Notes under the pieces: model-generated
Seen by the model: only the letters and a program-made list of their open reading frames with translations
Told to the model about the DNA's origin: nothing
The model's database searches: none
In this document: piece after piece, positions 1 to 64,000 of the stretch
Layout of the letters: every line of letters starts with the position of its first letter
Position numbering within the stretch: position 1 is the stretch's first letter
Translations under genes and position numbers: made by a program
NCBI GenBank assembly: GCA_963765145.1
Contig: CAVXVG010000029.1
Coordinates: 32,001-96,000 of the forward strand
Direction: 5' to 3'
Source: Parachlamydiales bacterium
Lineage (GTDB): Bacteria > Chlamydiota > Chlamydiia > Chlamydiales > JAJFMK01
Length of the DNA stretch: 64,000 nucleotides

Positions 1-61
1 AAAATGTTGATCATGAAAGACTCGGGCGTTTATAAAGCTGCTGCAGATAATAAGGGCATTT

Positions 62-1853
62 ATGAAAACACGTGACGAAATTGACCTAAAAGATACTTGG
101 GATTTAAAGCCGCTCTTTTTCTTCCCCCGAAGAGTGGGAAAAAGCCTTTCAAAAGGCAAAAAATTTGCCCTCATTGGAACCTTTTAAAGGTCACCTCAAA
201 GATGGAATCGACACTTTTGTTGCAGCATGCCAAGTGATCTACGACACCTGTCGCGAACTTGAAAAGTTGTATACGTATGCCCACCTCTATCACGATGTCG
301 AGATCACGGCCGTTGATGCAAAAAGCAAATATGCACAGATCCAAACCCTTTTTCAAACCTTCCAAGATCAGCGCTCTTGGTTTGAGCCCGAAATTTTAAG
401 CCTTCCTGACGATCTGCTAAAAAAATATCTCAATGACCCTAAGCTTGGCGCTTTTCGGTTCCCCACAGAGGTCATCGTTCACCTAAAACCCCACATTCTC
501 GACGCTGAAGGGGAAGCCATTTTAGCTAAAAGCGACGAAGCGCTCTCGACAACGTATAAAGCCTATAAGGCTTTAACCGATGCTGACATCGCTTTTCCTG
601 ACATCAAGGACAGCCAGGGTAATACCCTCCCCCTGAGTCATGGGGCTTATGGAATGTACCTACGCTCGCCCGACCGGACGTTGAGAAAAGAGGCTTTCAC
701 TGCGTTTCATCAAAGTTTTGCGCAATTTGGAAACACATTGGGCGAACTGTTCCAGGGCATCATCAAAAACCACCAGTTCCATGCGAAGACACGTGGATAC
801 AAAAGTTGCCTTGAAGCAGCTCTTTTCCCTCGCAACATCCCAACCCAGGTGTATGATGCTTTAATCGACGCGGTACGAAAAGGGATAGGCGCCCACCACA
901 ATTACATTGATTTGCGGAAGAAAATTTTAGGGGTCGAAGCTTTCCACCTCTATGATAGCTATGCCCCATTAGTTGAAGGGGTCGATGTCGATATTCCGTA
1001 CGATGAAGCGGTCGATTTAGTGATTGCATCTGTAGCCCTTCTTGGAAAAGAGTATCAAGACACTCTTGCCAAAGGTTTAAAAAGCCAAGGATGGGTTGAC
1101 CGGTACGAAAACAAAAACAAACGGTCCGGAGCCTATTCTTCAGGCTGCTACGACAGTCACCCTTACATTCTGATGAATTATAAAGGAACATTCCGCGACT
1201 TGTTTACCCTGGCTCACGAGGCAGGTCACAGTATGCACAGCTATTTGTCAAAGAAAAATCAGCCTTATCCAATCGCAGATTACCCTATTTTCTTGGCAGA
1301 AGTGGCATCCACCTTCAATGAAGAGCTTTTATTCCAACATTTGTTGAAAAACACAACCGATCCGAAAAAACGGCGGTATTTCATCACACAAAAGCTGGAC
1401 GATCTTAGGGCTACCTTCTTTAGACAAACCCTGTTTGCAGAGTTGGAGCTTCAAACACACAAGTGGGTCGAAGAGGGCATCCCTCTTACTCCTGAAAAAC
1501 TCAATGCCTACTATAGAGAGCTCACCGAGTTTTATTTTGGCTCTTCCCTTGTCTTTGACAGCTTTGGTCAGGTCGAATGGTCACGCATCCCACACTTCTA
1601 CTATAATTTTTACGTTTACCAATATGCGACCGGATTGAGCGCTGCCCTCCAATTGGCAACAGCGGTTTCTGAAGGGGGCGAGTCAGAAAGGAATCGTTAC
1701 TTGAAGTTCCTATCTTCCGGCGGCTCTAATTACCCTATTCCGCTGTTGAAAGATGCGGGTGTCGATTTAACGAAAGGAGATGCAGTGGCTTCCACCTTAA
1801 ATTTGTTCCGTCAACTGACAGACGACTTGGCACTCGAATGTGGCAAGTGCTAA
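62..1853 (+). CDS. pepF: Oligoendopeptidase F (M3B); 1-nt frameshift near 115-130, probably a sequencing error
   Basis: ATG at 62 gives MKTRDEIDLKDTWDL, typical of the PepF N-terminus. ORF 165-1853 has KRSGAYS, the HEAGH zinc motif, AEVAS and W.RIPHFY..FYVYQYATG. Confidence 0.93.
1827..1853 (+). promoter_or_regulatory. CIRCE element (HrcA operator) upstream of groES-groEL
   Basis: TTGGCACTC-N9-AAGTGCTAA against consensus TTAGCACTC-N9-GAGTGCTAA, 66 bp before groES. Confidence 0.85.
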
Positions 1854-1919
1854 ACGCCTCTTGTTTTAAAACGGGAGTTTGGCTAAGGTAATGAGCAAAT
1901 TTACAACAGTGGTGAAAAT

Positions 1920-3886
<1,967 letters not shown>

Positions 3887-3889
3887 TAG

Positions 3890-4061
3890 AAAAAACCACT
3901 GAGGCACTGAGATCACTGAGGAAGTTGAGAACACTGAGAACCATTTTCTGGTAAATAAATGTGAATTCAATTTTCTATCAATTTATGAAAGTTGTTTTAC
4001 AAAAAACCAGCTCTCAGTGACCTCGACTTCCTCAGTGATCTCAGTGTCTCAGTGGTTTTTT
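3890..4061. repeat. Long inverted repeat with four CACTGAG units per arm, downstream of groEL
   Basis: AAAAAACCACTGAGGCACTGAGATCACTGAGGAAGTTGAGAACACTGAG ... CTCAGTGACCTCGACTTCCTCAGTGATCTCAGTGTCTCAGTGGTTTTTT. Confidence 0.9.
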
Positions 4062-4087
4062 TTCAAACACGTCAAGGTGTATGTAAT

Positions 4088-4834
4088 ATGGAAACTTCTT
4101 GGGAAAAATCGAGTCAATGGTACGACGATATCGTCGGTGAAAAGGGTCATACCTACCACCAAGAGATCATCCTCCCTGCACTTCTTAAATTATTAGACTT
4201 AAAACCAAACGACCACCTCCTCGATGTCGGCTGCGGCCAAGGGGTTTTCGCCCGCGCCCTGCCAAAAGGGGTCAAATACACAGGTATCGACGCCTCCCCT
4301 ACACTTATCAAAAAAGCAAAATCCACTTACCCCGCCGGTCAATTTATCGTGACCGACGCCACAAAGCCATACCCATTAAAAGAAAAGGCGACCCATGCGA
4401 TTTGTATTTTGTGCCTACAAAATATGAACGACCCCAAAAGCGCCTTGAAACAGCTTGCCGGACACACAACAGGTAAAGTGATCCTTGTTCTTAACCATCC
4501 TTGCTTCCGCATCCCTCGCCAATCTAGCTGGGGCATAGACGAAGGTAAAAAAATCCAATACCGGCGGATCGACCGGTACATGACACCTCTACAAATACCG
4601 ATCCAAACACACCCAGGCAAAGGGGGCGAATCCACCCTTTCTTTCCACTTCCCTCTCTCTTACTGGACATCTAGCTGCAAAGATGCCGGCATCGTCATCC
4701 ATGACATTCAAGAGTGGTGCAGCCACAAAGAAAGTACCGGCCGCATGGCCCGTATGGAAAACCGTGCCCGCGAAGAATTCCCCCTCTTTCTAGCCCTAGT
4801 CGGGCAAGCAACTGCTACTCCTGAAAAGAAGTAA
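4088..4834 (+). CDS. Class I SAM-dependent methyltransferase
   Basis: LLDVGCGQG motif I, GIDAS, LNHPCF. ATG 4088 preferred because the upstream extension runs through the repeat. Confidence 0.88.
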   Translation: METSWEKSSQWYDDIVGEKGHTYHQEIILPALLKLLDLKPNDHLLDVGCGQGVFARALPKGVKYTGIDASPTLIKKAKSTYPAGQFIVTDATKPYPLKEKATHAICILCLQNMNDPKSALKQLAGHTTGKVILVLNHPCFRIPRQSSWGIDEGKKIQYRRIDRYMTPLQIPIQTHPGKGGESTLSFHFPLSYWTSSCKDAGIVIHDIQEWCSHKESTGRMARMENRAREEFPLFLALVGQATATPEKK

Positions 4835-4866
4835 GCCGCTTCAAAAGAGGGGGTTCATAGCCCGAT

Positions 4867-4895
4867 TTGACAAAAGCACACCGCCGTATTACACT
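4867..4895 (+). promoter_or_regulatory. Sigma70/66-type promoter of the antitoxin-Doc operon
   Basis: TTGACA-17 bp-TACACT, followed by GGAGG RBS and ATG at 4915. Confidence 0.7.
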
Positions 4896-4914
4896 CGTAA
4901 GTACGGAGGAAGAT

Positions 4915-5148
4915 ATGTTAGTGAAACAACTCACACAGAGTGGCAATAGTAAAGCTATTATTTTAGATAAATCCTTGCTGACTGCAGCAGGTCTAGATGA
5001 AGATGCTCTTTTTGGTATTACAATTAACCCAAATGGCGGACTTACCATCCAGTCTTTAGAAACAACTGATCCGGACTTAAAGAAAGCCGCATTTAAAAAA
5101 GTTATGGAAAAACATCGTGATCTACTGAAAAGATTAAGTGACAGATGA
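4915..5148 (+). CDS. AbrB/MazE-fold antitoxin
   Basis: KQLTQSGNSKAIILDK AbrB-like N-terminus; ATGA overlap with the Doc gene. Confidence 0.8.
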   Translation: MLVKQLTQSGNSKAIILDKSLLTAAGLDEDALFGITINPNGGLTIQSLETTDPDLKKAAFKKVMEKHRDLLKRLSDR

Positions 5149-5546
5149 TTTTCTTGAACGTAGAAGACATTATTGATTTCCACACAGAAGTCGTCAACGA
5201 ATTCGGTGGCTCTCATGGCATAAGAGACATGGGCCTGCTGATATCGGCTGTCGAGATGCCTAAAGCAACTATGTTTGGGCAAGATCTACATCTTTCTATT
5301 TTTGATAAAGCTGCAGCGTACCTTTACCACATCATTTGCAATCACCCCTTTATTGATGGAAATAAAAGAACAGGGATTGCTTCTACGTTAACGTTTTTAG
5401 AGCTAAACCAATTAATTATTCCATTTGACTCTTTTGAATTAGAAGAACTGACTGTTCAGGTAGCAAAGGGAGAAGTAAAAAAGGAAGAAATCGCCCGTTT
5501 CTTTGAAAAATGTTTTGAATCAAAATTCACAACCAAAGACATTTAA
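5145..5546 (+). CDS. doc: Doc/Fic family toxin (death-on-curing)
   Basis: HPFIDGNKRTG Fic/Doc motif, GIRDMGLLISA. Confidence 0.92.
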   Translation: MIFLNVEDIIDFHTEVVNEFGGSHGIRDMGLLISAVEMPKATMFGQDLHLSIFDKAAAYLYHIICNHPFIDGNKRTGIASTLTFLELNQLIIPFDSFELEELTVQVAKGEVKKEEIARFFEKCFESKFTTKDI

Positions 5547-5852
5547 AATCATGAAAAACCATGTTCTATTGGAAATGCTATGATTTTTTGCGTTGAAATT
5601 AAGATTTTCAGCTTATCCTTGCGTCACCTAGACAAACCCACGAGACGTTAAAAAAACCACCAAATATTTATACGAACTTTATGTTGCTGAGTTACCTTTA
5701 AGAATGTAGGGAGGGTAAAAAGTTACTAACTACGGTTCTTCTTCAGGGAATGAACCCTAGTTACTTTGGCGGACGTTTTTTTCTTTTAGAAATCATTCCG
5801 TCCGCCTTTACCTTAGGCGAACTGTATATCACTGATATCCCGTTCGCCTTTT

Positions 5853-6884
5853 TTACTCCCCCCATTTAAGGGCGTCAAGCTTGTCAAGCGTCTCTTGAAA
5901 ATCGAGTGTTTGACTCATGTCGAATTGATAACCTTCCCAATAGCTACCTTTCAAGCGATTCGGGGCTAATCTCTTCAAAGCTAAATAGGTAACACAATCA
6001 ACTTCATCAATTGGAACACCGATCATAGCTTGTTGTTTCTCTGAAAAAATAGCAATCTGATCAATAGAACGGCCCATTTTGTTAGGCACTAGCGGGTGGG
6101 TTACCTCAAAAGACAATCCACCGTTTGGAAAATTAAAGGAGTAATTCCCGGAACCATCCCTTGAAATAGTGATTTCGATTTCTTTATCGAGATGCATGAG
6201 AACGGACACTCCGAAGGGCGCGGTCATCTTGCCAGTAACGGCCTCATCAAGCTCTAAACGATATCTCTTGCCAGATTCAAGAACGGTAAATTTTCCTTTC
6301 TTCACCCCTGCTAGAAGGAAAGACCAACATGAAGTGGCAAACGCTAGATCAACTTCTGACCAAACTTTTGCAAATTCTACCGCCATATTACCTAAAAACT
6401 TGTCATCCATCTGATCAACATCGCTTTCATCAGGCCATGTCTCAATATCATAAAACCGTTCTGTTACTACACTTACTGTTCCATCAGGACCTATTACCTT
6501 TATTTCCTCATCAGTCCATGATCCTTCTTTTGGGTCGGTAAATCCATGTTCATCAAAGCCTGATATTTTCTCGATGATAGAGTTAGCAAGTTCAAGGCCA
6601 AGCTCTCCACTACTGATCCATCTGCCGATCGCAAACCGATTAATAAGAGAGGAAAAAAACTTCAAAATGAAGCCAAGTCGACCCTCGTAAGCCTTCATTT
6701 TCTGCTCAGAAAGGCGATGCACCTTTTGAGCTAAATCAATAGAAGAAGTTGCCGCTGTTTTCTGGTAGTTCCAAACGGCACGATGTAGCGAAGTTAAAGG
6801 ATGAACCGTATCGGCGCAGTCATTAAAAGACCGAGGAGGCAAATGGGGGAGAATTTGAGATGTTTTATTATTAGTAACGTTCAT
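5853..6884 (-). CDS. Hypothetical protein, effector-like; paralog of the adjacent gene
   Basis: 343-aa ORF sharing TVHPLTSLH and GELGLELANS with the upstream gene. Confidence 0.7.
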   Translation of the reverse strand: MNVTNNKTSQILPHLPPRSFNDCADTVHPLTSLHRAVWNYQKTAATSSIDLAQKVHRLSEQKMKAYEGRLGFILKFFSSLINRFAIGRWISSGELGLELANSIIEKISGFDEHGFTDPKEGSWTDEEIKVIGPDGTVSVVTERFYDIETWPDESDVDQMDDKFLGNMAVEFAKVWSEVDLAFATSCWSFLLAGVKKGKFTVLESGKRYRLELDEAVTGKMTAPFGVSVLMHLDKEIEITISRDGSGNYSFNFPNGGLSFEVTHPLVPNKMGRSIDQIAIFSEKQQAMIGVPIDEVDCVTYLALKRLAPNRLKGSYWEGYQFDMSQTLDFQETLDKLDALKWGE

Positions 6885-7045
6885 ATGGAATCATTTTATC
6901 CCATTTGAATTAAGTTACTCCAAAGATATTAATAATTTTTCTTAATGTTTAATGCGCGAAGCATTTTGAGTATCTTATTGGGAGGATATGGGTGTGCCCT
7001 ATTTGGCGAACGGTGTATCTTTTCAGATTCCTCATTCGCCTTTCT

Positions 7046-8352
7046 TTATGCCCATTCTATTGCATTAAGTCCTTCTAAGGCGTCTTCGAAGGAAAGTGGC
7101 AAATCCAAAGGAATTTCTTTTTGGTCAAAATCAGAAACAAATTGCTCAATGACCTTGGAAATAGCCCATGGAATTTTATATGAGGTCATGCCAATCTCTA
7201 ACTGATTGTTTTCCAAAATAGTGATTCGGTTAATAGGACGACTGATTGTTGGTAACCACCAGAGAGCACTGCAGAGTGCCGCTACCAACTTACCTTCCAA
7301 TTTCTCAACTATCTTTTCAGAATCTTTTTTTAACGGAGAGGAGGAGTCTGGAAGTTGTTTTGCAGCTTCTATAAGCTTATCGCGGAATTCACCTGATTTA
7401 CTTGGCACAGCATTAAAAGTGATTCCGCCCTTAGGGAATATGAAAGACCGCTTCCCTTCTTCATCTACTGCAATCTTAACTTCAATTTCGTGATCCAAGC
7501 TAATATAAAAAGGTGTTTCAAGTGGGATCGGGACAGCCTCGTTTTTAAAAAAAATTATTCCAGTGGGAGAGTTATCGATTTCAAGAACATAGTTCTTACC
7601 TGGTTCTACGACCTTCCAATCTATTCCTCCTGCTCCCTTTAAAAGGCTGTCCCAAAGCTTGGATATGTTCTCTTGATCATTTTGGCTTCTCCAAATATCC
7701 CGACAAAGCTCTTTGCATCGGATCCAACTCATTTTCTTCTGGTGGGGTTAAGGGCTTTGACACCCTAAGGTTCTCTGGCATTAGCTCTTCAATAAACCGC
7801 TCCATATCTATTGCATTAAACGGAACTGTAGATTTCGAATCTTCAACAGCAGGCTCTTCTAGTGCATCATAAAACTTATCTGCCTCATCATCTGGAACTA
7901 CTAGAACCTCGCTTATTGCATCAAAAAAAAATTCTTCGGACGCTATCTCTTCTCTGGCAACAGTAACAAGTTTTTTTGCTAATCCATTCTTTATTTCTGA
8001 AGCATCTTTTTTTTCTCTTTCTAACTTTTTCGCTCTTGCAATCACAGAGTTGGCGAGTTCAAGGCCAAGTTCCCCGAGCTGATCCATTTGCAACATTAAG
8101 GATTGGCCCAATTGAGGGCAGAAAAATGTTTCAGTACAAAGCCAAACCTTGCTTTATAAGCATCTATCTTTTGCTTGGAAAGAAGCTTGACCCTGTCTGC
8201 CAACATCCTATCAGAAGAAGTGTCTGCTATGATCTGATATCTATAGATAGCAGATGGAGCGAAGTTAAAGGATGCACTGTCTCTGGAAAGCTCTCGAAGG
8301 AGGAAAGCCAGAGAGGTGGAATGGAGAAAAAATTACTAAGAGGCGTCGTCAT
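7046..8352 (-). pseudogene. Frameshifted paralog of 5853-6884 (pseudogene or sequencing errors)
   Basis: ATG at 8352 gives MTTPLSNFF...TVHPLTSLH; continues in ORFs 7677-8111 (GELGLELANS) and 7046-7732 (F.FPKGG, I.RITI). Confidence 0.65.
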
Positions 8353-8427
8353 AATTAAAATATTATATCGGAAAAAACTGGGGTGGTTTTTATTAACAAC
8401 TTTTTAAATTAAATTCATTGTTTAATA

Positions 8428-8918
8428 CGCGAAGCGTTTGGAGTGCTAAACGGCCTTGTTGCATAATTCAATTTCTAATTAAAAAATGTAGCTTAGGCTT
8501 TAGAGGCACTTGCAAAAATCAGAATAAACTCTGATAAAGCCCTTAACATCTCTTAAGAGTTCTTGGTTACAAGATAAAAATAACAGGATGAACAGGGTGA
8601 ACAGGATAAGCTTCGCCAACAAAATGATTTCTATTTTCAAAATGATAAAGCTAGGCGGAGCTATCCTGTCGCTCGATGAGCGATCCTGTTCATCCTGTTT
8701 AATTTATAGGAAGCTTTTCCTTAGGTTAATGCAATACATAAGGGTCTATTGTGATCTGGAGTCCGATTTTTGCAAGTGTCTCTTTAGCCTGAGCTACAAT
8801 ATTTGTCCAAATTATGCTTAATTATGCAACAAGGCCGTGCTCCTGAGCCCGTTTAGCCTTTCACTTTCACAGATCAGTCAAAGCTAAACGGGCTCAGGAG
8901 CACTCCAAACGCTTCGCG
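8428..8918. repeat. Five-level nested composite: palindrome A > IS903-like MITE B (8452-8836) > GTAG-REP C (8487-8798) > MITE D (8503-8782) > hairpin E (8582-8699)
   Basis: A ends CGCGAAGCGTTTGGAG/CTCCAAACGCTTCGCG. B TIR GGCCTTGTTGCATAATT. C TGTAGCTTAGGC..GCCTGAGCTACA. D TIR GAGRCACTTGCAAAAATC with TTTA duplication. E AACAGGATGAACAGG..CCTGTTCATCCTGTT. Confidence 0.88.
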
Positions 8919-8925
8919 AGACCTT

Positions 8926-11442
8926 TTACTTTTCTATCACCAGGTTTAGCAGCTTGTTGGGGACGAAAATAACCTTTTTCAAGGTGCCTTCGGCTAGGTA
9001 CTTCTGGATCTGAGGGTGACCCTTGGCTTTCACGAGGATCTCGGCTTCTGAAAGGTTGACCGGCAGCTCAAAGCGACCACGCACTTTCCCATTAACTTGG
9101 ACAACGTAGGTGACCTCTGCATCATGCAAATATTGCTGTTTTACTTCAGGGTAAGGACAGATGTTGATGTCCTCTTTAAAGCCCAAATGTCCCACAGTTC
9201 AGATGTGATGTGGGGAGCAAAAGAAAAGACACACTGCAGCACAATTTTAATGGCAGCTTTTGGAATTTTTTCAACTTTTGTAAAGTTGTTCATGATTCCA
9301 TCATCTTGGCAATGGCAGTATTGAATTGCAGAGTTTCCTGGCATCTTTCAAAATGTTATCGAGTAAGCGATGAGCAAGTTTTAACCCTTCCTCATCCCCT
9401 TCCTCTCTACAATTCGGTCAGAAGTGCAAAGATCCCAAAGTATCTCAAACCTTCGGCATCCCATCACCGCTTCACTGTTCCACACTTTTTCTTGTCGAGA
9501 GGGCCCATGAACATTTCATCAAGGCGCAAAGAATCTGCACCTAATTCGTCGATCACTTAGTCAGGGTGGCTTCGTGAGTTTCGGCATCCTGGTGTTACTG
9601 ATCTGAGAACGAAGCGGCTCTTTTGTCACCTTGTGGAACAAACTTACCATCGACCTCTTCTACCTCTTCGGAACGTACTGTCCGGTGCTTTTCTGATTCA
9701 AACAGGCTACCCATCATCCCTTGGTTAAATAACTTTTGGAATGGCTCTAACGTATGGACAAGGCCGCAATCGTAAAGCACTTTATGCCAAAACCTGGCGT
9801 TAATGATCAATCGAAAACAGCATCGTGCGCCAACATACAGATCAACCGGCAACCAATAGTTTTCGGCCTCTTTTGACCAGCCTTGTCGTTTAAAGGATCG
9901 GCAAATCGAAGATAATACCGGAACAACCTGCCCATTGAGGCATCGAATTGGTTTCACGCAGTGCTTTTCGACCTGTTTTTGGATCGACAATCTCCACCCA
10001 ATCTTTTGCCTTGGCAAAAGGACTTTTCCATCTCCTGCTGGGAGTAGATTCGTCGTCCACTTTTACGGCTGAATTAAGGGCAATTCATCGATGCCAAGCA
10101 CCCTTTCTGGTTCCATCTTCAAAATGGAGGATCAGGAAACGGCGCACCCAATACAGTCACATAAAAAGGCCGGTCGCGCAGCTTGTAGGTCACCGCTTCC
10201 AGCCCATTTCTTCAAGAAAGGCATTGATCGCATCTTTTGTTTCTTCAATAAAAAGCATACCGATGATCTTTCGGGCCATTTCATGTTCATCGAACGCCCG
10301 TCGCCCGACCAAGCAGTTTCTCCGGCTAAAACCTTTTACGAACATCTGCTTCTACAGGATCGATTACTTGGATAATGTCTCGGGCATATTTTTTAGCAAA
10401 ATCGAAGTCCCGTTCATCGTGCGCAGGAACCGCCATGACAGCCCCATTTTCCCATAGGCTGCTCGACGTAGTCGGCAATACAAATCGGTATCTTTTTTTG
10501 CGTCAAAGGGGGATGGACTGCAAAAGCGCCTGTAAATACGCCTGTTTTATCAAAATTTAACTCTGTTCGGTCTAAATCGCTCTTTGCAGCTGTTTCTTTT
10601 TGATATTTTTCGATCTCATTTTTTTGTGCTGCAGTCGTAATGCTAGAAACCAGCGGATGTTCTGGCGAAAGGACAACAAAAGTTCGCCGGCGAGATTATC
10701 TGCTCTTGTCGTAAAGACTGTAATCGCCTCTTTTGTCTTTTCCTCTATGAATTCGACATAAAGTCCGACACTTTTGCCTATCCAATTTTCCTGCAGTTTT
10801 TTCAAACCCTCGGGCCAATCGAGCAATTTCGAGTCGTCCACAACCTTCGGCATACGCGGTGATTTTTAGGACCCATTGACGCAAAGGGGCTCTTCAACCT
10901 GGTAACCCGATCTTTTGATACCCCATTTTCGACCTCTTCGTTAGCCAAAACAGAGCCGAGGGCCGGGCAATAGTTGACCAGCAGTTCGGCTTCATAGGCC
11001 AGATCCCTTCTCGTAAAGTTTTGTAAAGATCCATTGGGTCCATTTGTAATAGTCGGGAGAACTTGTGGCAATTTCTCGGTCCCAATCGTACGAAAAACCA
11101 ACCGCTTTCGGCTGTCTTTTGAATGTTGCTATGTTTTGGTCGGTCGTCACACTTGGGTGTGTCCCGGTCCGAATAGCATATTGTTCAGCCGGCAGACCAA
11201 AAACTATCCCATCCCATCGGGTCAAAACATTAAAACCCCGTTGCCGTTTAAAGCGCGCAGTGATGGGTTCCTGTATACCCAAGCAAATGTCCGACGTGCA
11301 ACCCCGAGCCAGAAGGGTAAGGAAACATATCGAGGACATAATATTTTGGCTTTTTAGGATCGATGGTAGAGCTAAAGGGCTTCTCGTTTTCCCAACGGGC
11401 TTGCCATTTCTTTTCTACTGCCTTGTGATCGTACTTTTTCAT
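8926..11442 (-). CDS. leuS: Leucine-tRNA ligase, heavily frameshifted in this sequence
   Basis: Fragments: [66 protein letters not shown]. Confidence 0.9.
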
Positions 11443-11478
11443 GATTTTCAATGGGAAAGGGTGTATATTGGATAGAGT

Positions 11479-13470
11479 ATGACAAAGAAGACGAATAATC
11501 GAAAAGGAAGACTGCAGAAAAAACCAATCCCCTTCTCTAAAAAAACAGAAACAAATGATGAAATTGTAAACGGAATCATCAGACTCCACCCTCGAGGATT
11601 TGGGTTTTTACTCCCCGAAGGGCGATGGGGCTCAAAAGAAGAAGTTTTCATCCCTCGCCACCTGACCATGCAAGCTTTTGACGGTGATAGAGTCGCCGTA
11701 GAGGTCAAAGCTGAGGTCTCTGCCAAAGGAAAAGAGGGCAAAGTTGTCGAGATTTTAGAACGAGTACGCACCCATTTAGCCGGCACTGTTTTTCGGATCA
11801 ATTCAAAAGGGCGCCCCGTCGTTTATGTCCCTATTTTAGGCAGCGAAAATCATGTCGTCCTAGAAGAAGGCGAAGCCAATGTTGGCGACCGTATAGTGCT
11901 AGAAATTTTAACTCACGGCGAGCAAGGGATTAAAGCAACAGGCAAATTAGAGAAAATCATGGGACACATCGATCGCCCCGGCGACGACATCCTTTCTGCC
12001 GTTCACGAATACACTCTGCCCGGCTCTTTTTCCCCCGAGTTGGTCCAATCTCTCAAAAATCTTGGCAAAACAGTAAATAAGTCAGACATGAAGGGACGAG
12101 AAGACCTGACCAAATTTCTGACTGTCACAATCGATCCTGAGACTGCCAAAGACTTTGACGACGCCCTTTCCATTTCAAAAAGAAAAGATGGTTCTTTTTA
12201 TTTGGCCGTGCACGTTGCCGATGTGTCTCACTATGTCAAACCTGGCACTTTAGTTGATGATGAAGCCAGAAAAAGACTTAATTCAACCTATTTGCCTGGT
12301 GTTTGCATCCCGATGCTGCCGGAAATCCTTTCAAACGAACTTTGCAGCTTAAAACCAGAGGTCGAAAGACTTGCTGCGACTGTTCATATGGAATTTAAGC
12401 CAAACGGAGAGCTGATCCGGTTTCGGATGGCCCGTTCGGTCATCAAAAGTGCTTATCGCTTTACCTACAAAGAGGCAAGACAGGTCATTGATGGGACTAA
12501 AGAAAGCCCCTACCGAGAAGCTCTTTTGCAGATGAAAGAGTTGGCTTTAGCTTTGAAATCAATCCGAAAAGGTCGGGGCAGTATTGAACTTTCGCTTCCC
12601 GATTTGATTGTCAGGGTAAACAAAGAAGGTGTTCCGACCGGCATTGAATGGGAAGAATACGATATCACCCACCAATTGGTGGAAGAATTCATGTTAAAGG
12701 CCAACGAACTTGTGGCAACCCACCTCACAACAGCAGGCAAGCCGGTTACCTACCGTATCCATGAAAGCCCGGACATTGAGGATATTGAAGAATTTGCAAG
12801 GCTAGTTAGCTCGTTTGACATCAAAGTGCCGGAAAACCCTACCTCGCACCAATTGCAAGAGGTGCTTGACCAAGCAGCTAAAACCCCATTTGCCTCGTTT
12901 GTCATCGGCAGCTATATCCGATCGATGAAAATGGCCGTTTATTCGCATGAAAATATTGGCCACCACGGGCTTGCGCTAGAAAATTATTGCCACTTCACCA
13001 GCCCCATCCGCCGCTATCCCGATTTAGTCGTCCACCGTTTGCTATTTGGCGGAGAGGCCACCCTTGAAGAGGTCGCATCTATTTCAGACCAAGCCTCCAG
13101 TCAAGAGCGGGTCTCTGCAAAAGCCGAGCAAAGCGTTAAGTTGTTAAAAAAACTGCGCCTTCTTAAACAAGAGCCCAAAGAAAAAGAGTTTGTCGCCTAT
13201 GTTTCAAAAGTGAAGCAGTTTGGATTTACTTTTGAGGTTGCAGAATTTGGCCTTGAAGGGTTTTTTGGATTTGAAGATCTCGGTGATGACTATTATGTTT
13301 ACAACGAGAAAACCCGCTCATTGACTGGCAGACGCACCGGATTGAATTTTTTTGTCGGGGCTAAAATTGGGGTCTATTTGCAAGATGTCGATTTGATCTT
13401 TCAAGAGGCAAAATGGTATCTATCTGTAGAAGGTGGCCAAGAAAACAGAAGGGGAAAAAGGAAAAAATGA
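11479..13470 (+). CDS. rnr: Ribonuclease R (RNB family)
   Basis: [26 protein letters not shown]-terminal cold-shock domains and C-terminal S1 domain. Confidence 0.95.
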
Positions 13471-14144
13471 AAAGTCAGTTCCAATTTGATACGACACATT
13501 TAAGAAATTACTTCTTAACAGGGCTTGTTCTACTTCTACCCATTGCCCTGACCATCATCATCGTCACTTTCCTCTTTAACCTATTGACAGCCCCATTTGA
13601 AGGGCTGATGCATAGCTTTCTGACTAGCATTGGCATTTACCATGGTGGTTTTTGGATTCTTTCTGAAGAGCAGTTGGTCAACATGACCAGCAAGATTTTG
13701 ATCCTTGTGCTGATCATCGGTCTTACAATTTTGCTTGGAGCTATTGCCCGTTGGTTTTTCATCAATTGGCTTATCGGAGTTGGAGAAGCTGTTGTCACAA
13801 GAATCCCTCTGATTGGTTCAATCTATAAAACCTCTCAAGACGTGATCAAGACCATCTTTACTTCTAAGACAAGCAGCTTCAAGCAGGTGGTCCTTGCCCC
13901 TTATCCATCTAAAGGGACCTATGCGCTTGGCTTGATTACAAAAGAGGGGGTCACTTCGCATGACCAAGAGGTTTTAGGAGACCGCGTCACTGTTTTTGTT
14001 CCAACCACACCAAACCCTACTTCGGGCTTTCTGTTGCTCTATGAAGTTAAAGACTTGATCTATCTTGATATGGCTATTGAAGATGCCTTGAAGTTTGTCA
14101 TCTCTTGCGGTGTGATCACCTCACCTATTAATAGGAAACAGTAG
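13467..14144 (+). CDS. DUF502 membrane protein, copy 1
   Basis: FLTGLVLLLP, IPLIGSIY, VFVPTTPNPTSGFL; ATGA overlap with the rnr stop. Confidence 0.88.
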   Translation: MKSQFQFDTTHLRNYFLTGLVLLLPIALTIIIVTFLFNLLTAPFEGLMHSFLTSIGIYHGGFWILSEEQLVNMTSKILILVLIIGLTILLGAIARWFFINWLIGVGEAVVTRIPLIGSIYKTSQDVIKTIFTSKTSSFKQVVLAPYPSKGTYALGLITKEGVTSHDQEVLGDRVTVFVPTTPNPTSGFLLLYEVKDLIYLDMAIEDALKFVISCGVITSPINRKQ

Positions 14145-14151
14145 ATCTCTC

Positions 14152-14727
14152 ATGTGGAAATGGTTCATTGAAGGAATCATCCTTCTCTTTCCGATCGTCC
14201 TTTCCTGTTTGATTTTCATCTACTTATTCCAGCTTTTCTCCCATCCGCTCGATGTTTGGCTAGAATCGTTTTTCCCTGCCTTGGCCGGCAAACACTATAC
14301 TGCAAGGCTGATCGCTCTTCTAATGACTCTTGCCTTTATCGTGATCGTTGGCTTTTTAGGAGCACGCTGGATTTTAGGAAGAGTGTTAAAGCAGATACAC
14401 GCACTGTTTTTAAAAATACCAATCATTCGAAAAGTTTTTCATGCTTCTCATGAAGTGGTCAACACGATGTTGAGAGAGGAAGATCGGGGGTTTCAACAGG
14501 TAACACTCTTTCCGTTCGGAGATACTGGCGGTTATGCGGTCTCCTTTTTACCCCGTAAAGACGGGCAATTTGAAGAACACACCGCCGTCTTACTGCCGGG
14601 CACACCAAATCCCCTGCAAGGCTTTATGCTCTATGTAGAGAATGACAAAATCGCCCTTTCCGAGCTACCCATTGGCGCTGCCATGAAGTGGAACATCTCC
14701 ATCGGCTCGTCAGACTTCTCCAAATAA
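14152..14727 (+). CDS. DUF502 membrane protein, copy 2
   Basis: IPIIRKVF, LPGTPNPLQGFM. Confidence 0.8.
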   Translation: MWKWFIEGIILLFPIVLSCLIFIYLFQLFSHPLDVWLESFFPALAGKHYTARLIALLMTLAFIVIVGFLGARWILGRVLKQIHALFLKIPIIRKVFHASHEVVNTMLREEDRGFQQVTLFPFGDTGGYAVSFLPRKDGQFEEHTAVLLPGTPNPLQGFMLYVENDKIALSELPIGAAMKWNISIGSSDFSK

Positions 14728-14739
14728 TTCCTTTTCGTC

Positions 14740-14979
14740 CGCGAAGCGTTTGGAGTGCTAAACGGCGTTGTTGCACAATCAAATAGAATTCGCATACACA
14801 TTGTAGCTTAGGCTTTAGCCTGAGCTCGTTTTGCAGGACTTTAGTCCTGCTAGAAGCTTGCGGGTTAAAACCCGCAAAAACGAACTCAGGCTAAAGCCTA
14901 AGCTACATTTCTCATGATGGCGATTAATTATGCAACAACGCCGTGCTAAACAGGAGTTTAGCACTCCAAACGCTTCGCG
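14740..14979. repeat. Composite: palindrome A > MITE B (14764-14942, 9-bp TSD GTGCTAAAC) > REP doublet C (14802-14907)
   Basis: GTGCTAAAC at 14755-14763 and 14943-14951 flanks TIRs GGCGTTGTTGCACAAT/ATTATGCAACAACGCC. Confidence 0.9.
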
Positions 14980-15008
14980 TAGTATAGATTTTTTAGTGGT
15001 AAAGAGAC

Positions 15009-15599
15009 ATGATGCGGGCAGGGGCAGGGGTTTTGAAGATGAAATACTTTCTTGATGGAATAGCGATTCTTATTCCATTTATCCTGTCAGTTCTCATTGT
15101 GGTGTGGCTGGTTGACTTCTTCACCTATCCTCTCCACCTATGGCTCTCTCATGTGGTTCATCATAGAATCATCATCAAGACGCTGGCTTTTGTATTTACC
15201 GTCATCTTTATCACGACTCTTGGCTTTTTAATCCAAAGGTGGGCGCTTCATCGCTACTTAGACCGATTACATTCTCTGTTCTTAAAAGTACCCATCTTTA
15301 AGACCATTTATAAAAGCTGTTATCAGGCCATTCACGTTCTTTTTAAGAAGAAAGGGCGCGCTTTTAGTGCCGTTGTCACCTTTGAGTATGGCAATACCAA
15401 CGGCCAGGTGGTTGGCCTGATTCCTAGAGAAGAGAACCTCTTTGAAAACCATGTCCCGATCATGCACACGGGGCCAAGCCCCCTTCATAACCTCATCCTT
15501 TTCGTCGACAAGGATAAGCTCCATGCTACTGATATCCCTATAGAAAACGCGATCCGCTGGTCTGTTTCAGCAGGTTCGGCCCCCTTAAACAATTCTTAA
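15009..15599 (+). CDS. DUF502 membrane protein, copy 3 (divergent)
   Basis: FLDGIAILIP, LKVPIFKTIY, degenerate HTGPSP motif. Confidence 0.75.
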   Translation: MMRAGAGVLKMKYFLDGIAILIPFILSVLIVVWLVDFFTYPLHLWLSHVVHHRIIIKTLAFVFTVIFITTLGFLIQRWALHRYLDRLHSLFLKVPIFKTIYKSCYQAIHVLFKKKGRAFSAVVTFEYGNTNGQVVGLIPREENLFENHVPIMHTGPSPLHNLILFVDKDKLHATDIPIENAIRWSVSAGSAPLNNS

Positions 15600-15633
15600 A
15601 AATTCTTTTAAAGAAAAATGCTATACTAGTTGC

Positions 15634-16770
15634 ATGAGTGAAAAGTTCTCTGTCTATAATAACACCGGCGGCGGCGCTCCCCCGGCTGCCCCAATGAAGA
15701 CAGAAACTCCGCTTCTCTTTAAAAGAGACGGTTTTATCCCACCGTCGCAGTCTCTTTTTGATGCCATCAAGATGGAAACCAACCAGAGTAAACACAACGA
15801 CATCTTAACAAAATATTACAAGATGCTGCTCTCCTCGATTTTCTTGAAATGGAAAACAGAAGAAGGAAGCACTCCCCGGCCCATCAAACGAAAAGAGAAA
15901 GTTGAAAAGCCGGCGGTAGAGAGAAAGAAGCTCGATCTGCAGATTGGCAAAAAGATAGACGCCGCTTCGGACAAAGTCTTGATCACAATTGGCAAAGCTC
16001 TTCTGCCCGTTGCTAAACCCCCGTACAAACTCGCCCTAAGTGGGCTAGATCTTCTTGGCAAAGGGCTGAACAAAGCAGATGCGCTTATCGACAAGGCTAT
16101 CCTTAAAGTGCTTGTTGAGCCGGCCATTCTCCTCTATGAAAAGGTGATGCCTCCCCTTCAGAAAGTCGTTTCGATGATCAATCAAGCATTGACCATGACA
16201 TTAGAAATGTTAGAACGAGAAGGAGAGCGGATCATCGAATTTATCATTGTTCCTCTTGCTGAAGCATTGGAAACCGTTCAAATCCTAGCTAAAAAAATCT
16301 ATACTCCTCTTAGAAAAGCTAAAAATTGGATGGTCAAAAAATTGCCTTCCATACCAAAACCAAGCGCTATTTTAGAGCCATTAGACAGGGTCATTATCAA
16401 ACCCCTTAAAACCTTTATCAACACTTTCATCGCTACTCCAATGGCCAAAGTGTTGCAAAAAATGGGGACTAGCGTCCAAAAGGGGTCTCAGTTTTTATCT
16501 AAAAAAGGGTCCATAGCCTATTTGATGGCATCTAATTTCTGCCGTTCGGTAGGGGCAAGGCTTGGCCGTCTCCTCGAATTCCTATTCGGAATAGTGCTTA
16601 GAAGGCTCGGTCGATTCCTTCTATGGCTATTTAAGCAAATAAAAAGGCTATCCATTCAAGCATGGAAGTTCATCCGTACCATTCCACATTACCTCTCTAA
16701 AGCCGTTACAAAATGTTACGAGGTCGTCTGCAAGCTGACCCAATGGGCCGTTAGAAGATTCCAGCGATAA
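15634..16770 (+). CDS. Hypothetical basic, helical protein
   Basis: 378-aa ORF; no motif recognised. Confidence 0.65.
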   Translation: MSEKFSVYNNTGGGAPPAAPMKTETPLLFKRDGFIPPSQSLFDAIKMETNQSKHNDILTKYYKMLLSSIFLKWKTEEGSTPRPIKRKEKVEKPAVERKKLDLQIGKKIDAASDKVLITIGKALLPVAKPPYKLALSGLDLLGKGLNKADALIDKAILKVLVEPAILLYEKVMPPLQKVVSMINQALTMTLEMLEREGERIIEFIIVPLAEALETVQILAKKIYTPLRKAKNWMVKKLPSIPKPSAILEPLDRVIIKPLKTFINTFIATPMAKVLQKMGTSVQKGSQFLSKKGSIAYLMASNFCRSVGARLGRLLEFLFGIVLRRLGRFLLWLFKQIKRLSIQAWKFIRTIPHYLSKAVTKCYEVVCKLTQWAVRRFQR

Positions 16771-17020
16771 ATGATCAAATTGAAGTCACTACACTTTTAC
16801 AACGCGAAGCGTTTGGAGTGCTAAACTCCTGTTTAGCTTTGACTTATCAGTGAAAGTGAAAGCTAAACAGGAGTTTAGCACATACTGTAATTGCGCTTCA
16901 GAGCTTAGCCGGTAAGAAAATGGGCTGTTCTAGGAGGGTTTTAAAAACCCCACGGAGTAGTACTAGACTCTCCAGGCTTTGGCTTGGTAGCCTAAGCAAG
17001 CAATACAGGAGAACAGCCCA

Positions 17021-18122
17021 ATGAAACATTATATCGGTTTAGACGTATCTTTGAAAACTACTGCCATCTGCATCATGGCTCAAGATGGTAAGATCATCCG
17101 AGAGATGACAGCCGCTACTGACCCTTTAGCTATCGCAACTGCGATCAAGACGACCAAGCTCACTATTGAAGCTATAGCAATTGAAGCTGGTGGAACAAGC
17201 CGATGGCTTGTTCAAGAACTTCAAGAGCTTGACCTTCCAGCGATATGTATCGACTCTCGCAAAATGGCTGCCGCCATCGCAATCAAAGCCAATAAAACAG
17301 ACAAAAACGATGCGAGGGAAATCGCAAACGCCCTTCGGACTGGCTACTTTCAAGAGGTCTATCAAAAAAACGATACAAATATGAGCATCAAAAGTCTCTT
17401 AAACATCCGACGCAATCTGGTGATACAAAGAACCATGACGAGTAACTGTATCCGCGGTACTTTGAGATGTTGTGGAAAGCTTTTTTTAGGGTCTAGTAGT
17501 AGTCAAAAGAACTTCATAGAGAAGGTAACAGAGTCGATACAAGATCAACCTGAAGAGGTCGCAATGGGCATTCGTGCACTTTTAGTAACCTTTTCTCAAC
17601 TTCACAAACTAGTAGATGAAATAGACAAGAAGATCGAAGACATAGGAAAGAGATGACGAAGTCGTTCAGCTGCTAATGACAGTTCCTGGTGTAGGGATCG
17701 TAACTGCAGTGAGCTATAAGGTTGAAATTGGAGACCCAAAAAGATTCACACGATCGAGGTCAGTTGGAGCATATGTTGGGATGACTCCAAGGCAGTATAG
17801 TTCAGGTGAAACCGAGCATCAGGGGAAAATAACAAAGATTGGATCAAATGAACTCAGAGCGCTGCTATCTGATGCCGCCATGAGCATGATGTATCGATGC
17901 AAAACATGGAGTAGAGCCAAAGTTTTTGGGCTAAAGATCAATAAGAAGCATGGGCATAAAAAAGCTATAGTTGCCCTTGGTCGGAAGCTTGGTGTGATAA
18001 TGCATCGAATGTGGACAGAAGGTAAACCATTTGAAGCTGGTGAAGTCGAGAAAAAAGAAATTGATAAAGTAACCAAGCCAAGTCGGAAAGAGAAGAAAAA
18101 ATCAAAGCAGATGGCTGCTTAA
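17021..18122 (+). CDS. IS110-family recombinase (DEDD RuvC-like plus Tnp domain); frameshift near 17650
   Basis: YIGLDVS, IAIEA, KTDKNDA in ORF 17021-17656; TVPGVG, GMTPRQYSSG, AIVALGRKL in ORF 17676-18122. Confidence 0.93.
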
Positions 18123-18192
18123 GAAAAGTTAAAAAAGTTCTCAAAGAGCGAAAGAGCAGAGAGAGTAAGAAAAAAGATTCAAATACGAGTTC

Positions 18193-18348
18193 GAAATAAG
18201 GTTAAGACGCTTTGGAGTTGACGCTAATAAGACGTCGTGTAGCACATTGTCTTACCTTGTTTCTTTTGGAAAGTATGTTGGGGCTGAAGATCAGCTAATA
18301 AGGCCGAAATCTTCAATAAAAAGGACCCCGGAGAGAACTATGACCGAG
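18193..18348 (+). ncRNA. Putative bridge/seek RNA (target-binding loop plus donor-binding loop); ends approximate
   Basis: Target guides TTTGGAGT (18211-18218) and TAGCAC (18240-18245). Donor guides AGTATGT (18272-18278) and AGAGAAC (18332-18338). Each pair lies in an internal loop closed by stems. Confidence 0.85.
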
Positions 18349-18548
18349 TTAGAATTTTATTTTTTACGATCAAGCTTTGGAAGCCCATAGAGGAAGTTGT
18401 CAATTATCTTGGGGGAAGTATCCCCCAAACCCCCTCGGCTTAGGAAGGGGAAAGAGAAAAAATCATGCTTGCCTAGAAACGCAATTAGAGAACTCCAAAC
18501 GCTTCGCGAAGGCAGAATTCTCTGCACGCTGGTTAAATTATGTTTTAG

Positions 18549-19956
18549 TTAAAGCTTTTTCAATTTGGGGCCGTTGGCGGTGTCTTCAATTTGAAAACCG
18601 GCCGTTGTGATCAATGCTCTTAAACGGTCTGCCTCTGCCCAGTTTTTATCTTTTCTTGCGACTAATCTTTGGTCAAAGGCCGCTTGCACATCTTGTGGAA
18701 CTTCAAGCTCTTGTTTCCACACAAAAATGCCCAGTATGGCATCGATTTCATGGAGAAAATCGAGGACAATCTTCTTTCCTAAAGGTCCCACACTCCCCTC
18801 ATCGATCATCTGGTTCACATGTCTAACAAGGTCAAACAAAGCAGCTAAGGCCGGCGAAATATTGAGGTCGTCGGCAAGGGCAAGCTTCATTTTCTCTCTG
18901 GTTGTTGCAACCAGTTCATGCACATCCCCTTCAACTTTTCCCGGTACAACATCGTTTAACCGGCCGATAAAATCGTCTAGACGTCGCAATGCATGGCGAG
19001 ATGCCTCTAACCCTTCGATTGTGAAATTTAATTGGGTTCTATAGTGAACGGAAAGAAGCAAATAACGGATCTCCCTCCCGTGGTACCCTTTTTCCAAAAG
19101 ATCTCTCAGGGTAAAAAAGTTGCCAAGCGATTTTGACATTTTTTTCCCATCTACAATTAAATGTTCCGAGTGGAGCCAGGTTTTGACAAACTTGCAGCCA
19201 CTGCAGCTTTCCGACTGCGCGATTTCGTTTTCATGGTGCGGGAAAATGTTGTCGACTGCACCACAATGGATATCGAGTGCCGGCCCTAAAAGGGCTGTAG
19301 CCATTGCAGAGCACTCGATATGCCATCCTGGACGCCCTTTACCCCATGGGCTTTCCCAAAAAATTTGGCTATCTCTTTCTTTGTCATACCCTTTCCATAA
19401 GACAAAGTCGGCTACCCTTTCTTTATCATATTCATCGTGGACAACCCTTTCAGAGCCCCCTTCTTTCAATTCATCCAAATGGAGGTGAGACAAGGCACCG
19501 TACTGTGGGAATTTCTCAATCGAAAAATAAACGCTGCCGTCATGACCAACATACGCAACCCCTTTCTGAATGAGTTGTTCGATCATTTTGACCATATCAG
19601 GAATGTAATCGGTGGCTTTTGGACGGTGTTCAACCTCTTCAATAGCAAGCGTTTTCAAGTCTTCTAGAAAAGCTTTTGTGTAGGGCGCAGTATATTGATC
19701 AAGAGTGACATTGTCTCTGATAGCTCCACGAATGGTTTTGTCATCCACATCGGTGATGTTCATCACCTGTTCTACTGCATATCCAAAGTGTTTTAGAGTT
19801 CTTCTTAGTAGGTCCTCGAACACATAGGTGCGAAAATTTCCGATATGGGCAAAATGGTAAACCGTAGGGCCGCACGTATAAAGCCGGACTTTATTCTTTT
19901 CATGGGGAACAAAGGCCTCTTTTTGCTCTTGTTAACGTATTGAAAAATGTAATCAC
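18549..19956 (-). CDS. cysS: Cysteine-tRNA ligase; 1-nt frameshift near 19920
   Basis: YTCGPTVY..HIGN upstream, NITDVDDK, GRPGWHIECS, FPHHENE, KMSKS. The GTG start overlaps the aas stop. Confidence 0.95.
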
Positions 19957-22619
19957 TCGAGAAATTCCCCTTCTAACTTTTTATAATCAATTTTACCGGT
20001 ACCTAAAATCGGAATATCTGGCAGTTGATAGACCAAAGAAAACCTTGCCAAATTGCTAAATCCACCTTTACGCAAGACGCCATTGGCTTCATCTAAAGTC
20101 AATGGCTTAGTGGTAAATAAAATCAGCCTGGGTCTATCAGCTCCTCCCTCTTTGGCGGCAACAGCAAAGGCAGGCCCCCCCTCTCCATTTGGGAACGTTT
20201 CTGAAAGAACGTCTTCCAAGCTTGCCAAACTGATCATTTCACCACCCACTTTAATAAATCGTTTCAAACGACCCACTAAAGTTAAATAACCCTCTTCATC
20301 TAAGTACCCTAAATCTCCTGTCTGGTACCACACTTTTCCGTCGTGTGTGATGAAAGGTGAAGCTTGACCTGGGTTCAAGTAGCCAGAAAAAACATTAGGC
20401 CCTCTAGCAAGGATCAACCCAATTTGCCCTATAGGTATCTTTGCCTTGGTTTCGGGGTGGATGATGTCTAGTTCAACCCCTTTTAAAGGTCTGCCTACCC
20501 CCTTGGCCTTTTCTCCTGGTCTATTGAATGTTAAAATAGGGGAACATTCGGTAATGCCATACCCTTCAATCAGGGTATTGTCTAAATGCAAAATACGGGC
20601 TATTTCAAACAGTTCTATCGGTGCTTTTTCTGCACCGGACACAAGGAGGCGCAATGTTTTGACCTCGTCAGCTTTTGCATTTTTTAAGATTCGTTTTAAA
20701 AACGTGGGCGCACCGCATAAAATGGTCCCCTTGTAGGTTTCGATCCCTTTTACGATCCGGTGCGTCTCATTTGGATTGGAATAAAAGCTGGCCCGCAATC
20801 CTAACAATGGGGCAGCCAAAGTGGATACTGTCAAACCAAAAGAGTGAAAGGGGGGTAAAAAACTTTGCATGACATCATCTTCAAAAAGGTCAACAGAACT
20901 ATTGACGGCCTCGATGTTGCTTAAGATGTTGTAATGTGAAAGGGGCACCCCTTTAGGCAGCCCTTCGCTTCCACTTGTAAAAAGAACCACGGCAGGGTCA
21001 TCTCGATGGACTTTATCCAAACCCCATTTCTTTACAAGCCACTTCGTTGGTAAAAACGAATGGAGGTAGGCCTTTATTTTTTTCCCTTCGGTGATCTCTT
21101 TCCGCAGATCCTCTAATTGCACCAACTTATCGGTTAAGTCGCCAAAATCAACGTTTGAGAGGCGATCTAAAAAACTCCACGAAGTGATGGCTGTTTTCAT
21201 CCCGGTTAAACGCATGACAGATTCAACGTGCCTTCTGCCTAGCGTCCAGTTAATCATGATGGGCACTTTTTTAGCCGCAACGCAGGCTAAAAAACAGACA
21301 AGAGCTGTCACACTTGCCGGCAGTAAAATACCTACACTTTCACCCGGCATTTTTGCAAAAATTTCACGCAGGATGGCAACCCTTACCTTTAAATCCCGAT
21401 AAGTAAGAATACCGCTAATCGAATCAGCTACAATGGCACGTCCGGCTTGAGCATTTGCTTGTCTTAAGAACGCTTCCACAATTGTAGTGCCGCCAGGGAA
21501 AACAGCTTTGGTTGATGGATTTTTTTTCAGCCATTTTTCCAAGTTTTGAGGCTGCTCATCTTCTGGGACTGGAATGATTTCTTTCACAGCAAAACCTAAA
21601 ACATCCTTCACAGTGATTAAATCTTCTCCTGATATTTCCATTACATCAAATGACTCTTCAAGGAAAGAGGAGATATCTGCCGTGTCTAGAGAATCGAGGC
21701 CAAGGTCCGATGCCAATTCCATCTCTTCTTTGATTTCGTGTGGAGCAATGTCAGACAGTTCAGACAGCTTAGCAAATATTTTTTGTTTGATGATGGGGGT
21801 TATTGGTTCATGTTTCTTTGAGATGACTCGCTCTTTTAATCTCTCTTCTACCCACTTAGGCTCGGCCCCAAATCGATTATAGGGGACGATATTGATGGGA
21901 TCTGGCTCTAAATTATACCAATCCTCTAACGACTGGTTCATCTCGTGACGATTTAACGTTGATAAGTCACTTGGTGCCACCTCGAACACCACCTTAACTT
22001 TCCTGCGTGGATTAAAAAAAATAAAATTTTTAAGGGTAATCCAAATCCCTTTTTTCAATATCTCTGCTCCGACGGGAGTTTTGTTTGTGTATGCTCGTGA
22101 AAAGCGGCTGCCCCACAACCCTGTCGTCCGAACCAAGACAACATCCACATTGGGCGCCTCTTGTATCAAGTGGTGAAGGCCCGAAGCCCCGCCGATTTGT
22201 TCCTTCTCCCCTCCCTTCACCTTGCCTGCAGGATAAAAAAGGAAAGCCTGTCCTTGCTTAAGCCCATCAACGACCTCTTGCAAGGCCACGTTCATCCGAC
22301 GAACTTTATTGCTATTACTGGTCGCGCCAAAGTTGGGAATTGGCACAGCATCAATCCGTTGCATTAAAAATTTAACACCCGGAAGAAAATACATGTATTC
22401 TACGACAACCGGACGCATTGCAATTTTTTTTAACGCAACAAGCATCACGACCACAGGGTCAATGAAGGCGGCCGGGTGATTGGGAAGAATAAGGACACCT
22501 CTTCCGTTTTTACCAACCTCTTTGGAAATTTGATCCAATCCTACAATTTCTATTGAGTAGCGCAGAGAAAGTAAGCATCGAAGAAGCCATTCGAGCAGGC
22601 GATTCAGTAGCAATTTCAT
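19953..22619 (-). CDS. aas: Aas-like acyltransferase / acyl carrier domain / acyl-ACP synthetase fusion
   Basis: PlsC-like NHP...DP and FYPAG; carrier motif DLGLDSLD; AMP-binding FTSGSEGLPKGV, EGYGITE, TGDLG. Confidence 0.85.
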   Translation of the reverse strand: MKLLLNRLLEWLLRCLLSLRYSIEIVGLDQISKEVGKNGRGVLILPNHPAAFIDPVVVMLVALKKIAMRPVVVEYMYFLPGVKFLMQRIDAVPIPNFGATSNSNKVRRMNVALQEVVDGLKQGQAFLFYPAGKVKGGEKEQIGGASGLHHLIQEAPNVDVVLVRTTGLWGSRFSRAYTNKTPVGAEILKKGIWITLKNFIFFNPRRKVKVVFEVAPSDLSTLNRHEMNQSLEDWYNLEPDPINIVPYNRFGAEPKWVEERLKERVISKKHEPITPIIKQKIFAKLSELSDIAPHEIKEEMELASDLGLDSLDTADISSFLEESFDVMEISGEDLITVKDVLGFAVKEIIPVPEDEQPQNLEKWLKKNPSTKAVFPGGTTIVEAFLRQANAQAGRAIVADSISGILTYRDLKVRVAILREIFAKMPGESVGILLPASVTALVCFLACVAAKKVPIMINWTLGRRHVESVMRLTGMKTAITSWSFLDRLSNVDFGDLTDKLVQLEDLRKEITEGKKIKAYLHSFLPTKWLVKKWGLDKVHRDDPAVVLFTSGSEGLPKGVPLSHYNILSNIEAVNSSVDLFEDDVMQSFLPPFHSFGLTVSTLAAPLLGLRASFYSNPNETHRIVKGIETYKGTILCGAPTFLKRILKNAKADEVKTLRLLVSGAEKAPIELFEIARILHLDNTLIEGYGITECSPILTFNRPGEKAKGVGRPLKGVELDIIHPETKAKIPIGQIGLILARGPNVFSGYLNPGQASPFITHDGKVWYQTGDLGYLDEEGYLTLVGRLKRFIKVGGEMISLASLEDVLSETFPNGEGGPAFAVAAKEGGADRPRLILFTTKPLTLDEANGVLRKGGFSNLARFSLVYQLPDIPILGTGKIDYKKLEGEFLE

Positions 22620-22805
22620 AATCGCTATAGTATACCAAACGTAATAAATAACGTTACATTTGAGCGCGTGAAAGCGCCGCGATTCAAAGATCTCGATCGA
22701 GGTTGTATTTCTAATACTGTCTCGATCGAGATCTTTGAATCCCGGCAGCTTTGACGCGGCTCAAATGTACCGTTATTTGTTGCGTTTGGTATAATATGCT
22801 TAATT

Positions 22806-23120
22806 ATGACTAAAGCCATCATTCCTCAAGACCTTTTTACTATGTGCCAAAATGGAGCCGTGACTCTCATTGACGTCCGTGAAAAGGAAGAATATGACGA
22901 AGGACACATCGAAGGCTCTCGCCTCATTCCCCTTGTTACCTTTCTAGCAGATCCAATACTCGTGAAGCCTGAACAGCCTGTCGTTTTTATGTGCCGATCT
23001 GGAAAACGTTCAGAACGCGCGTTGAATGCTTATTTAATTAAATTTCCTGATGCAACAGCTTACAATTTGACCGGAGGCATCCTTGCATGGATAGCTGCCT
23101 CACTACCTATAGAAAAATAA
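22806..23120 (+). CDS. Rhodanese-domain protein
   Basis: LIDVRE..EY..GHI, CRSGKRS, LTGGILAW. Confidence 0.92.
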   Translation: MTKAIIPQDLFTMCQNGAVTLIDVREKEEYDEGHIEGSRLIPLVTFLADPILVKPEQPVVFMCRSGKRSERALNAYLIKFPDATAYNLTGGILAWIAASLPIEK

Positions 23121-24085
23121 TGACTTGGACTTTTGAAAGCATCTTCGACCTTTATCAACAGCCTCTGATGGAGCTTGTCTACAAGGCAGCCACTGTCCAT
23201 CGTCACCATTTCGACCCTCTGGAAGTTCAACGGTGCTCTCTTTTATCGATCAAAACAGGTGGATGTCCTGAAAATTGCAGCTATTGCCCACAATCGGCTC
23301 ATCATCAAACAGGCGTAAAAGCCGAAAAATTGATGGAAGTCGAAGATGTCTTAGGCGAGGCTAAAAAGGCAAAAGATGGTGGAGCAACTAGGTTTTGCAT
23401 GGGCGCTGCCTGGAGAAAAGTGCGAGACAGCCAAGACTTTGAGAACGTTTTGGAGATGGTCAAAGGGGTTAATGGCATGGGGATGGAGTGTTGCGTCACT
23501 TTAGGCATGCTGACAGAAGAACAAGCCTACAAACTAAAAGAGGCTGGTTTGTACGCCTACAATCACAACCTTGACACAGGCAAAAATCACTATAGCAACA
23601 TCATCACAACTCGCACCTACGACGATCGGCTAAACACTTTAGATGTAGTCAGAAAGGCAGGCATCTCTGTCTGTTGCGGCGGTATTATTGGCCTTGGTGA
23701 AAAAGTTGAAGACAGAATAGACATGCTACTTACACTGTCTGAACTTGAAACTCCGCCAGAATCTATTCCAATCAATGCTCTTGTCCCTACAAAAGGGACA
23801 CCTCTAGAACACCGAAACAAGGTGAACCCTTTCGAGATGGTTAGAATGATCGCCACCACCCGCATTGTGTTTCCTACATCGATGGTTCGCCTTTCTGCCG
23901 GACGCCTTTCTCTTTCACCTGCTGAACAGGCCCTTTGCTTCTTTGCAGGTGCCAACAGCATCTTCGTAGGTGAAAAACTGCTTACCAGCCCAAACCCCGA
24001 TATCGACGCTGACGCCGAGCTCTTCAACACCCTCGGTCTCCGCGGCATGGAAAGCCACCTAGAAGCCGCCAACTCCTGCTGCTAA
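23120..24085 (+). CDS. bioB: Biotin synthase
   Basis: CPENCSYCPQS radical-SAM motif, YNHNLDT, RLSAGR. Confidence 0.97.
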   Translation: MTWTFESIFDLYQQPLMELVYKAATVHRHHFDPLEVQRCSLLSIKTGGCPENCSYCPQSAHHQTGVKAEKLMEVEDVLGEAKKAKDGGATRFCMGAAWRKVRDSQDFENVLEMVKGVNGMGMECCVTLGMLTEEQAYKLKEAGLYAYNHNLDTGKNHYSNIITTRTYDDRLNTLDVVRKAGISVCCGGIIGLGEKVEDRIDMLLTLSELETPPESIPINALVPTKGTPLEHRNKVNPFEMVRMIATTRIVFPTSMVRLSAGRLSLSPAEQALCFFAGANSIFVGEKLLTSPNPDIDADAELFNTLGLRGMESHLEAANSCC

Positions 24086-24095
24086 CTACAACCAC

Positions 24096-24124
24096 TTGTG
24101 GGTAATACCCACCGCTGATATAAT
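24096..24124 (+). promoter_or_regulatory. TA promoter with a palindromic operator
   Basis: TTGTGG-17 bp-TATAAT overlapping the inverted repeat GTGGGTA-A-TACCCAC (24098-24112). Confidence 0.65.
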
Positions 24125-24148
24125 GAAGTTAAAGAGATCAGAGGTCAT

Positions 24149-24451
24149 ATGGAACGCCATACATCAAAAGTTAGCAAAGATGAGAAAAATCGCATCTCTC
24201 TAACTCGCGTCTTAACAAAGGAAGAGCAGGAAAGCTTTAGCACCTTTCGTATCTATCGACAAGGTGGGAAGATCATTTTAGAGCCTGTTATGGAAATTCC
24301 CGTGAAGGATCATTGGATTTATAAAAACCCAGAAGCTCTCGCTTCTCTTATGAAAGGGCTTAAAGATGCTGAAGAGGGAAGGGTTAGAACAATTTCATCT
24401 GAAGAGCTAGATCAGTGGGAAAAGGAACTGGAAAATGAACCAGACCTTTGA
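24149..24451 (+). CDS. Putative antitoxin (AbrB-like N-terminus)
   Basis: DEKNRISL, GKIILEP, W...NPEALASL..GL.DAEEGRV; overlaps the toxin gene. Confidence 0.7.
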   Translation: MERHTSKVSKDEKNRISLTRVLTKEEQESFSTFRIYRQGGKIILEPVMEIPVKDHWIYKNPEALASLMKGLKDAEEGRVRTISSEELDQWEKELENEPDL

Positions 24452-24737
24452 GATAAGACTTTCCAGAGATGCAGAAATATCATTCGAAAAATTAAAGAAT
24501 GATAATTCCAAAAGAGCTATTGCGAAAGCTGTTGTTAAAAGCCTTAAATTCATGAAAGTTAATTTAAAGCATCAGTCACTAAACACTCATAAATTCGATC
24601 AAATGTGCGGGCCGAATAAAGAGGAAGTTTTTGAATCTTATGCTCAAAATAATACGCCGGGGGCATATCGAATATTTTGGTATTACGGCCCAGCAAAAAA
24701 AGAAATCACTGTTCTTGCAATTACCCCGCATCCATAG
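24435..24737 (+). CDS. RelE/ParE-superfamily toxin
   Basis: HQSLNTHK, GAYRIFWYYG, ITVLAITPHP. Confidence 0.75.
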   Translation: MNQTFEIRLSRDAEISFEKLKNDNSKRAIAKAVVKSLKFMKVNLKHQSLNTHKFDQMCGPNKEEVFESYAQNNTPGAYRIFWYYGPAKKEITVLAITPHP

Positions 24738-24790
24738 AAGAAAATCTTGAAGGAAAATGGGGATTTATCATTCAGTAGGGAAATAACTGT

Positions 24791-25945
24791 TTGGATAAGA
24801 ATCCCGTGTCGCGCTTCATAAAACCCACTTCATTGAGATTACCTGATGAAAAACATGAGCGGCATGCCACATGGCTGGAAATATTTTTTGATCTGATTTT
24901 TGCGGTGCTTGTCGTACAGCTTTCAGACAGATTATCAAAAGATTTCACACTGACCGGACTGCTTAAATGTGCTGCTTTGTTGGTCCCTTCCATATGGACA
25001 TGGACAAGTTACACTGTATTTGCAGCACGTTTTGATAATAATGATGCTGTTCATTGGTTAATGACATTCATCACAATGTTTGCCGGTGCGATTATGGCCA
25101 TACAAATTCCAGATGCACTAGAAGATGGTGGAACTGGGTTTTCTATTGGCTTTGTCCTATCACAAGTGACTTTGCTTTTTCTCTACTCACGGCCTCATCA
25201 CGATATGGCCGCTGCCCATAAGCTCACCCATTTTTATCTCACTGGATTTGGGCTAGCTACCCTTTGTTGGGTCATTTCATTACTTTTCGATCCTCCAGAA
25301 CAATTTTATTTGTGGATCTTAGGTATGTCTATTTACCTTGCCGTACCGTGGATTGGCAGGAAACGAATTTTATCCAAGGCTCCGCTTGATACGATCTATA
25401 TCCCAGAACGGCTTGGAGCGTTTACTGTCATTATTTTAGGGCAAATTGTGACATCTGTCGTTCTCGGCCTTGAATCGGCAAGTTGGCACTTCACCTCTGT
25501 GGTAACTAGCATGATGGCATTTGCACTGGCCATCATCATTTGGGGACAGTATTACTGGTTTACTCAAGTAGCTGATTATAAATGCACGTTGGGTTCAGGT
25601 CAGCCCTACATCTACGCTCACATTCCATTGATTTTCAGCTTAATGGTGATTGGCGTTTGCGCACAATTTTTCATATCAAACACAGACATAGATGAAACCG
25701 TAAGAAACACATTTTGTTGTTCAATCATCTTGTACATGAGTTCATTTTTCCTTCTTCAGTACATTGCACTGCCAAATATTAGAATTCGGGGAATTGCTTA
25801 CTTAGGAGGCACCACTGCCACACTGTGTTTGTTTTACTTGTCCCCTCTAGCTCCAATGTTCCTCATGACAGGCATTGCGCTCATTTTTCTTACACTTTTT
25901 GCAGTTCAATACCTACTTGGCTACAAGTACATACACATACATTAA
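24791..25945 (+). CDS. Low temperature requirement protein A family membrane protein
   Basis: ATWLEIFFDLIF, ERLGAFTVIILG, YIYAHIPL. Confidence 0.9.
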   Translation: MDKNPVSRFIKPTSLRLPDEKHERHATWLEIFFDLIFAVLVVQLSDRLSKDFTLTGLLKCAALLVPSIWTWTSYTVFAARFDNNDAVHWLMTFITMFAGAIMAIQIPDALEDGGTGFSIGFVLSQVTLLFLYSRPHHDMAAAHKLTHFYLTGFGLATLCWVISLLFDPPEQFYLWILGMSIYLAVPWIGRKRILSKAPLDTIYIPERLGAFTVIILGQIVTSVVLGLESASWHFTSVVTSMMAFALAIIIWGQYYWFTQVADYKCTLGSGQPYIYAHIPLIFSLMVIGVCAQFFISNTDIDETVRNTFCCSIILYMSSFFLLQYIALPNIRIRGIAYLGGTTATLCLFYLSPLAPMFLMTGIALIFLTLFAVQYLLGYKYIHIH

Positions 25946-25971
25946 CCAGAATGCAGAGCTATCAAGAGAAA

Positions 25972-26077
25972 TGTAGCTTAGGCTTTAGCCTGAGTTTGTT
26001 TTTGCGGGTTTTAACCCGCAAGCTTCCAGCAGGACTAAAGTCCTGTAAAACGACCTCAGGCTAAAGCCTAAGCTACA
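25972..26077. repeat. Free-standing GTAG-type REP doublet C
   Basis: TGTAGCTTAGGCTTTAGCCTGAG...CTCAGGCTAAAGCCTAAGCTACA; inverted homolog of 14802-14907. Confidence 0.9.
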
Positions 26078-26106
26078 ATATACGTGCAAATTCCATTTGA
26101 TAATGT

Positions 26107-27375
26107 TTAGATTTTGTCGAGGGCAAGCTGGAGGGCAGAAAAGACTGCATCTAACTCTTGGTCGGTGATAGTGTAAGGCGGAGTGATGAAGACAGCTTCT
26201 CCGAATGGACGGATCAGCACACCATGCTCTTCCACGATCTTTTGAAACTGTTTGCCAAGTGCACTTCCATACCCTTCATCTGCATCGAGGTCGAACACGA
26301 AAATAGCACCCAATCCTCTTACCTTTTTGACTTTCGGATGAGTCAGCAGAAAATTCCCCCTTTCTTTCATCCTGTCGTGCATCAGCTTATAGCGCCCTTC
26401 CTGCAACAGCTCAAGCGAAGCGGTAGCTGCGACACACCCTAAAGGGTTGCCTGTATAGGAATGGCCATGCAGAAAAGCTTTACCCACATTATCTGATAAA
26501 AACGCTTCGTATACCTCTTCAGTGGTTACGGTCAGCGCAAGAGGCAAAAAACCCCCTGTTATGGCCTTAGAAAGGCAAATAAAATCGGGCTTGCAAGTTG
26601 TCTGATCAACAGCAAAAAGGGTGCCTGTCCTGCCAAAACCGGTCATCACCTCATCAAAAATGATCAAGGCTCCATAGCGACGTGCTATTTTTTCTACCTC
26701 ATTGAAAAATTGAGGACGTGCTTGGCGCAACCCCCCAAGCCCTTGCATCAATGGTTCTATAACAACAGCGGCTATCTCCTCTCCTCTCTCTTTGAAAGTT
26801 TTTTTCAAAGCTAGTAAAGCCTTACTCTCCTTCTCTTCAACCTCGGTATCTCCCCAAAAAGTGGCTGGATAGGGTGTGCGTAGTACGTCAAAAAGAAGCG
26901 GCTCAAAAGGAGCTGCAACCACCGCTATCGAGCTGACAGAGGCTGCTCCTAAAGTGTCTCCATGGTATCCGCCATCAAAAACAACAAACGTTTTTCTGGG
27001 CTTTCCTAGGTTCCAAAAGTACTGGAAGGCCATTTTTAACGCGGCTTCTACAGAAGTGGCTCCATTATCGGAAAAAAAGAACCTGTTTAGGTGAGAGGGC
27101 AAATGAGGCTGAAGCTTTTCGACATAGTGCTCTGCCGGCTCATGGCTAAACCCTGCAAACATCACATGCTCAAGACGTAACGATTGTTTGTAGATAGCTT
27201 CGGCAATTTTTGGATGGGCATGGCCATGCAAATTGACCCACCAGCTAGATGTGGCATCGATCAACTTTCTTCCATCTGCAAGGGTTAAAAAAACGCCGCA
27301 TCCAGAAACAACTTTTTGTGGAGCACTTGCCGTTTTGACTTGCGTCCAAGGATGCCAAATAACCGGTTTAGACAT
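26107..27375 (-). CDS. bioA: DAPA aminotransferase
   Basis: WHPWTQ, SSWWVNLHGH, FDEVMTGFGRTG, SKAITGG, HGHSYTGNP. Confidence 0.96.
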   Translation of the reverse strand: MSKPVIWHPWTQVKTASAPQKVVSGCGVFLTLADGRKLIDATSSWWVNLHGHAHPKIAEAIYKQSLRLEHVMFAGFSHEPAEHYVEKLQPHLPSHLNRFFFSDNGATSVEAALKMAFQYFWNLGKPRKTFVVFDGGYHGDTLGAASVSSIAVVAAPFEPLLFDVLRTPYPATFWGDTEVEEKESKALLALKKTFKERGEEIAAVVIEPLMQGLGGLRQARPQFFNEVEKIARRYGALIIFDEVMTGFGRTGTLFAVDQTTCKPDFICLSKAITGGFLPLALTVTTEEVYEAFLSDNVGKAFLHGHSYTGNPLGCVAATASLELLQEGRYKLMHDRMKERGNFLLTHPKVKKVRGLGAIFVFDLDADEGYGSALGKQFQKIVEEHGVLIRPFGEAVFITPPYTITDQELDAVFSALQLALDKI

Positions 27376-28007
27376 TAGACACTGATCTTTTCTGTTCTCC
27401 AGAAGGTTTTAAAATCATCGATCGGATGCAATTCACCTAATATTTCTACTCGTCCAAACTGTTCAATTGCTTCGACATTTCCCTCATTTTTTGGTCCGTT
27501 GACGACAACTCCTAAAATAGGGATTTTTCTTGCTCGCAAGGCTTCTAATGTAAGCAAAGTGTGATTGATGGTTCCCAAAGTTGAGCGTGCAACAACAACA
27601 ACAGGTAAATCCCAAAATTTCAGCAGATCGATAAAAAGTGTCTCTTCGGTCAGAGGCGTCATGACCCCTCCTACCCCTTCAATGATAAGAGGCTCTTTTT
27701 CAACGGGAGGGATCAAGAGCTGGTCAAACTGGATCACCTGATGCTCCTTCCGGGCAGCAAGATGAGGAGAGGCTGCAAGTTCAAATGAATAGGCCTCTTT
27801 CCAAACCTGTTTTAAGTGCACATCTCCTTCCTTTAAGACAAATTCTCGATCGGTCTCTGGTGATGTGCCGGTTTGAATCGGTTTCCAATAGGTTCCATTC
27901 AAGTGTTTGGTCAGCAACGTTGACACAACTGTTTTTCCGACGCCTGTATCGGTGCCTGTGACAACAAAACGTTTCGGATAAGGGAAATGGCGATTCCAAC
28001 TAAACAT
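27375..28007 (-). CDS. bioD: Dethiobiotin synthase
   Basis: TGTDTGVGKT, KPIQTG, EGVGG, LGTINHT. Confidence 0.96.
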   Translation of the reverse strand: MFSWNRHFPYPKRFVVTGTDTGVGKTVVSTLLTKHLNGTYWKPIQTGTSPETDREFVLKEGDVHLKQVWKEAYSFELAASPHLAARKEHQVIQFDQLLIPPVEKEPLIIEGVGGVMTPLTEETLFIDLLKFWDLPVVVVARSTLGTINHTLLTLEALRARKIPILGVVVNGPKNEGNVEAIEQFGRVEILGELHPIDDFKTFWRTEKISV

Positions 28008-28689
28008 GTACTACCTCTAAAAATGCTACTGTTGCTTGGGTCTGGAAAGGTTCTGTCTGCTTAGATAGCTCTCTTAATAGTCCCAAAGAAATTTTCTCTT
28101 GATTAAGAGAGATATTAGCACCCAACTTTTTTAACCACACGAGAAAGCTCCGTGGCGAGGCAAAATGGAGCGGAAAGGTTTCGATCTCCAGACGGCAATT
28201 TAAGGTGGAGAGCTGTTCAGCGGTAGGCAAACGGTTCAAAGGAATCTTCGTAAGTGCTTCCCATTCTGCAAAAGATGGAGAAATAGGAAGAGCGACAATG
28301 ACCTTTTCGCAAGTTTTAGACCATTTTTTTAGTGCTGCAATCGGGTCAGAAAACCACTGCAAAGCAAACGAGGAGGCAATCATTGAAACAGGCGGCACAT
28401 CGAGAGTTTCACCATCTCCTGCTACAAACTCGATCCGATGATCTTGAGGCAATAAAGGACCCATTTGGTCAGAAATGTCATTTGCAAAAAGGTGCTGGGG
28501 CTGAAAGCTTAAGAGCTGTTCTGTTAAAAAGCCGGTTCCACACCCCACTTCAAGCCAATTCCCTTTTGGAAAAGGGGCAAATTTTTGGCACAGCAGTTTT
28601 GCAACCTCACATTGCAGATCCCCGTTTAATCGATAGGTCTTTTTTGCCCTTCCGAAGGCTCTTGCAACTGTTGTTTTACAGATTTCCAT
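28000..28689 (-). CDS. bioC: Malonyl-ACP O-methyltransferase-like
   Basis: VARAFGRA, LEVGCGTG, SSFALQW; located in the bio cluster. Confidence 0.85.
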   Translation of the reverse strand: MEICKTTVARAFGRAKKTYRLNGDLQCEVAKLLCQKFAPFPKGNWLEVGCGTGFLTEQLLSFQPQHLFANDISDQMGPLLPQDHRIEFVAGDGETLDVPPVSMIASSFALQWFSDPIAALKKWSKTCEKVIVALPISPSFAEWEALTKIPLNRLPTAEQLSTLNCRLEIETFPLHFASPRSFLVWLKKLGANISLNQEKISLGLLRELSKQTEPFQTQATVAFLEVVHV

Positions 28690-29219
28690 TGTTCTAATGT
28701 CGCCATGTGCCCACCTTCGACCCAAATCACCTCTGCATGAGGAAGGAGGTTGTTCAATTCATTGGCACGATCTTTCAAAACAACTCTATCTTTTTTTGCA
28801 TGCCAAAGAGTGATCTTCGGGATCTTCAATAAAGGCTTTGTATCCAGCCCTTTTTGCATCCTGTCTAAATCATCCAGTAACAGCTGCACATTGATTGATT
28901 GCTCGAGCCAAGGAGCCTCACCAGTATAGCCCGATTCAGAGTAAAAGTCCCCAAGCAACTCTTTTGGATCATCTTGCAAATATTTTTTTATCAGTTTCAG
29001 CTTCATCTCTTCCATAAAGCCGACGCCAAGTCTGATAAAACCCGAAAGGACCACAAGTTCTTCACATTGGCTTAAGTCAGCCCAGTGCAATCCGAATGAG
29101 TGAGTCACAATTTTTTTCGAGGGGGTCCCCTCTTTCTTTTGGCCAAAGTAGCCACGATCGGCCGATTGAAACGGAGAGAAAATTTCGGCAGGATAACCCC
29201 ACCCATGGTAACAAAACAT
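28626..29219 (-). CDS. Alpha/beta hydrolase, BioH-like pimeloyl-ACP methyl ester esterase
   Basis: HGWG, THSFG nucleophile elbow, D and H (KDRVV, GGH); upstream of bioC. Confidence 0.7.
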   Translation of the reverse strand: MFCYHGWGYPAEIFSPFQSADRGYFGQKKEGTPSKKIVTHSFGLHWADLSQCEELVVLSGFIRLGVGFMEEMKLKLIKKYLQDDPKELLGDFYSESGYTGEAPWLEQSINVQLLLDDLDRMQKGLDTKPLLKIPKITLWHAKKDRVVLKDRANELNNLLPHAEVIWVEGGHMATLEQWKSVKQQLQEPSEGQKRPID

Positions 29220-29354
29220 GGCAGACAGTTTATACTAACAGTCATTTTCGCTCGAATGTTAGACCTAAAATCATTGCGTAGCTATATTTCATTAGAACTT
29301 GCGTGTAAGTAAGTTAAATCTGAGTCAAAACCACGCTAATTAATTGGAGTTCCT

Positions 29355-30479
29355 ATGTCTACGCTCGGCGTCTACCCCCAACAAATTCCCCTCATACCCC
29401 CTGTTTATGAGGCACAACAAACTATTGATGATATGGAGATAAGCGAGGATGTTTATGCCTACCCTTTACTCCCTATTGAGAAAGCCGAAAGTAGCTGGGG
29501 AGCGAGCGGATCTGTTTCAACCCTAAACGGATCTGATTCAACTCTGAATGAAACCATCCAAACGATAGTTAAAATGAAAGTATGGGGCGGACCTGTTGCT
29601 CGCAATTTTGCGTGGCACCATGGCCCAAGGGATATCCGAATCGTTTGGGGAGATGGGTTCCCCTTTTCTCCGGTAAGTCATGTAGCGGGTATTTGTGAGG
29701 AAAATGTTCATCTCTTTAATAAACTCCTAAAAAACCGTTATAAATTTGTAGACTCTTTAAAAAATTCTGAAATTTATGTCTGCTTAGATGCTCATGAAAG
29801 TAAATGTAGAGTTGAAGGAGCCTGTTGGCAACCAAACGATCAATGGGTGTACTTTGGTAAAAATGGAGCTCAATTGAAACCTTACGCATTAGCAAATGCT
29901 ATTGATATCGTTGCTCATGAGCTTGGGCACCGCGTTATTCAGCTCCACGGAGGAACCCCGGGGTGTCTTGCCTACGAACGCCAATCGGGTGCTTTAAACG
30001 AGTCTTTAGCCGATATCATCGGAATCACAACTAAACATTTTGCATCTAAGTCACACCTTCATGACATCGATTGGTCTATTGGAAAAGGAATCTATTTAGA
30101 TAAGGATGACCTTGCTCTCCGCTCCTTTGAAAACCCAAATGGCGATAGTACGATTAAGGTAGAACGCTGGCAACCGAAAAACGCAAACGGCTATAAAGCT
30201 TACCCGCTAGCCAAAGACAATGGTGGCGTTCACACAAATTCCGGGATTCCTAATCATGCCTTCTACAAGGTAGTAACGAAGCTTGGATGTCATTCCTGGA
30301 AACGACCGACAGAGATTTGGTTAAATGCGCTGAAATCTTGCAAGGCAGACGAAACGTTCGCTAGCTTTGCCCAACTCACGCACGAAGGATGTCTTAATAC
30401 TCACGAAAAAAACGCCGTCGAGAAAGCTTGGAGTGAAGTTGGAATTATTCGCGGCCAAGAAACCATACAACATGTTTAA
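29355..30479 (+). CDS. M4 (thermolysin/protealysin-like) metalloprotease, intact active site
   Basis: DIVAHELGH, SGALNESLAD, DNGGVHTNSGIPNHAFY. Confidence 0.9.
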   Translation: MSTLGVYPQQIPLIPPVYEAQQTIDDMEISEDVYAYPLLPIEKAESSWGASGSVSTLNGSDSTLNETIQTIVKMKVWGGPVARNFAWHHGPRDIRIVWGDGFPFSPVSHVAGICEENVHLFNKLLKNRYKFVDSLKNSEIYVCLDAHESKCRVEGACWQPNDQWVYFGKNGAQLKPYALANAIDIVAHELGHRVIQLHGGTPGCLAYERQSGALNESLADIIGITTKHFASKSHLHDIDWSIGKGIYLDKDDLALRSFENPNGDSTIKVERWQPKNANGYKAYPLAKDNGGVHTNSGIPNHAFYKVVTKLGCHSWKRPTEIWLNALKSCKADETFASFAQLTHEGCLNTHEKNAVEKAWSEVGIIRGQETIQHV

Positions 30480-30494
30480 TATAATTGGGGTCAG

Positions 30495-32630
30495 ATGAGC
30501 GCTTTAAAATTTGTTGGTGTTCCTTGCTTTCACTTGCCCAAGGCAGTGGCAAGCAAAATCTTCGATCAGAAACTTGAGAAAGGGGAAAAAGTTGAACTTT
30601 TCCTCAAAGTTTCTGGGGGATTAGAAGCTTTCGTAGATGGTAAGCATGTTCTACTAAAAGGCGTTCCCCCAGACATTGGATCTGATGAAACCAAAAGCGC
30701 TCAAATCTGGCTGTCCGGAAGAGAATTGAAGTGGAATGGGGCCGAGCTCCAAATCTGCCCAAAAGTGGGAAAGTCTCTCTCTTCTTTTTCCCCACGTCCC
30801 CTTATGGGAAGAGAACTGTTTCTCCAAACATTAAGAAAAAGACTCGAAAGGGACTCGAGAGTCATCCTCACCGGAATGCGAGGAGTAGGCAAGTCTGCCC
30901 TTGCGGGTGCCTACCAAAACAAATTTGCCTCTTCATATACTCATCGGTGGGAGATTCAAGCATCTCAATTCAACATGTCGTTCTTAGCGCTTGCCCATTC
31001 CGTCGGCTTAGAAGGCGCCGAAGCAATGAAAACTTGGCTGCAAGAAACTAAAGGATGGTTGATTGTCGTGGAAGATGTCTTAGACATTACTTTTCTTGAT
31101 CACTACTTCCCTTCGACTCTTGGCGGACACCTTCTAGTGGTCTCTCCTCGACGCTCGTGGAAAGGAGAACTTGAACTTCCCCCTCTTGAGATGGAGGAGG
31201 CAATCGAATGTTTTCATGTCTCCACCGGGTTCGAAAACCAAGATGGGGTTAGGAAACTTGTAATGAAATTGGGATTTCTCCCCTCAGCTATAGAGCAGAC
31301 GGGCGACCACCTTAAAGGTAGCAGCACCTCCTATCTTCAGTTTCTTGCTTCCCTTGAACTATCAAGCAAGCCCCTCCAAAAATTTGAAATCTGGACAAGG
31401 TGGAAAGAGGCTGTGAATGCTTTGCAGAAAGAATCTCCAGCAGCCTATGAGCTTCTCGAGCAACTTGCCTGCCTCAATGGCAACGGCATCCCTAAGTATC
31501 TCTTCACCCAGAATGACCATCTCGACGACCTCTTATATCAACTCAATTGTCGCTACATGTTACAGACATGCGAAGGGATCATCGCCGTTGATCCTTTGGC
31601 ACAGCAAATTGTCAATGAACATGCAAAGGGCAATGCATTGGTAAGATTGCATCATAGCAAATTTGCCCTTCCACTCTGTTACTATCTTGGTGCTATCGCC
31701 CTTCGGGAAAACCGCCTTTCTGATGCAATGGATGCATTCACATTTGTCATAGAAGCTCAAAAAACGAAAACCGAACAACCACCACATCTTCTAGCCCTAA
31801 GCAAAATGGGATGTGCCAAAGTCTGGGCAGAAAACAATGAGCAGCTTAAAGCCGACCAGATGCTCGAAGAAGCATTGACCCTTGTAAAGCACTTGTCGCC
31901 ACTCGAAGAGGCCTATGGCTGGGTAAGCAGCGAAATCTACACAGATGCAGCCTTTTTCTTCTTATCGCAAAAAAAGTATGAAGAAGCGAAGCAGGCGTGT
32001 CTTCAGGCCCTATCTTGTTTCCATCATGCGATAGAAAAAGAAGGGCCACACCTTGCACGCACCTTCCACTTTCTTGGCCTTGCTTCGCTTGAACTAAAAG
32101 AACATAACCAAGCCCTCTTCTATCTAGAAAATGCTTGTAAGCTTTACCCTCCTACCGATCTTTTCACAAAGGCCCTCTACCAGTTGGCCCATCTTTACTT
32201 CCAATTCCAAGAAACACAAAAAGCTTCTGACACTCTTGTTCGCCTTCTGGATCTCTATGACACAGAGAAGAAAAAAGAAGACTCTTTTAAGGCACATGTG
32301 CTCTTTAGCCTTGCTAAAATTTCAACGATAAATGGAAATTTCCAAATGAGCACTGAATATCTTTTTGATGCTCACTGCATCCATAAAAGACTTATTCCAG
32401 AAAATAAAGTAGAGCAAATAAGAATCCTTCTTGCTTTGGAAGAAAATCACAAGGCAATGGGATCCGAAGTTGATGCCAAAAATGCTGCAACGGAATCTCT
32501 CCGTTTAGTCAATGCCCTAACCGAATCGGAAAAACATGAAGCACAAGACATTCTCAGCAAGATGACTCCGAAACCACAAGGCTTCAGCATCACCTTTAGT
32601 TCTTTTCTAAGAAATACCTTATTCAACTAA
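30495..32630 (+). CDS. NB-ARC/STAND NTPase with C-terminal TPR repeats
   Basis: MGRE, Walker A GMRGVGKS, Walker B WLIVVED, GFLPSAI (GLPL-like motif), TPR-like helices. Confidence 0.82.
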   Translation: MSALKFVGVPCFHLPKAVASKIFDQKLEKGEKVELFLKVSGGLEAFVDGKHVLLKGVPPDIGSDETKSAQIWLSGRELKWNGAELQICPKVGKSLSSFSPRPLMGRELFLQTLRKRLERDSRVILTGMRGVGKSALAGAYQNKFASSYTHRWEIQASQFNMSFLALAHSVGLEGAEAMKTWLQETKGWLIVVEDVLDITFLDHYFPSTLGGHLLVVSPRRSWKGELELPPLEMEEAIECFHVSTGFENQDGVRKLVMKLGFLPSAIEQTGDHLKGSSTSYLQFLASLELSSKPLQKFEIWTRWKEAVNALQKESPAAYELLEQLACLNGNGIPKYLFTQNDHLDDLLYQLNCRYMLQTCEGIIAVDPLAQQIVNEHAKGNALVRLHHSKFALPLCYYLGAIALRENRLSDAMDAFTFVIEAQKTKTEQPPHLLALSKMGCAKVWAENNEQLKADQMLEEALTLVKHLSPLEEAYGWVSSEIYTDAAFFFLSQKKYEEAKQACLQALSCFHHAIEKEGPHLARTFHFLGLASLELKEHNQALFYLENACKLYPPTDLFTKALYQLAHLYFQFQETQKASDTLVRLLDLYDTEKKKEDSFKAHVLFSLAKISTINGNFQMSTEYLFDAHCIHKRLIPENKVEQIRILLALEENHKAMGSEVDAKNAATESLRLVNALTESEKHEAQDILSKMTPKPQGFSITFSSFLRNTLFN

Positions 32631-32649
32631 CTCAACAAAGAAAAATACC

Positions 32650-33899
32650 ATGGCTAGTTTGCTCCCTACCTCACCATCATTAGTATCACCCGGCTATTTC
32701 GAAACACTCGGCTATGGGAAACAGGCAAGAGGTCAGTGGTGCAAAGAGCATCCTCTTCCGCCCATTTTGAATGGGGGAAAAAGCTCATAGCGCAACCTAG
32801 TGTCTCTACTGAATTCGCATTCGGTGTAGGTTCTTCAGAGCTTAGTGCCGCCCCCAAAATTGTCAATTTATGGAGACAAAATAATGAAGAGAATTTTACC
32901 CAAGCTCGGACAGCAACAAAAGACCAATGTCTTCGCAATCTTGGCCTGATCGAACAATTTACCCAAGAGCAATTCAACAAGCATCCTGTCAATAATAGCC
33001 ACCACACAATGAAAGTGATTGTCGATCAGGGAGACTCTCTTGTCTCTTGGCACTCTGACCGGGAACTTGTGACTTTTAGCCCCATCTCTGCAACGCACAA
33101 CTACATCAAGCCGGATGGCTTTGCGAAGGATCTGACAATTCTGGGGCATGCGTTTGGGCACGCCTACATCCAATACTACGGAGCCAAGGGAAATGGAAAT
33201 GGATTAAACCCGACCGGTGAATCAGGGGCGCTTTATGTATCGATAGCCGACACCATTGGTATCATGGTCGACCATTTTGACAAAAAAGGGAACGCCAATG
33301 GTCAAAATACCTCATGGCTCATTGGCACTTGCTTCCAAGAGTATACGGGACTTTTTGGCACTGAACACGAACCCGTTTCATTCGATGAAGGCCATGCTAT
33401 TCGCTCGATGGAAAAGCCTGGACATGCCAATCCTTTTGATGAGCAATGGACAGGCAATAAATCACGTGAAGGGCACCCTATTGATCACTACGATAATAGA
33501 TATCAAAACATAGCAGCAAAAGACGACCCTGGGGAGATCTTCTACAATTGTGGTATACCGAATAAGGCCTTTCAATTGGCTGTGACTGCCTTACAAAGGC
33601 CTTCATATGAAACGATCGGGCATATCTGGATTGAGGCCTTGCATGACTGCGAAGAAAATTTCACGTTTGCACAATTTGCTGAACTAACCGCAGCCAAAGC
33701 CAAATCCTCAGAAGAAAAGAACATCGTTAGAAAAGCATGGTTTGACGTTGGCGTCCTCGAAAACCAAATCCCGCCACCTCCAATCCAAGTCCCCCCTCGA
33801 AGAACAAGAACGTGGAGTGAAGAATTTGATGACGGCATCGGGAATGGTCTCCAGCGAATGGCAAGAAGAGTTTTCATGTATCCCGAATCGACCGAGTAA
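32650..33899 (+). CDS. M4-family pseudo-protease (catalytic residues substituted); 5' end uncertain
   Basis: HAFGH in place of HExxH, SGALYVSIAD in place of GALNE, GEIFYNCGIPNKAF in place of GGVHxNSG. ORF 32736-33899; likely ATG at 32650 is out of frame. Confidence 0.8.
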
Positions 33900-33920
33900 T
33901 TAAACCTCTTGCACAACTAC

Positions 33921-34130
33921 AATTCCTTGCCCTTGCCCTAAAAAATCTTTAATTCCATTTCTTCTTAAACAACAATGCAAAACCCTTTTTGAGCAAAGAG
34001 CTAACTCGATGGGATTTGCCTTTACTCCGCAACGCGTTTGGAAAAAATCTCTTCACATTGGTTAATTATGCAACAAGGGGGTCCAAAGGGTTTTTACCAA
34101 GAAGCTTTTCGGGCAGGGGCAAGGGAAATT
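33921..34130. repeat. Degenerate composite: terminal inverted repeats enclosing A and B end fragments
   Basis: AATTCCTTGCCCTTGCCC/GGGCAGGGGCAAGGGAAATT; CGCAACGCGTTTGGA at 34028; AATTATGCAACAAGG at 34064. Confidence 0.6.
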
Positions 34131-34712
34131 CTAATTAAGAGATAAATCTTCCGGAATCATCGAGATAGTGGCGTACTTGCCGCCCATTTTTCGAAGGAGC
34201 GATTGCCACAGCTTTTCTGCTGCGACGTTAAAAATGGTTTCTTTATCGGATGGCTGCAAAAACCAGTGGCCATCTAAAAATTCCCTTTCAAGCTGACCTG
34301 CTCCCCAACCGGCATAGCCAAAACAAAGGTAAATGTCTGGGCCCTCTTCATCTAAAACGGCCTCTTGCAGAAAGTTTAAATCTCCTCCCAAATATACTCC
34401 GGGACACACTTCAAGAGTTTGTTGAGGGATGGCCTCAGACGTATGGAGCAGCATCATCTGATTGGTTTGCACCGGACCGCCTTGACGAACCTTCACTTTA
34501 GGGTTGGCCATTTCATGAAGGCTGACCACCTCTTCAGGAAGTTGGATATCCAGCGGCTTGTTGATCACAAGACCAAACGAGCCAGTAGGATTGTGTTCAC
34601 AAACAAGCACCACACTACGAAAAAAGAGGCCTGAATCTATTTCAGGAGTCGAAATGAGAAATGCGCCCTTCTCAAGATGGGAGTATGGCAAATTTTGCAT
34701 TAACGGCAACAC
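34131..34712 (-). CDS. YqgE/AlgH (DUF179) family protein
   Basis: [35 protein letters not shown]. Confidence 0.93.
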
Positions 34713-35839
34713 TCCTCTAGGCTTTCCTGAAGCTCAATATTGTAATTCTTGAGCTGTTCGTCCAACCCTTCTACGCGGCGGATTAAGTCTCTAAAGAGGC
34801 AGGCAAACTCATCTAAGTTACAAGGGCATTCATCTAAAACAGACTCTAACCTTGCAAGACCGCAGGCTACAGAATCGACCTCTTCTTCAAAGAAGCTCTT
34901 AAATTCTTCGGGGTCCTTCAAGTCGGCCATCAGGTTAGCCCTTCTTGCACGCAATCTCTGCCACTTTTTGTCATTTTGGTACAAAAGGCCAAAGTGGTTG
35001 ATATCATTAACCAAAGTTTCAGCCTTATGAACAACAGCTTTAACGTTTAGATAAAGATCATCTCTTCCCAAAAGTCGTCCAACAGTTCCTTCACCAGCTT
35101 CCACTCTGATCACAATTTTGTCTAAAAGATCGGTCAAGTGGCTGACTTTTTCAGCTGACTTCACAATGTCTTCTCCGGTCAGCTTTAAGTTCTCTGAAAA
35201 GTTGTGGAGGTTCTCGATCGACTCTTCGATGAGTTCAGGTTGGTCTAAAGCACTGGCAAGCGATTCGAAATGGTCCATACCGGATGCCATATTTTCCCAG
35301 AACTTATTATCATCTAGCTTGTCTAATGCATCAGAGATTTTATTGATCACCCCTTGAGCGGTATTAGACAGACGGCCGATCTGATCAAAGGCTTCTTCCA
35401 CAGATCCGGTAGAGCAAGCAAATAAGACATCGTCAGGCGTTGCTCGAATAAGAATTTGCCCTTCTCTTGGGGCTACAGGGGTTATTTCGATTGATCTTTC
35501 ACCCAAAAGCCCACTTGTTTTAATGGAAAAACGGTCAGTTTTATAAACATCTAAATGGCTATCGACTTTGAGAATGACTTCGTAGATATAAACACGGCCA
35601 TCATGCGTCGACTCGCGCGCATCGGGAATTTCGTTGATCTGGTACACAGAACCGACAGGCTGCCCTGCAAAGTTGACCCGCGTACCGTCATTGATTTTAT
35701 CAAGATTGATAAAACGGACATGAAGGGTGAGACCTTCATCACCAATGGTTGGTTTCAACCATATGATGACGGCAGCCAGTATAATAAGTGTGATCAGGAC
35801 AAATAGCCCAATCGAGAAAGTTTTTGTCGAACCCTGCAT
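34700..35839 (-). CDS. mlaD: MlaD/MCE family protein
   Basis: N-terminal [35 protein letters not shown]. Confidence 0.85.
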
Positions 35840-35852
35840 ATCTTATCAGTTT

Positions 35853-36647
35853 CTATCGATTTAGTAGGTCTTCTGTCAAGGCTGCTTCTTCAAAGAAGGC
35901 ATGGACCGAAGGCTCTTTGGAATTTATAAAGTTGTGTTTGTCTGCTACAAGTAAAATTTTGCCATCTTGATGAAATGCAAAACGGTCTCCAATCGAGAGG
36001 GCCGATTTGATATCATGCGTCACCACAATGCTTGTAGCTTTTAATTTTTCTTGGATCGTATTGATCAATTGATTGATTTGCGCTGCAGTCACCGGATCCA
36101 AACCTGTTGTAGGCTCATCATAAAGCAGGATCTGGGGCCTGTAAAGGATAAGCCTTGCAAGAGCTGCTCTTTTTCTCATTCCCCCGGAAAGTTCTGAAGG
36201 CATCTTATCCTCAGTCCCCTCAAGCCCCACTAAAGAAAGTGCCTCTTTTACCCGCTCTTCGTAGGCTTCACCTCTCACCCATTCTCCTGTTGCAGGGTCT
36301 GGATTTTCGGTGAGGTAAAACCCGGCATTTCTGCCTACATTCATCGAGTCAAAAAGGGCCGACCCTTGAAAAAGCATCCCCATGTTGCGGGTTAAACGTT
36401 CTCGGAGGGGCCCTTTAGAGTTGATAATGTCTTGTCCTTGAACGAGGATAGTCCCTTTTTCCGGCTTTTCAATACCCAAAATTTGCCGTAAAAGTACGCT
36501 TTTTCCAACGCCCGAGCGGCCTAAAATTACAAGGGTTTCGCCTTTATGTACCTGTAGCGTAAGCCCTTTTAATACTTGTAGGGAACCGTACGATTTCCAA
36601 AGGTCTTTGATGTCGATCAGAACATTGTCATCTTTAGAACCAGGCAT
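35853..36647 (-). CDS. mlaF: MlaF-type ABC ATPase
   Basis: GRSGVGKS, LSGGMRKR, YDEPTTGLDP. Confidence 0.9.
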   Translation of the reverse strand: MPGSKDDNVLIDIKDLWKSYGSLQVLKGLTLQVHKGETLVILGRSGVGKSVLLRQILGIEKPEKGTILVQGQDIINSKGPLRERLTRNMGMLFQGSALFDSMNVGRNAGFYLTENPDPATGEWVRGEAYEERVKEALSLVGLEGTEDKMPSELSGGMRKRAALARLILYRPQILLYDEPTTGLDPVTAAQINQLINTIQEKLKATSIVVTHDIKSALSIGDRFAFHQDGKILLVADKHNFINSKEPSVHAFFEEAALTEDLLNR

Positions 36648-37428
36648 TCCAAACCCTCTTTGATGTAGGTGTAGGATGAATTTAGACCGACCGTCAGGAC
36701 AAAATTTACGATTAAAATGATGCTGTAGCAAACGACTACACTATGGGTGGTTGACCGGCCAACCCCTGCGGCGCCCCCTTTTGTACGGAGACCTTGGAAG
36801 CACGAAACGGTCACAATGATAATACCAAAAACAAGCGCCTTTGTGGTCATCATGATGAAGTCGAAGGCGTGGATGTTGAGAGGAAGAGGATCTAAAAAGA
36901 CATTAGGGGCCATTCCATAGACATGAACTGCCACCATATAACCGCCGATCACACCCGTGAGAGCACTGAACACTGTCAGCAGTGGCAGCATCAATACGCC
37001 GGCTATCATCCGTGGCGCAAGCAAATACCGCATAGGATTGACAGCCATCGAGTTGAGGGCATCCACCTGCTCTGTCACTTTCATTGTGCCAATTTCTGCG
37101 CACATGGCAGAACCGACCCGCCCCGTCACCATGAAGGCAGTAAGGATGGGGCCTGAGTTCTACCATCATGGCTTTGGTCACCATCAAGCCGGTAACTGCC
37201 GCAAGCCCTTTATCGCTCAGCTGGAAAAAAGCTTGGGCTGCCAAAACCATTCCGGTTGAAAAACCGGTGATTGCCACGACAGGCAAAGAGGCCACACCAA
37301 CGATAAAAAGTTTGTCTCTTACAATTGGCCAATGGGGAAATTTTTGAACGGAGGCAACAATCGACACTGATGATGAGCAATACATACTCGCCAACGGCAG
37401 AGACCGTCCTAGAAACCTTATCGAACAT
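36617..37428 (-). CDS. mlaE: MlaE permease, frameshifted
   Basis: GVASLPVVAITG, GRVGSAMCAEIGTMKVTEQVDAL, GGAAGVGRSTT across ORF fragments. Confidence 0.87.
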
Positions 37429-37606
37429 AAAGCTGGATGATAGGGATTTACTCAACTACAAGTCAACCACGCGAATAAACGTGCCCGTGCCTTTGTCAGA
37501 TATTTTTACGAAAAAGCTTTTTTAGTTCGCAACGCGTTTGGAGTGCTAAACTCCTGTTTAGCTTTCACTTATTAGTGAGAGTGAAAGCTAAACAGGAGTT
37601 TAGCAC

Positions 37607-38720
37607 GGCCTTGTTGCACAATTAAGTAAAAAAATTTTAGACCCTCTTACAAGGTCTTTTTCTATCCTAATTTATCTTTTTACCCAAACGCCCTTCGGCA
37701 TTCCTAAACTATTCATTTTATTGATTACTAGGCACTTGCAAAACGCTTCAGTGCGTTGAGTCTCTAATGTGCGTGATTTTAGTTCATCACCCAACATCGT
37801 TTTTACTCGAAACATGGAAGTCTCTACTAATGACCTTTTGTAATACTCAACTTCCTCTTTCCAGGGTCGCCTACCAGTATCTCTATCCCCCAGAGCATGT
37901 ATTCTCGCTATGTCTGTATCTCGATCCTTTACCCATCCTTCTTTGGCTCCCTTAATCCTTGCGTGTCTTGGTGGAGGAATAATGGCTCTGGCCCCTTTTT
38001 GATGTATTTTCTCCCTCACTACATTTGGGTCATAAGCACCATCTCCACGCACGTATCTATTTTCCCTCGGATCTTGTCGAGCATCCTTACTGCTGGCTCT
38101 GCCTCTCCAGTACTATGATCTGTTAATTCGCAAACAACTATATCTTGTGTTTCAGCGTCAATCGCAATATGAAATTTTCTCCAAATACGTCGTTTACTTT
38201 TGCCGTGAGTCCTAACTTTCCATTCTCCCTCTCCATGCACCTTAAGGCCGGTAGAATCTAAAATAATGTGCCTGGCAGGCCCATTACTTAGGCGTTTAAT
38301 GCTCTTATGGAGAGTCTTTGCTCTTCGGCAGATTTGTGAATAACAAGGAATTGTTAGAAATAACCTCATTAGCAAGAATATGGATGCGGCAAAACCTTGC
38401 AGACTTCTCAATGTTAGGTTGAATCGCTCCCTTAAAACCAACAACATCAGGATGGCGTCATCTGAGTATGTCTCCGGTCTTCCAGCAGATTTTGTATGTT
38501 TATGAGACAGCCACTTTCCTAGAGCGTTTTCCTCGATCCAAATAGTTATGCTTCCCCTTTGGATCAGAGCTTTGTTATAATCGGCCCAGTTGCGAATTTG
38601 ATAGTTTGCGCTAGCTTGCATGAAGTAGTTTCCCTTTTTTTAGTCGAAAACAGATTACTTCATGCATTTTTTTTTGACATGCCTTTTAGCAGCGTGTCAG
38701 GGGTATTGTGCAACAACGCC
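37607..38720 (-). mobile_element. IS5 family, IS903-group insertion sequence with 9-bp TSD
   Basis: TIRs GGCCTTGTTGCACAAT/ATTGTGCAACAACGCC; TSD GTTTAGCAC at 37598-37606 and 38721-38729. Confidence 0.92.
37672..38621 (-). CDS. IS5/IS903-type DDE transposase; frameshift near 38050
   Basis: NWADYNKALIQRGSITIW, DSTGLKVHGEGEW, WRKFH, GDGAYD, RSLVETSMFRVK. Confidence 0.93.
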
Positions 38721-38748
38721 GTTTAGCACTCCAAACGCGTTGCGGGAA

Positions 38749-40764
<2,016 letters not shown>

Positions 40765-40790
40765 TTAGGAAGTGTGCACGCTTCCTTAAA

Positions 40791-41060
40791 TCAATCTTCG
40801 TCGTAAATGTCTTTGCGATGATCAATATCTACAATGATGACGATGACTTTACCTTCGTCGATTTTATAAATCACCCGATAGTCTCCCACTCTCAAACGTC
40901 TATAACCCTTTAAACTATATCGCAAAGGTTTCCCGAAATTGACTGGATCAACAGTCAATTTTTTCTCGATCGCTTTTCTAATGACCTCTCTGACTGCTGG
41001 AGGTATTTTCTCATAGTCTTTTTTCTTAGATCCAAGATCGTAAAAGATCTCGTAAGTCAC
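40791..41060 (-). CDS. RelE/StbE toxin
   Basis: GKPLRYSLKGYRRLRVGDYRVIY..IDHRKDIY. Confidence 0.92.
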   Translation of the reverse strand: MTYEIFYDLGSKKKDYEKIPPAVREVIRKAIEKKLTVDPVNFGKPLRYSLKGYRRLRVGDYRVIYKIDEGKVIVIIVDIDHRKDIYDED

Positions 41061-41290
41061 TTCTTGATCTCCCAGTAATCGTTGTGGGAAATTAAGGGGT
41101 TATTTTCCTTCTCTCTTTCTTCAATCTTCTGGATTAAAACCATGTCTTCGTAATCTTCAAGCCAATCATGCACCATTTTTTTAATAAGAGACGACATGCT
41201 CAACTTTTGCTTATTGGATAAAATTTGGATGATTTCTAGATCATCGGCATCTAGCGTTACGTTAATTCTATGTGTTTTTCCGCTACTCAT
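41057..41290 (-). CDS. RHH-type antitoxin (RelB-like)
   Basis: RINVTLD, SMSSLIK, LEDYED; overlaps the toxin start. Confidence 0.8.
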   Translation of the reverse strand: MSSGKTHRINVTLDADDLEIIQILSNKQKLSMSSLIKKMVHDWLEDYEDMVLIQKIEEREKENNPLISHNDYWEIKK

Positions 41291-41442
41291 AATATCTCCC
41301 TTACAACTCTAACTGTATCACATGTGGCACACATCCGTCAACATTGCAATGTATTTTTTTAAATTACGAGAAGTGCTATAATGATAGTTCCTAAGGAGAT
41401 ACATCGATAACAACCCCTATTAGTGGAGCAATAGTTCCCGCC

Positions 41443-42162
41443 TTGCAACGCCTTAGTCAGGCAGTCAAAGCTTCCCCCAGATTAACCCTATTGGTAAGGA
41501 TTTCGGCCCTCTTCGCTGGCGCTATGTTAGGGATACTAGTGGTTCGCTATTTCAATGGCTCGACTAAGCCGGCGGCCTCTCCTCCTTCCAAACAGAGTAA
41601 AGGTAATCACTCGGCTGATTCGGTCTCTCCCACTTCCGAGTTAAGTGATGGTAAGAGCTCGACTAAGACAACTTCCCTCCATACAGAGATAATAAAAAGC
41701 CTAAGCAAACTTCCTCCCAAGCCACGTAAGGATGCGGAATCGACTCCACAGCAGGCAAGACCAAAAGCTGAAAAGTGGGAAGAACCTACTAGCGCAGTTT
41801 GGACTGTAACCGAATTAAAAACCCGCTTTGGTAAGTACATAGAAGGAATCGATGGCGCTTCATTTAAGGTCGTAAGAAGTCCGTCGTCTAACTTACAGGT
41901 GAGGTTTTATTTTGAGACTGAAGAATCTCGTGAGCAATTGATAGAGCGAGTAAATCAATGGCCAACAGATCAACAATGCAAGAAGGTATATGGAAAATTC
42001 ACACCTGAAATGCCTGAGTATGCATGGCAAAAGGGCAGCGAAGAGGGCAAATTTACCTTTACTCTAAACTCAGCACAAACTCAATACATGGCTAAGATAC
42101 AGTGGGGTAAGGACGCTTTCTTTCGGCAATTGATAAATGAATTGTTTACTAGTTTTAACTAA
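41443..42162 (+). CDS. Hypothetical membrane-anchored protein
   Basis: N-terminal hydrophobic helix followed by a Ser/Pro/Lys-rich linker. Confidence 0.6.
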   Translation: MQRLSQAVKASPRLTLLVRISALFAGAMLGILVVRYFNGSTKPAASPPSKQSKGNHSADSVSPTSELSDGKSSTKTTSLHTEIIKSLSKLPPKPRKDAESTPQQARPKAEKWEEPTSAVWTVTELKTRFGKYIEGIDGASFKVVRSPSSNLQVRFYFETEESREQLIERVNQWPTDQQCKKVYGKFTPEMPEYAWQKGSEEGKFTFTLNSAQTQYMAKIQWGKDAFFRQLINELFTSFN

Positions 42163-44264
42163 AATGTGACTTCGAACAGGGAACTGGCTAAGGGCGCAAG
42201 CTCGATGGTCACATGGTGGGTGGTCACTTCGATCACCTTGTTCCCTTTGCCGGTACCGCCGAACCGCTCCTCATCGCTGCAAAGAATGGGGACGCAGGTA
42301 CGGGCATTTCTTAGGGGAATGCTGTAGATCGCATGGGTGTTTGGGGTAAAATTGTGGACAGCCAGCAACACTCTCCCCTTCCCATCTTTTCGTAAAAAAG
42401 AAAGGACACAGTTATGGTGGTCTGAAAAATCGATCCACTCAAAACCTTCCGGAGAACTATCAAAAGACCACAAGGCCTGTTCTCTTAAATAGAGATGGTT
42501 CAGCTCTCTGACGTAGGTTTTCAGAGCATCGTGGTTAGGGAAAGTGGTTAAGAACCATTCCACCTCTTTATTACAATTCCACTCGTTCCATTGCCCAATC
42601 TCGCCTCCCATGAAAAGAAGCTTTTTTCCCGGGTGGGTGATCATATAACCAAACAGCAGTCTTGCATTGGCAAATTGTTGCCACATATCGCCCGGAAACT
42701 TGCCCATCAGGCTGTTTTTTCCATGCACCACCTCGTCGTGAGATAAAACCAGCACATATCGCTCTGAAAAGGCGTATATCATGCTAAAAGTCAGTTCCCC
42801 TTGGTGGTGACTTCTATAAATGGGGTCTTTAGAAAAGTAGCGGAGAGTGTCATTCATCCACCCCATGTTCCATTTGTAATCAAAACCAAGACCGCCGGAG
42901 ATAACGGGGTGGGTTACGCCGGTAAATGCGGTCGATTCCTCTGCTATAGTGATGGCTCCGGGCACTTTTTCATGGATGATGGCATTCATGTGTTTCATGA
43001 ATTCGATTGCCTCTAGATTTTCTTTTCCTCCGTAAGCATTCGCGATCCACTCCCCTTCATTTCGCCCATAATCTAAATAGAGCATCGAAGCAACCGCATC
43101 GACACGCAGCCCGTCGACATGCAGCTCTTTTAACCAAAATAGGGCGCTGGCGATGAGAAAATTACGCACTTCCGGTCGACCAAAGTTAAAAATGTGGGTA
43201 CTCCAATGGGGGTGCCATCCTTGCCTTGGATCTTGGTGCTCGTATAAGGCGGTGCCATCAAAACGACCCAAAGAAAAACTGTCAGAAGGAAAATGGCCCG
43301 GAACCCAATCTAAAATCACCCCAATCCCTAAATTGTGGAGGTGATTGATGAAATATTTGAAGTCATCAAGGTTTCCAAAACGGCTTGTGGGGGCATAATA
43401 ACCGGTGGTTTGGTAACCCCAAGACTCATCTAAAGGGTGTTCCAAAACCGGCATCAGTTCGATGTGGGTAAAACCCATCTCTTGCACATAGCGGCCAAGA
43501 GCATGGGCTGCCTCTCTGTAACCAAGACCTCTTCTCCAAGAACCTAAATGGACTTCGTAGATGTTTAGAGGTTTGTTATGGCTCCCTTCATTTCTCTTCT
43601 GAAGCCAGGCCTGATCGGTAAATTCGAAAGTAGACTCAGTTAAAACAGAGGCCGTCTTTGGACGCTCTTCAAAAGCAAGGGCATACGGGTCGCTTTTAAT
43701 CAAAAGCTCATCGTTTTGCGTCCGAATTTCAAATTTGTAACGCATTCCGGCCTTAAGGCCTGGTACAAATAGCTCCCACACTCCGGAAAAGCCAAGGCTT
43801 CTTAGCGGATTCACCCGACCATCCCAGTGGTTAAAGTCTCCGACAATCGAAACTGCTTTGGCAGAAGGAGCCCAGACAGCAAACCTTGCCCCTTTGACTC
43901 CCATGTGTTCGGTTAATCGCCCTCCCATCACCTCATACAGCTGATAATGAACACCTTGAGAAAATAAATATTGGTCCATCTCTCCAAAACTTGGAGGAAA
44001 CGCATAGGGGTCTTCCGCAAGTAACCCCGAGTGGTGAAACACTTTATAGTCTTGGAAGGTGGGTTGCTTAGGTGTTCGATGGACAAAAAGGCCCGGCTCA
44101 GCTCCTTGTTCTAATTTGGCCCTCTCTCCTTTCCACTCAAACCACAATTCTTGACATTCCGGTCTAAAAATTCTTATTTCCCAATTATCTTTAGAGGGAT
44201 GTACCCCCAAGATATGATGAGGATCATGGAGTTGCGTGGAAATATTTTGAGGCGATAGGGGCAT
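42159..44264 (-). CDS. glgB: 1,4-alpha-glucan branching enzyme
   Basis: FAVWAPSA, YEVHLGSW, DWVPGHFP, GLRVDAVASM, AEEST, LSHDEVVHGK. Confidence 0.97.
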   Translation of the reverse strand: MPLSPQNISTQLHDPHHILGVHPSKDNWEIRIFRPECQELWFEWKGERAKLEQGAEPGLFVHRTPKQPTFQDYKVFHHSGLLAEDPYAFPPSFGEMDQYLFSQGVHYQLYEVMGGRLTEHMGVKGARFAVWAPSAKAVSIVGDFNHWDGRVNPLRSLGFSGVWELFVPGLKAGMRYKFEIRTQNDELLIKSDPYALAFEERPKTASVLTESTFEFTDQAWLQKRNEGSHNKPLNIYEVHLGSWRRGLGYREAAHALGRYVQEMGFTHIELMPVLEHPLDESWGYQTTGYYAPTSRFGNLDDFKYFINHLHNLGIGVILDWVPGHFPSDSFSLGRFDGTALYEHQDPRQGWHPHWSTHIFNFGRPEVRNFLIASALFWLKELHVDGLRVDAVASMLYLDYGRNEGEWIANAYGGKENLEAIEFMKHMNAIIHEKVPGAITIAEESTAFTGVTHPVISGGLGFDYKWNMGWMNDTLRYFSKDPIYRSHHQGELTFSMIYAFSERYVLVLSHDEVVHGKNSLMGKFPGDMWQQFANARLLFGYMITHPGKKLLFMGGEIGQWNEWNCNKEVEWFLTTFPNHDALKTYVRELNHLYLREQALWSFDSSPEGFEWIDFSDHHNCVLSFLRKDGKGRVLLAVHNFTPNTHAIYSIPLRNARTCVPILCSDEERFGGTGKGNKVIEVTTHHVTIELAPLASSLFEVTF

Positions 44265-44332
44265 CTTTACACTTACTGTATAATCACCACTTATAGTACA
44301 ATTTTTTTAAAAATTATAAGGATTATTTTTAG

Positions 44333-45034
44333 ATGTCGCTTTCTTTTCAAATTGCAAACGCCTCCTTTCTCGCTCTTCTCCCTCAGAAAATAGACGATGC
44401 TGCAATTCAACAACTCCTAAAACCTCTAGAAAAATTAGAGGAAGATATTCAGGCTAAGATTGAAAGCATTCAGAATGAGAAAAGCCAACCCTATCACTAT
44501 TCATTGGGTACACGGGTCATGGCTTTTATGGCTCTTAAGTTTGCATGGGGGTATGGCGCCACAAAATATATCATCAATCCCGCTGCTAATGCTGCCTTTG
44601 AATTTACTGCTAAGAAACTATCTGTAAATGCTGCTTCATCTTTGTTCCTTCGCACTATTCCATGGATTGTCTATATTTTTGCTGTACACCAACTGGGCAC
44701 CATTTGCAATGACACCTTCAATTACTTGGTAGGCTCTGCGGTAAAGTCAGACAAAGTCTTTAAAGCGATTAGGATCATCGCTGAATTAGAAAAGATGAAC
44801 GAAGCTCGCTACAGCGTACACAAAATATTGGATACAAAAATACAGCAAACCGAGCAGCTACAAGAAAGCATTGGCCAATCCATTAAAGAAAAGCTTCAAA
44901 CAAAAGATAGTGTAATTACTGAGATTATGTCAAAAACATTAGAATTTCACAAAAAACATGCTGATGAGCATCAATTAGAAGAAGGCCAAGAGAACTACAT
45001 CTATTTCGCGACACTCCAACTCATCTTGGGATAA
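44333..45034 (+). CDS. Hypothetical protein with two hydrophobic segments and coiled coils
   Basis: 233-aa ORF; no motif recognised. Confidence 0.6.
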   Translation: MSLSFQIANASFLALLPQKIDDAAIQQLLKPLEKLEEDIQAKIESIQNEKSQPYHYSLGTRVMAFMALKFAWGYGATKYIINPAANAAFEFTAKKLSVNAASSLFLRTIPWIVYIFAVHQLGTICNDTFNYLVGSAVKSDKVFKAIRIIAELEKMNEARYSVHKILDTKIQQTEQLQESIGQSIKEKLQTKDSVITEIMSKTLEFHKKHADEHQLEEGQENYIYFATLQLILG

Positions 45035-45048
45035 CAAGATAATTTTTT

Positions 45049-45144
45049 CGCGAAGCGTTTGGAGTGCTAAACTCCTGTTTAGCTTTCATTTTCACTGATA
45101 AGTCAAAAGCTAAACGGGCTCAGGAGCACTCCAAACGCTTCGTG
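45049..45144. repeat. Uninterrupted palindrome A with hybrid arms, between convergent genes
   Basis: Left arm GTGCTAAACTCCTG, right arm CGGGCTCAGGAGCAC. Confidence 0.9.
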
Positions 45145-45165
45145 TTAAAAAATCAAAGAGCTCTT

Positions 45166-46062
45166 CTATCTGCGTTCGATTTTGACACGGTCGACGATGT
45201 TTTCTCTGGTATTCACTATGACGTGCTCGGGAGAAATGACGATTTGTTGCTTTCCAAACTTTGAAGCAACGATCGACAAATTAGACTCGGGCCGAATGAT
45301 GCAATCAAACTCTATCATCGAAAACAGATCTGAAATGACACCTTCTCTAGATTGATCCAGAGCTTTCGGAAAGTCAAAAGTCACATTTTTATTTTTCAAA
45401 TTAGCTTGAAATTGGTTGGCTATTTTCCTACCAGCCGGATCATTGCTAAAAATGTAGACATACAAAGGGCGCTTTCCCATCTCTTCATAGACCCATTTCA
45501 ATTGATCGATGTAAAACTGATCGGGTAAAAACTTATAAGGAAATATCTTGTGAATATTAGGGTCGGCATCCTGCCCATAAGGCCTTCGAATATGCAGCGC
45601 AACCGTGACTTGATCTTTTGGCAAAGAAAGGGTTTTGATAGGGATGCGGGGGGCTAAACATGGGCGAACCCACTCGATGAACTGTCGATCATTCCAATCG
45701 ACCAAAATAAAGGGTCTTTCTTTCCAAAAAGGATGGCCTGTCAAATATTCTCCAGGGCATTCGGTCACATAAGGAATTTGATAAATGATGTCTTCTAATT
45801 GATTCAGTTCCGACAAATCTTTGACTGAAATCAGTTTTTTCTTAGCCTCTAAAGGGACTTCTAATTCAGACAGCGCAAATGCATCTGAAAAAAGAAAGGG
45901 GGTGTAGGCAAGAGGTATCCCATATTGATAGGAGATCCATTTAGCATGCAGATAGCTAATCAAGTGATCGCCTAAACGGCCGCCGGCTTGCTCATAGGTC
46001 ACTGTTGGCCCGGAAAAAAGGGCTGTGGAGACAAGAAAGGAAATAAAGATGTTTCGGATCAT
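45166..46062 (-). CDS. GT11-like (alpha-1,2-fucosyltransferase-like) protein with signal peptide
   Basis: GGRLGDHL, VALHIRR, YIFSND, DLFSM..SNLS. Confidence 0.6.
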   Translation of the reverse strand: MIRNIFISFLVSTALFSGPTVTYEQAGGRLGDHLISYLHAKWISYQYGIPLAYTPFLFSDAFALSELEVPLEAKKKLISVKDLSELNQLEDIIYQIPYVTECPGEYLTGHPFWKERPFILVDWNDRQFIEWVRPCLAPRIPIKTLSLPKDQVTVALHIRRPYGQDADPNIHKIFPYKFLPDQFYIDQLKWVYEEMGKRPLYVYIFSNDPAGRKIANQFQANLKNKNVTFDFPKALDQSREGVISDLFSMIEFDCIIRPESNLSIVASKFGKQQIVISPEHVIVNTRENIVDRVKIERR

Positions 46063-47429
46063 TACTTGAGGTGAAGTGGGGGGCTATAGTTGCCTGCAAA
46101 CGTTCTTTTCCACCAATGCCCCGTCTCGTTTTTTTCTTCAAAGGTAGTAAAAGTATAATCATAGGCTAAAGCTCTCACATACTTTGGAGGCTTTTCTAGG
46201 AAAGGGTTTGTTTTTAATAACTTGAGAACCGGTTTCGACCCTTCTAACAATTTGACTAAAAAAAAGCTAAACCAAGCTTGCCTTCCTACGCCAAAAGAAC
46301 CAAAAGGTAAAAACCAGGCTTGCCAATCTAGCCTTGGTTGAAAAGGAGAAATTCTTCGGGGTCTGTGGCGTAAATCGCCGGGCTTAAAGTAAAATTCGTA
46401 TTCTTTCCAGATTTCACCATCCTCACTACCCTCAACAATGATCTCGTATCTTTTGGTTGTCATGACGGCAAAAATGCCATGTGGATAGGCCAAATGGTAA
46501 GGGTAGAAAAACTCTAGAATCTTTTGAAAGGTTCGGATGGGATAGAAAGATTGCCAAAGACTAATCACCTGCAAGAAGAGATAGCCTGTACCGAGTGCAG
46601 AGATAAATACTTGCCAAACAAGCGGCGACGGTGCCCCTATCGCAGGGGCAGCCCACGCCAAGAAACCCAGGAACTTGTTGTGTATCAAAACAATACAACT
46701 GACAACGGTCATATGGTTTAAAAAAGACAAATTACCTGTGAACCAAATCACAAACTGCAAACCTACTAGTTGTGTAAAAACAAATAACCTCATCTCTGGG
46801 GGAGAGAAAATAAACCAAGGGACGATCAACTCTGCATAAAACATGATCAACGCAGAGGCCTTGTGAAACCACATCGGTAATTTATCAAAATACCAAGCCT
46901 GTGTGTTGGGAAGCGGTTGAGTTAAATAGTGGTAAGAAAGGGCTGTTAAATTGCGCCAATTACTGTCATGACTTTGGATTTTTGAAAGACCTGCCTGAAA
47001 ATGAAACCTTAGGAGTAGAACACTAAGCCCCAGCCACCCAAACACATTCAAAGGTGTTGTAGCAACGATAAGGAATGCTCCAACCGTTAATTCCAGAATG
47101 AAGGTTTCCCATCCAAAGGAAAGAAAATCTTGCCCTGCCGATGCAAGCGATAGCTGAACGATATAGAGTAAAAAAAGGATTAATGCTGGATAAATGCCCA
47201 GCATCAATAAAAACCCCAACACAATCCCTGACCAACAAAGCGCCAAAAGAGCTGCATCGCTTGCATTGAACCAAAAAAGGGTCGGTATGATGGTATAGGC
47301 TTTATTCCCAAAACGACGTTTGATCAATGGGAGATAATCTTTAATCGGCAAGACCCCATCACTTCCAAGCAACCCTTTAACCTGCAAGACAAAGGGGATG
47401 TAAGAAAAAATATAAATGAGCCCTAGCAA
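46062..47429 (-). CDS. Lipase maturation factor (LMF) family membrane protein; true start probably further upstream
   Basis: GQDFLSFGWE, HYLTQPLPN, EYEFYFKPGD, PFQPRLDWQAWF. Confidence 0.9.
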   Translation of the reverse strand: MLGLIYIFSYIPFVLQVKGLLGSDGVLPIKDYLPLIKRRFGNKAYTIIPTLFWFNASDAALLALCWSGIVLGFLLMLGIYPALILFLLYIVQLSLASAGQDFLSFGWETFILELTVGAFLIVATTPLNVFGWLGLSVLLLRFHFQAGLSKIQSHDSNWRNLTALSYHYLTQPLPNTQAWYFDKLPMWFHKASALIMFYAELIVPWFIFSPPEMRLFVFTQLVGLQFVIWFTGNLSFLNHMTVVSCIVLIHNKFLGFLAWAAPAIGAPSPLVWQVFISALGTGYLFLQVISLWQSFYPIRTFQKILEFFYPYHLAYPHGIFAVMTTKRYEIIVEGSEDGEIWKEYEFYFKPGDLRHRPRRISPFQPRLDWQAWFLPFGSFGVGRQAWFSFFLVKLLEGSKPVLKLLKTNPFLEKPPKYVRALAYDYTFTTFEEKNETGHWWKRTFAGNYSPPLHLK

Positions 47430-47501
47430 TCGGATAAAGAGTCCGATTGCTATGGAATAAGAGTTAGGATCTAGACCAAATGTTTCGATGGCGTTGCATG
47501 A

Positions 47502-48446
47502 CTAGTAGTTTCTATTAGTATCTACTATGAAATTACTGTTGTCTGCAATGGGCAAGTAAGGTCTTACACCACAATCGTCGCAAAGACCGGCGCCGCCAAA
47601 AGAATAGGTGATGCCAATGGCTACGTTAAAAGAATCATTCTGCGCTTCTTCCCCACGGACAAATGAAGTGGGCGCCATATAAGCTCCGTGTCCTTCAATG
47701 CTTAAACAAGATGAAAGAGGCGCTCCCATCCTAAACCCTAAGGTAAATTTACCTGGCCTTTTGTCGCTGTAGTTAATTGTTCTTGGCGCACCAAAACCAT
47801 CGGAATCAAATAAAAGCCCCTTACCATAAGGCACACCCCCCCAAATCATTGTGTAGGCACAGTTGTCAAAGTTGTGTTGCCAAAATAAATTGATTTGATT
47901 GATGCCTCTATATTTGACTAAAAGCTCTGCAGGGCTACGGTGCGCTGTATGAATGGGATTTGTTCCCCATAAGCCAAACTCATCACTGCAATCCCACAAA
48001 TAACCAACCTGGTATCTGATTTGATCCATATTGACCTGCAGACCAAAAGCACCAAAATACTTATTGATCATCAAATCATATACAACGCCCATATTCACGC
48101 CTGAACAGCAGGTCGTTTTCCAAGCAAGACCGCCTGTCAAGAATAGCTGCTGCTGAATAGCTCTTGGATGACGAAAGGGATAAGATGCACGTCCACTCCA
48201 ATCGTATGCGCCCCAGCTACCACCTGCCTGAACGACAAAGCCGTCGCAAGCAAGACCGGGCACTCCAACACCTACATTAAGACCAATATAAGCGCCGTCA
48301 TTGTTCATCCAACTCCCTTCCGGTAGGCTTCTAAAGTCATCTGCAGCGGCCGTTACATCTATAGAAATGGGAAAAGGTACACATACATCGGCAGAAAGTG
48401 AACTGACGCTAAGTGCTAATAAAATGGCAGATGAGGTTTTACCCAT
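47502..48446 (-). CDS. Cys-containing outer-membrane beta-barrel-like protein
   Basis: Signal peptide, amphipathic beta strands, IGITYSFG, PYLPIADNSNF tail. Confidence 0.6.
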   Translation of the reverse strand: MGKTSSAILLALSVSSLSADVCVPFPISIDVTAAADDFRSLPEGSWMNNDGAYIGLNVGVGVPGLACDGFVVQAGGSWGAYDWSGRASYPFRHPRAIQQQLFLTGGLAWKTTCCSGVNMGVVYDLMINKYFGAFGLQVNMDQIRYQVGYLWDCSDEFGLWGTNPIHTAHRSPAELLVKYRGINQINLFWQHNFDNCAYTMIWGGVPYGKGLLFDSDGFGAPRTINYSDKRPGKFTLGFRMGAPLSSCLSIEGHGAYMAPTSFVRGEEAQNDSFNVAIGITYSFGGAGLCDDCGVRPYLPIADNSNFIVDTNRNY

Positions 48447-48557
48447 GATGAACTCCAGAAGATGAATTTAGGCAAACAAGTTAAAACAAACTAAGCAAAA
48501 ATGCAATCTGTTCTGAAGAGAAAAACGGTGTGAATAGAATAAAGAGAGGAAAAAATT

Positions 48558-48649
48558 CGCGAAGCGTTTGGAGTGTCTAAACTCCTGTTTAGCTTTGACT
48601 TTCAAAAAGTGAAAGCTAAACAGGAGTTTAGCACTCCAAACGCTTCGCG
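48558..48649. repeat. Uninterrupted palindrome A (92 bp), reference copy
   Basis: CGCGAAGCGTTTGGAGTG(T)CTAAACTCCTGTTTAGCTTT...AAAGCTAAACAGGAGTTTAGCACTCCAAACGCTTCGCG. Confidence 0.93.
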
Positions 48650-48654
48650 TAAGA

Positions 48655-49179
48655 CTAGATCTTGATGAAGCCGGGTTGTCCACCAGGTGACATTCCACCT
48701 CCTGGGCTTGGCAACGTTTGTTGTTGTCCAGGACGTTTTGGTGGTTCTTCCGATGGCTCTCTGCCTTCAGCCAGGTCACGGCAAATACGGCGCCATTTCT
48801 CAACGGTCTCAACATACAATGGAGCAAAAGCTCTAAGCGCTGAAGAAATCGCATGTTCCATGTCGATCGTGCAGTGAATCAAAATGATCTCTTCTTTCAC
48901 AGCAACACCGACACCGCCGCCAGCCATTTGGCCGCCTAACATCGATCCTTCCAATAGTTTTTCGTATAACTTCAGTAAATGCTTTTGATCTTTAGGAAGC
49001 CCGTCTAGCAGGGGGGAATAAAGATAAAGCCTTTTGGAATTTGGCTCGTACGTAATATGTAACGAAAACTCATCATCGATCCCAAGGATACAAGTGTTGT
49101 TTTCGTCGAACTCAAGGTCTCCGAGGCCCAGCTCTTTTCCAAATTCTTTTAAGTTATGTCTCGCATTCTCGAGTGACAT
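48655..49179 (-). CDS. slc1: Type III secretion effector chaperone, Slc1/CT043-like (CesT fold)
   Basis: NNTCIL, YEKLLEGSMLGGQMAGGGVGVA, characteristic of chlamydial Slc1; adjacent to glgX. Confidence 0.85.
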   Translation of the reverse strand: MSLENARHNLKEFGKELGLGDLEFDENNTCILGIDDEFSLHITYEPNSKRLYLYSPLLDGLPKDQKHLLKLYEKLLEGSMLGGQMAGGGVGVAVKEEIILIHCTIDMEHAISSALRAFAPLYVETVEKWRRICRDLAEGREPSEEPPKRPGQQQTLPSPGGGMSPGGQPGFIKI

Positions 49180-49407
49180 AATGTGCTTCTCCTTAACTGG
49201 GTGTATTACCCTAATAATAAAACTTTTTCAAAAAATCGCCTAGTCCTTTCGGGGAACAGCTTAAACCACTCAAACGAAAGGAGTTGAAAATTTTCTTCTT
49301 CTTGACAGTGAGATTATAGTGATAATCGATGCTAGGATGCAAATCTTTTCACTTTCTGTTACGAATAAAAAATATGGAACAGCAGCAATTCCCGTCAGCC
49401 TCGCCAA

Positions 49408-49478
49408 TACCCAGGGTTGCATCACCCTTTCAGGGTTTCTTTACCCTGGGCTACAATCCTTCACCCCATTCTGGGGTT
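49408..49478. repeat. Single half of REP family F upstream of glgX
   Basis: TACCCAGGGTT...TACCCTGGGCTACAATCC, matching 52893-52932. Confidence 0.7.
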
Positions 49479-49507
49479 GTTCATTTCTTTTCCAGTGGGA
49501 ATTGCTG

Positions 49508-51490
49508 ATGGAAAACCAATCTGCCCCCCAATATCCGATGGGGGTAACCCAAACGGCAACAGGGTGGAACTTTGTCTTTTTTTGTCCTTTGGCCAAAAGA
49601 GCAACTCTCCATATTTACGACTTAGAACGAAAACCCATTCGCTCTTGCCCAGCAAATAAGACCGGTACACTTGCACACATAGAAGTGCCGGAACTGCATG
49701 CCCCCTTTGCTTACCACTGGGAATTGGAAGGGATCAATGAACGACTTGTAGACCCTTTTTCAAAGGGCATACTATCGAATAAAGAATGGGGAACCCTCCC
49801 CTACCAGCCATTAAGCCTCCATTTTGAACATCAATTCGATTGGGAGGGTGTCAACTCGCCCGACATTGAAGGCAAAGACCTGATTGTTTATGAAGTTCAC
49901 TCAAGGGCTTTTACTCAAGATCCTTCAAGCGGTGTCGACAAGAAAGGAACTTTAGAGGGCTTCATCGAAAAACTCCCCCACCTTAAAGAGCTAGGCATCA
50001 ATGCCATAGAACTTCTTCCTATCATGGAATGGAATGAAAGCGAATACGATAAAAAGAGTCCAGACAATCAAGAGCAGCTCTTTAATTTTTGGGGATATTC
50101 CACAGTTCACTTCTATGCACCTTCAAATCGACTGCTATCCAACCCACCTTTTGGGCTGCAAGAATTGTGTAAGTTGGTAAAAGCTGCCCATCAAAATGGA
50201 ATGAAAGTCGTTCTGGATATTGTCTATAACCACACCGCTGAAGGGGGAGAGCAAGGGCCTACCTACCACTTCAAAGGAATGGATAAAAGCATGTTCTACC
50301 TCATGGATGGAGAACATTACCTCAATTTTTCAGGCTGTGGAAATTCTGTAGCCGCAAATCGTCCAATCGTTATCGAATGGATCATCAAAACACTACGTGA
50401 TTACGTTTTAGAGGCACATATTGATGGTTTCCGCTTTGACTTAGCTTCCGGTTTAAAGCGTGGAGATAAGGGTGGTCCTCTAAATCCCTCCCCTTTAATT
50501 GAGGCGATCTCTGACGACCCCTATTTATCTAAAACCATTCTCTTTGCTGAACCTTGGGATCCGGGCGGCCTTTTTGAACCAGGGCATTTTTACACCAAAA
50601 AAGCTCGTTGGAAAGAGTGGAATTCCTTTTTTAGAGATGGGGTCAGGACTTTCATTAAAGGAACCGACTATTCTAAACAACACTTTGCAACTCGAATGGC
50701 CGGATCAAAAGATCTTTTTGAAAATAGAACCCCTCTTGAAAGTTTAAATTTTGTAACTTGCCACGACGGTTTTAGCTTAAAAGATTTGGTCTCTTACAAC
50801 CAAAAACATAACGAAATAAATGGAGAAGGGAACCGAGATGGAGAGAATAATAATCAGAGTTGGAACTGCGGCGCAGAAGGGGTTACTGATAATCCTGAAG
50901 TTCTATCTTTAAGAAAACGGCAACTTAAAAATTTTATGGTTGCTCTTTTTGTGGCGCAAGGCGTACCCATGATGTTGTCCGGAGATGAATATGGCCATAC
51001 AAAAAATGGGAACAACAATACATGGTGCCATGACAACAGACTCAACTGGTTTCAGTGGGATACTTTAAATACCGAAGAGGGGCAAGATCTATTCCGCTTT
51101 ACAAAAGAGATGATCGCTTACAGAAAAGAAAACCCTCACTTTAGAAAAGGGCGTTTTTTAGAAGATAAGGATATTGTATGGCACGGCAAAAGGCCTGAAG
51201 ACCCACGTTTTGATCGACCAGATCACCTTGTTGCTTTTACTCTACACGACGATCAGAACTCAAAAGATATTTTTATTGTTTTCAATGCTTGCAACGAAAA
51301 AAGCCTACTGATCCTTCCTAAACCAAAAGAAGGCATGCGTTGGTATCAGGTGGTCAACACTTCATCGGCAAGCCCTCTCGACATTTTGCCTGAAGACAAG
51401 AGAATCATGGTGGAATTGAGGTTCTTATCCGTCCCAAGCTATAGCTGTATTATCCTCGAAAGCCAACCTAAGTTAGAAAAACCTCACTAA
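49508..51490 (+). CDS. glgX: Glycogen debranching enzyme / isoamylase
   Basis: NFWGYST, DIVYNHTAEG, DGFRFDLAS, AEPWD, TCHDGF. Confidence 0.95.
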   Translation: MENQSAPQYPMGVTQTATGWNFVFFCPLAKRATLHIYDLERKPIRSCPANKTGTLAHIEVPELHAPFAYHWELEGINERLVDPFSKGILSNKEWGTLPYQPLSLHFEHQFDWEGVNSPDIEGKDLIVYEVHSRAFTQDPSSGVDKKGTLEGFIEKLPHLKELGINAIELLPIMEWNESEYDKKSPDNQEQLFNFWGYSTVHFYAPSNRLLSNPPFGLQELCKLVKAAHQNGMKVVLDIVYNHTAEGGEQGPTYHFKGMDKSMFYLMDGEHYLNFSGCGNSVAANRPIVIEWIIKTLRDYVLEAHIDGFRFDLASGLKRGDKGGPLNPSPLIEAISDDPYLSKTILFAEPWDPGGLFEPGHFYTKKARWKEWNSFFRDGVRTFIKGTDYSKQHFATRMAGSKDLFENRTPLESLNFVTCHDGFSLKDLVSYNQKHNEINGEGNRDGENNNQSWNCGAEGVTDNPEVLSLRKRQLKNFMVALFVAQGVPMMLSGDEYGHTKNGNNNTWCHDNRLNWFQWDTLNTEEGQDLFRFTKEMIAYRKENPHFRKGRFLEDKDIVWHGKRPEDPRFDRPDHLVAFTLHDDQNSKDIFIVFNACNEKSLLILPKPKEGMRWYQVVNTSSASPLDILPEDKRIMVELRFLSVPSYSCIILESQPKLEKPH

Positions 51491-52521
51491 GTAGCCCACT
51501 CGGGCATGTCGACATCGAAGTCCATGTTCAAGTCTTTTATCAGGGCCTGAGTGATACGTCTATCACACAATTTCATCAGATCCATATCAAGGGTGTCTGC
51601 TGTAATATCGCATGCAGAATTATACAACTGTCTCCAATAACACTGCTTAGTTCCTTCCTCGTAAAAATGAGCTGCACCTTTCCTGGAAGCGGCCTTATTA
51701 GAAGATAATAAATGTCTTACCCCGACTTCTACTCTATCCGTATCATCGAGTTTTCCACTATAAATCGGAATACTATCAACCACTTTCCCTTTTCCTCGAG
51801 TAATGTAATAAGCCATTACCAGGTCACTGAATAAAGAGACAAACTTCAGCGTTTGGTTAGCCATTGCCATTTCACGAGTATTTATAAAACAGTCAGGCTG
51901 TTCCGGTATCTCTCTTGTCACTTTCGAAAGATCATCTTGGTTATTTGCCCAATACTCGTTTTTATTAATGCTAGGTGTCTCGTCAACATAGGCAATAACA
52001 TTCTCAAGGCATCTCATTCCTGAAGCATAACCTGCTCGCATAAAACGGTCCGCCACTGCTATCCCCTCTTCTGAGTCCCAATCATCATTGTTTTCGTTAA
52101 GGAATAGGGCCAACCCTCTGTAACACTCAGTAAAAAGTTTATGAAATTTTTGTGTTTCTTTGTGATTGATTTCCAATGGATTGCGATCATCGGGCGAGTG
52201 TACGATCCCACGCGTTAGACATTCATTATGTGCCCATTCATAAATCTCTGGTCGAAAATCTTGAATTTTTGTTTCCTCTTCCGTGGTGAGATTATTGACT
52301 GGAACGTGGGCTTCACCTGCTATTGGCTCTCCCTCACCAGCCTTTTTTGCAACATTTGTTTTATAAATGAGCTGAGGAAGCACAAAAAAGACATGATGGG
52401 CAATACAAACAACCCTCTTCCAAAGAGGAAGTTGCCTAGGAGCAACTTGCTCAAGGTAACTACCAAGTCGAACGCAGGCACTAGGCACAGAACAGGAAAA
52501 AAAATTGTAAAGCGAAACCAT
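51487..52521 (-). CDS. Hypothetical protein
   Basis: 344-aa ORF; no motif recognised. Confidence 0.6.
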   Translation of the reverse strand: MVSLYNFFSCSVPSACVRLGSYLEQVAPRQLPLWKRVVCIAHHVFFVLPQLIYKTNVAKKAGEGEPIAGEAHVPVNNLTTEEETKIQDFRPEIYEWAHNECLTRGIVHSPDDRNPLEINHKETQKFHKLFTECYRGLALFLNENNDDWDSEEGIAVADRFMRAGYASGMRCLENVIAYVDETPSINKNEYWANNQDDLSKVTREIPEQPDCFINTREMAMANQTLKFVSLFSDLVMAYYITRGKGKVVDSIPIYSGKLDDTDRVEVGVRHLLSSNKAASRKGAAHFYEEGTKQCYWRQLYNSACDITADTLDMDLMKLCDRRITQALIKDLNMDFDVDMPEWAT

Positions 52522-52615
52522 AACTCACCTTAAAGGTTGTAAAAAAAGAATTTATATCAAAAACAAGCAAAAAAAACAATAGATTAAGTAAAAGGTTCAA
52601 TTTCTTCAAATTTCC

Positions 52616-53067
52616 TTATGCAATAAGGCGGTGCAAAAAAGGCCTTGTTGCATAATTAGCCACTGAGATCTCGAAAGAAAATTTGAGGCAGTGAGAAACA
52701 AATAAACGCCCGAAGGACGTTTCGGATTGTAGCCCAGGGTAAGCGCGGAGCGCGCAACCCTGGGTAAGATGGTAATTAAAATAATGCACCCACGAATGTG
52801 GGTGCTGGATGATTCTTAGACTCGATAATTGCCTTTTGCCTGACCATATCCGGCACCCACGTTCGTGGGTGCATCGCTTTAATGTATCGTTTTACCCAGG
52901 GTTCGAGCTTCGCTTACCTTGGGCTACAATCCAAAACGCCCTTCGGGCGTTTATTTCTATTCAGCGAACAATTATGCAACAACGCCGTGCTCTACGTCCG
53001 TTTAGCCTTTCACTTTCACAGATAAGTGAAAGGCTAAACGGCCGTAGAGCACTCCAAACGCTTCGCG
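52616..53067. repeat. Composite: MITE B (52641-52986) carrying long REP hairpin F (52700-52956), followed by most of a palindrome A
   Basis: B TIRs GGCCTTGTTGCATAATT/AATTATGCAACAACGCC. F: AAATAAACGCCCGAAGG..GTAGCCCAGGGT..GGGCTAC..CCTTCGGGCGTTTATTT. A arms GTGCTCTAC/GTAGAGCAC. Confidence 0.87.
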
Positions 53068-53082
53068 AAACCGTTATCGCGA

Positions 53083-54009
53083 TTAATGAACGACTTTGCG
53101 TGGGGCTTTTTCGTTAACAACTTCGGCAAGCTCACGTCCGGCACCAGAATCGATCGTGGTATGGACTAAAGCAATCGTTGTGTTAGGAAAAATTTGTGCT
53201 AAAATCTTGTCAGCAGGCCTACCTTTATTTGCTAAAACCTCAACTTCATCTACAGATAAAGAGGTGGCATTTTCTTTTTTTGCCGTCTGATTTTTAGTCA
53301 CGATAGCTGTTGCAAATGTTGTAATTTCGCCGGAATAGGCTGTTGATTGACTCATCACCATGTGTCGTGTGCTGTCTGCTGCTTCACGTACACCATTGTG
53401 TTTGCTGCCTAAAGCATAGCCTTGGTAACCCACTTGCTTTGCTTGCACATGCCAAAGAGGGTTTTGGGCATGTTGCGAGTGGTGATACGCATCTGTTCTT
53501 GTCGCAATGGCAATCGCGTTCATTGTCTCTTTTGACAAAGCTTTGTCAAACATAGGTGAAAGAACTGATACGACATAATCTTCAAGAGGAACTTCATTGA
53601 TGATGCTAATTTTTCCATTGCCTACGTCGTAAACATACAGGATACCATTGTATTCGATCCCGTTGACCATTAGACGAGTTTTTGCATCATCCGGAATGAT
53701 TTTGACTTGGAATCTATCTAGGAAAACCTCTCCCCACTTCAAACCCTCTTTTGTAGGTTCGACATAGGCGCGGCGGGGTGAAAATCTATTGGCAACATTC
53801 TTGTTGATAAACGGATCATCCACATTGTACTTTCCTTTCACTTCTACTAACGCAGATGGAATAGAGTGTGCGATAAGTACACGGATGGTCGGTACCTGCT
53901 CTGCATTTTGCTCTACAAAAACAGTTTTGATCCGATCCCAAACACCAGCATCCACCTTGATCGGAGAAATGGCTGATAATATTGCGCAAGAAAGTAATAG
54001 AGTCTTCAT
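53083..54009 (-). CDS. SpoIID/LytB domain protein
   Basis: IINEVPLEDYVVSVL, AIAIATRT; signal peptide; lies between glgX and ruvB as in Chlamydia. Confidence 0.8.
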   Translation of the reverse strand: MKTLLLSCAILSAISPIKVDAGVWDRIKTVFVEQNAEQVPTIRVLIAHSIPSALVEVKGKYNVDDPFINKNVANRFSPRRAYVEPTKEGLKWGEVFLDRFQVKIIPDDAKTRLMVNGIEYNGILYVYDVGNGKISIINEVPLEDYVVSVLSPMFDKALSKETMNAIAIATRTDAYHHSQHAQNPLWHVQAKQVGYQGYALGSKHNGVREAADSTRHMVMSQSTAYSGEITTFATAIVTKNQTAKKENATSLSVDEVEVLANKGRPADKILAQIFPNTTIALVHTTIDSGAGRELAEVVNEKAPRKVVH

Positions 54010-54043
54010 TGGTTATATCCTATAAAACTACGAGGTATATCCT

Positions 54044-55048
54044 TTAGAAGGGCATCTTGTCAAGATGCTGATACGTTCTTTCAGTAGCAACTCTTCCGCG
54101 AGATGTCCGTTTTAAAAAACCTTGTAGAATTAAATAAGGTTCGTGCACCTCTTCTAACGTATCGGCCTCCTCTCCACAAGCAAGCGCAAGGGTTGAAAGG
54201 CCAACTGGCCCTCCTTGGAACTGTTCAACAAGTGTTCGCAAAATTCTTTTGTCCATCTCGTCAAGGCCTGCCGCATCGACAGCTAAAAGTTCTAGGGCAT
54301 CTTGCACGATCTGCGGCGTTAAATCCCCTTTTACGCGCACTTGCGAATAGTCTCGAACCCAGCGCAAAAGATGGTTGGCAACTCTCGGAGTTCCCCTTGC
54401 CCTTTTTGCAATTTCAAGCGCTCCAAGACCATCTAAAGGGACACTTAAGAGCTGAGCTGTCCTAACAATCACCTCGCTCAATACTTCTAAAGTATAATAA
54501 TCGAGCCGCAAGGAATGGGAAAATCGTGTTCTTAGCGGACTGCTTAACAAACCGCTTCTTGTCGTAGCTCCAATCAAAGTGAACGGCTTGATAGTCAACT
54601 TGACCGTTCTGGCATTCGGCCCGCTATCTAGGACTAAATCGAGTGTGAAATCCTCCATCGCAGGATACAGATACTCTTCGATGTTTTTATGCAGACGATG
54701 GATTTCATCGACAAATAAAATGTCTCCCTCTTTTAGAGAGGTCAAAATACCCGCTAAATCTCCTGCACGTTCCAGCACCGGGCCACTTGTGACAATGCAG
54801 TTTGTCCCCATTTCTCTTGCCAAAATATGGGCAAGGGTCGTTTTACCAAGGCCAGGCGGCCCTGACAAAAGACAATGTCCAAGCGCCTCCCCTCTTCCTT
54901 TTGCCGCTTCTATGACAACGGAAAGACGCTCTTTAACGGCCTCTTGCCCGATAAAATCGGTTAAAAATTGTGGACGTAGCGGGGTTTCAAAAGTGATATC
55001 TTTTGCTTCAAAGCTTGATTCGATGAAACTGGGTCTTTCTTTATTCAT
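54044..55048 (-). CDS. ruvB: Holliday junction helicase RuvB
   Basis: LRPQ, GPPGLGKTTLA, DEIHRL, GATTRSG, RGTPRVANHLL. Confidence 0.97.
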   Translation of the reverse strand: MNKERPSFIESSFEAKDITFETPLRPQFLTDFIGQEAVKERLSVVIEAAKGRGEALGHCLLSGPPGLGKTTLAHILAREMGTNCIVTSGPVLERAGDLAGILTSLKEGDILFVDEIHRLHKNIEEYLYPAMEDFTLDLVLDSGPNARTVKLTIKPFTLIGATTRSGLLSSPLRTRFSHSLRLDYYTLEVLSEVIVRTAQLLSVPLDGLGALEIAKRARGTPRVANHLLRWVRDYSQVRVKGDLTPQIVQDALELLAVDAAGLDEMDKRILRTLVEQFQGGPVGLSTLALACGEEADTLEEVHEPYLILQGFLKRTSRGRVATERTYQHLDKMPF

Positions 55049-56394
55049 GTTGCGAGGGTCTGGAACAATACAATCCCGATTAAAAGGGGTGCGGCATATT
55101 TAACGCAAAAGGTCAAATAGGGCTTGAGCCAAGGATTAGCTTTCATGAAGGCACTTGCCCCTTGCGAGACCTCTTCCATCCACTGCTTCCCTTTCCAGCG
55201 CCAACCAATCAGCAAGGCTGCGGCTAGCCCTCCGATCGGAATTAAAATGTCGCTACCTAAATAAACCAATCCATCCATCACAGAATGACCAAAAAGCCTT
55301 ACGTCAGCCAGAAGGTTATTAGATAATGCACAAGGTATGCCAATCAGAAAAGCGCCCACCCCAACTAAAGTCACGCACTTTCTTCTCGACCAGCCAAATT
55401 TATCCATCAAATAGGCAACAGAGGGTTCCATCGCAGATATTTCAGAAGTTAAAGCAGCTAACATCACCAGCAAAAAGAAAAGAGGTGCAAGGATATATCC
55501 AAACGGTATTTTGCTAAAAACAACGGGCAAGGTATGGAAAAGCAAAGCTGATCCTCCAGCCCCTTCTGCACCAACTGAATATAAAATCGTAAATACCACG
55601 CCTGCTGCAACAAAAGAGATGAACGTATCCATTAACACGATCGGAAAGCAAGAATAAATCAGGTTCTCGCTTTTGGAGGTATAGCTTCCATAGGTTACCA
55701 TCGTCCCTTGCCCTAAGCTCAACGTGAAAAAGGCTTGCCCTAAGGCAGCCAAAATGCCATATGCAGTCAACGCTTTTAGATCTGGCATCCACAAAAATTT
55801 TACAGCTTCAAAAGAACGGGGCAACGACAATCCCCAACCGAATAGGACTAACAAAAGAAAAACTAATAAAGGCATCAATATTTTGTTAGCCCGTTCAATC
55901 CCTTTCCTAACTCCCAAATAAAGAACGGCTATCGACATTCCTAAAAAAAGGGTAAGAGAGCTCAAAGTTAAAAAAGGACTTTGCATCCAAGCTTCAAAAT
56001 ACTCTTTAGATTGGCCAACCGTTGCAAAGTTGGTGAGATTTCCTTTCAATGCTTCAATCAAATACCCAACAATCCAGCCGGCCATTGCACTATAAAAACC
56101 GCTGACAATAAACCCGGTAATGATGGTCATACCGCCAACGGCACCCCAACCCTTTCCCCCTAACATCCTAAACGCTTTGGCAGGACTTTTTCCTGTTGCC
56201 CTTCCAACTGAAATTTCTCCAAGCAACAGAGGAAATCCCAACAATATCAAAAAAAATACATACACAAAGACAAAGGCTGCTCCTCCGTACTCCCCAACCA
56301 AGTGTGGAAAGCGCAAAATATTAGCCAGTCCGACTGCCGAGCCCGATACAGCGAGGATAAATCCAAGCCTTGAGCCCCAAGATTCACGTTTCAT
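55045..56394 (-). CDS. Sodium-dependent transporter (NSS/SNF family)
   Basis: RESWGSRLGFILA..GSAVGLAN..RFP, GQAFFTLSLG. Confidence 0.93.
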   Translation of the reverse strand: MKRESWGSRLGFILAVSGSAVGLANILRFPHLVGEYGGAAFVFVYVFFLILLGFPLLLGEISVGRATGKSPAKAFRMLGGKGWGAVGGMTIITGFIVSGFYSAMAGWIVGYLIEALKGNLTNFATVGQSKEYFEAWMQSPFLTLSSLTLFLGMSIAVLYLGVRKGIERANKILMPLLVFLLLVLFGWGLSLPRSFEAVKFLWMPDLKALTAYGILAALGQAFFTLSLGQGTMVTYGSYTSKSENLIYSCFPIVLMDTFISFVAAGVVFTILYSVGAEGAGGSALLFHTLPVVFSKIPFGYILAPLFFLLVMLAALTSEISAMEPSVAYLMDKFGWSRRKCVTLVGVGAFLIGIPCALSNNLLADVRLFGHSVMDGLVYLGSDILIPIGGLAAALLIGWRWKGKQWMEEVSQGASAFMKANPWLKPYLTFCVKYAAPLLIGIVLFQTLAT

Positions 56395-56426
56395 ACAATG
56401 ATCATAGAGAAGAGAACCACTTCACT

Positions 56427-56972
56427 TCAAAAGGAATCTGTATGAGGAGCAATCGAAATCTCTCTCTCCGGCTTCCATCCGTTACACTGCCTGTACATCG
56501 TTCGAGTAGATCGGCTAGAGTCGGTCGCATCGATTTGATAAATATCCCATACTTTCGGAAAGCAAAGAATGGTGCCAAATGTATGGCAACGAACAGCTAT
56601 ATCTTGCTCCGGCAACCCTTCTTTCATCCAATAGACCTTCCTCACTCCTTTTTCCACAAGCGCCCACATCTGATTTAAAAAAATGTCATCCTCTTCAACC
56701 AGCCGAACATCCCCTTCCCATCTGATCTGCCGATTGGCTGCCACATCAAAATAACACCCAGCCAACAAAGGCTTTTTCAAAAGAGCCTTCCATTTGTTCG
56801 TCCCCTTATTGGTATTGATTCCCAAACAATCAAATTTTTCTAAATATCTAACGTGAACCGTCCTGACTTGAGGCTCTCCCCCCTCCCCCACAGTTGCCAC
56901 CTGCGCAAAAATCGGCGTGGCCTCATCCACACCTTTTCTGCTCCACCATTCTCTTTCCGGCCCCATAAACAC
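56427..56972 (-). CDS. Pyridoxamine 5'-phosphate oxidase-like FMN-binding protein
   Basis: VATV...PQVRTV, RQIRWEG. Confidence 0.75.
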   Translation of the reverse strand: MFMGPEREWWSRKGVDEATPIFAQVATVGEGGEPQVRTVHVRYLEKFDCLGINTNKGTNKWKALLKKPLLAGCYFDVAANRQIRWEGDVRLVEEDDIFLNQMWALVEKGVRKVYWMKEGLPEQDIAVRCHTFGTILCFPKVWDIYQIDATDSSRSTRTMYRQCNGWKPEREISIAPHTDSF

Positions 56973-57063
56973 CTTTTTGAAAAGACCATCATTCCAAAAT
57001 ATCGAAAGAAAAACAATTGTGCGAAATTATCTTAAGGTCCTATCATTCCGAGCATTCCATTAT

Positions 57064-57135
57064 TCCGGAATAGCTCAGCGGTAGAGCAGCGGACTGTTAA
57101 TCCGTTGGTCGTAGGTTCGAATCCTACTTCCGGAG
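57064..57135 (+). tRNA. tRNA-Asn(GTT)
   Basis: Acceptor stem TCCGGAA/TTCCGGA, anticodon loop CTGTTAA, T-loop GTTCGAATC; CCA not encoded. Confidence 0.96.
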
Positions 57136-57446
57136 TCACTGAATCTAAGGCAGTTGCGACGAGAGTCTCAACTGCCCTTTTTGTTTAATGGTGCACTCAT
57201 GGTGCAATCCACTACAAAAACTAGCAACAAAACTCTTGTTTGCAATATCTTCCAAAAATTTATGAGACATCGGGACAAAAGGGACAATTGCCCATCAAAT
57301 CTTCTTTTATCTGCACCATCAGTGCACCAAAAGAAGAGCTGAAAAAAGGCAACCCCCTTTAGACCATTGCCCAAGAGGACTTTTTCCTTCGGCCTCATAG
57401 GATTACTAATCCGTCGTTGTTTAACCAACGCCAAAACGGAGACAAA

Positions 57447-58520
57447 ATGGCCTATATTCAAGAACGCAAAAAACAAGATGGCAAAACACAGTTCCGAGTT
57501 CAAATCAGACTCAAGGGCTACCCTGTTGAAACCGCCACCTTTGATCGAAAAACAGATGCCAAGCAGTGGGCGCAACAAACCGAATCCTCTATGCGAGAAG
57601 GGCGCTACTTTAAAACCTCTGAAGCAAAAAAACACACAGTAGCAAAGCTTGTTGACCGATACATCGAAAATGTCATCCCCACCAAACCAAAAAATGCAAA
57701 AACAACAACAGCTCAACTCCTCTGGTGGAAGGAACAAATTGGTCACTGCCTCCTCTCTGACCTCTCCCCTGCTCTAATTGCTGAACAAAGGGACTTTCTT
57801 CTCAAAGGCACCACCCCTAAAGGCAATACCCGTTCACCCTCTACGGTTGTCCGTTATCTCGCTGCTCTATCTCATGCCCTAACAACTGCTGTGAAGGAGT
57901 GGGGATGGCTAGATGACTCCCCTATGCGAAAAGTGACAAAGCCAAGAGAGCCGCGCGGACGAATCCGTTTCTTAAGCAACTGTGAACGAGAAGCCCTTCT
58001 CCAAGCATGCCAAGAAAGTACCAATGCTTACCTCTATCCAGTTGTCGTCCTTGCTCTCTCAACAGGAATGAGACAAGGAGAAATCATGAATCTCCGCTAT
58101 GAGGATATCGACATTTTCAAATCTCGACTTACCCTACATGAGACAAAAAATGGTGAAAGACGCTCAATCCCCCTTCGGGGACTTGCCCTTCAGCTCCTCC
58201 AAAAGCTAATCGCAAAAGAGAAACAACACATCGGCCTTCTCTTCCCATCAAAAGAGGATAAAAGCAAACCAATGGACCTACGCTTCCCCTGGGAGCAAGC
58301 ACTAAAAAAGGCATCTATCACCAATTTCCGCTTCCATGACTGCCGTCACTCTTGCGCAAGTTATCTCCTAATGAACGGCGCCAGCCTTGCCGAGATTGCA
58401 GAGGTCCTTGGCCACAAAACTCTCTCAATGGTAAAACGATATGCGCATCTCTCAGAAGCACATGCCTCGGGAGTAGTTGAACGTATGAATAAACAAATAT
58501 TTGGAGTTAATTGTGGGTGA
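57447..58520 (+). CDS. int: Tyrosine recombinase/integrase
   Basis: TGMRQGE, TKNG, FHDCRHS, LGHK...RYAH catalytic residues. Confidence 0.95.
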   Translation: MAYIQERKKQDGKTQFRVQIRLKGYPVETATFDRKTDAKQWAQQTESSMREGRYFKTSEAKKHTVAKLVDRYIENVIPTKPKNAKTTTAQLLWWKEQIGHCLLSDLSPALIAEQRDFLLKGTTPKGNTRSPSTVVRYLAALSHALTTAVKEWGWLDDSPMRKVTKPREPRGRIRFLSNCEREALLQACQESTNAYLYPVVVLALSTGMRQGEIMNLRYEDIDIFKSRLTLHETKNGERRSIPLRGLALQLLQKLIAKEKQHIGLLFPSKEDKSKPMDLRFPWEQALKKASITNFRFHDCRHSCASYLLMNGASLAEIAEVLGHKTLSMVKRYAHLSEAHASGVVERMNKQIFGVNCG

Positions 58521-59226
58521 ATTGGATGAGGTAATCATTGAATCTAATATAGGTTCATCTAAATATCCTGTGAATGATTGGGGAAAATGGGTCAAAGCCG
58601 ACGGGGGCACTCTTTCGGAAATTATTTTCCTAATTCATGGAATTTTCCCAGGCAACGCGTTAAATGTTCATTCCCCACATAGTTATAGTGATGCTTTTCG
58701 AGCTGAATTTCAGCAACAGATTGATGTTTATGAACTTGCAGAACGAAGTATCTTGTTAGGCAAATTATCAGCAGAAAAAAATGAGCGTGATTATTGGTTA
58801 ACCATCGATATTAAAAGAACAGAGAGTACTTACTGGGTAGGGATCGATGATGTTTTGGAATGGGCCATTACAAAAAAAGTTGGCACCCCCGAAGTGATCA
58901 AACAGTTGATGTCAGCCAGGAAACATTTTGCAAATGAACACTCTGCAAATAGCAGTAACACTAAGAAAAAAAGTCATCTTCAGCAAATCAAAGAAAGGGC
59001 TATTCCTCTAATCAAAAAAAGACGCGCGAATTATCGAGGAGAATCCAATTCTAGTTTGATAAAAGCACTGAAATTGAAGAGCCTTTTTAAAAAGCAGAAT
59101 GGCCAAGAATATGGTGATAAGTTTTGGCTGAATACAGTCAGAGGATGCGATGAAACACCTAAACCAGATCGCTTTAAGAGGAAGAGGGAGAGAAAATCAA
59201 GGATTTCTAAAACTTGGACTAAATAA
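58501..59226 (+). CDS. Hypothetical island protein
   Basis: 241-aa ORF directly after the integrase. Confidence 0.6.
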   Translation: MELIVGELDEVIIESNIGSSKYPVNDWGKWVKADGGTLSEIIFLIHGIFPGNALNVHSPHSYSDAFRAEFQQQIDVYELAERSILLGKLSAEKNERDYWLTIDIKRTESTYWVGIDDVLEWAITKKVGTPEVIKQLMSARKHFANEHSANSSNTKKKSHLQQIKERAIPLIKKRRANYRGESNSSLIKALKLKSLFKKQNGQEYGDKFWLNTVRGCDETPKPDRFKRKRERKSRISKTWTK

Positions 59227-59615
59227 CTATCCTTCTAGCTTAGACCGTACCACTTGTTTTGTATCTGGTAAGTATCCTTTTTGAAATGACTCTAGTGTTT
59301 CTAGCCTCTTTCCCTGTCATTTCTTCATAGTTCCCTAAAATGTACTGTAAGCTCGTTCTTTATTTTATCCCGTGAGAATTTCGGCGTTTTGAGTAACCGG
59401 GAGAAACCTTAACTATCCTTCTAGAAAACAAATTCAATATTTTATAGAGCACCAGCCCTTCATTTAAAACTCTTCTGTTATCTACAGAGCATCTTGCTAT
59501 GCTCCCAGGAAATATCAATATAATTTTTTATATGTCATTTCTTGCATTGAATTTCGGCATTAGTCTGACGATAGTCGCGGACAGCACCGAAAAATTTAAC
59601 AAAAGGAATAAAGAA

Positions 59616-59817
59616 ATGACGTATTTGACGCCAAAACAATTTGTTGAAAAACACAAAATTTTCCCAATGGGAGGTTTTAGGCATTTATTATTTAAAAACC
59701 CGCCGGGGACTCGATCGAGCAATCATAAGATTGGGAACGCGAAAAATCTTAATCTCGGAAGAGGAGTTTTTTTGCTGGTTAGAAGAGAAAAAACAGAAAG
59801 GAGGGGGTGTTCTATGA
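59616..59817 (+). CDS. Excisionase/AlpA-like small DNA-binding protein (1-nt frameshift near 59705)
   Basis: MTYLTPKQF..GGFRHLLF, then in another frame IIRLGTRKILISEEEFFCWLE; the stop overlaps the next ATG. Confidence 0.65.
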
Positions 59818-60167
59818 GGAAACTCTTTCCCATCAAGGAGCCACGACAAAAAAGAGCTCTTAAAGCTCTGCTTACGCATAACGCCGTATCTGTAAAAGAT
59901 ATGGGTATCATTGCAGGGGCACTAAACCCTCGCCAAATTATTTCCGAACTAAGAGGAAAATATGGGCTCAGGGACGCAATCAAAACTAGAAGGGTCAAAG
60001 TCATTGATCGAGATGGCAAGACTTGTCGACCAGGAGAATATTTTGTTTTACAGGAAGATAAAGCCCTTCTTGAAGACTTGCTTAAAGAGGCCACCCCATC
60101 GAGTAAGAGCGATGAGATGGCTAAAGTACCACTAAACACCAACATAATGGATGGAGGTCAGTTATGA
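59814..60167 (+). CDS. Winged-HTH-like protein
   Basis: RALKALL..GALNPRQIISELR..DRDGKTCRPGEY; GGAGG RBS. Confidence 0.6.
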   Translation: MRKLFPIKEPRQKRALKALLTHNAVSVKDMGIIAGALNPRQIISELRGKYGLRDAIKTRRVKVIDRDGKTCRPGEYFVLQEDKALLEDLLKEATPSSKSDEMAKVPLNTNIMDGGQL

Positions 60168-61660
60168 CAACCCCTTTATTTATCGAATGGAATCCTCCCG
60201 AATCGTTCGGAGGGGAAACCCTAAAACCATGGCCTAAAGGAGTTTTTCCAGAACCCTTTGAGGATTTTGTTTGCGAGCTTGCTCGATCAACAGAAACGCC
60301 GGTTGAGCTTGCTGCTCTGATGACTCTATCTGCGGTCGCTACGGCTGCTCAGAAGCGCTATACGGTCCAAATAAAACCCGACTATGAGGAGGTGCTTTGC
60401 TTGTGGACTTGTGCAGCAATGCCACCAGGGTCAAGAAAAAGCGCTGTGTTAAGCGAATGCCTCATACCTATAAAGGTGTTCGAACGAGCGCTAGTCAAAA
60501 ACACAGAACCTCTCCGTAAAGGAATTGAAAGCGATAACAAGCTTTTTAAGGCTCGGCTCTTGGATGTCTCAAGTCGAGCAAAAGCTGCCAAAGGACAAGA
60601 CTTCGATGTTCTAAAAAACGAAGCCTTAGAAATTGAAAAAGCGATAAAAAGCATCCCGCCCAGTCCTCAACTCTGGACTTCTGATGTAACGCCGGAAAAT
60701 TTGGCCACTATTATGGAAGAAAACGATGAATCTATAAGTATCCTAAGCGATGAAGGGGGTATTTTTGATATTCTTGCCGGTAGATACAGCAAAGGAATAC
60801 CAAATCTTGATCTAGCCTTACAAGCACACTCTGGAGGTAGTTGCAGAGTGAATCGCTTGTCACGGCCACCCCTTATATTGGAAAGGCCCCGTCTCACGAT
60901 GGGACTTACACCTCAGCCTTGCGTGCTCGAAGGAATGGGCCGCAACGATGCTTTCCGAGGACGAGGGCTAATGGGACGCTTCTTATATGCTCTACCGGCC
61001 TCTAACCTTGGCAAACGGAGTCTAGATGAACCCCCTATAGAAAAAACGATCGTCACCAAATATCAGGAAGCGATCGCAAATCTTCTCAAAATGTGTTCTG
61101 AGGTAAATTTCTCAACCTCTAAGACTCCATTACAACTAACGGCAGAGGCTTATGAAAAATGGCGATTAAACAGTCTTGTCATCGAGGTTAAAATGGGAAC
61201 CGGAGGCCAACTTGCCCATATAACAGATTGGGCTGGCAAGCTCCCCGGTGCCATTGCACGCATAGCCGCGCTATTACACCTAATGAGGTATCACAAAGAT
61301 GTCCCTGAAAATATCCTTGTGTCAGAGCAGGAAATGGAAGCAGCTATAAAAATTGGCAACTTTCTTCAGTCGCACGCCATTGAGGTCTTCAATTTGATGG
61401 GACGAGACAAACAAGAAACGGCCAGTAAAAAAGTACTTGAGTGGATTCTGAATAAGAAGCCCAAAAGTTTTTCTAGAAGAGAGTGCCAAAGGGCTTTAAA
61501 AGGGTATTTTCCCAAAGTAAGCGAGTTAAAACCAGCCCTTGAACTGCTAGTAGAACACCACTACATTCAAGAACTCCCTCAAGAAAATTATAACAACCGA
61601 CCAAGCCTTATTTACGAGGTGAATCCTTATCTTTATGAGGAGAAAAATAAAGGGACTTAG
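60164..61660 (+). CDS. DUF3987/YfjI family P-loop protein (replication-associated in mobile elements)
   Basis: PPGSRKSA, DVTPENL, SDEGG, RGRGLMGRFL, C-terminal wHTH. Confidence 0.85.
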   Translation: MTTPLFIEWNPPESFGGETLKPWPKGVFPEPFEDFVCELARSTETPVELAALMTLSAVATAAQKRYTVQIKPDYEEVLCLWTCAAMPPGSRKSAVLSECLIPIKVFERALVKNTEPLRKGIESDNKLFKARLLDVSSRAKAAKGQDFDVLKNEALEIEKAIKSIPPSPQLWTSDVTPENLATIMEENDESISILSDEGGIFDILAGRYSKGIPNLDLALQAHSGGSCRVNRLSRPPLILERPRLTMGLTPQPCVLEGMGRNDAFRGRGLMGRFLYALPASNLGKRSLDEPPIEKTIVTKYQEAIANLLKMCSEVNFSTSKTPLQLTAEAYEKWRLNSLVIEVKMGTGGQLAHITDWAGKLPGAIARIAALLHLMRYHKDVPENILVSEQEMEAAIKIGNFLQSHAIEVFNLMGRDKQETASKKVLEWILNKKPKSFSRRECQRALKGYFPKVSELKPALELLVEHHYIQELPQENYNNRPSLIYEVNPYLYEEKNKGT

Positions 61661-61796
61661 CTTTTGACCCTTTTGTCACCATAGTCCCTGCAAGAGGCTC
61701 GCTTTGTCTATGACAAAATCTCCAGTGCAGGGGCTATATTTTTTTTATATAACCACCTCATTTAAGTAAACAGAACATTTGATATAATGACACTAG

Positions 61797-62177
61797 ATGC
61801 ACTTAGCAAATAATGATACCGGTCAGACAAAATCTGACAAAAAAGGACTCTCTAGTCGTCAATTAAAGGCACTCCCCTACCTCATTGGAGCTGATTCCGA
61901 AGGGGAAGCTTGTGAACAAGCGAACATCGCTCGTCAAACCTACTACGAATGGCTCAAAGAGCCTGCTTTTAAGGCCGAATTAGGCCGTCTCCGAGATGCT
62001 GTTGTAGAAGATGCCGTTGAAACTTTAAAGGCCCATACAACAAAGGCTGTTGACACTCTCGTACAACTACTCGATGTACCCAATCCATCTATTCGACGAA
62101 ATGTAGCAAATGACATTTTGCAAAATGTTATCCGCTTAAAAGAGCTGCAAGAGATGAGAAGCGAATTGAGCTTCTAG
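61797..62177 (+). CDS. HTH protein resembling phage terminase small subunits
   Basis: LSSRQLKAL, EACEQANIARQTYYEWLKEPAFKAE, AVDTLVQLL. Confidence 0.6.
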   Translation: MHLANNDTGQTKSDKKGLSSRQLKALPYLIGADSEGEACEQANIARQTYYEWLKEPAFKAELGRLRDAVVEDAVETLKAHTTKAVDTLVQLLDVPNPSIRRNVANDILQNVIRLKELQEMRSELSF

Positions 62178-62214
62178 AAAATAAAATAAAATAACTGAAA
62201 ATTTAGAGAAAAAT

Positions 62215-62466
62215 ATGCGATTTTTAACCAGATTAAAACGCATTGAGGAGAAATTGCTCGATGATGGAAAAACTTGGGCTCTTTTTTTAATCGGATGCTA
62301 CCTCAACCCTATCGAAGCAAACCAAAAACAACAAACTCTTATCACTGACTATATCCTGCAAGGAAACCAGGCACCAGATTACTGTATTTTCATTAATGAG
62401 GTGCCTTCTCCTGGAAGACCTTGCAGGGAAGGCTTCTTAAGCTTATTTCGAACCAATGATTCCTAG
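62215..62466 (+). CDS. Small hypothetical protein
   Basis: 83-aa ORF starting MRFLTRLKRIEEKL. Confidence 0.5.
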   Translation: MRFLTRLKRIEEKLLDDGKTWALFLIGCYLNPIEANQKQQTLITDYILQGNQAPDYCIFINEVPSPGRPCREGFLSLFRTNDS

Positions 62467-62801
62467 TCCTCAACCACCCAATCATGAGCCATGATATCCT
62501 CCATTTTTAAAGAGGGATTTTCTCGTAGACTGTTATTTCTTTGCAGGTCAAACTCGCAAAATTTTTCCTCTTCTTGGCCTCTTGCCGAAACGATCATCCT
62601 GGTAAAGCCATAGTTAGAGCGTTTGCGCCTGATGCTTTTACCTTCCTTCAATTCCTCTAAAGCCTTCTCAAAAGGCAAACCTTCTTTAAAAGTATCCATA
62701 ATCTTTTTCCAAATTTTTAGTTTCCACAACAGCAAGCCCCATACAATGACCGCTGGGGAAGCAGATACAATTATCATCGCAAAACTAGAGTCTATTTCCA
62801 T
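62463..62801 (-). CDS. Membrane-anchored DUF2829/Tad2-like protein, copy 2
   Basis: TM helix plus FEKALEELKEGKSIRRK...EDIMAHDWVV. Confidence 0.65.
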   Translation of the reverse strand: MEIDSSFAMIIVSASPAVIVWGLLLWKLKIWKKIMDTFKEGLPFEKALEELKEGKSIRRKRSNYGFTRMIVSARGQEEEKFCEFDLQRNNSLRENPSLKMEDIMAHDWVVED

Positions 62802-62830
62802 TATAGTGACCTCCTTTTCGTTCCCACTTC

Positions 62831-63181
62831 CTATTCCTCAATCAGCCAATCAGTTGCCAACACATCTTCCATCATCAATATTGGCCTTTCTACGACTCTG
62901 CTTCTGTCTTGTAGATAAAATTGGCAAAATTTTTCTTCTTCAATCCCTCTTATCGATACAACCATTCTGGTAAGGCCGTAATCAGACCTTTTACGTCGAA
63001 TGCTTTTACCCTGCTTCAGAGCCTCTAAGGCACTTTCGAAAGGCAGACCTTCCGTAAAAATATCCACCGTTTTCGTCCAAAATTCAGCCTTTACAGTGTC
63101 AAACCCTACAATGCTTGAAATAACAAAAAGCATCGCGATAGGCATCACGTAAGGCAATACATAGTCAGGTCTTATTTTCAT
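62831..63181 (-). CDS. Membrane-anchored DUF2829/Tad2-like protein, copy 1
   Basis: TM helix plus FESALEALKQGKSIRRK...EDVLATDWLI. Confidence 0.65.
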   Translation of the reverse strand: MKIRPDYVLPYVMPIAMLFVISSIVGFDTVKAEFWTKTVDIFTEGLPFESALEALKQGKSIRRKRSDYGLTRMVVSIRGIEEEKFCQFYLQDRSRVVERPILMMEDVLATDWLIEE

Positions 63182-63190
63182 GTCACAACC

Positions 63191-63490
63191 TCATTCCCAC
63201 ATTAAATCTCTATAATTTGCCGGAATAATCCCGTCCTGTAGCGCATTGGCAATCATTCCCCTATGTCGATGATCTAGTCTCAGCACGTGGCATCTACGAC
63301 ACAAGGTCCTCAAATTTTCATCTCGATTGTTGCCTAGCTTGCCAGAGATAATATGGTCTATATGGCATTCCCTTAAAGCTAAAGGAATTCCACAACATAT
63401 GCAGCCCCCTTTGTCTCGAAGGAAAATCCTCTTTCTAATCTCTTGCCATATCAATCTATGAGGACGCTTCCTAGGCAAAATCAGCTCCAT
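63191..63490 (-). CDS. HNH endonuclease
   Basis: RDKGGCICCG, HIDHII, NLRTLCRRCH. Confidence 0.92.
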   Translation of the reverse strand: MELILPRKRPHRLIWQEIRKRIFLRDKGGCICCGIPLALRECHIDHIISGKLGNNRDENLRTLCRRCHVLRLDHRHRGMIANALQDGIIPANYRDLMWE

Positions 63491-64000
63491 CCATTTTAGT
63501 GACTTCCCATTTCGTCATTTTAAAACGGCCCATCCCTATTGAACGTCCATCTCCAACACCAACCAATGCCCCTGCGTCGTGAAGAACTGCTTCCATCTGT
63601 GACTCTTGTACAATGGTAGCATCCCAAAAAACCTCAAAAGTGGCTTCCCAACCTGGTGAACTTGCAACTCGGTAGCGTACATTTCTCCCTTTTGTTGTGG
63701 GATTTTTCACTCCACGGATGTCTAGGTAAACTGGAGCAGAAGAATTTGTAGTGAAGTTTATAGTTTTTAGATTCTCAGGCTTATCCGGAAGACAACGGTT
63801 TTCGATGACAACCTTATCGGACAAGATTTGAAGGGTCGAAGAAACTTTTGACATAATACTTCCCGTCCCTTTTTTTGTATGACGACTCCCATCACGCAAA
63901 CAGCCAAATAAATATTCACCTGGCAAATACAATTGTAGATTCTCTGTCACAAGCACCGTTTTACGCCACTCTTCAGGGTCATTTCCTGCTGTTCCCGTCT
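63471..64000 (-). CDS. RAMP/Cas7-like protein, 5' end truncated by the window
   Basis: Frame is open to the window end (TGTAGNDPEEWRKT). LYLPGEYLFGCLRD and C-terminal Gly-rich loop GVGDGRSIGMGRF. Confidence 0.6.
   Translation of the reverse strand, partial: TGTAGNDPEEWRKTVLVTENLQLYLPGEYLFGCLRDGSRHTKKGTGSIMSKVSSTLQILSDKVVIENRCLPDKPENLKTINFTTNSSAPVYLDIRGVKNPTTKGRNVRYRVASSPGWEATFEVFWDATIVQESQMEAVLHDAGALVGVGDGRSIGMGRFKMTKWEVTKMDGADFA

Follow-up and report, generated by a model that had tools for sequence, protein, structure and literature searches.

An IS1111-group element in five copies

The insertion element at positions 16880–18493 of the window, that is, the whole 64,000-nucleotide stretch of a Parachlamydiales contig that was analyzed, raises the question of how it finds its insertion site. 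The initial annotation had read it as an IS1111-type element carrying a bridge RNA programmed against a palindromic repeat of the genome. In that genome (G000; 2.68 Mb, 84.8% complete), the element is one of five near-identical full copies, with one or two differences between the window copy and each of the others. All five are bounded by the core dinucleotide AC (GT on the other strand), located in the window on the plus strand at 16880–16881 on the left and at 18492–18493 on the right.

The features of the IS110 family were present: a short core at both ends, a fixed target site, no variable target duplication, and a protein combining a RuvC-like DEDD domain (PF01548) with PF02371 and its catalytic serine. 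The traits of the IS1111 group were observed as well. Sub-terminal inverted repeats lie at 16888–16899 (plus strand, 6 nt inside the left core) and 18476–18487 (minus strand, 4 nt inside the right core), matching at 11 of 12 positions with 8 bp perfect, compared with 7–17 bp in the group. The non-coding DNA amounts to 371 nt after the stop codon vs. 141 nt before the start, and the top-strand complement (18211–18218) stands ahead of the bottom-strand match (18240–18245) in the RNA. That the element belongs to this group of the IS110 family and has spread recently in the genome is very probable, a judgement made jointly for the whole bridge-RNA explanation.

The DEDD recombinase gene (17021–18122, plus strand) is intact in the other four copies, where it encodes 366 amino acids. 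The recombinase matched NF033542 at 239.5 bits (cut-off 140) and the IS621 structure 8wt6 in phmmer with an E value of 3.9e-14. The catalytic residues D8, E55, D94, D97, and S261 line up with those of IS621, and little or no variation occurs at them among 64 proteins. In the window copy, one extra base near 17652 causes a frameshift that splits the product into 211 aa (PF01548) and 148 aa (PF02371). A programmed frameshift was ruled out, as the extra base is missing from four of the five copies and from the element in contigs of two other sequencing runs; it is either a lesion confined to this copy or an error in the assembly. The window copy is probably inactive or mis-assembled and could be moved in trans. 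The frameshift-corrected protein proposed earlier for a recombination assay is unneeded, since four natural copies are intact.

The flanks of the window copy are two converging genes, an unannotated ORF (15634–16770) and the gene for cysteinyl-tRNA synthetase. The ORF, which adjoins the left side of the element, encodes 378 aa with a long amphipathic helical pattern and gave no Pfam match. None of the five copies interrupts an ORF of at least 150 aa. Elsewhere in the genome, a solo 36-nt right end of the element is fused to a repeat arm (L005, contig C21, 174136–174171), adjacent to sequence that resembles the flank of another copy. To judge from this arrangement, the remnant is probably what a deletion left of a sixth insertion.

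The occupied repeat

All five copies occupy the same core AC in an arm of a palindromic repeat of ~94 bp; when the insertion sites of the other copies were checked, none was unrelated. Four copies sit in full palindromes, with the inner loop in both orientations, and one (on contig C27) in a lone arm. At the window copy, the left part of the repeat spans 16803–16881 (left arm, inner hairpin 16818–16881, and right arm up to the core), and the rest of the right arm, which forms the right target, follows at 18494–18508. The arms are 28 nt long and 96% complementary, and the outer arm 16803–16822 pairs with 18489–18508. As initially described, removal of the element restores the target; the resulting palindrome exists intact elsewhere, at 100% identity over 96 nt.

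The intact 12-mer target was found at 178 sites in G000, compared with 0.37 expected, and 176 of them lie inside the repeat. Long ORFs (at least 150 aa) hold 6 of the 178, compared with an ORF cover of 77%. The repeat shows the traits of REPIN/REP sequences: it is high-copy and extragenic, and its 270 arms form 82 inverted doublets. In a search of 41 genomes, a 15-nt arm pattern occurred 176 times in G000, once in one congener, and not at all in the other 39. Since the repeat is abundant only in G000 among these genomes, what the guide matches is a lineage-specific expansion of a repeat. The target was therefore correctly described as a multicopy intergenic palindrome, and the label "safe harbour" holds as far as intergenic position goes.

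A RAYT gene beside the repeat was not found: the 84.8%-complete genome gave six Y1_Tnp matches, none with a repeat arm within 1 kb. In Rfam, the palindrome yielded weak miRNA-type matches only, all below the gathering score, and the RNA region of the element yielded none. A preference for TAGC-type arms was considered and set aside as uninformative: all five copies sit in such arms, yet these make up about two thirds of all 270.

In the same palindrome arm, the window also contains an IS5/IS903-type DDE element (37607–38720; PF13737, split reading frame), whose 9-bp target duplication ends at the same core AC. Genome-wide, the end motif of this element was counted 102 times, in 62 cases preceded by exactly that 9-mer in either orientation. 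The 9-bp duplication was observed in 21 of 36 paired ends, many of which enclose only 179–280 bp (MITE-like). Two unrelated transposon families share a single landing point, and the lineage-specific repeat targeted by the guide is thus also used by the second of them.

Guide segments and predicted fold

The predicted bridge (long seek) RNA extends over 18174–18358, with ends inferred from its closing stem; this and all following segments are on the plus strand. Its target-binding arm (18193–18263) comprises an outer stem (18193–18209 with 18248–18263) and an inner hairpin (18219–18237). The first target guide, TTTGGAGT (18211–18218), is complementary to the core and the 6 nt to its right. The second (18239–18245) has the same sequence as the left target plus core, with an exact match at 18240–18245 (TAGCAC), and is followed by the putative handshake dinucleotide AT of the target loop (18246–18247), which matches donor positions +1 and +2.

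On the donor side, the first guide, AGTATGT (18272–18278), would read the donor half in the left end (16882–16887), whose first two bases, AT, are the candidate partner of the target-loop handshake. Positions 18272–18276 of this guide covary with the donor; its core part (18277–18278) is in register and unconserved. The second donor guide, AGAGAAC (18332–18338), has the same sequence as the right end of the element plus core. In the donor-loop handshake dinucleotide after it (18339–18340), the first base matches target +1 here and the second does not. The donor and target loops each match both strands of their DNA, namely the end junction and the target. All guide motifs named in the initial annotation, and the stem 18193–18208/18249–18263, were recovered where they had been placed. 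The donor guides are indeed present in the second loop, but folding makes a multi-branch loop, in which they probably lie, likelier than a simple internal loop.

In dinucleotide shuffles of 18123–18470, both target motifs appeared together in 6 of 20000, and all four motifs (with 5 nt counted for the first donor guide) in none of 20000. Folding of the focal RNA by itself surpassed that of shuffles by no more than a modest margin (z −2.8 over 371 nt and −1.0 over 196 nt), and the structural case consequently rests on the relatives. The stem 18193–18208/18249–18263 occurred in the predicted folds and showed compensatory changes in 11 of 12 pairs across 40 aligned sequences. Scaffold pairs are kept at 94.1% in relatives, a level reached by none of 500 shuffles and compared with 33–52% in slid controls; compensatory changes affected 17 of 21 pairs. 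For the closing stem, the 5′ and 3′ flanks of 40 elements pair with their own partners at a mean of −13.7 kcal/mol, compared with −6.8 kcal/mol for swapped partners, and in the predicted fold this stem joins both arms in one structure of ~185 nt.

Covariation of guides with DNA in relatives

A profile search with an alignment gave 406 matches, of which 80 were kept, and the related loci totaled 189; in a search of genome contigs with the N-terminal fragment alone, no relative was found. Both ends were fixed in 71 of the 189 loci by an inverted-repeat pattern in which core and guides were unused, while 118 were dropped because this strict pattern missed one or both ends. The same dinucleotide stood at both ends in 69 of the 71 loci (67 AC and 2 AT; some loci are duplicates). 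Besides the focal element, these loci formed 46 clusters, and the 39 that align well provide the main counts.

Across the 39 clusters, the first target guide matched its DNA at 0.69 compared with 0.29 when permuted (7 positions), and the second at 0.77 compared with 0.33 (6 positions), each with 0/1000 permutations, values that are inflated by kinship because the relatives are not independent. With the seven poorly aligned clusters added, the values were 0.61 and 0.77, still with 0/1000. The core bases of the first target guide are kept in 37 and 36 of the 39 clusters, and the nearest three positions of the second match in 38, 37, and 36. The covariation of guides with insertion sites among homologs, which had been suggested as a check, was therefore observed for both target guides.

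For the first donor guide, the match was 0.80 compared with 0.59 permuted (6 positions, 39 clusters, 0/1000). This guide tracks donor +3 in 38 and +4 in 36 of 39 clusters; its core pairing was kept in 7 and 18. A shifted register for the core part, giving 39/39 and 14/39, was rejected, as the 39 reflects an invariant stem base. The second donor guide matched in 39/39 clusters at each of 7 positions and is nearly invariant; it also mirrors rare changes in the end (L125, L034) and in the core (L084, L171). The core had been claimed for the guides of both donor halves, which is true of the focal element, where all four guides contain it, but not of the first donor guide in most relatives, where it is found in the three others.

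In a blind scan of 6673 column–position pairs, target-guide columns filled the first 11 places. Among 20 disjoint sister pairs, both targets followed 78 of 108 guide differences; the other 30 comprised 15 with a non-matching target change and 15 with none, and 13 target differences occurred without a guide change.

Two distant relatives, L084 and L171, have AT at both ends and AT in their guides, a natural change of core. In L016 and L050, the right end is duplicated in tandem (~22 nt), which makes the right junction ambiguous.

Alternative explanations

It could be argued that the guide matches are due to chance or are relics of local duplication, in a conventional insertion sequence targeted by its protein. 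Single motifs of 5–7 nt are indeed common, the two donor motifs appearing in 26% and 8% of shuffles. However, covariation at fixed columns across 39 clusters, found blind, effectively refutes this explanation, the conserved RNA structure also speaks against it, and its probability is negligible. It is very unlikely, too, that the hairpin of the repeat is needed alongside or instead of the guide, with the protein reading its structure. All copies sit in hairpin arms, and for ISPpu10 a stem-loop at the target reportedly acts as a second determinant (bioRxiv 10.64898/2026.03.19.712850; published systems are cited here and below from the accessible parts of their sources). As 176 of the 178 exact sites fall within the repeat, G000 cannot separate sequence from structure. 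Nevertheless, one of the five copies (C27) occupies a lone arm without the long palindrome, and the relatives follow their guides into many unrelated flanks; as the sole mechanism, the hairpin cannot explain the covariation.

A different possibility concerns the length of the working guide. A short seek RNA (about 18190–18265) might suffice, the ends being read by the protein via the sub-terminal repeats and the donor matches being accessory. For ISEc11, an RNA of 82 nt was enough and worked with higher efficiency than the long form (PMC11187229); moreover, most relatives have a first donor guide that does not match the core, and the second, being nearly invariant, could be kept as scaffold. 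In contrast, the first donor guide tracks donor +3 and +4 (38/39 and 36/39), the second mirrors the rare end and core changes of L125, L034, L084, and L171, and the base after it tracks the target. These three patterns require selection on the donor loop, and the short form is considered improbable. The bridge-RNA explanation as a whole, with both loops at work, is held with high confidence.

Proposed mechanism and expression

According to the bridge-RNA explanation, the element would excise as a circle whose joined ends constitute the donor site and probably also form a promoter. The transcript would carry the recombinase mRNA and, behind it, the RNA of ~185 nt. One RNA loop would recognize the 12-bp target within an arm of the palindromic repeat and the other the circle junction, while recombinase and RNA would exchange strands at the core. 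The geometry would be that of IS621 with the recombination site turned relative to the gene, including the presumed handshake bases.

The circle junction was absent from the assembly and from contigs of four sequencing runs. Across the predicted junction, a weak −35-like hexamer (18469–18474, plus strand; 4/6, consensus match only) faces a −10-like hexamer (4/6) 18 nt on, so that a junction promoter would be weak here. A hexamer with 5/6 or 6/6 matches (consensus match only) was found 24–25 nt before the end of the core in 16 of 40 elements. A promoter scan of the linear element on the plus strand found none. One RNA run, available as contigs only, covers 16945–17148 and leaves the guide region uncovered; it is uninformative either way.

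Core, handshake bases and strand orientation

The AC core reported initially does stand at both ends, but it is no novelty, being GT read on the other strand. GT is one base from the CT core of IS621, in which a GT core was reported to work and the second core T is nearly invariant (PMC11208158). In a direct comparison, 9 of 11 donor bases are identical to the IS621 donor on the minus strand, compared with 2 of 11 on the plus strand. With the minus-strand reading, the first guide becomes the left guide and the guide order becomes that of IS621. A library oligo for IS621 has the same linear layout around the target guides (PMC11208160).

In each loop of IS621, the second guide is succeeded by handshake bases (A81/U82 and G166/U167), which pair with the other DNA once strands have been exchanged (PMC11208158). 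In the present clade, both bases of the AT behind the second target guide agree with the donor, each in 38 of 39 clusters; this AT is nearly invariant and hence allows no covariation test, and one compensated change was observed (L064 and L154, which are identical in sequence). Of the two bases behind the second donor guide, the first matched the target in 25 of 39 clusters compared with 14.7 expected (0/5000), and the second in 17 of 39 compared with 8.6 expected (7/5000). These positions agree with A81/U82 and G166 of IS621.

Siddiquee et al. gave the IS1111 guide order as top-strand complement first and considered that the groups may differ in mechanism (PMC11187229). On the strength of the sequence comparison, we lean slightly toward the reading that the reversed guide order of IS1111 reflects nothing more than a recombination site that is inverted with respect to the gene. 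If this is true, the IS1111 and IS110 groups would be unified, and natural covariation would point to an IS1111 element with a working donor loop; design rules for a new clade of programmable recombinases could then be drawn from dozens of reprogramming events in nature. This equivalence was not found stated in the literature searched, which included the accessible parts of PMC13626964, PMC13604230, and bioRxiv 2024.01.24.577089, as texts outside their figures, and part of the supplements of PMC11208160.

Relation to known systems and distribution

Like IS621 (PMC11208160, PMC11208158), the element has a DEDD and serine recombinase, four guides in two loops, and insertion into REP repeats; on the other strand, it also shares the guide order, the T at the second core position, the AU handshake, and 9 of 11 donor bases. 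Unlike IS621, its RNA lies behind the gene and not before it, it has long inverted repeats, and its site is inverted relative to gene and promoter. The core pairing of the first donor guide is unconserved, in contrast to the IS621 model, and a multi-branch loop is the probable location of the donor guides, a feature noted for IS1111 by Durrant et al. (PMC11208160). In the same source, 93% of the IS1111s catalogued had a predicted bridge RNA.

ISEc11, ISPa11, and ISKpn4 (PMC11187229) resemble the element in sub-terminal repeats, downstream non-coding region, guide order, and the G--P----SG motif. The element differs from them in coming from a chlamydial clade and in its protein of 366 aa compared with 330–350. 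It also has clear covarying donor guides and handshake bases, of which no description was found for these three in the accessible part of that paper. REP repeats host 6 of 6 copies of ISPa11 (PMC1525189). Every copy of ISPpu9 and ISPpu10 in Pseudomonas putida (PMC12288879, bioRxiv 2026.03.19.712850) likewise lies in a multicopy intergenic palindrome, at a fixed dinucleotide; these two differ in belonging to the IS110 group, without long sub-terminal repeats. RNA-guided IS110/IS1111 elements in REP repeats are established by the published accounts of IS621, ISPa11, ISPpu9, and ISPpu10, and the present element illustrates a known RNA-guided mechanism with unusual clarity and does not add a new one. 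Bridge recombination in the less studied IS1111 group, and with it an IS621-like donor loop and handshake, could readily be tested on its four intact copies, its guide RNA with all segments assigned, and some 40 relatives whose guides differ and whose targets match them.

The closest named relatives of the element are Chlamydiia/Chlamydiales records, and relatives were found in 26 of 400 other genomes of the class of the host. For one gene of the window, the nearest Atlas cluster consists mostly of Chlamydiota. The designation "chlamydial" is supported by these matches, short of a formal placement. The nearest named element in the plasmid collection is of the ISMno22 family (40% identity over 93%). 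Four alphaproteobacterial relatives (L075, L077, L079, L083) have the same ends and AC core. ISMno22 and these alphaproteobacterial transposases, with identities of only about 40%, differ in their target, and their RNA aligns poorly. The literature search found no work on a chlamydial clade of IS1111-like elements, and the searchable part of the PMC11208160 supplements contained no chlamydial names.

Several further features were noted in G000. A second, distant IS110-family gene (L006, contig C25, ~31190–32290; 38% over 108 aa) is present as a single copy and is preceded by a stretch resembling the left arm of the repeat. Within the window, three tandem DUF502 genes occupy 13413–15599, and at 57447–61657 a phage-type integrase precedes an unannotated ORF and DUF3987, which likely marks the edge of an integrated element.

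In genome G406, a 48%-identical relative (L070) has the same first target guide as the element and sits in a related multicopy inverted repeat, which gave 24 matches at up to two mismatches, some as inverted pairs ~115 bp apart. The target of another relative, L039 (also of L018, L092, L093, and L180), resembles the end motif of the IS5-type element of G000, and by this resemblance L039 may aim at the ends of another element.

What the first reader, a model, noticed from the sequence alone, without database searches (positions are those of the whole stretch)
37598..38729. IS903-group element and its MITEs insert at the same 9-mer of palindrome A that the IS110 targets
Seen: the transposase-carrying IS duplicates GTTTAGCAC in A's arm. 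MITE B at 14764 duplicates its reverse complement GTGCTAAAC, and B copies at 8452 and 52641 occupy the equivalent position. The IS110 core AC is the last two bases of this 9-mer. Known: IS903 makes 9-bp TSDs but is not strictly site-specific. Inference: a DDE transposase and an RNA-guided recombinase have converged on one landing pad. The duplication leaves the IS110 target TAGCACTCCAAA intact at 38724.
Basis: partly seen in the sequence, partly recalled or inferred. Interest (0 to 1): 0.75.

Follow-up and report, generated by a model that had tools for sequence, protein, structure and literature searches.

The report
Transposons sharing one palindromic landing pad
In this chlamydial genome a group of IS903-like jumping genes, normally unfussy about where they land, inserts almost only at one exact spot in a short hairpin repeat that two RNA-guided elements also aim at, giving a natural example of a transposase gaining target specificity.

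Summary
Largely confirmed and extended. The IS (37607-38720; IS5 family, 41% identical to IS903B) has the 9-bp duplication described. Genome-wide, 77 of 94 scorable exact ends abut palindrome A in base-exact register (random positions 0.05%). Identical 279-bp MITEs duplicate whichever 9-mer variant the local A carries, so these are separate insertions. A is a RAYT-flanked REP/REPIN. The two closest transposases (72%, other chlamydial genomes) use the same register in other A variants and form a 100/99 clade; sister clades with near-identical ends have 12 unrelated targets. The IS110 is IS1111-type, and its right end encodes guides for TAGC-AC-TCCAAA. A second IS1111 uses the same core, in an arm that also holds a MITE. 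Two further families hit the loop and the GGAG. Corrections: 8452 has an imperfect duplication, and 52641 abuts A at one end only. DDE-plus-IS110 sharing of a REP family is known (Tobes & Pareja 2006). I found no report of strict IS903-group targeting. The scan earlier called A a REPIN and saw REP-seeking IS4 and IS481 elements on other DNA.

The parts
37528..37606 (+). Palindrome A (REPIN), left part: outer arm, inner hairpins, and the first copy of the 9-mer GTTTAGCAC (37598-37606)
37607..38720 (-). IS903-group IS5-family element, 1114 bp, 16-bp terminal inverted repeats
   Evidence: two further copies on G000:C2 and C25
37672..38621 (-). DDE transposase gene, split by a frameshift in this copy; the intact copy on G000:C2:100-1047 encodes 316 aa
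   Evidence: NF033579 296 bits against cut-off 140
38721..38744 (+). Second 9-mer copy and outer end of A; IS110 target TAGCACTCCAAA at 38724-38735
14764..14942 (.). MITE B (179 bp, carrying another hairpin repeat), duplication GTGCTAAAC, in a short A
8452..8836 (.). MITE B (385 bp, nested cargo including family E); in register at both ends, but the two 9-mers differ at 4 positions
52641..52986 (.). MITE B (346 bp); only the right end abuts an A arm (variant GTGCTCTAC)
16802..16881 (+). Palindrome A copy interrupted by the IS110
16882..18491 (+). IS1111-type IS110 element; core AC at 16880-16881 and 18492-18493; ORF split here, one open frame of 376 codons in the 4 other copies
18206..18253 (+). 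[quoted passage not shown]
   Evidence: RNA itself not observed
18272..18338 (+). Predicted donor-binding part: AGTATGT (18272) and AGAGAAC (18332), matching the joined element ends
45049..45144 (.). Empty A with two different arm variants
48558..48649 (.). Empty A

Best explanation
Palindrome A is a REP doublet (REPIN) of a RAYT system. One clade of IS903-group DDE transposases has acquired a strong preference for one register in the A arm. It makes its 9-bp staggered cut around G(T/C)GCKRAAS, directly 3' of GCGTTTGGA, in either orientation, and moves both the full IS and some 50 or more non-coding MITEs there. Recognition is most likely by the protein reading DNA sequence (the flank plus part of the 9-mer), possibly helped by the hairpin shape. 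Two unrelated IS1111 recombinases reach the first two bases of the same 9-mer through RNA guides. The abundant intergenic REP is a safe landing site, and the duplication regenerates the IS1111 target, so insertions can stack. SHOWN: the positions, the duplications, clade restriction, the guide matches and co-occupation. INFERRED: protein readout, the residues involved, the order of events and any benefit.
For: 77 of 94 scorable exact ends in register against about 0.05% at random. 24 of 55 paired elements have a perfect 9-bp duplication at an A-type 9-mer. MITEs 100% identical inside carry duplications GTTTCGCAC, GTTTAGCAC and GTTGCACAC, in both orientations. Three IS copies 99% or more alike sit in three different A copies. 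Other genomes: G159 7 of 7 ends, G373 3 of 3 (two may be one end across an assembly gap), G001 5 of 6, with 9-mers GTGCGAAAG, GTGCGGAAG and GCGCTAAAG. The three full transposases form a 100/99 clade; the wider clade has 29 proteins at FastTree 0.999, with diagnostic residues mostly between the inferred catalytic D194 and E267. Sister elements (54-65% identical, near-identical ends): 12 of 12 targets differ and none is A. Arms with A at 9-mer position 6 are occupied 49 of 215 times, arms with C 2 of 60 (Fisher p 2.5e-4). No target-matching sequence in the IS's non-coding ends.
Against: No transposition was observed; everything is genomic footprint. Only 24 of 55 pairs have a perfect duplication. 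The rest: 8 with two outer half-arms, 9 with imperfect duplication, 9 with one flank not scored as A, 2 with neither, 1 with two inner halves, 2 at contig edges. Seven inner-side ends abut the variant 9-mers that look avoided on the outer side. For perfect-hairpin arms with C at position 6 the deficit is weak (1 of 23, p 0.055). One exact end in G393, and the MITE ends in G058, are not at A; these may belong to sister elements. Flanks are known for only 3 of the 29 clade proteins. Most sister elements come from genomes with little or no A (G332 has 1 exact arm), so their scatter does not by itself show that they would ignore A. Copies within a genome are not independent, so the p values overstate.
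Confidence: 0.72

Rival explanations
1. Targeting is real but indirect: the transposase is drawn to the extruded REP hairpin or to a protein bound at REPs (RAYT or a host nucleoid protein), not to the base sequence.
For: One of the two staggered cuts falls at the stem-loop junction of the arm hairpin. The 9-mer covaries between genomes and is still used. Family E inserts in 4-nt loops of two unrelated hairpins (40 and 8 of 59 ends). H-NS steers IS903 in E. coli (bioRxiv 2024.02.16.580519, passages).
Against: Perfect-hairpin arms with C at position 6 are under-used (1 of 23). Other abundant hairpin repeats in this genome were not seen at these ends. A's cognate RAYT was not found in the G000 assembly (best tblastn 24-30%; 84.8% complete).
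Confidence: 0.2
2. One or a few chance insertions into A were later multiplied as A::B composites, by the RAYT or by duplication and gene conversion.
For: Some loci look duplicated (C25:32627 and C28:18; C19:6883 and C25:6006). A itself is a mobile repeat.
Against: Identical MITEs carry different, locally matching duplications in both orientations. Many unrelated MITE interiors and three full IS copies share the register. The register recurs in three other genomes with other A variants.
Confidence: 0.06
3. Insertion is random and selection leaves only intergenic copies.
For: A copies in the window lie between genes.
Against: Selection cannot give base-exact register. Sister elements survive at unrelated sites.
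Confidence: 0.02

Closest known systems
IS903 / IS903B (IS5 family, IS903 group)
   Same: [quoted passage not shown]
   Different: IS903's target motif is degenerate, WTTYA-N9-TRAAW (PMC2577343, Table 1 passage). This clade uses one fixed register in a REP, with flanks TTGGA-N9-TCC; only the innermost A and T and part of the left flank agree.
REP-targeting DDE elements ISRm22 (IS4), ISPsy8, IS1397 and ISKpn1 (IS3)
   Same: All copies at one position of a REP, with a duplication. Imperfect duplications there were explained by recombination or adjacent deletion. In S. meliloti ISRm22 (IS4) and ISRm19 (IS110) both use REPs (PMC1525189; parts 1-3 of 6 read plus passages).
   Different: That survey lists the IS5 family only with a loose 'type 2' association (IS1106), not a fixed position. 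In what I read it gives no overlap of a DDE duplication with an IS110 core, no MITE fleet and no sister-clade comparison.
IS621 and IS1111-group bridge/seek-RNA recombinases
   Same: REP target, 2-bp core, long right end with sub-terminal repeats, guides in an internal loop (PMC11208160, passages); reversed guide order in IS1111 versus IS110 (PMC11187229, abstract).
   Different: New sequences only. Two unrelated IS1111 elements use the same core in opposite orientation.
REPINs with RAYT (TnpA-REP)
   Same: Two hairpin units in inverted orientation, over 100 copies, flanking a REP-associated tyrosine transposase gene in four relatives.
   Different: The foot motif is GGAG with an outer mini-hairpin, not GT[AG]G. 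The word GGAG does not occur in the main text of PMC3733652 or PMC6006769 (figures and supplements not seen).

Membership tests
IS5 family, IS903 group | Single-ORF DDE transposase matching the family model | tested here: met
   PF13737 and PF01609; NF033579 296 against 140; D122, D194 and E267 invariant in 36 sequences (catalytic role inferred)
IS5 family, IS903 group | Full-length relatedness to IS903 | tested here: met
   41.2% over 98% of the query to IS903B-annotated genes
IS5 family, IS903 group | Short terminal inverted repeats and 9-bp duplication | tested here: met
IS5 family, IS903 group | Degenerate target preference WTTYA-N9-TRAAW (described for IS903 itself; not used to define the group) | tested here: not met
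   Fixed register in A; motif. This is the departure reported.
IS5 family, IS903 group | Transposition activity | not testable with these tools
   Identical MITE copies suggest recent activity
IS110 family, IS1111 group | DEDD recombinase with PF01548 and the family model | tested here: met
   PF01548; the two halves of the window copy score 104 and 116 on NF033542, each under 140; the second element scores 214; open frame of 376 codons in 4 of 5 copies
IS110 family, IS1111 group | Short left end, long right end, sub-terminal inverted repeats, 2-bp core | tested here: met
   About 140-bp left and 370-bp right end; TAATTGCG/CGCAATTA; AC on both sides
IS110 family, IS1111 group | Guides for both target strands in the right end | tested here: met
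   TTTGGAGT and TAGCAC in one loop; both together in 0.05% of 200,000 base shuffles
IS110 family, IS1111 group | RNA expressed and required | not testable with these tools
   No RNA run was searched (asked for DNA)
REP/REPIN with RAYT | High-copy intergenic hairpin doublet with covarying stem | tested here: met
   96 empty doublets from 336 arm matches; stem variants GCTAAAC/GTTTAGC, GCGAAAC/GTTTCGC, GCGCAGC/GCTGCGC; fold z -9 to -16
REP/REPIN with RAYT | Flanks a RAYT gene | tested here: met
   Arms beside Y1 genes in 4 of 5 genomes searched (both sides in G159, G251, G373; one side visible in G393), all four over the NF047646 cut-off; not found in G000 itself
REP/REPIN with RAYT | GT[AG]G tetranucleotide at the hairpin foot | tested here: not met
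   The foot reads GGAG-T; a variant REP
REP/REPIN with RAYT | Cleavage by the RAYT | not testable with these tools
   Needs an in vitro assay

The most novel reading that the evidence does not exclude
The IS903-group clade is a REP specialist that reads the hairpin or a RAYT-bound REP, an ability gained through about a dozen changes in the catalytic-domain insertion and gained a second time in Allostella. Its MITEs then ferry other REPs, A itself and even Y1 transposase genes into A. This builds a nested community in which at least five recombinase families partition about 17 bp of one arm without destroying each other's targets.
Probability: 0.25. Interest if true: 0.78.

Novelty: new variant of a known kind. 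Interest (0 to 1): 0.6.

Why it matters
How a DDE transposase becomes site-specific for a REP has been open since IS1397 and ISRm22 were described. Here a targeting clade and its scattered sisters differ by about 35-40% of residues, share almost the same ends, and are separated by a short list of diagnostic residues. That makes the question testable by swaps. The same arm is reached by protein-based and RNA-guided routes at overlapping bases, so the two modes can be compared on one substrate. A compact site-specific DDE enzyme would also be of interest as an integration tool. The general idea of REPs as shared landing sites is not new.

Tried and rejected
RNA guide for the DDE element: the non-coding ends of the three clade members hold no match to eight target words. 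The only hits (TTTGGAG) lie inside the coding region and are taken as chance. Cognate RAYT of A in G000: none of 6 Y1 genes has an A arm within 1.5 kb; tblastn with four A-flanked RAYTs gave only 24-30% hits. More clade members with flanks: the metagenome scan gave 80 loci, none over 65% identity, and no A-like flank was seen by eye among the rows printed (38% identity or more). Structure: no model was obtained, and a profile search of solved structures gave nothing under E 0.35, so the position of the diagnostic residues rests on sequence alone. Sequencing runs: 11 runs, all with small shares; four were laid as contigs and gave no joint across the IS and no test of the frameshift; not used as evidence. 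Family E relatives (50-59% identical, 7 of 300 genomes besides G000) show unrelated flanks by eye. Sister-clade target logo from 12 sites: only a weak A/T bias next to the duplication. Literature: searches listed no paper on fixed-position REP insertion by an IS903-group element. The library lacks most subscription papers, ISfinder was not available, and supplements were not read.

Full report
OBSERVATION. The element spans 37607-38720, with 16-bp inverted ends and GTTTAGCAC on both sides. Its transposase is on the minus strand and split by a frameshift. The copy on G000:C2 is one base longer and encodes 316 aa; a third copy on C25 is split at another position. The protein passes the NCBIfam IS5 model and is 41% identical to IS903B. 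The MITE at 14764 has the stated duplication. The MITE at 8452 is in register but its two 9-mers differ at four positions, and the one at 52641 touches A only at its right end. The genome is a 2.68-Mb assembly, 84.8% complete. I place it in Chlamydiota because the closest transposase relatives carry chlamydial record titles and the same DNA turns up in genomes of its own order.

GENOME-WIDE TEST. There are 155 end matches: 96 exact, 34 with one mismatch and 25 with two. Of the 96 exact ends, 2 are at contig edges, 77 abut A in exact register, 4 abut the bare 9-mer, 4 are off register and 9 lie elsewhere. For one-mismatch ends the figures are 12 in register, 8 at the bare 9-mer, 13 elsewhere and 1 at an edge, so older ends are less often at A. 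Random positions score about 0.05%. Of 55 paired elements, 24 have a perfect duplication, 9 an imperfect one, 8 lie between two outer half-arms with the A core gone, 9 have one flank not scored as A, 2 have neither, 1 lies between two inner halves and 2 are at edges. I infer that the irregular cases come from adjacent deletion, recombination between copies, or later conversion of one arm to match the other. Adjacent deletions are common for IS903 (PMC11708052, passages), but I did not test this here.

INDEPENDENT INSERTIONS. Five 279-bp MITEs are 100% identical over the aligned interior. Four of them have perfect duplications, of three different 9-mers (GTTTCGCAC, GTTTAGCAC, GTTGCACAC), and both orientations occur. 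Copying of a composite cannot easily give this.

WHAT A IS. From 336 arm matches, 96 empty doublets were paired. Each arm reads mini-hairpin, TTTGGAGT, then a 7-bp stem with a 4-nt loop whose two sides change together. The exact arm word occurs in 28 of 401 phylum genomes, at high copy in four (270, 235, 122 and 63). In G159, G251, G373 and G393 the arms lie beside related Y1 transposase genes (48-69% identical) that pass the RAYT model. A is therefore a REP doublet with a non-canonical GGAG foot. Its RAYT was not found in G000.

CLADE RESTRICTION. The closest full transposases (72%) are in G159 and G373. In G159, 7 of 7 ends starting GGC[ACG]TTGTTGCATAA abut A at GTGCGAAAG; two one-mismatch look-alikes do not, and one was not examined. 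In G373, 3 of 3 exact ends do, though two may be one end across a gap. In the same-genus genome G001, which has only 18 exact arm matches, 5 of 6 exact ends do; three one-mismatch matches do not, and three were not fetched. One exact end in G393 and the MITE ends in G058 are not at A. The three proteins form a clade at 100/99 among 39 sequences. Twelve sister insertions with clean duplications have twelve different 9-mers; most come from genomes poor in A, which limits this control. A protein search adds 26 more members (29 in all, FastTree 0.999). Residues such as E173, P199, H220, I223, D237 and P253 are present in 26-29 of 29 and rare in 90 sisters. Their flanks are unknown.

THE IS110. It is IS1111-type: short left end, long right end, sub-terminal repeats, AC core. 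All 5 full copies and one lone end sit at TAGC-AC-TCCAAA. The right end carries TTTGGAGT and TAGCAC on opposite sides of one predicted internal loop, and two donor-matching words further on. A reversed guide order in IS1111 versus IS110 is described (PMC11187229, abstract); that this element's order is the IS1111 one is my inference from the IS621 layout. A second, unrelated IS110 (362 aa, 214 bits) on C25 sits at the same core in the opposite orientation. Its loop holds TTTTGGAGT and TGCGCAC, the latter fitting the GTGCGCA arm variant better than the arm it occupies. That arm also holds a MITE with a perfect duplication, and the opposite arm holds the IS903-group IS. None of the five copies of the first IS110 shares an arm with a MITE; one shares the doublet.

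FURTHER USERS OF THE ARM. Family E (ends GAGRCACTTGCAAAA, 4-bp duplication) has 40 of 59 end matches after TTTA/TAAA, mostly the loop of another hairpin repeat, and 8 after the TCCT/AGGA loop of A. Its autonomous copy on C27 encodes a 381-aa transposase below all NCBIfam cut-offs, best IS1182, nested as A > B > hairpin D > E. Family F has no inverted ends and is flanked by GGAG on both sides in 12 of 22 matches; its enzyme is unknown. Within about 17 bp the arm is thus used at GGAG, at GT twice, at the 9-mer and at the loop.

MECHANISM. The best reading is direct DNA readout by the transposase. The flank GCGTTTGGA and G(T/C)GC are near constant over four genomes; arms with A at position 6 are occupied 49 of 215 times against 2 of 60 with C; and no guide is present in the ends. 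Shape or protein tethering remains a live rival, because one cut falls at the stem-loop junction, the deficit for perfect-hairpin C arms is weak (p 0.055), and seven inner-side ends abut supposedly avoided variants. The safe-landing benefit is inference.

COMPARISON. REP targeting by IS3, IS4 and IS110 elements, including a DDE and an IS110 element in one genome, was described by Tobes and Pareja (PMC1525189). There IS5 shows only a loose association. IS903's own motif is degenerate. Seven searches listed no report of fixed-position REP insertion by the IS903 group, within the library's limits. A separate IS903-group branch in Allostella vacuolata has all 3 copies at one position in a different repeat doublet of about 185 arms, which suggests a second origin.

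VERDICT. Real and well supported as targeting; a new variant of a known kind. Interest 0.6.

Noticed in passing
L041, L042, L043 (Allostella vacuolata): [quoted passage not shown]
   Followed up: partly
L204 (G000:C27:207199-208842): Four-level nest A > MITE B > hairpin D > autonomous element E with a 381-aa IS1182-like transposase; E ends favour 4-nt hairpin loops.
   Followed up: partly
L207 (G000:C25:31091-34028): One A doublet carries a second IS1111, a MITE and the IS903-group IS at once.
   Followed up: yes
L239:1501-2571 (G001): A MITE inserted in A carries a whole 150-aa Y1 transposase gene (IS200/IS605 model over cut-off) between inverted repeats, so these MITEs may move Y1 cassettes.
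   Followed up: partly
G000:C2:80636, C5:56047, C29:283707 and others: Family F: mostly 160-220-bp inserts without inverted ends, flanked by GGAG on both sides inside the A arm; mobilising enzyme unknown.
   Followed up: partly
G000:C21:240417 and C29:265509: MITE B copies that carry a complete A inside them, so the nesting runs both ways.
   Followed up: no
L002, L005, L006 (G000): Y1 transposase genes flanked by the same hairpin repeats that fill the MITE interiors.
   Followed up: partly
window 34021-34087: A outer arm joined to a lone, degenerate MITE end with its spacer; looks like a deletion product.
   Followed up: no
window 36617-37394, 17021-18122, 37672-38621: Three split genes (MlaE, the IS110 and the IS5 transposase); the two IS genes differ from intact sister copies by one base, so some may be assembly errors rather than pseudogenes.
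   Followed up: partly
window 62463-63181: Two tandem genes with weak Tad2-like (Thoeris anti-defence) matches next to a transposase HTH fragment at 61797-62177.
   Followed up: no
window 3890-4061 and 22676-22746: Other long inverted repeats unrelated to A; the first overlaps a methyltransferase ORF start.
   Followed up: no
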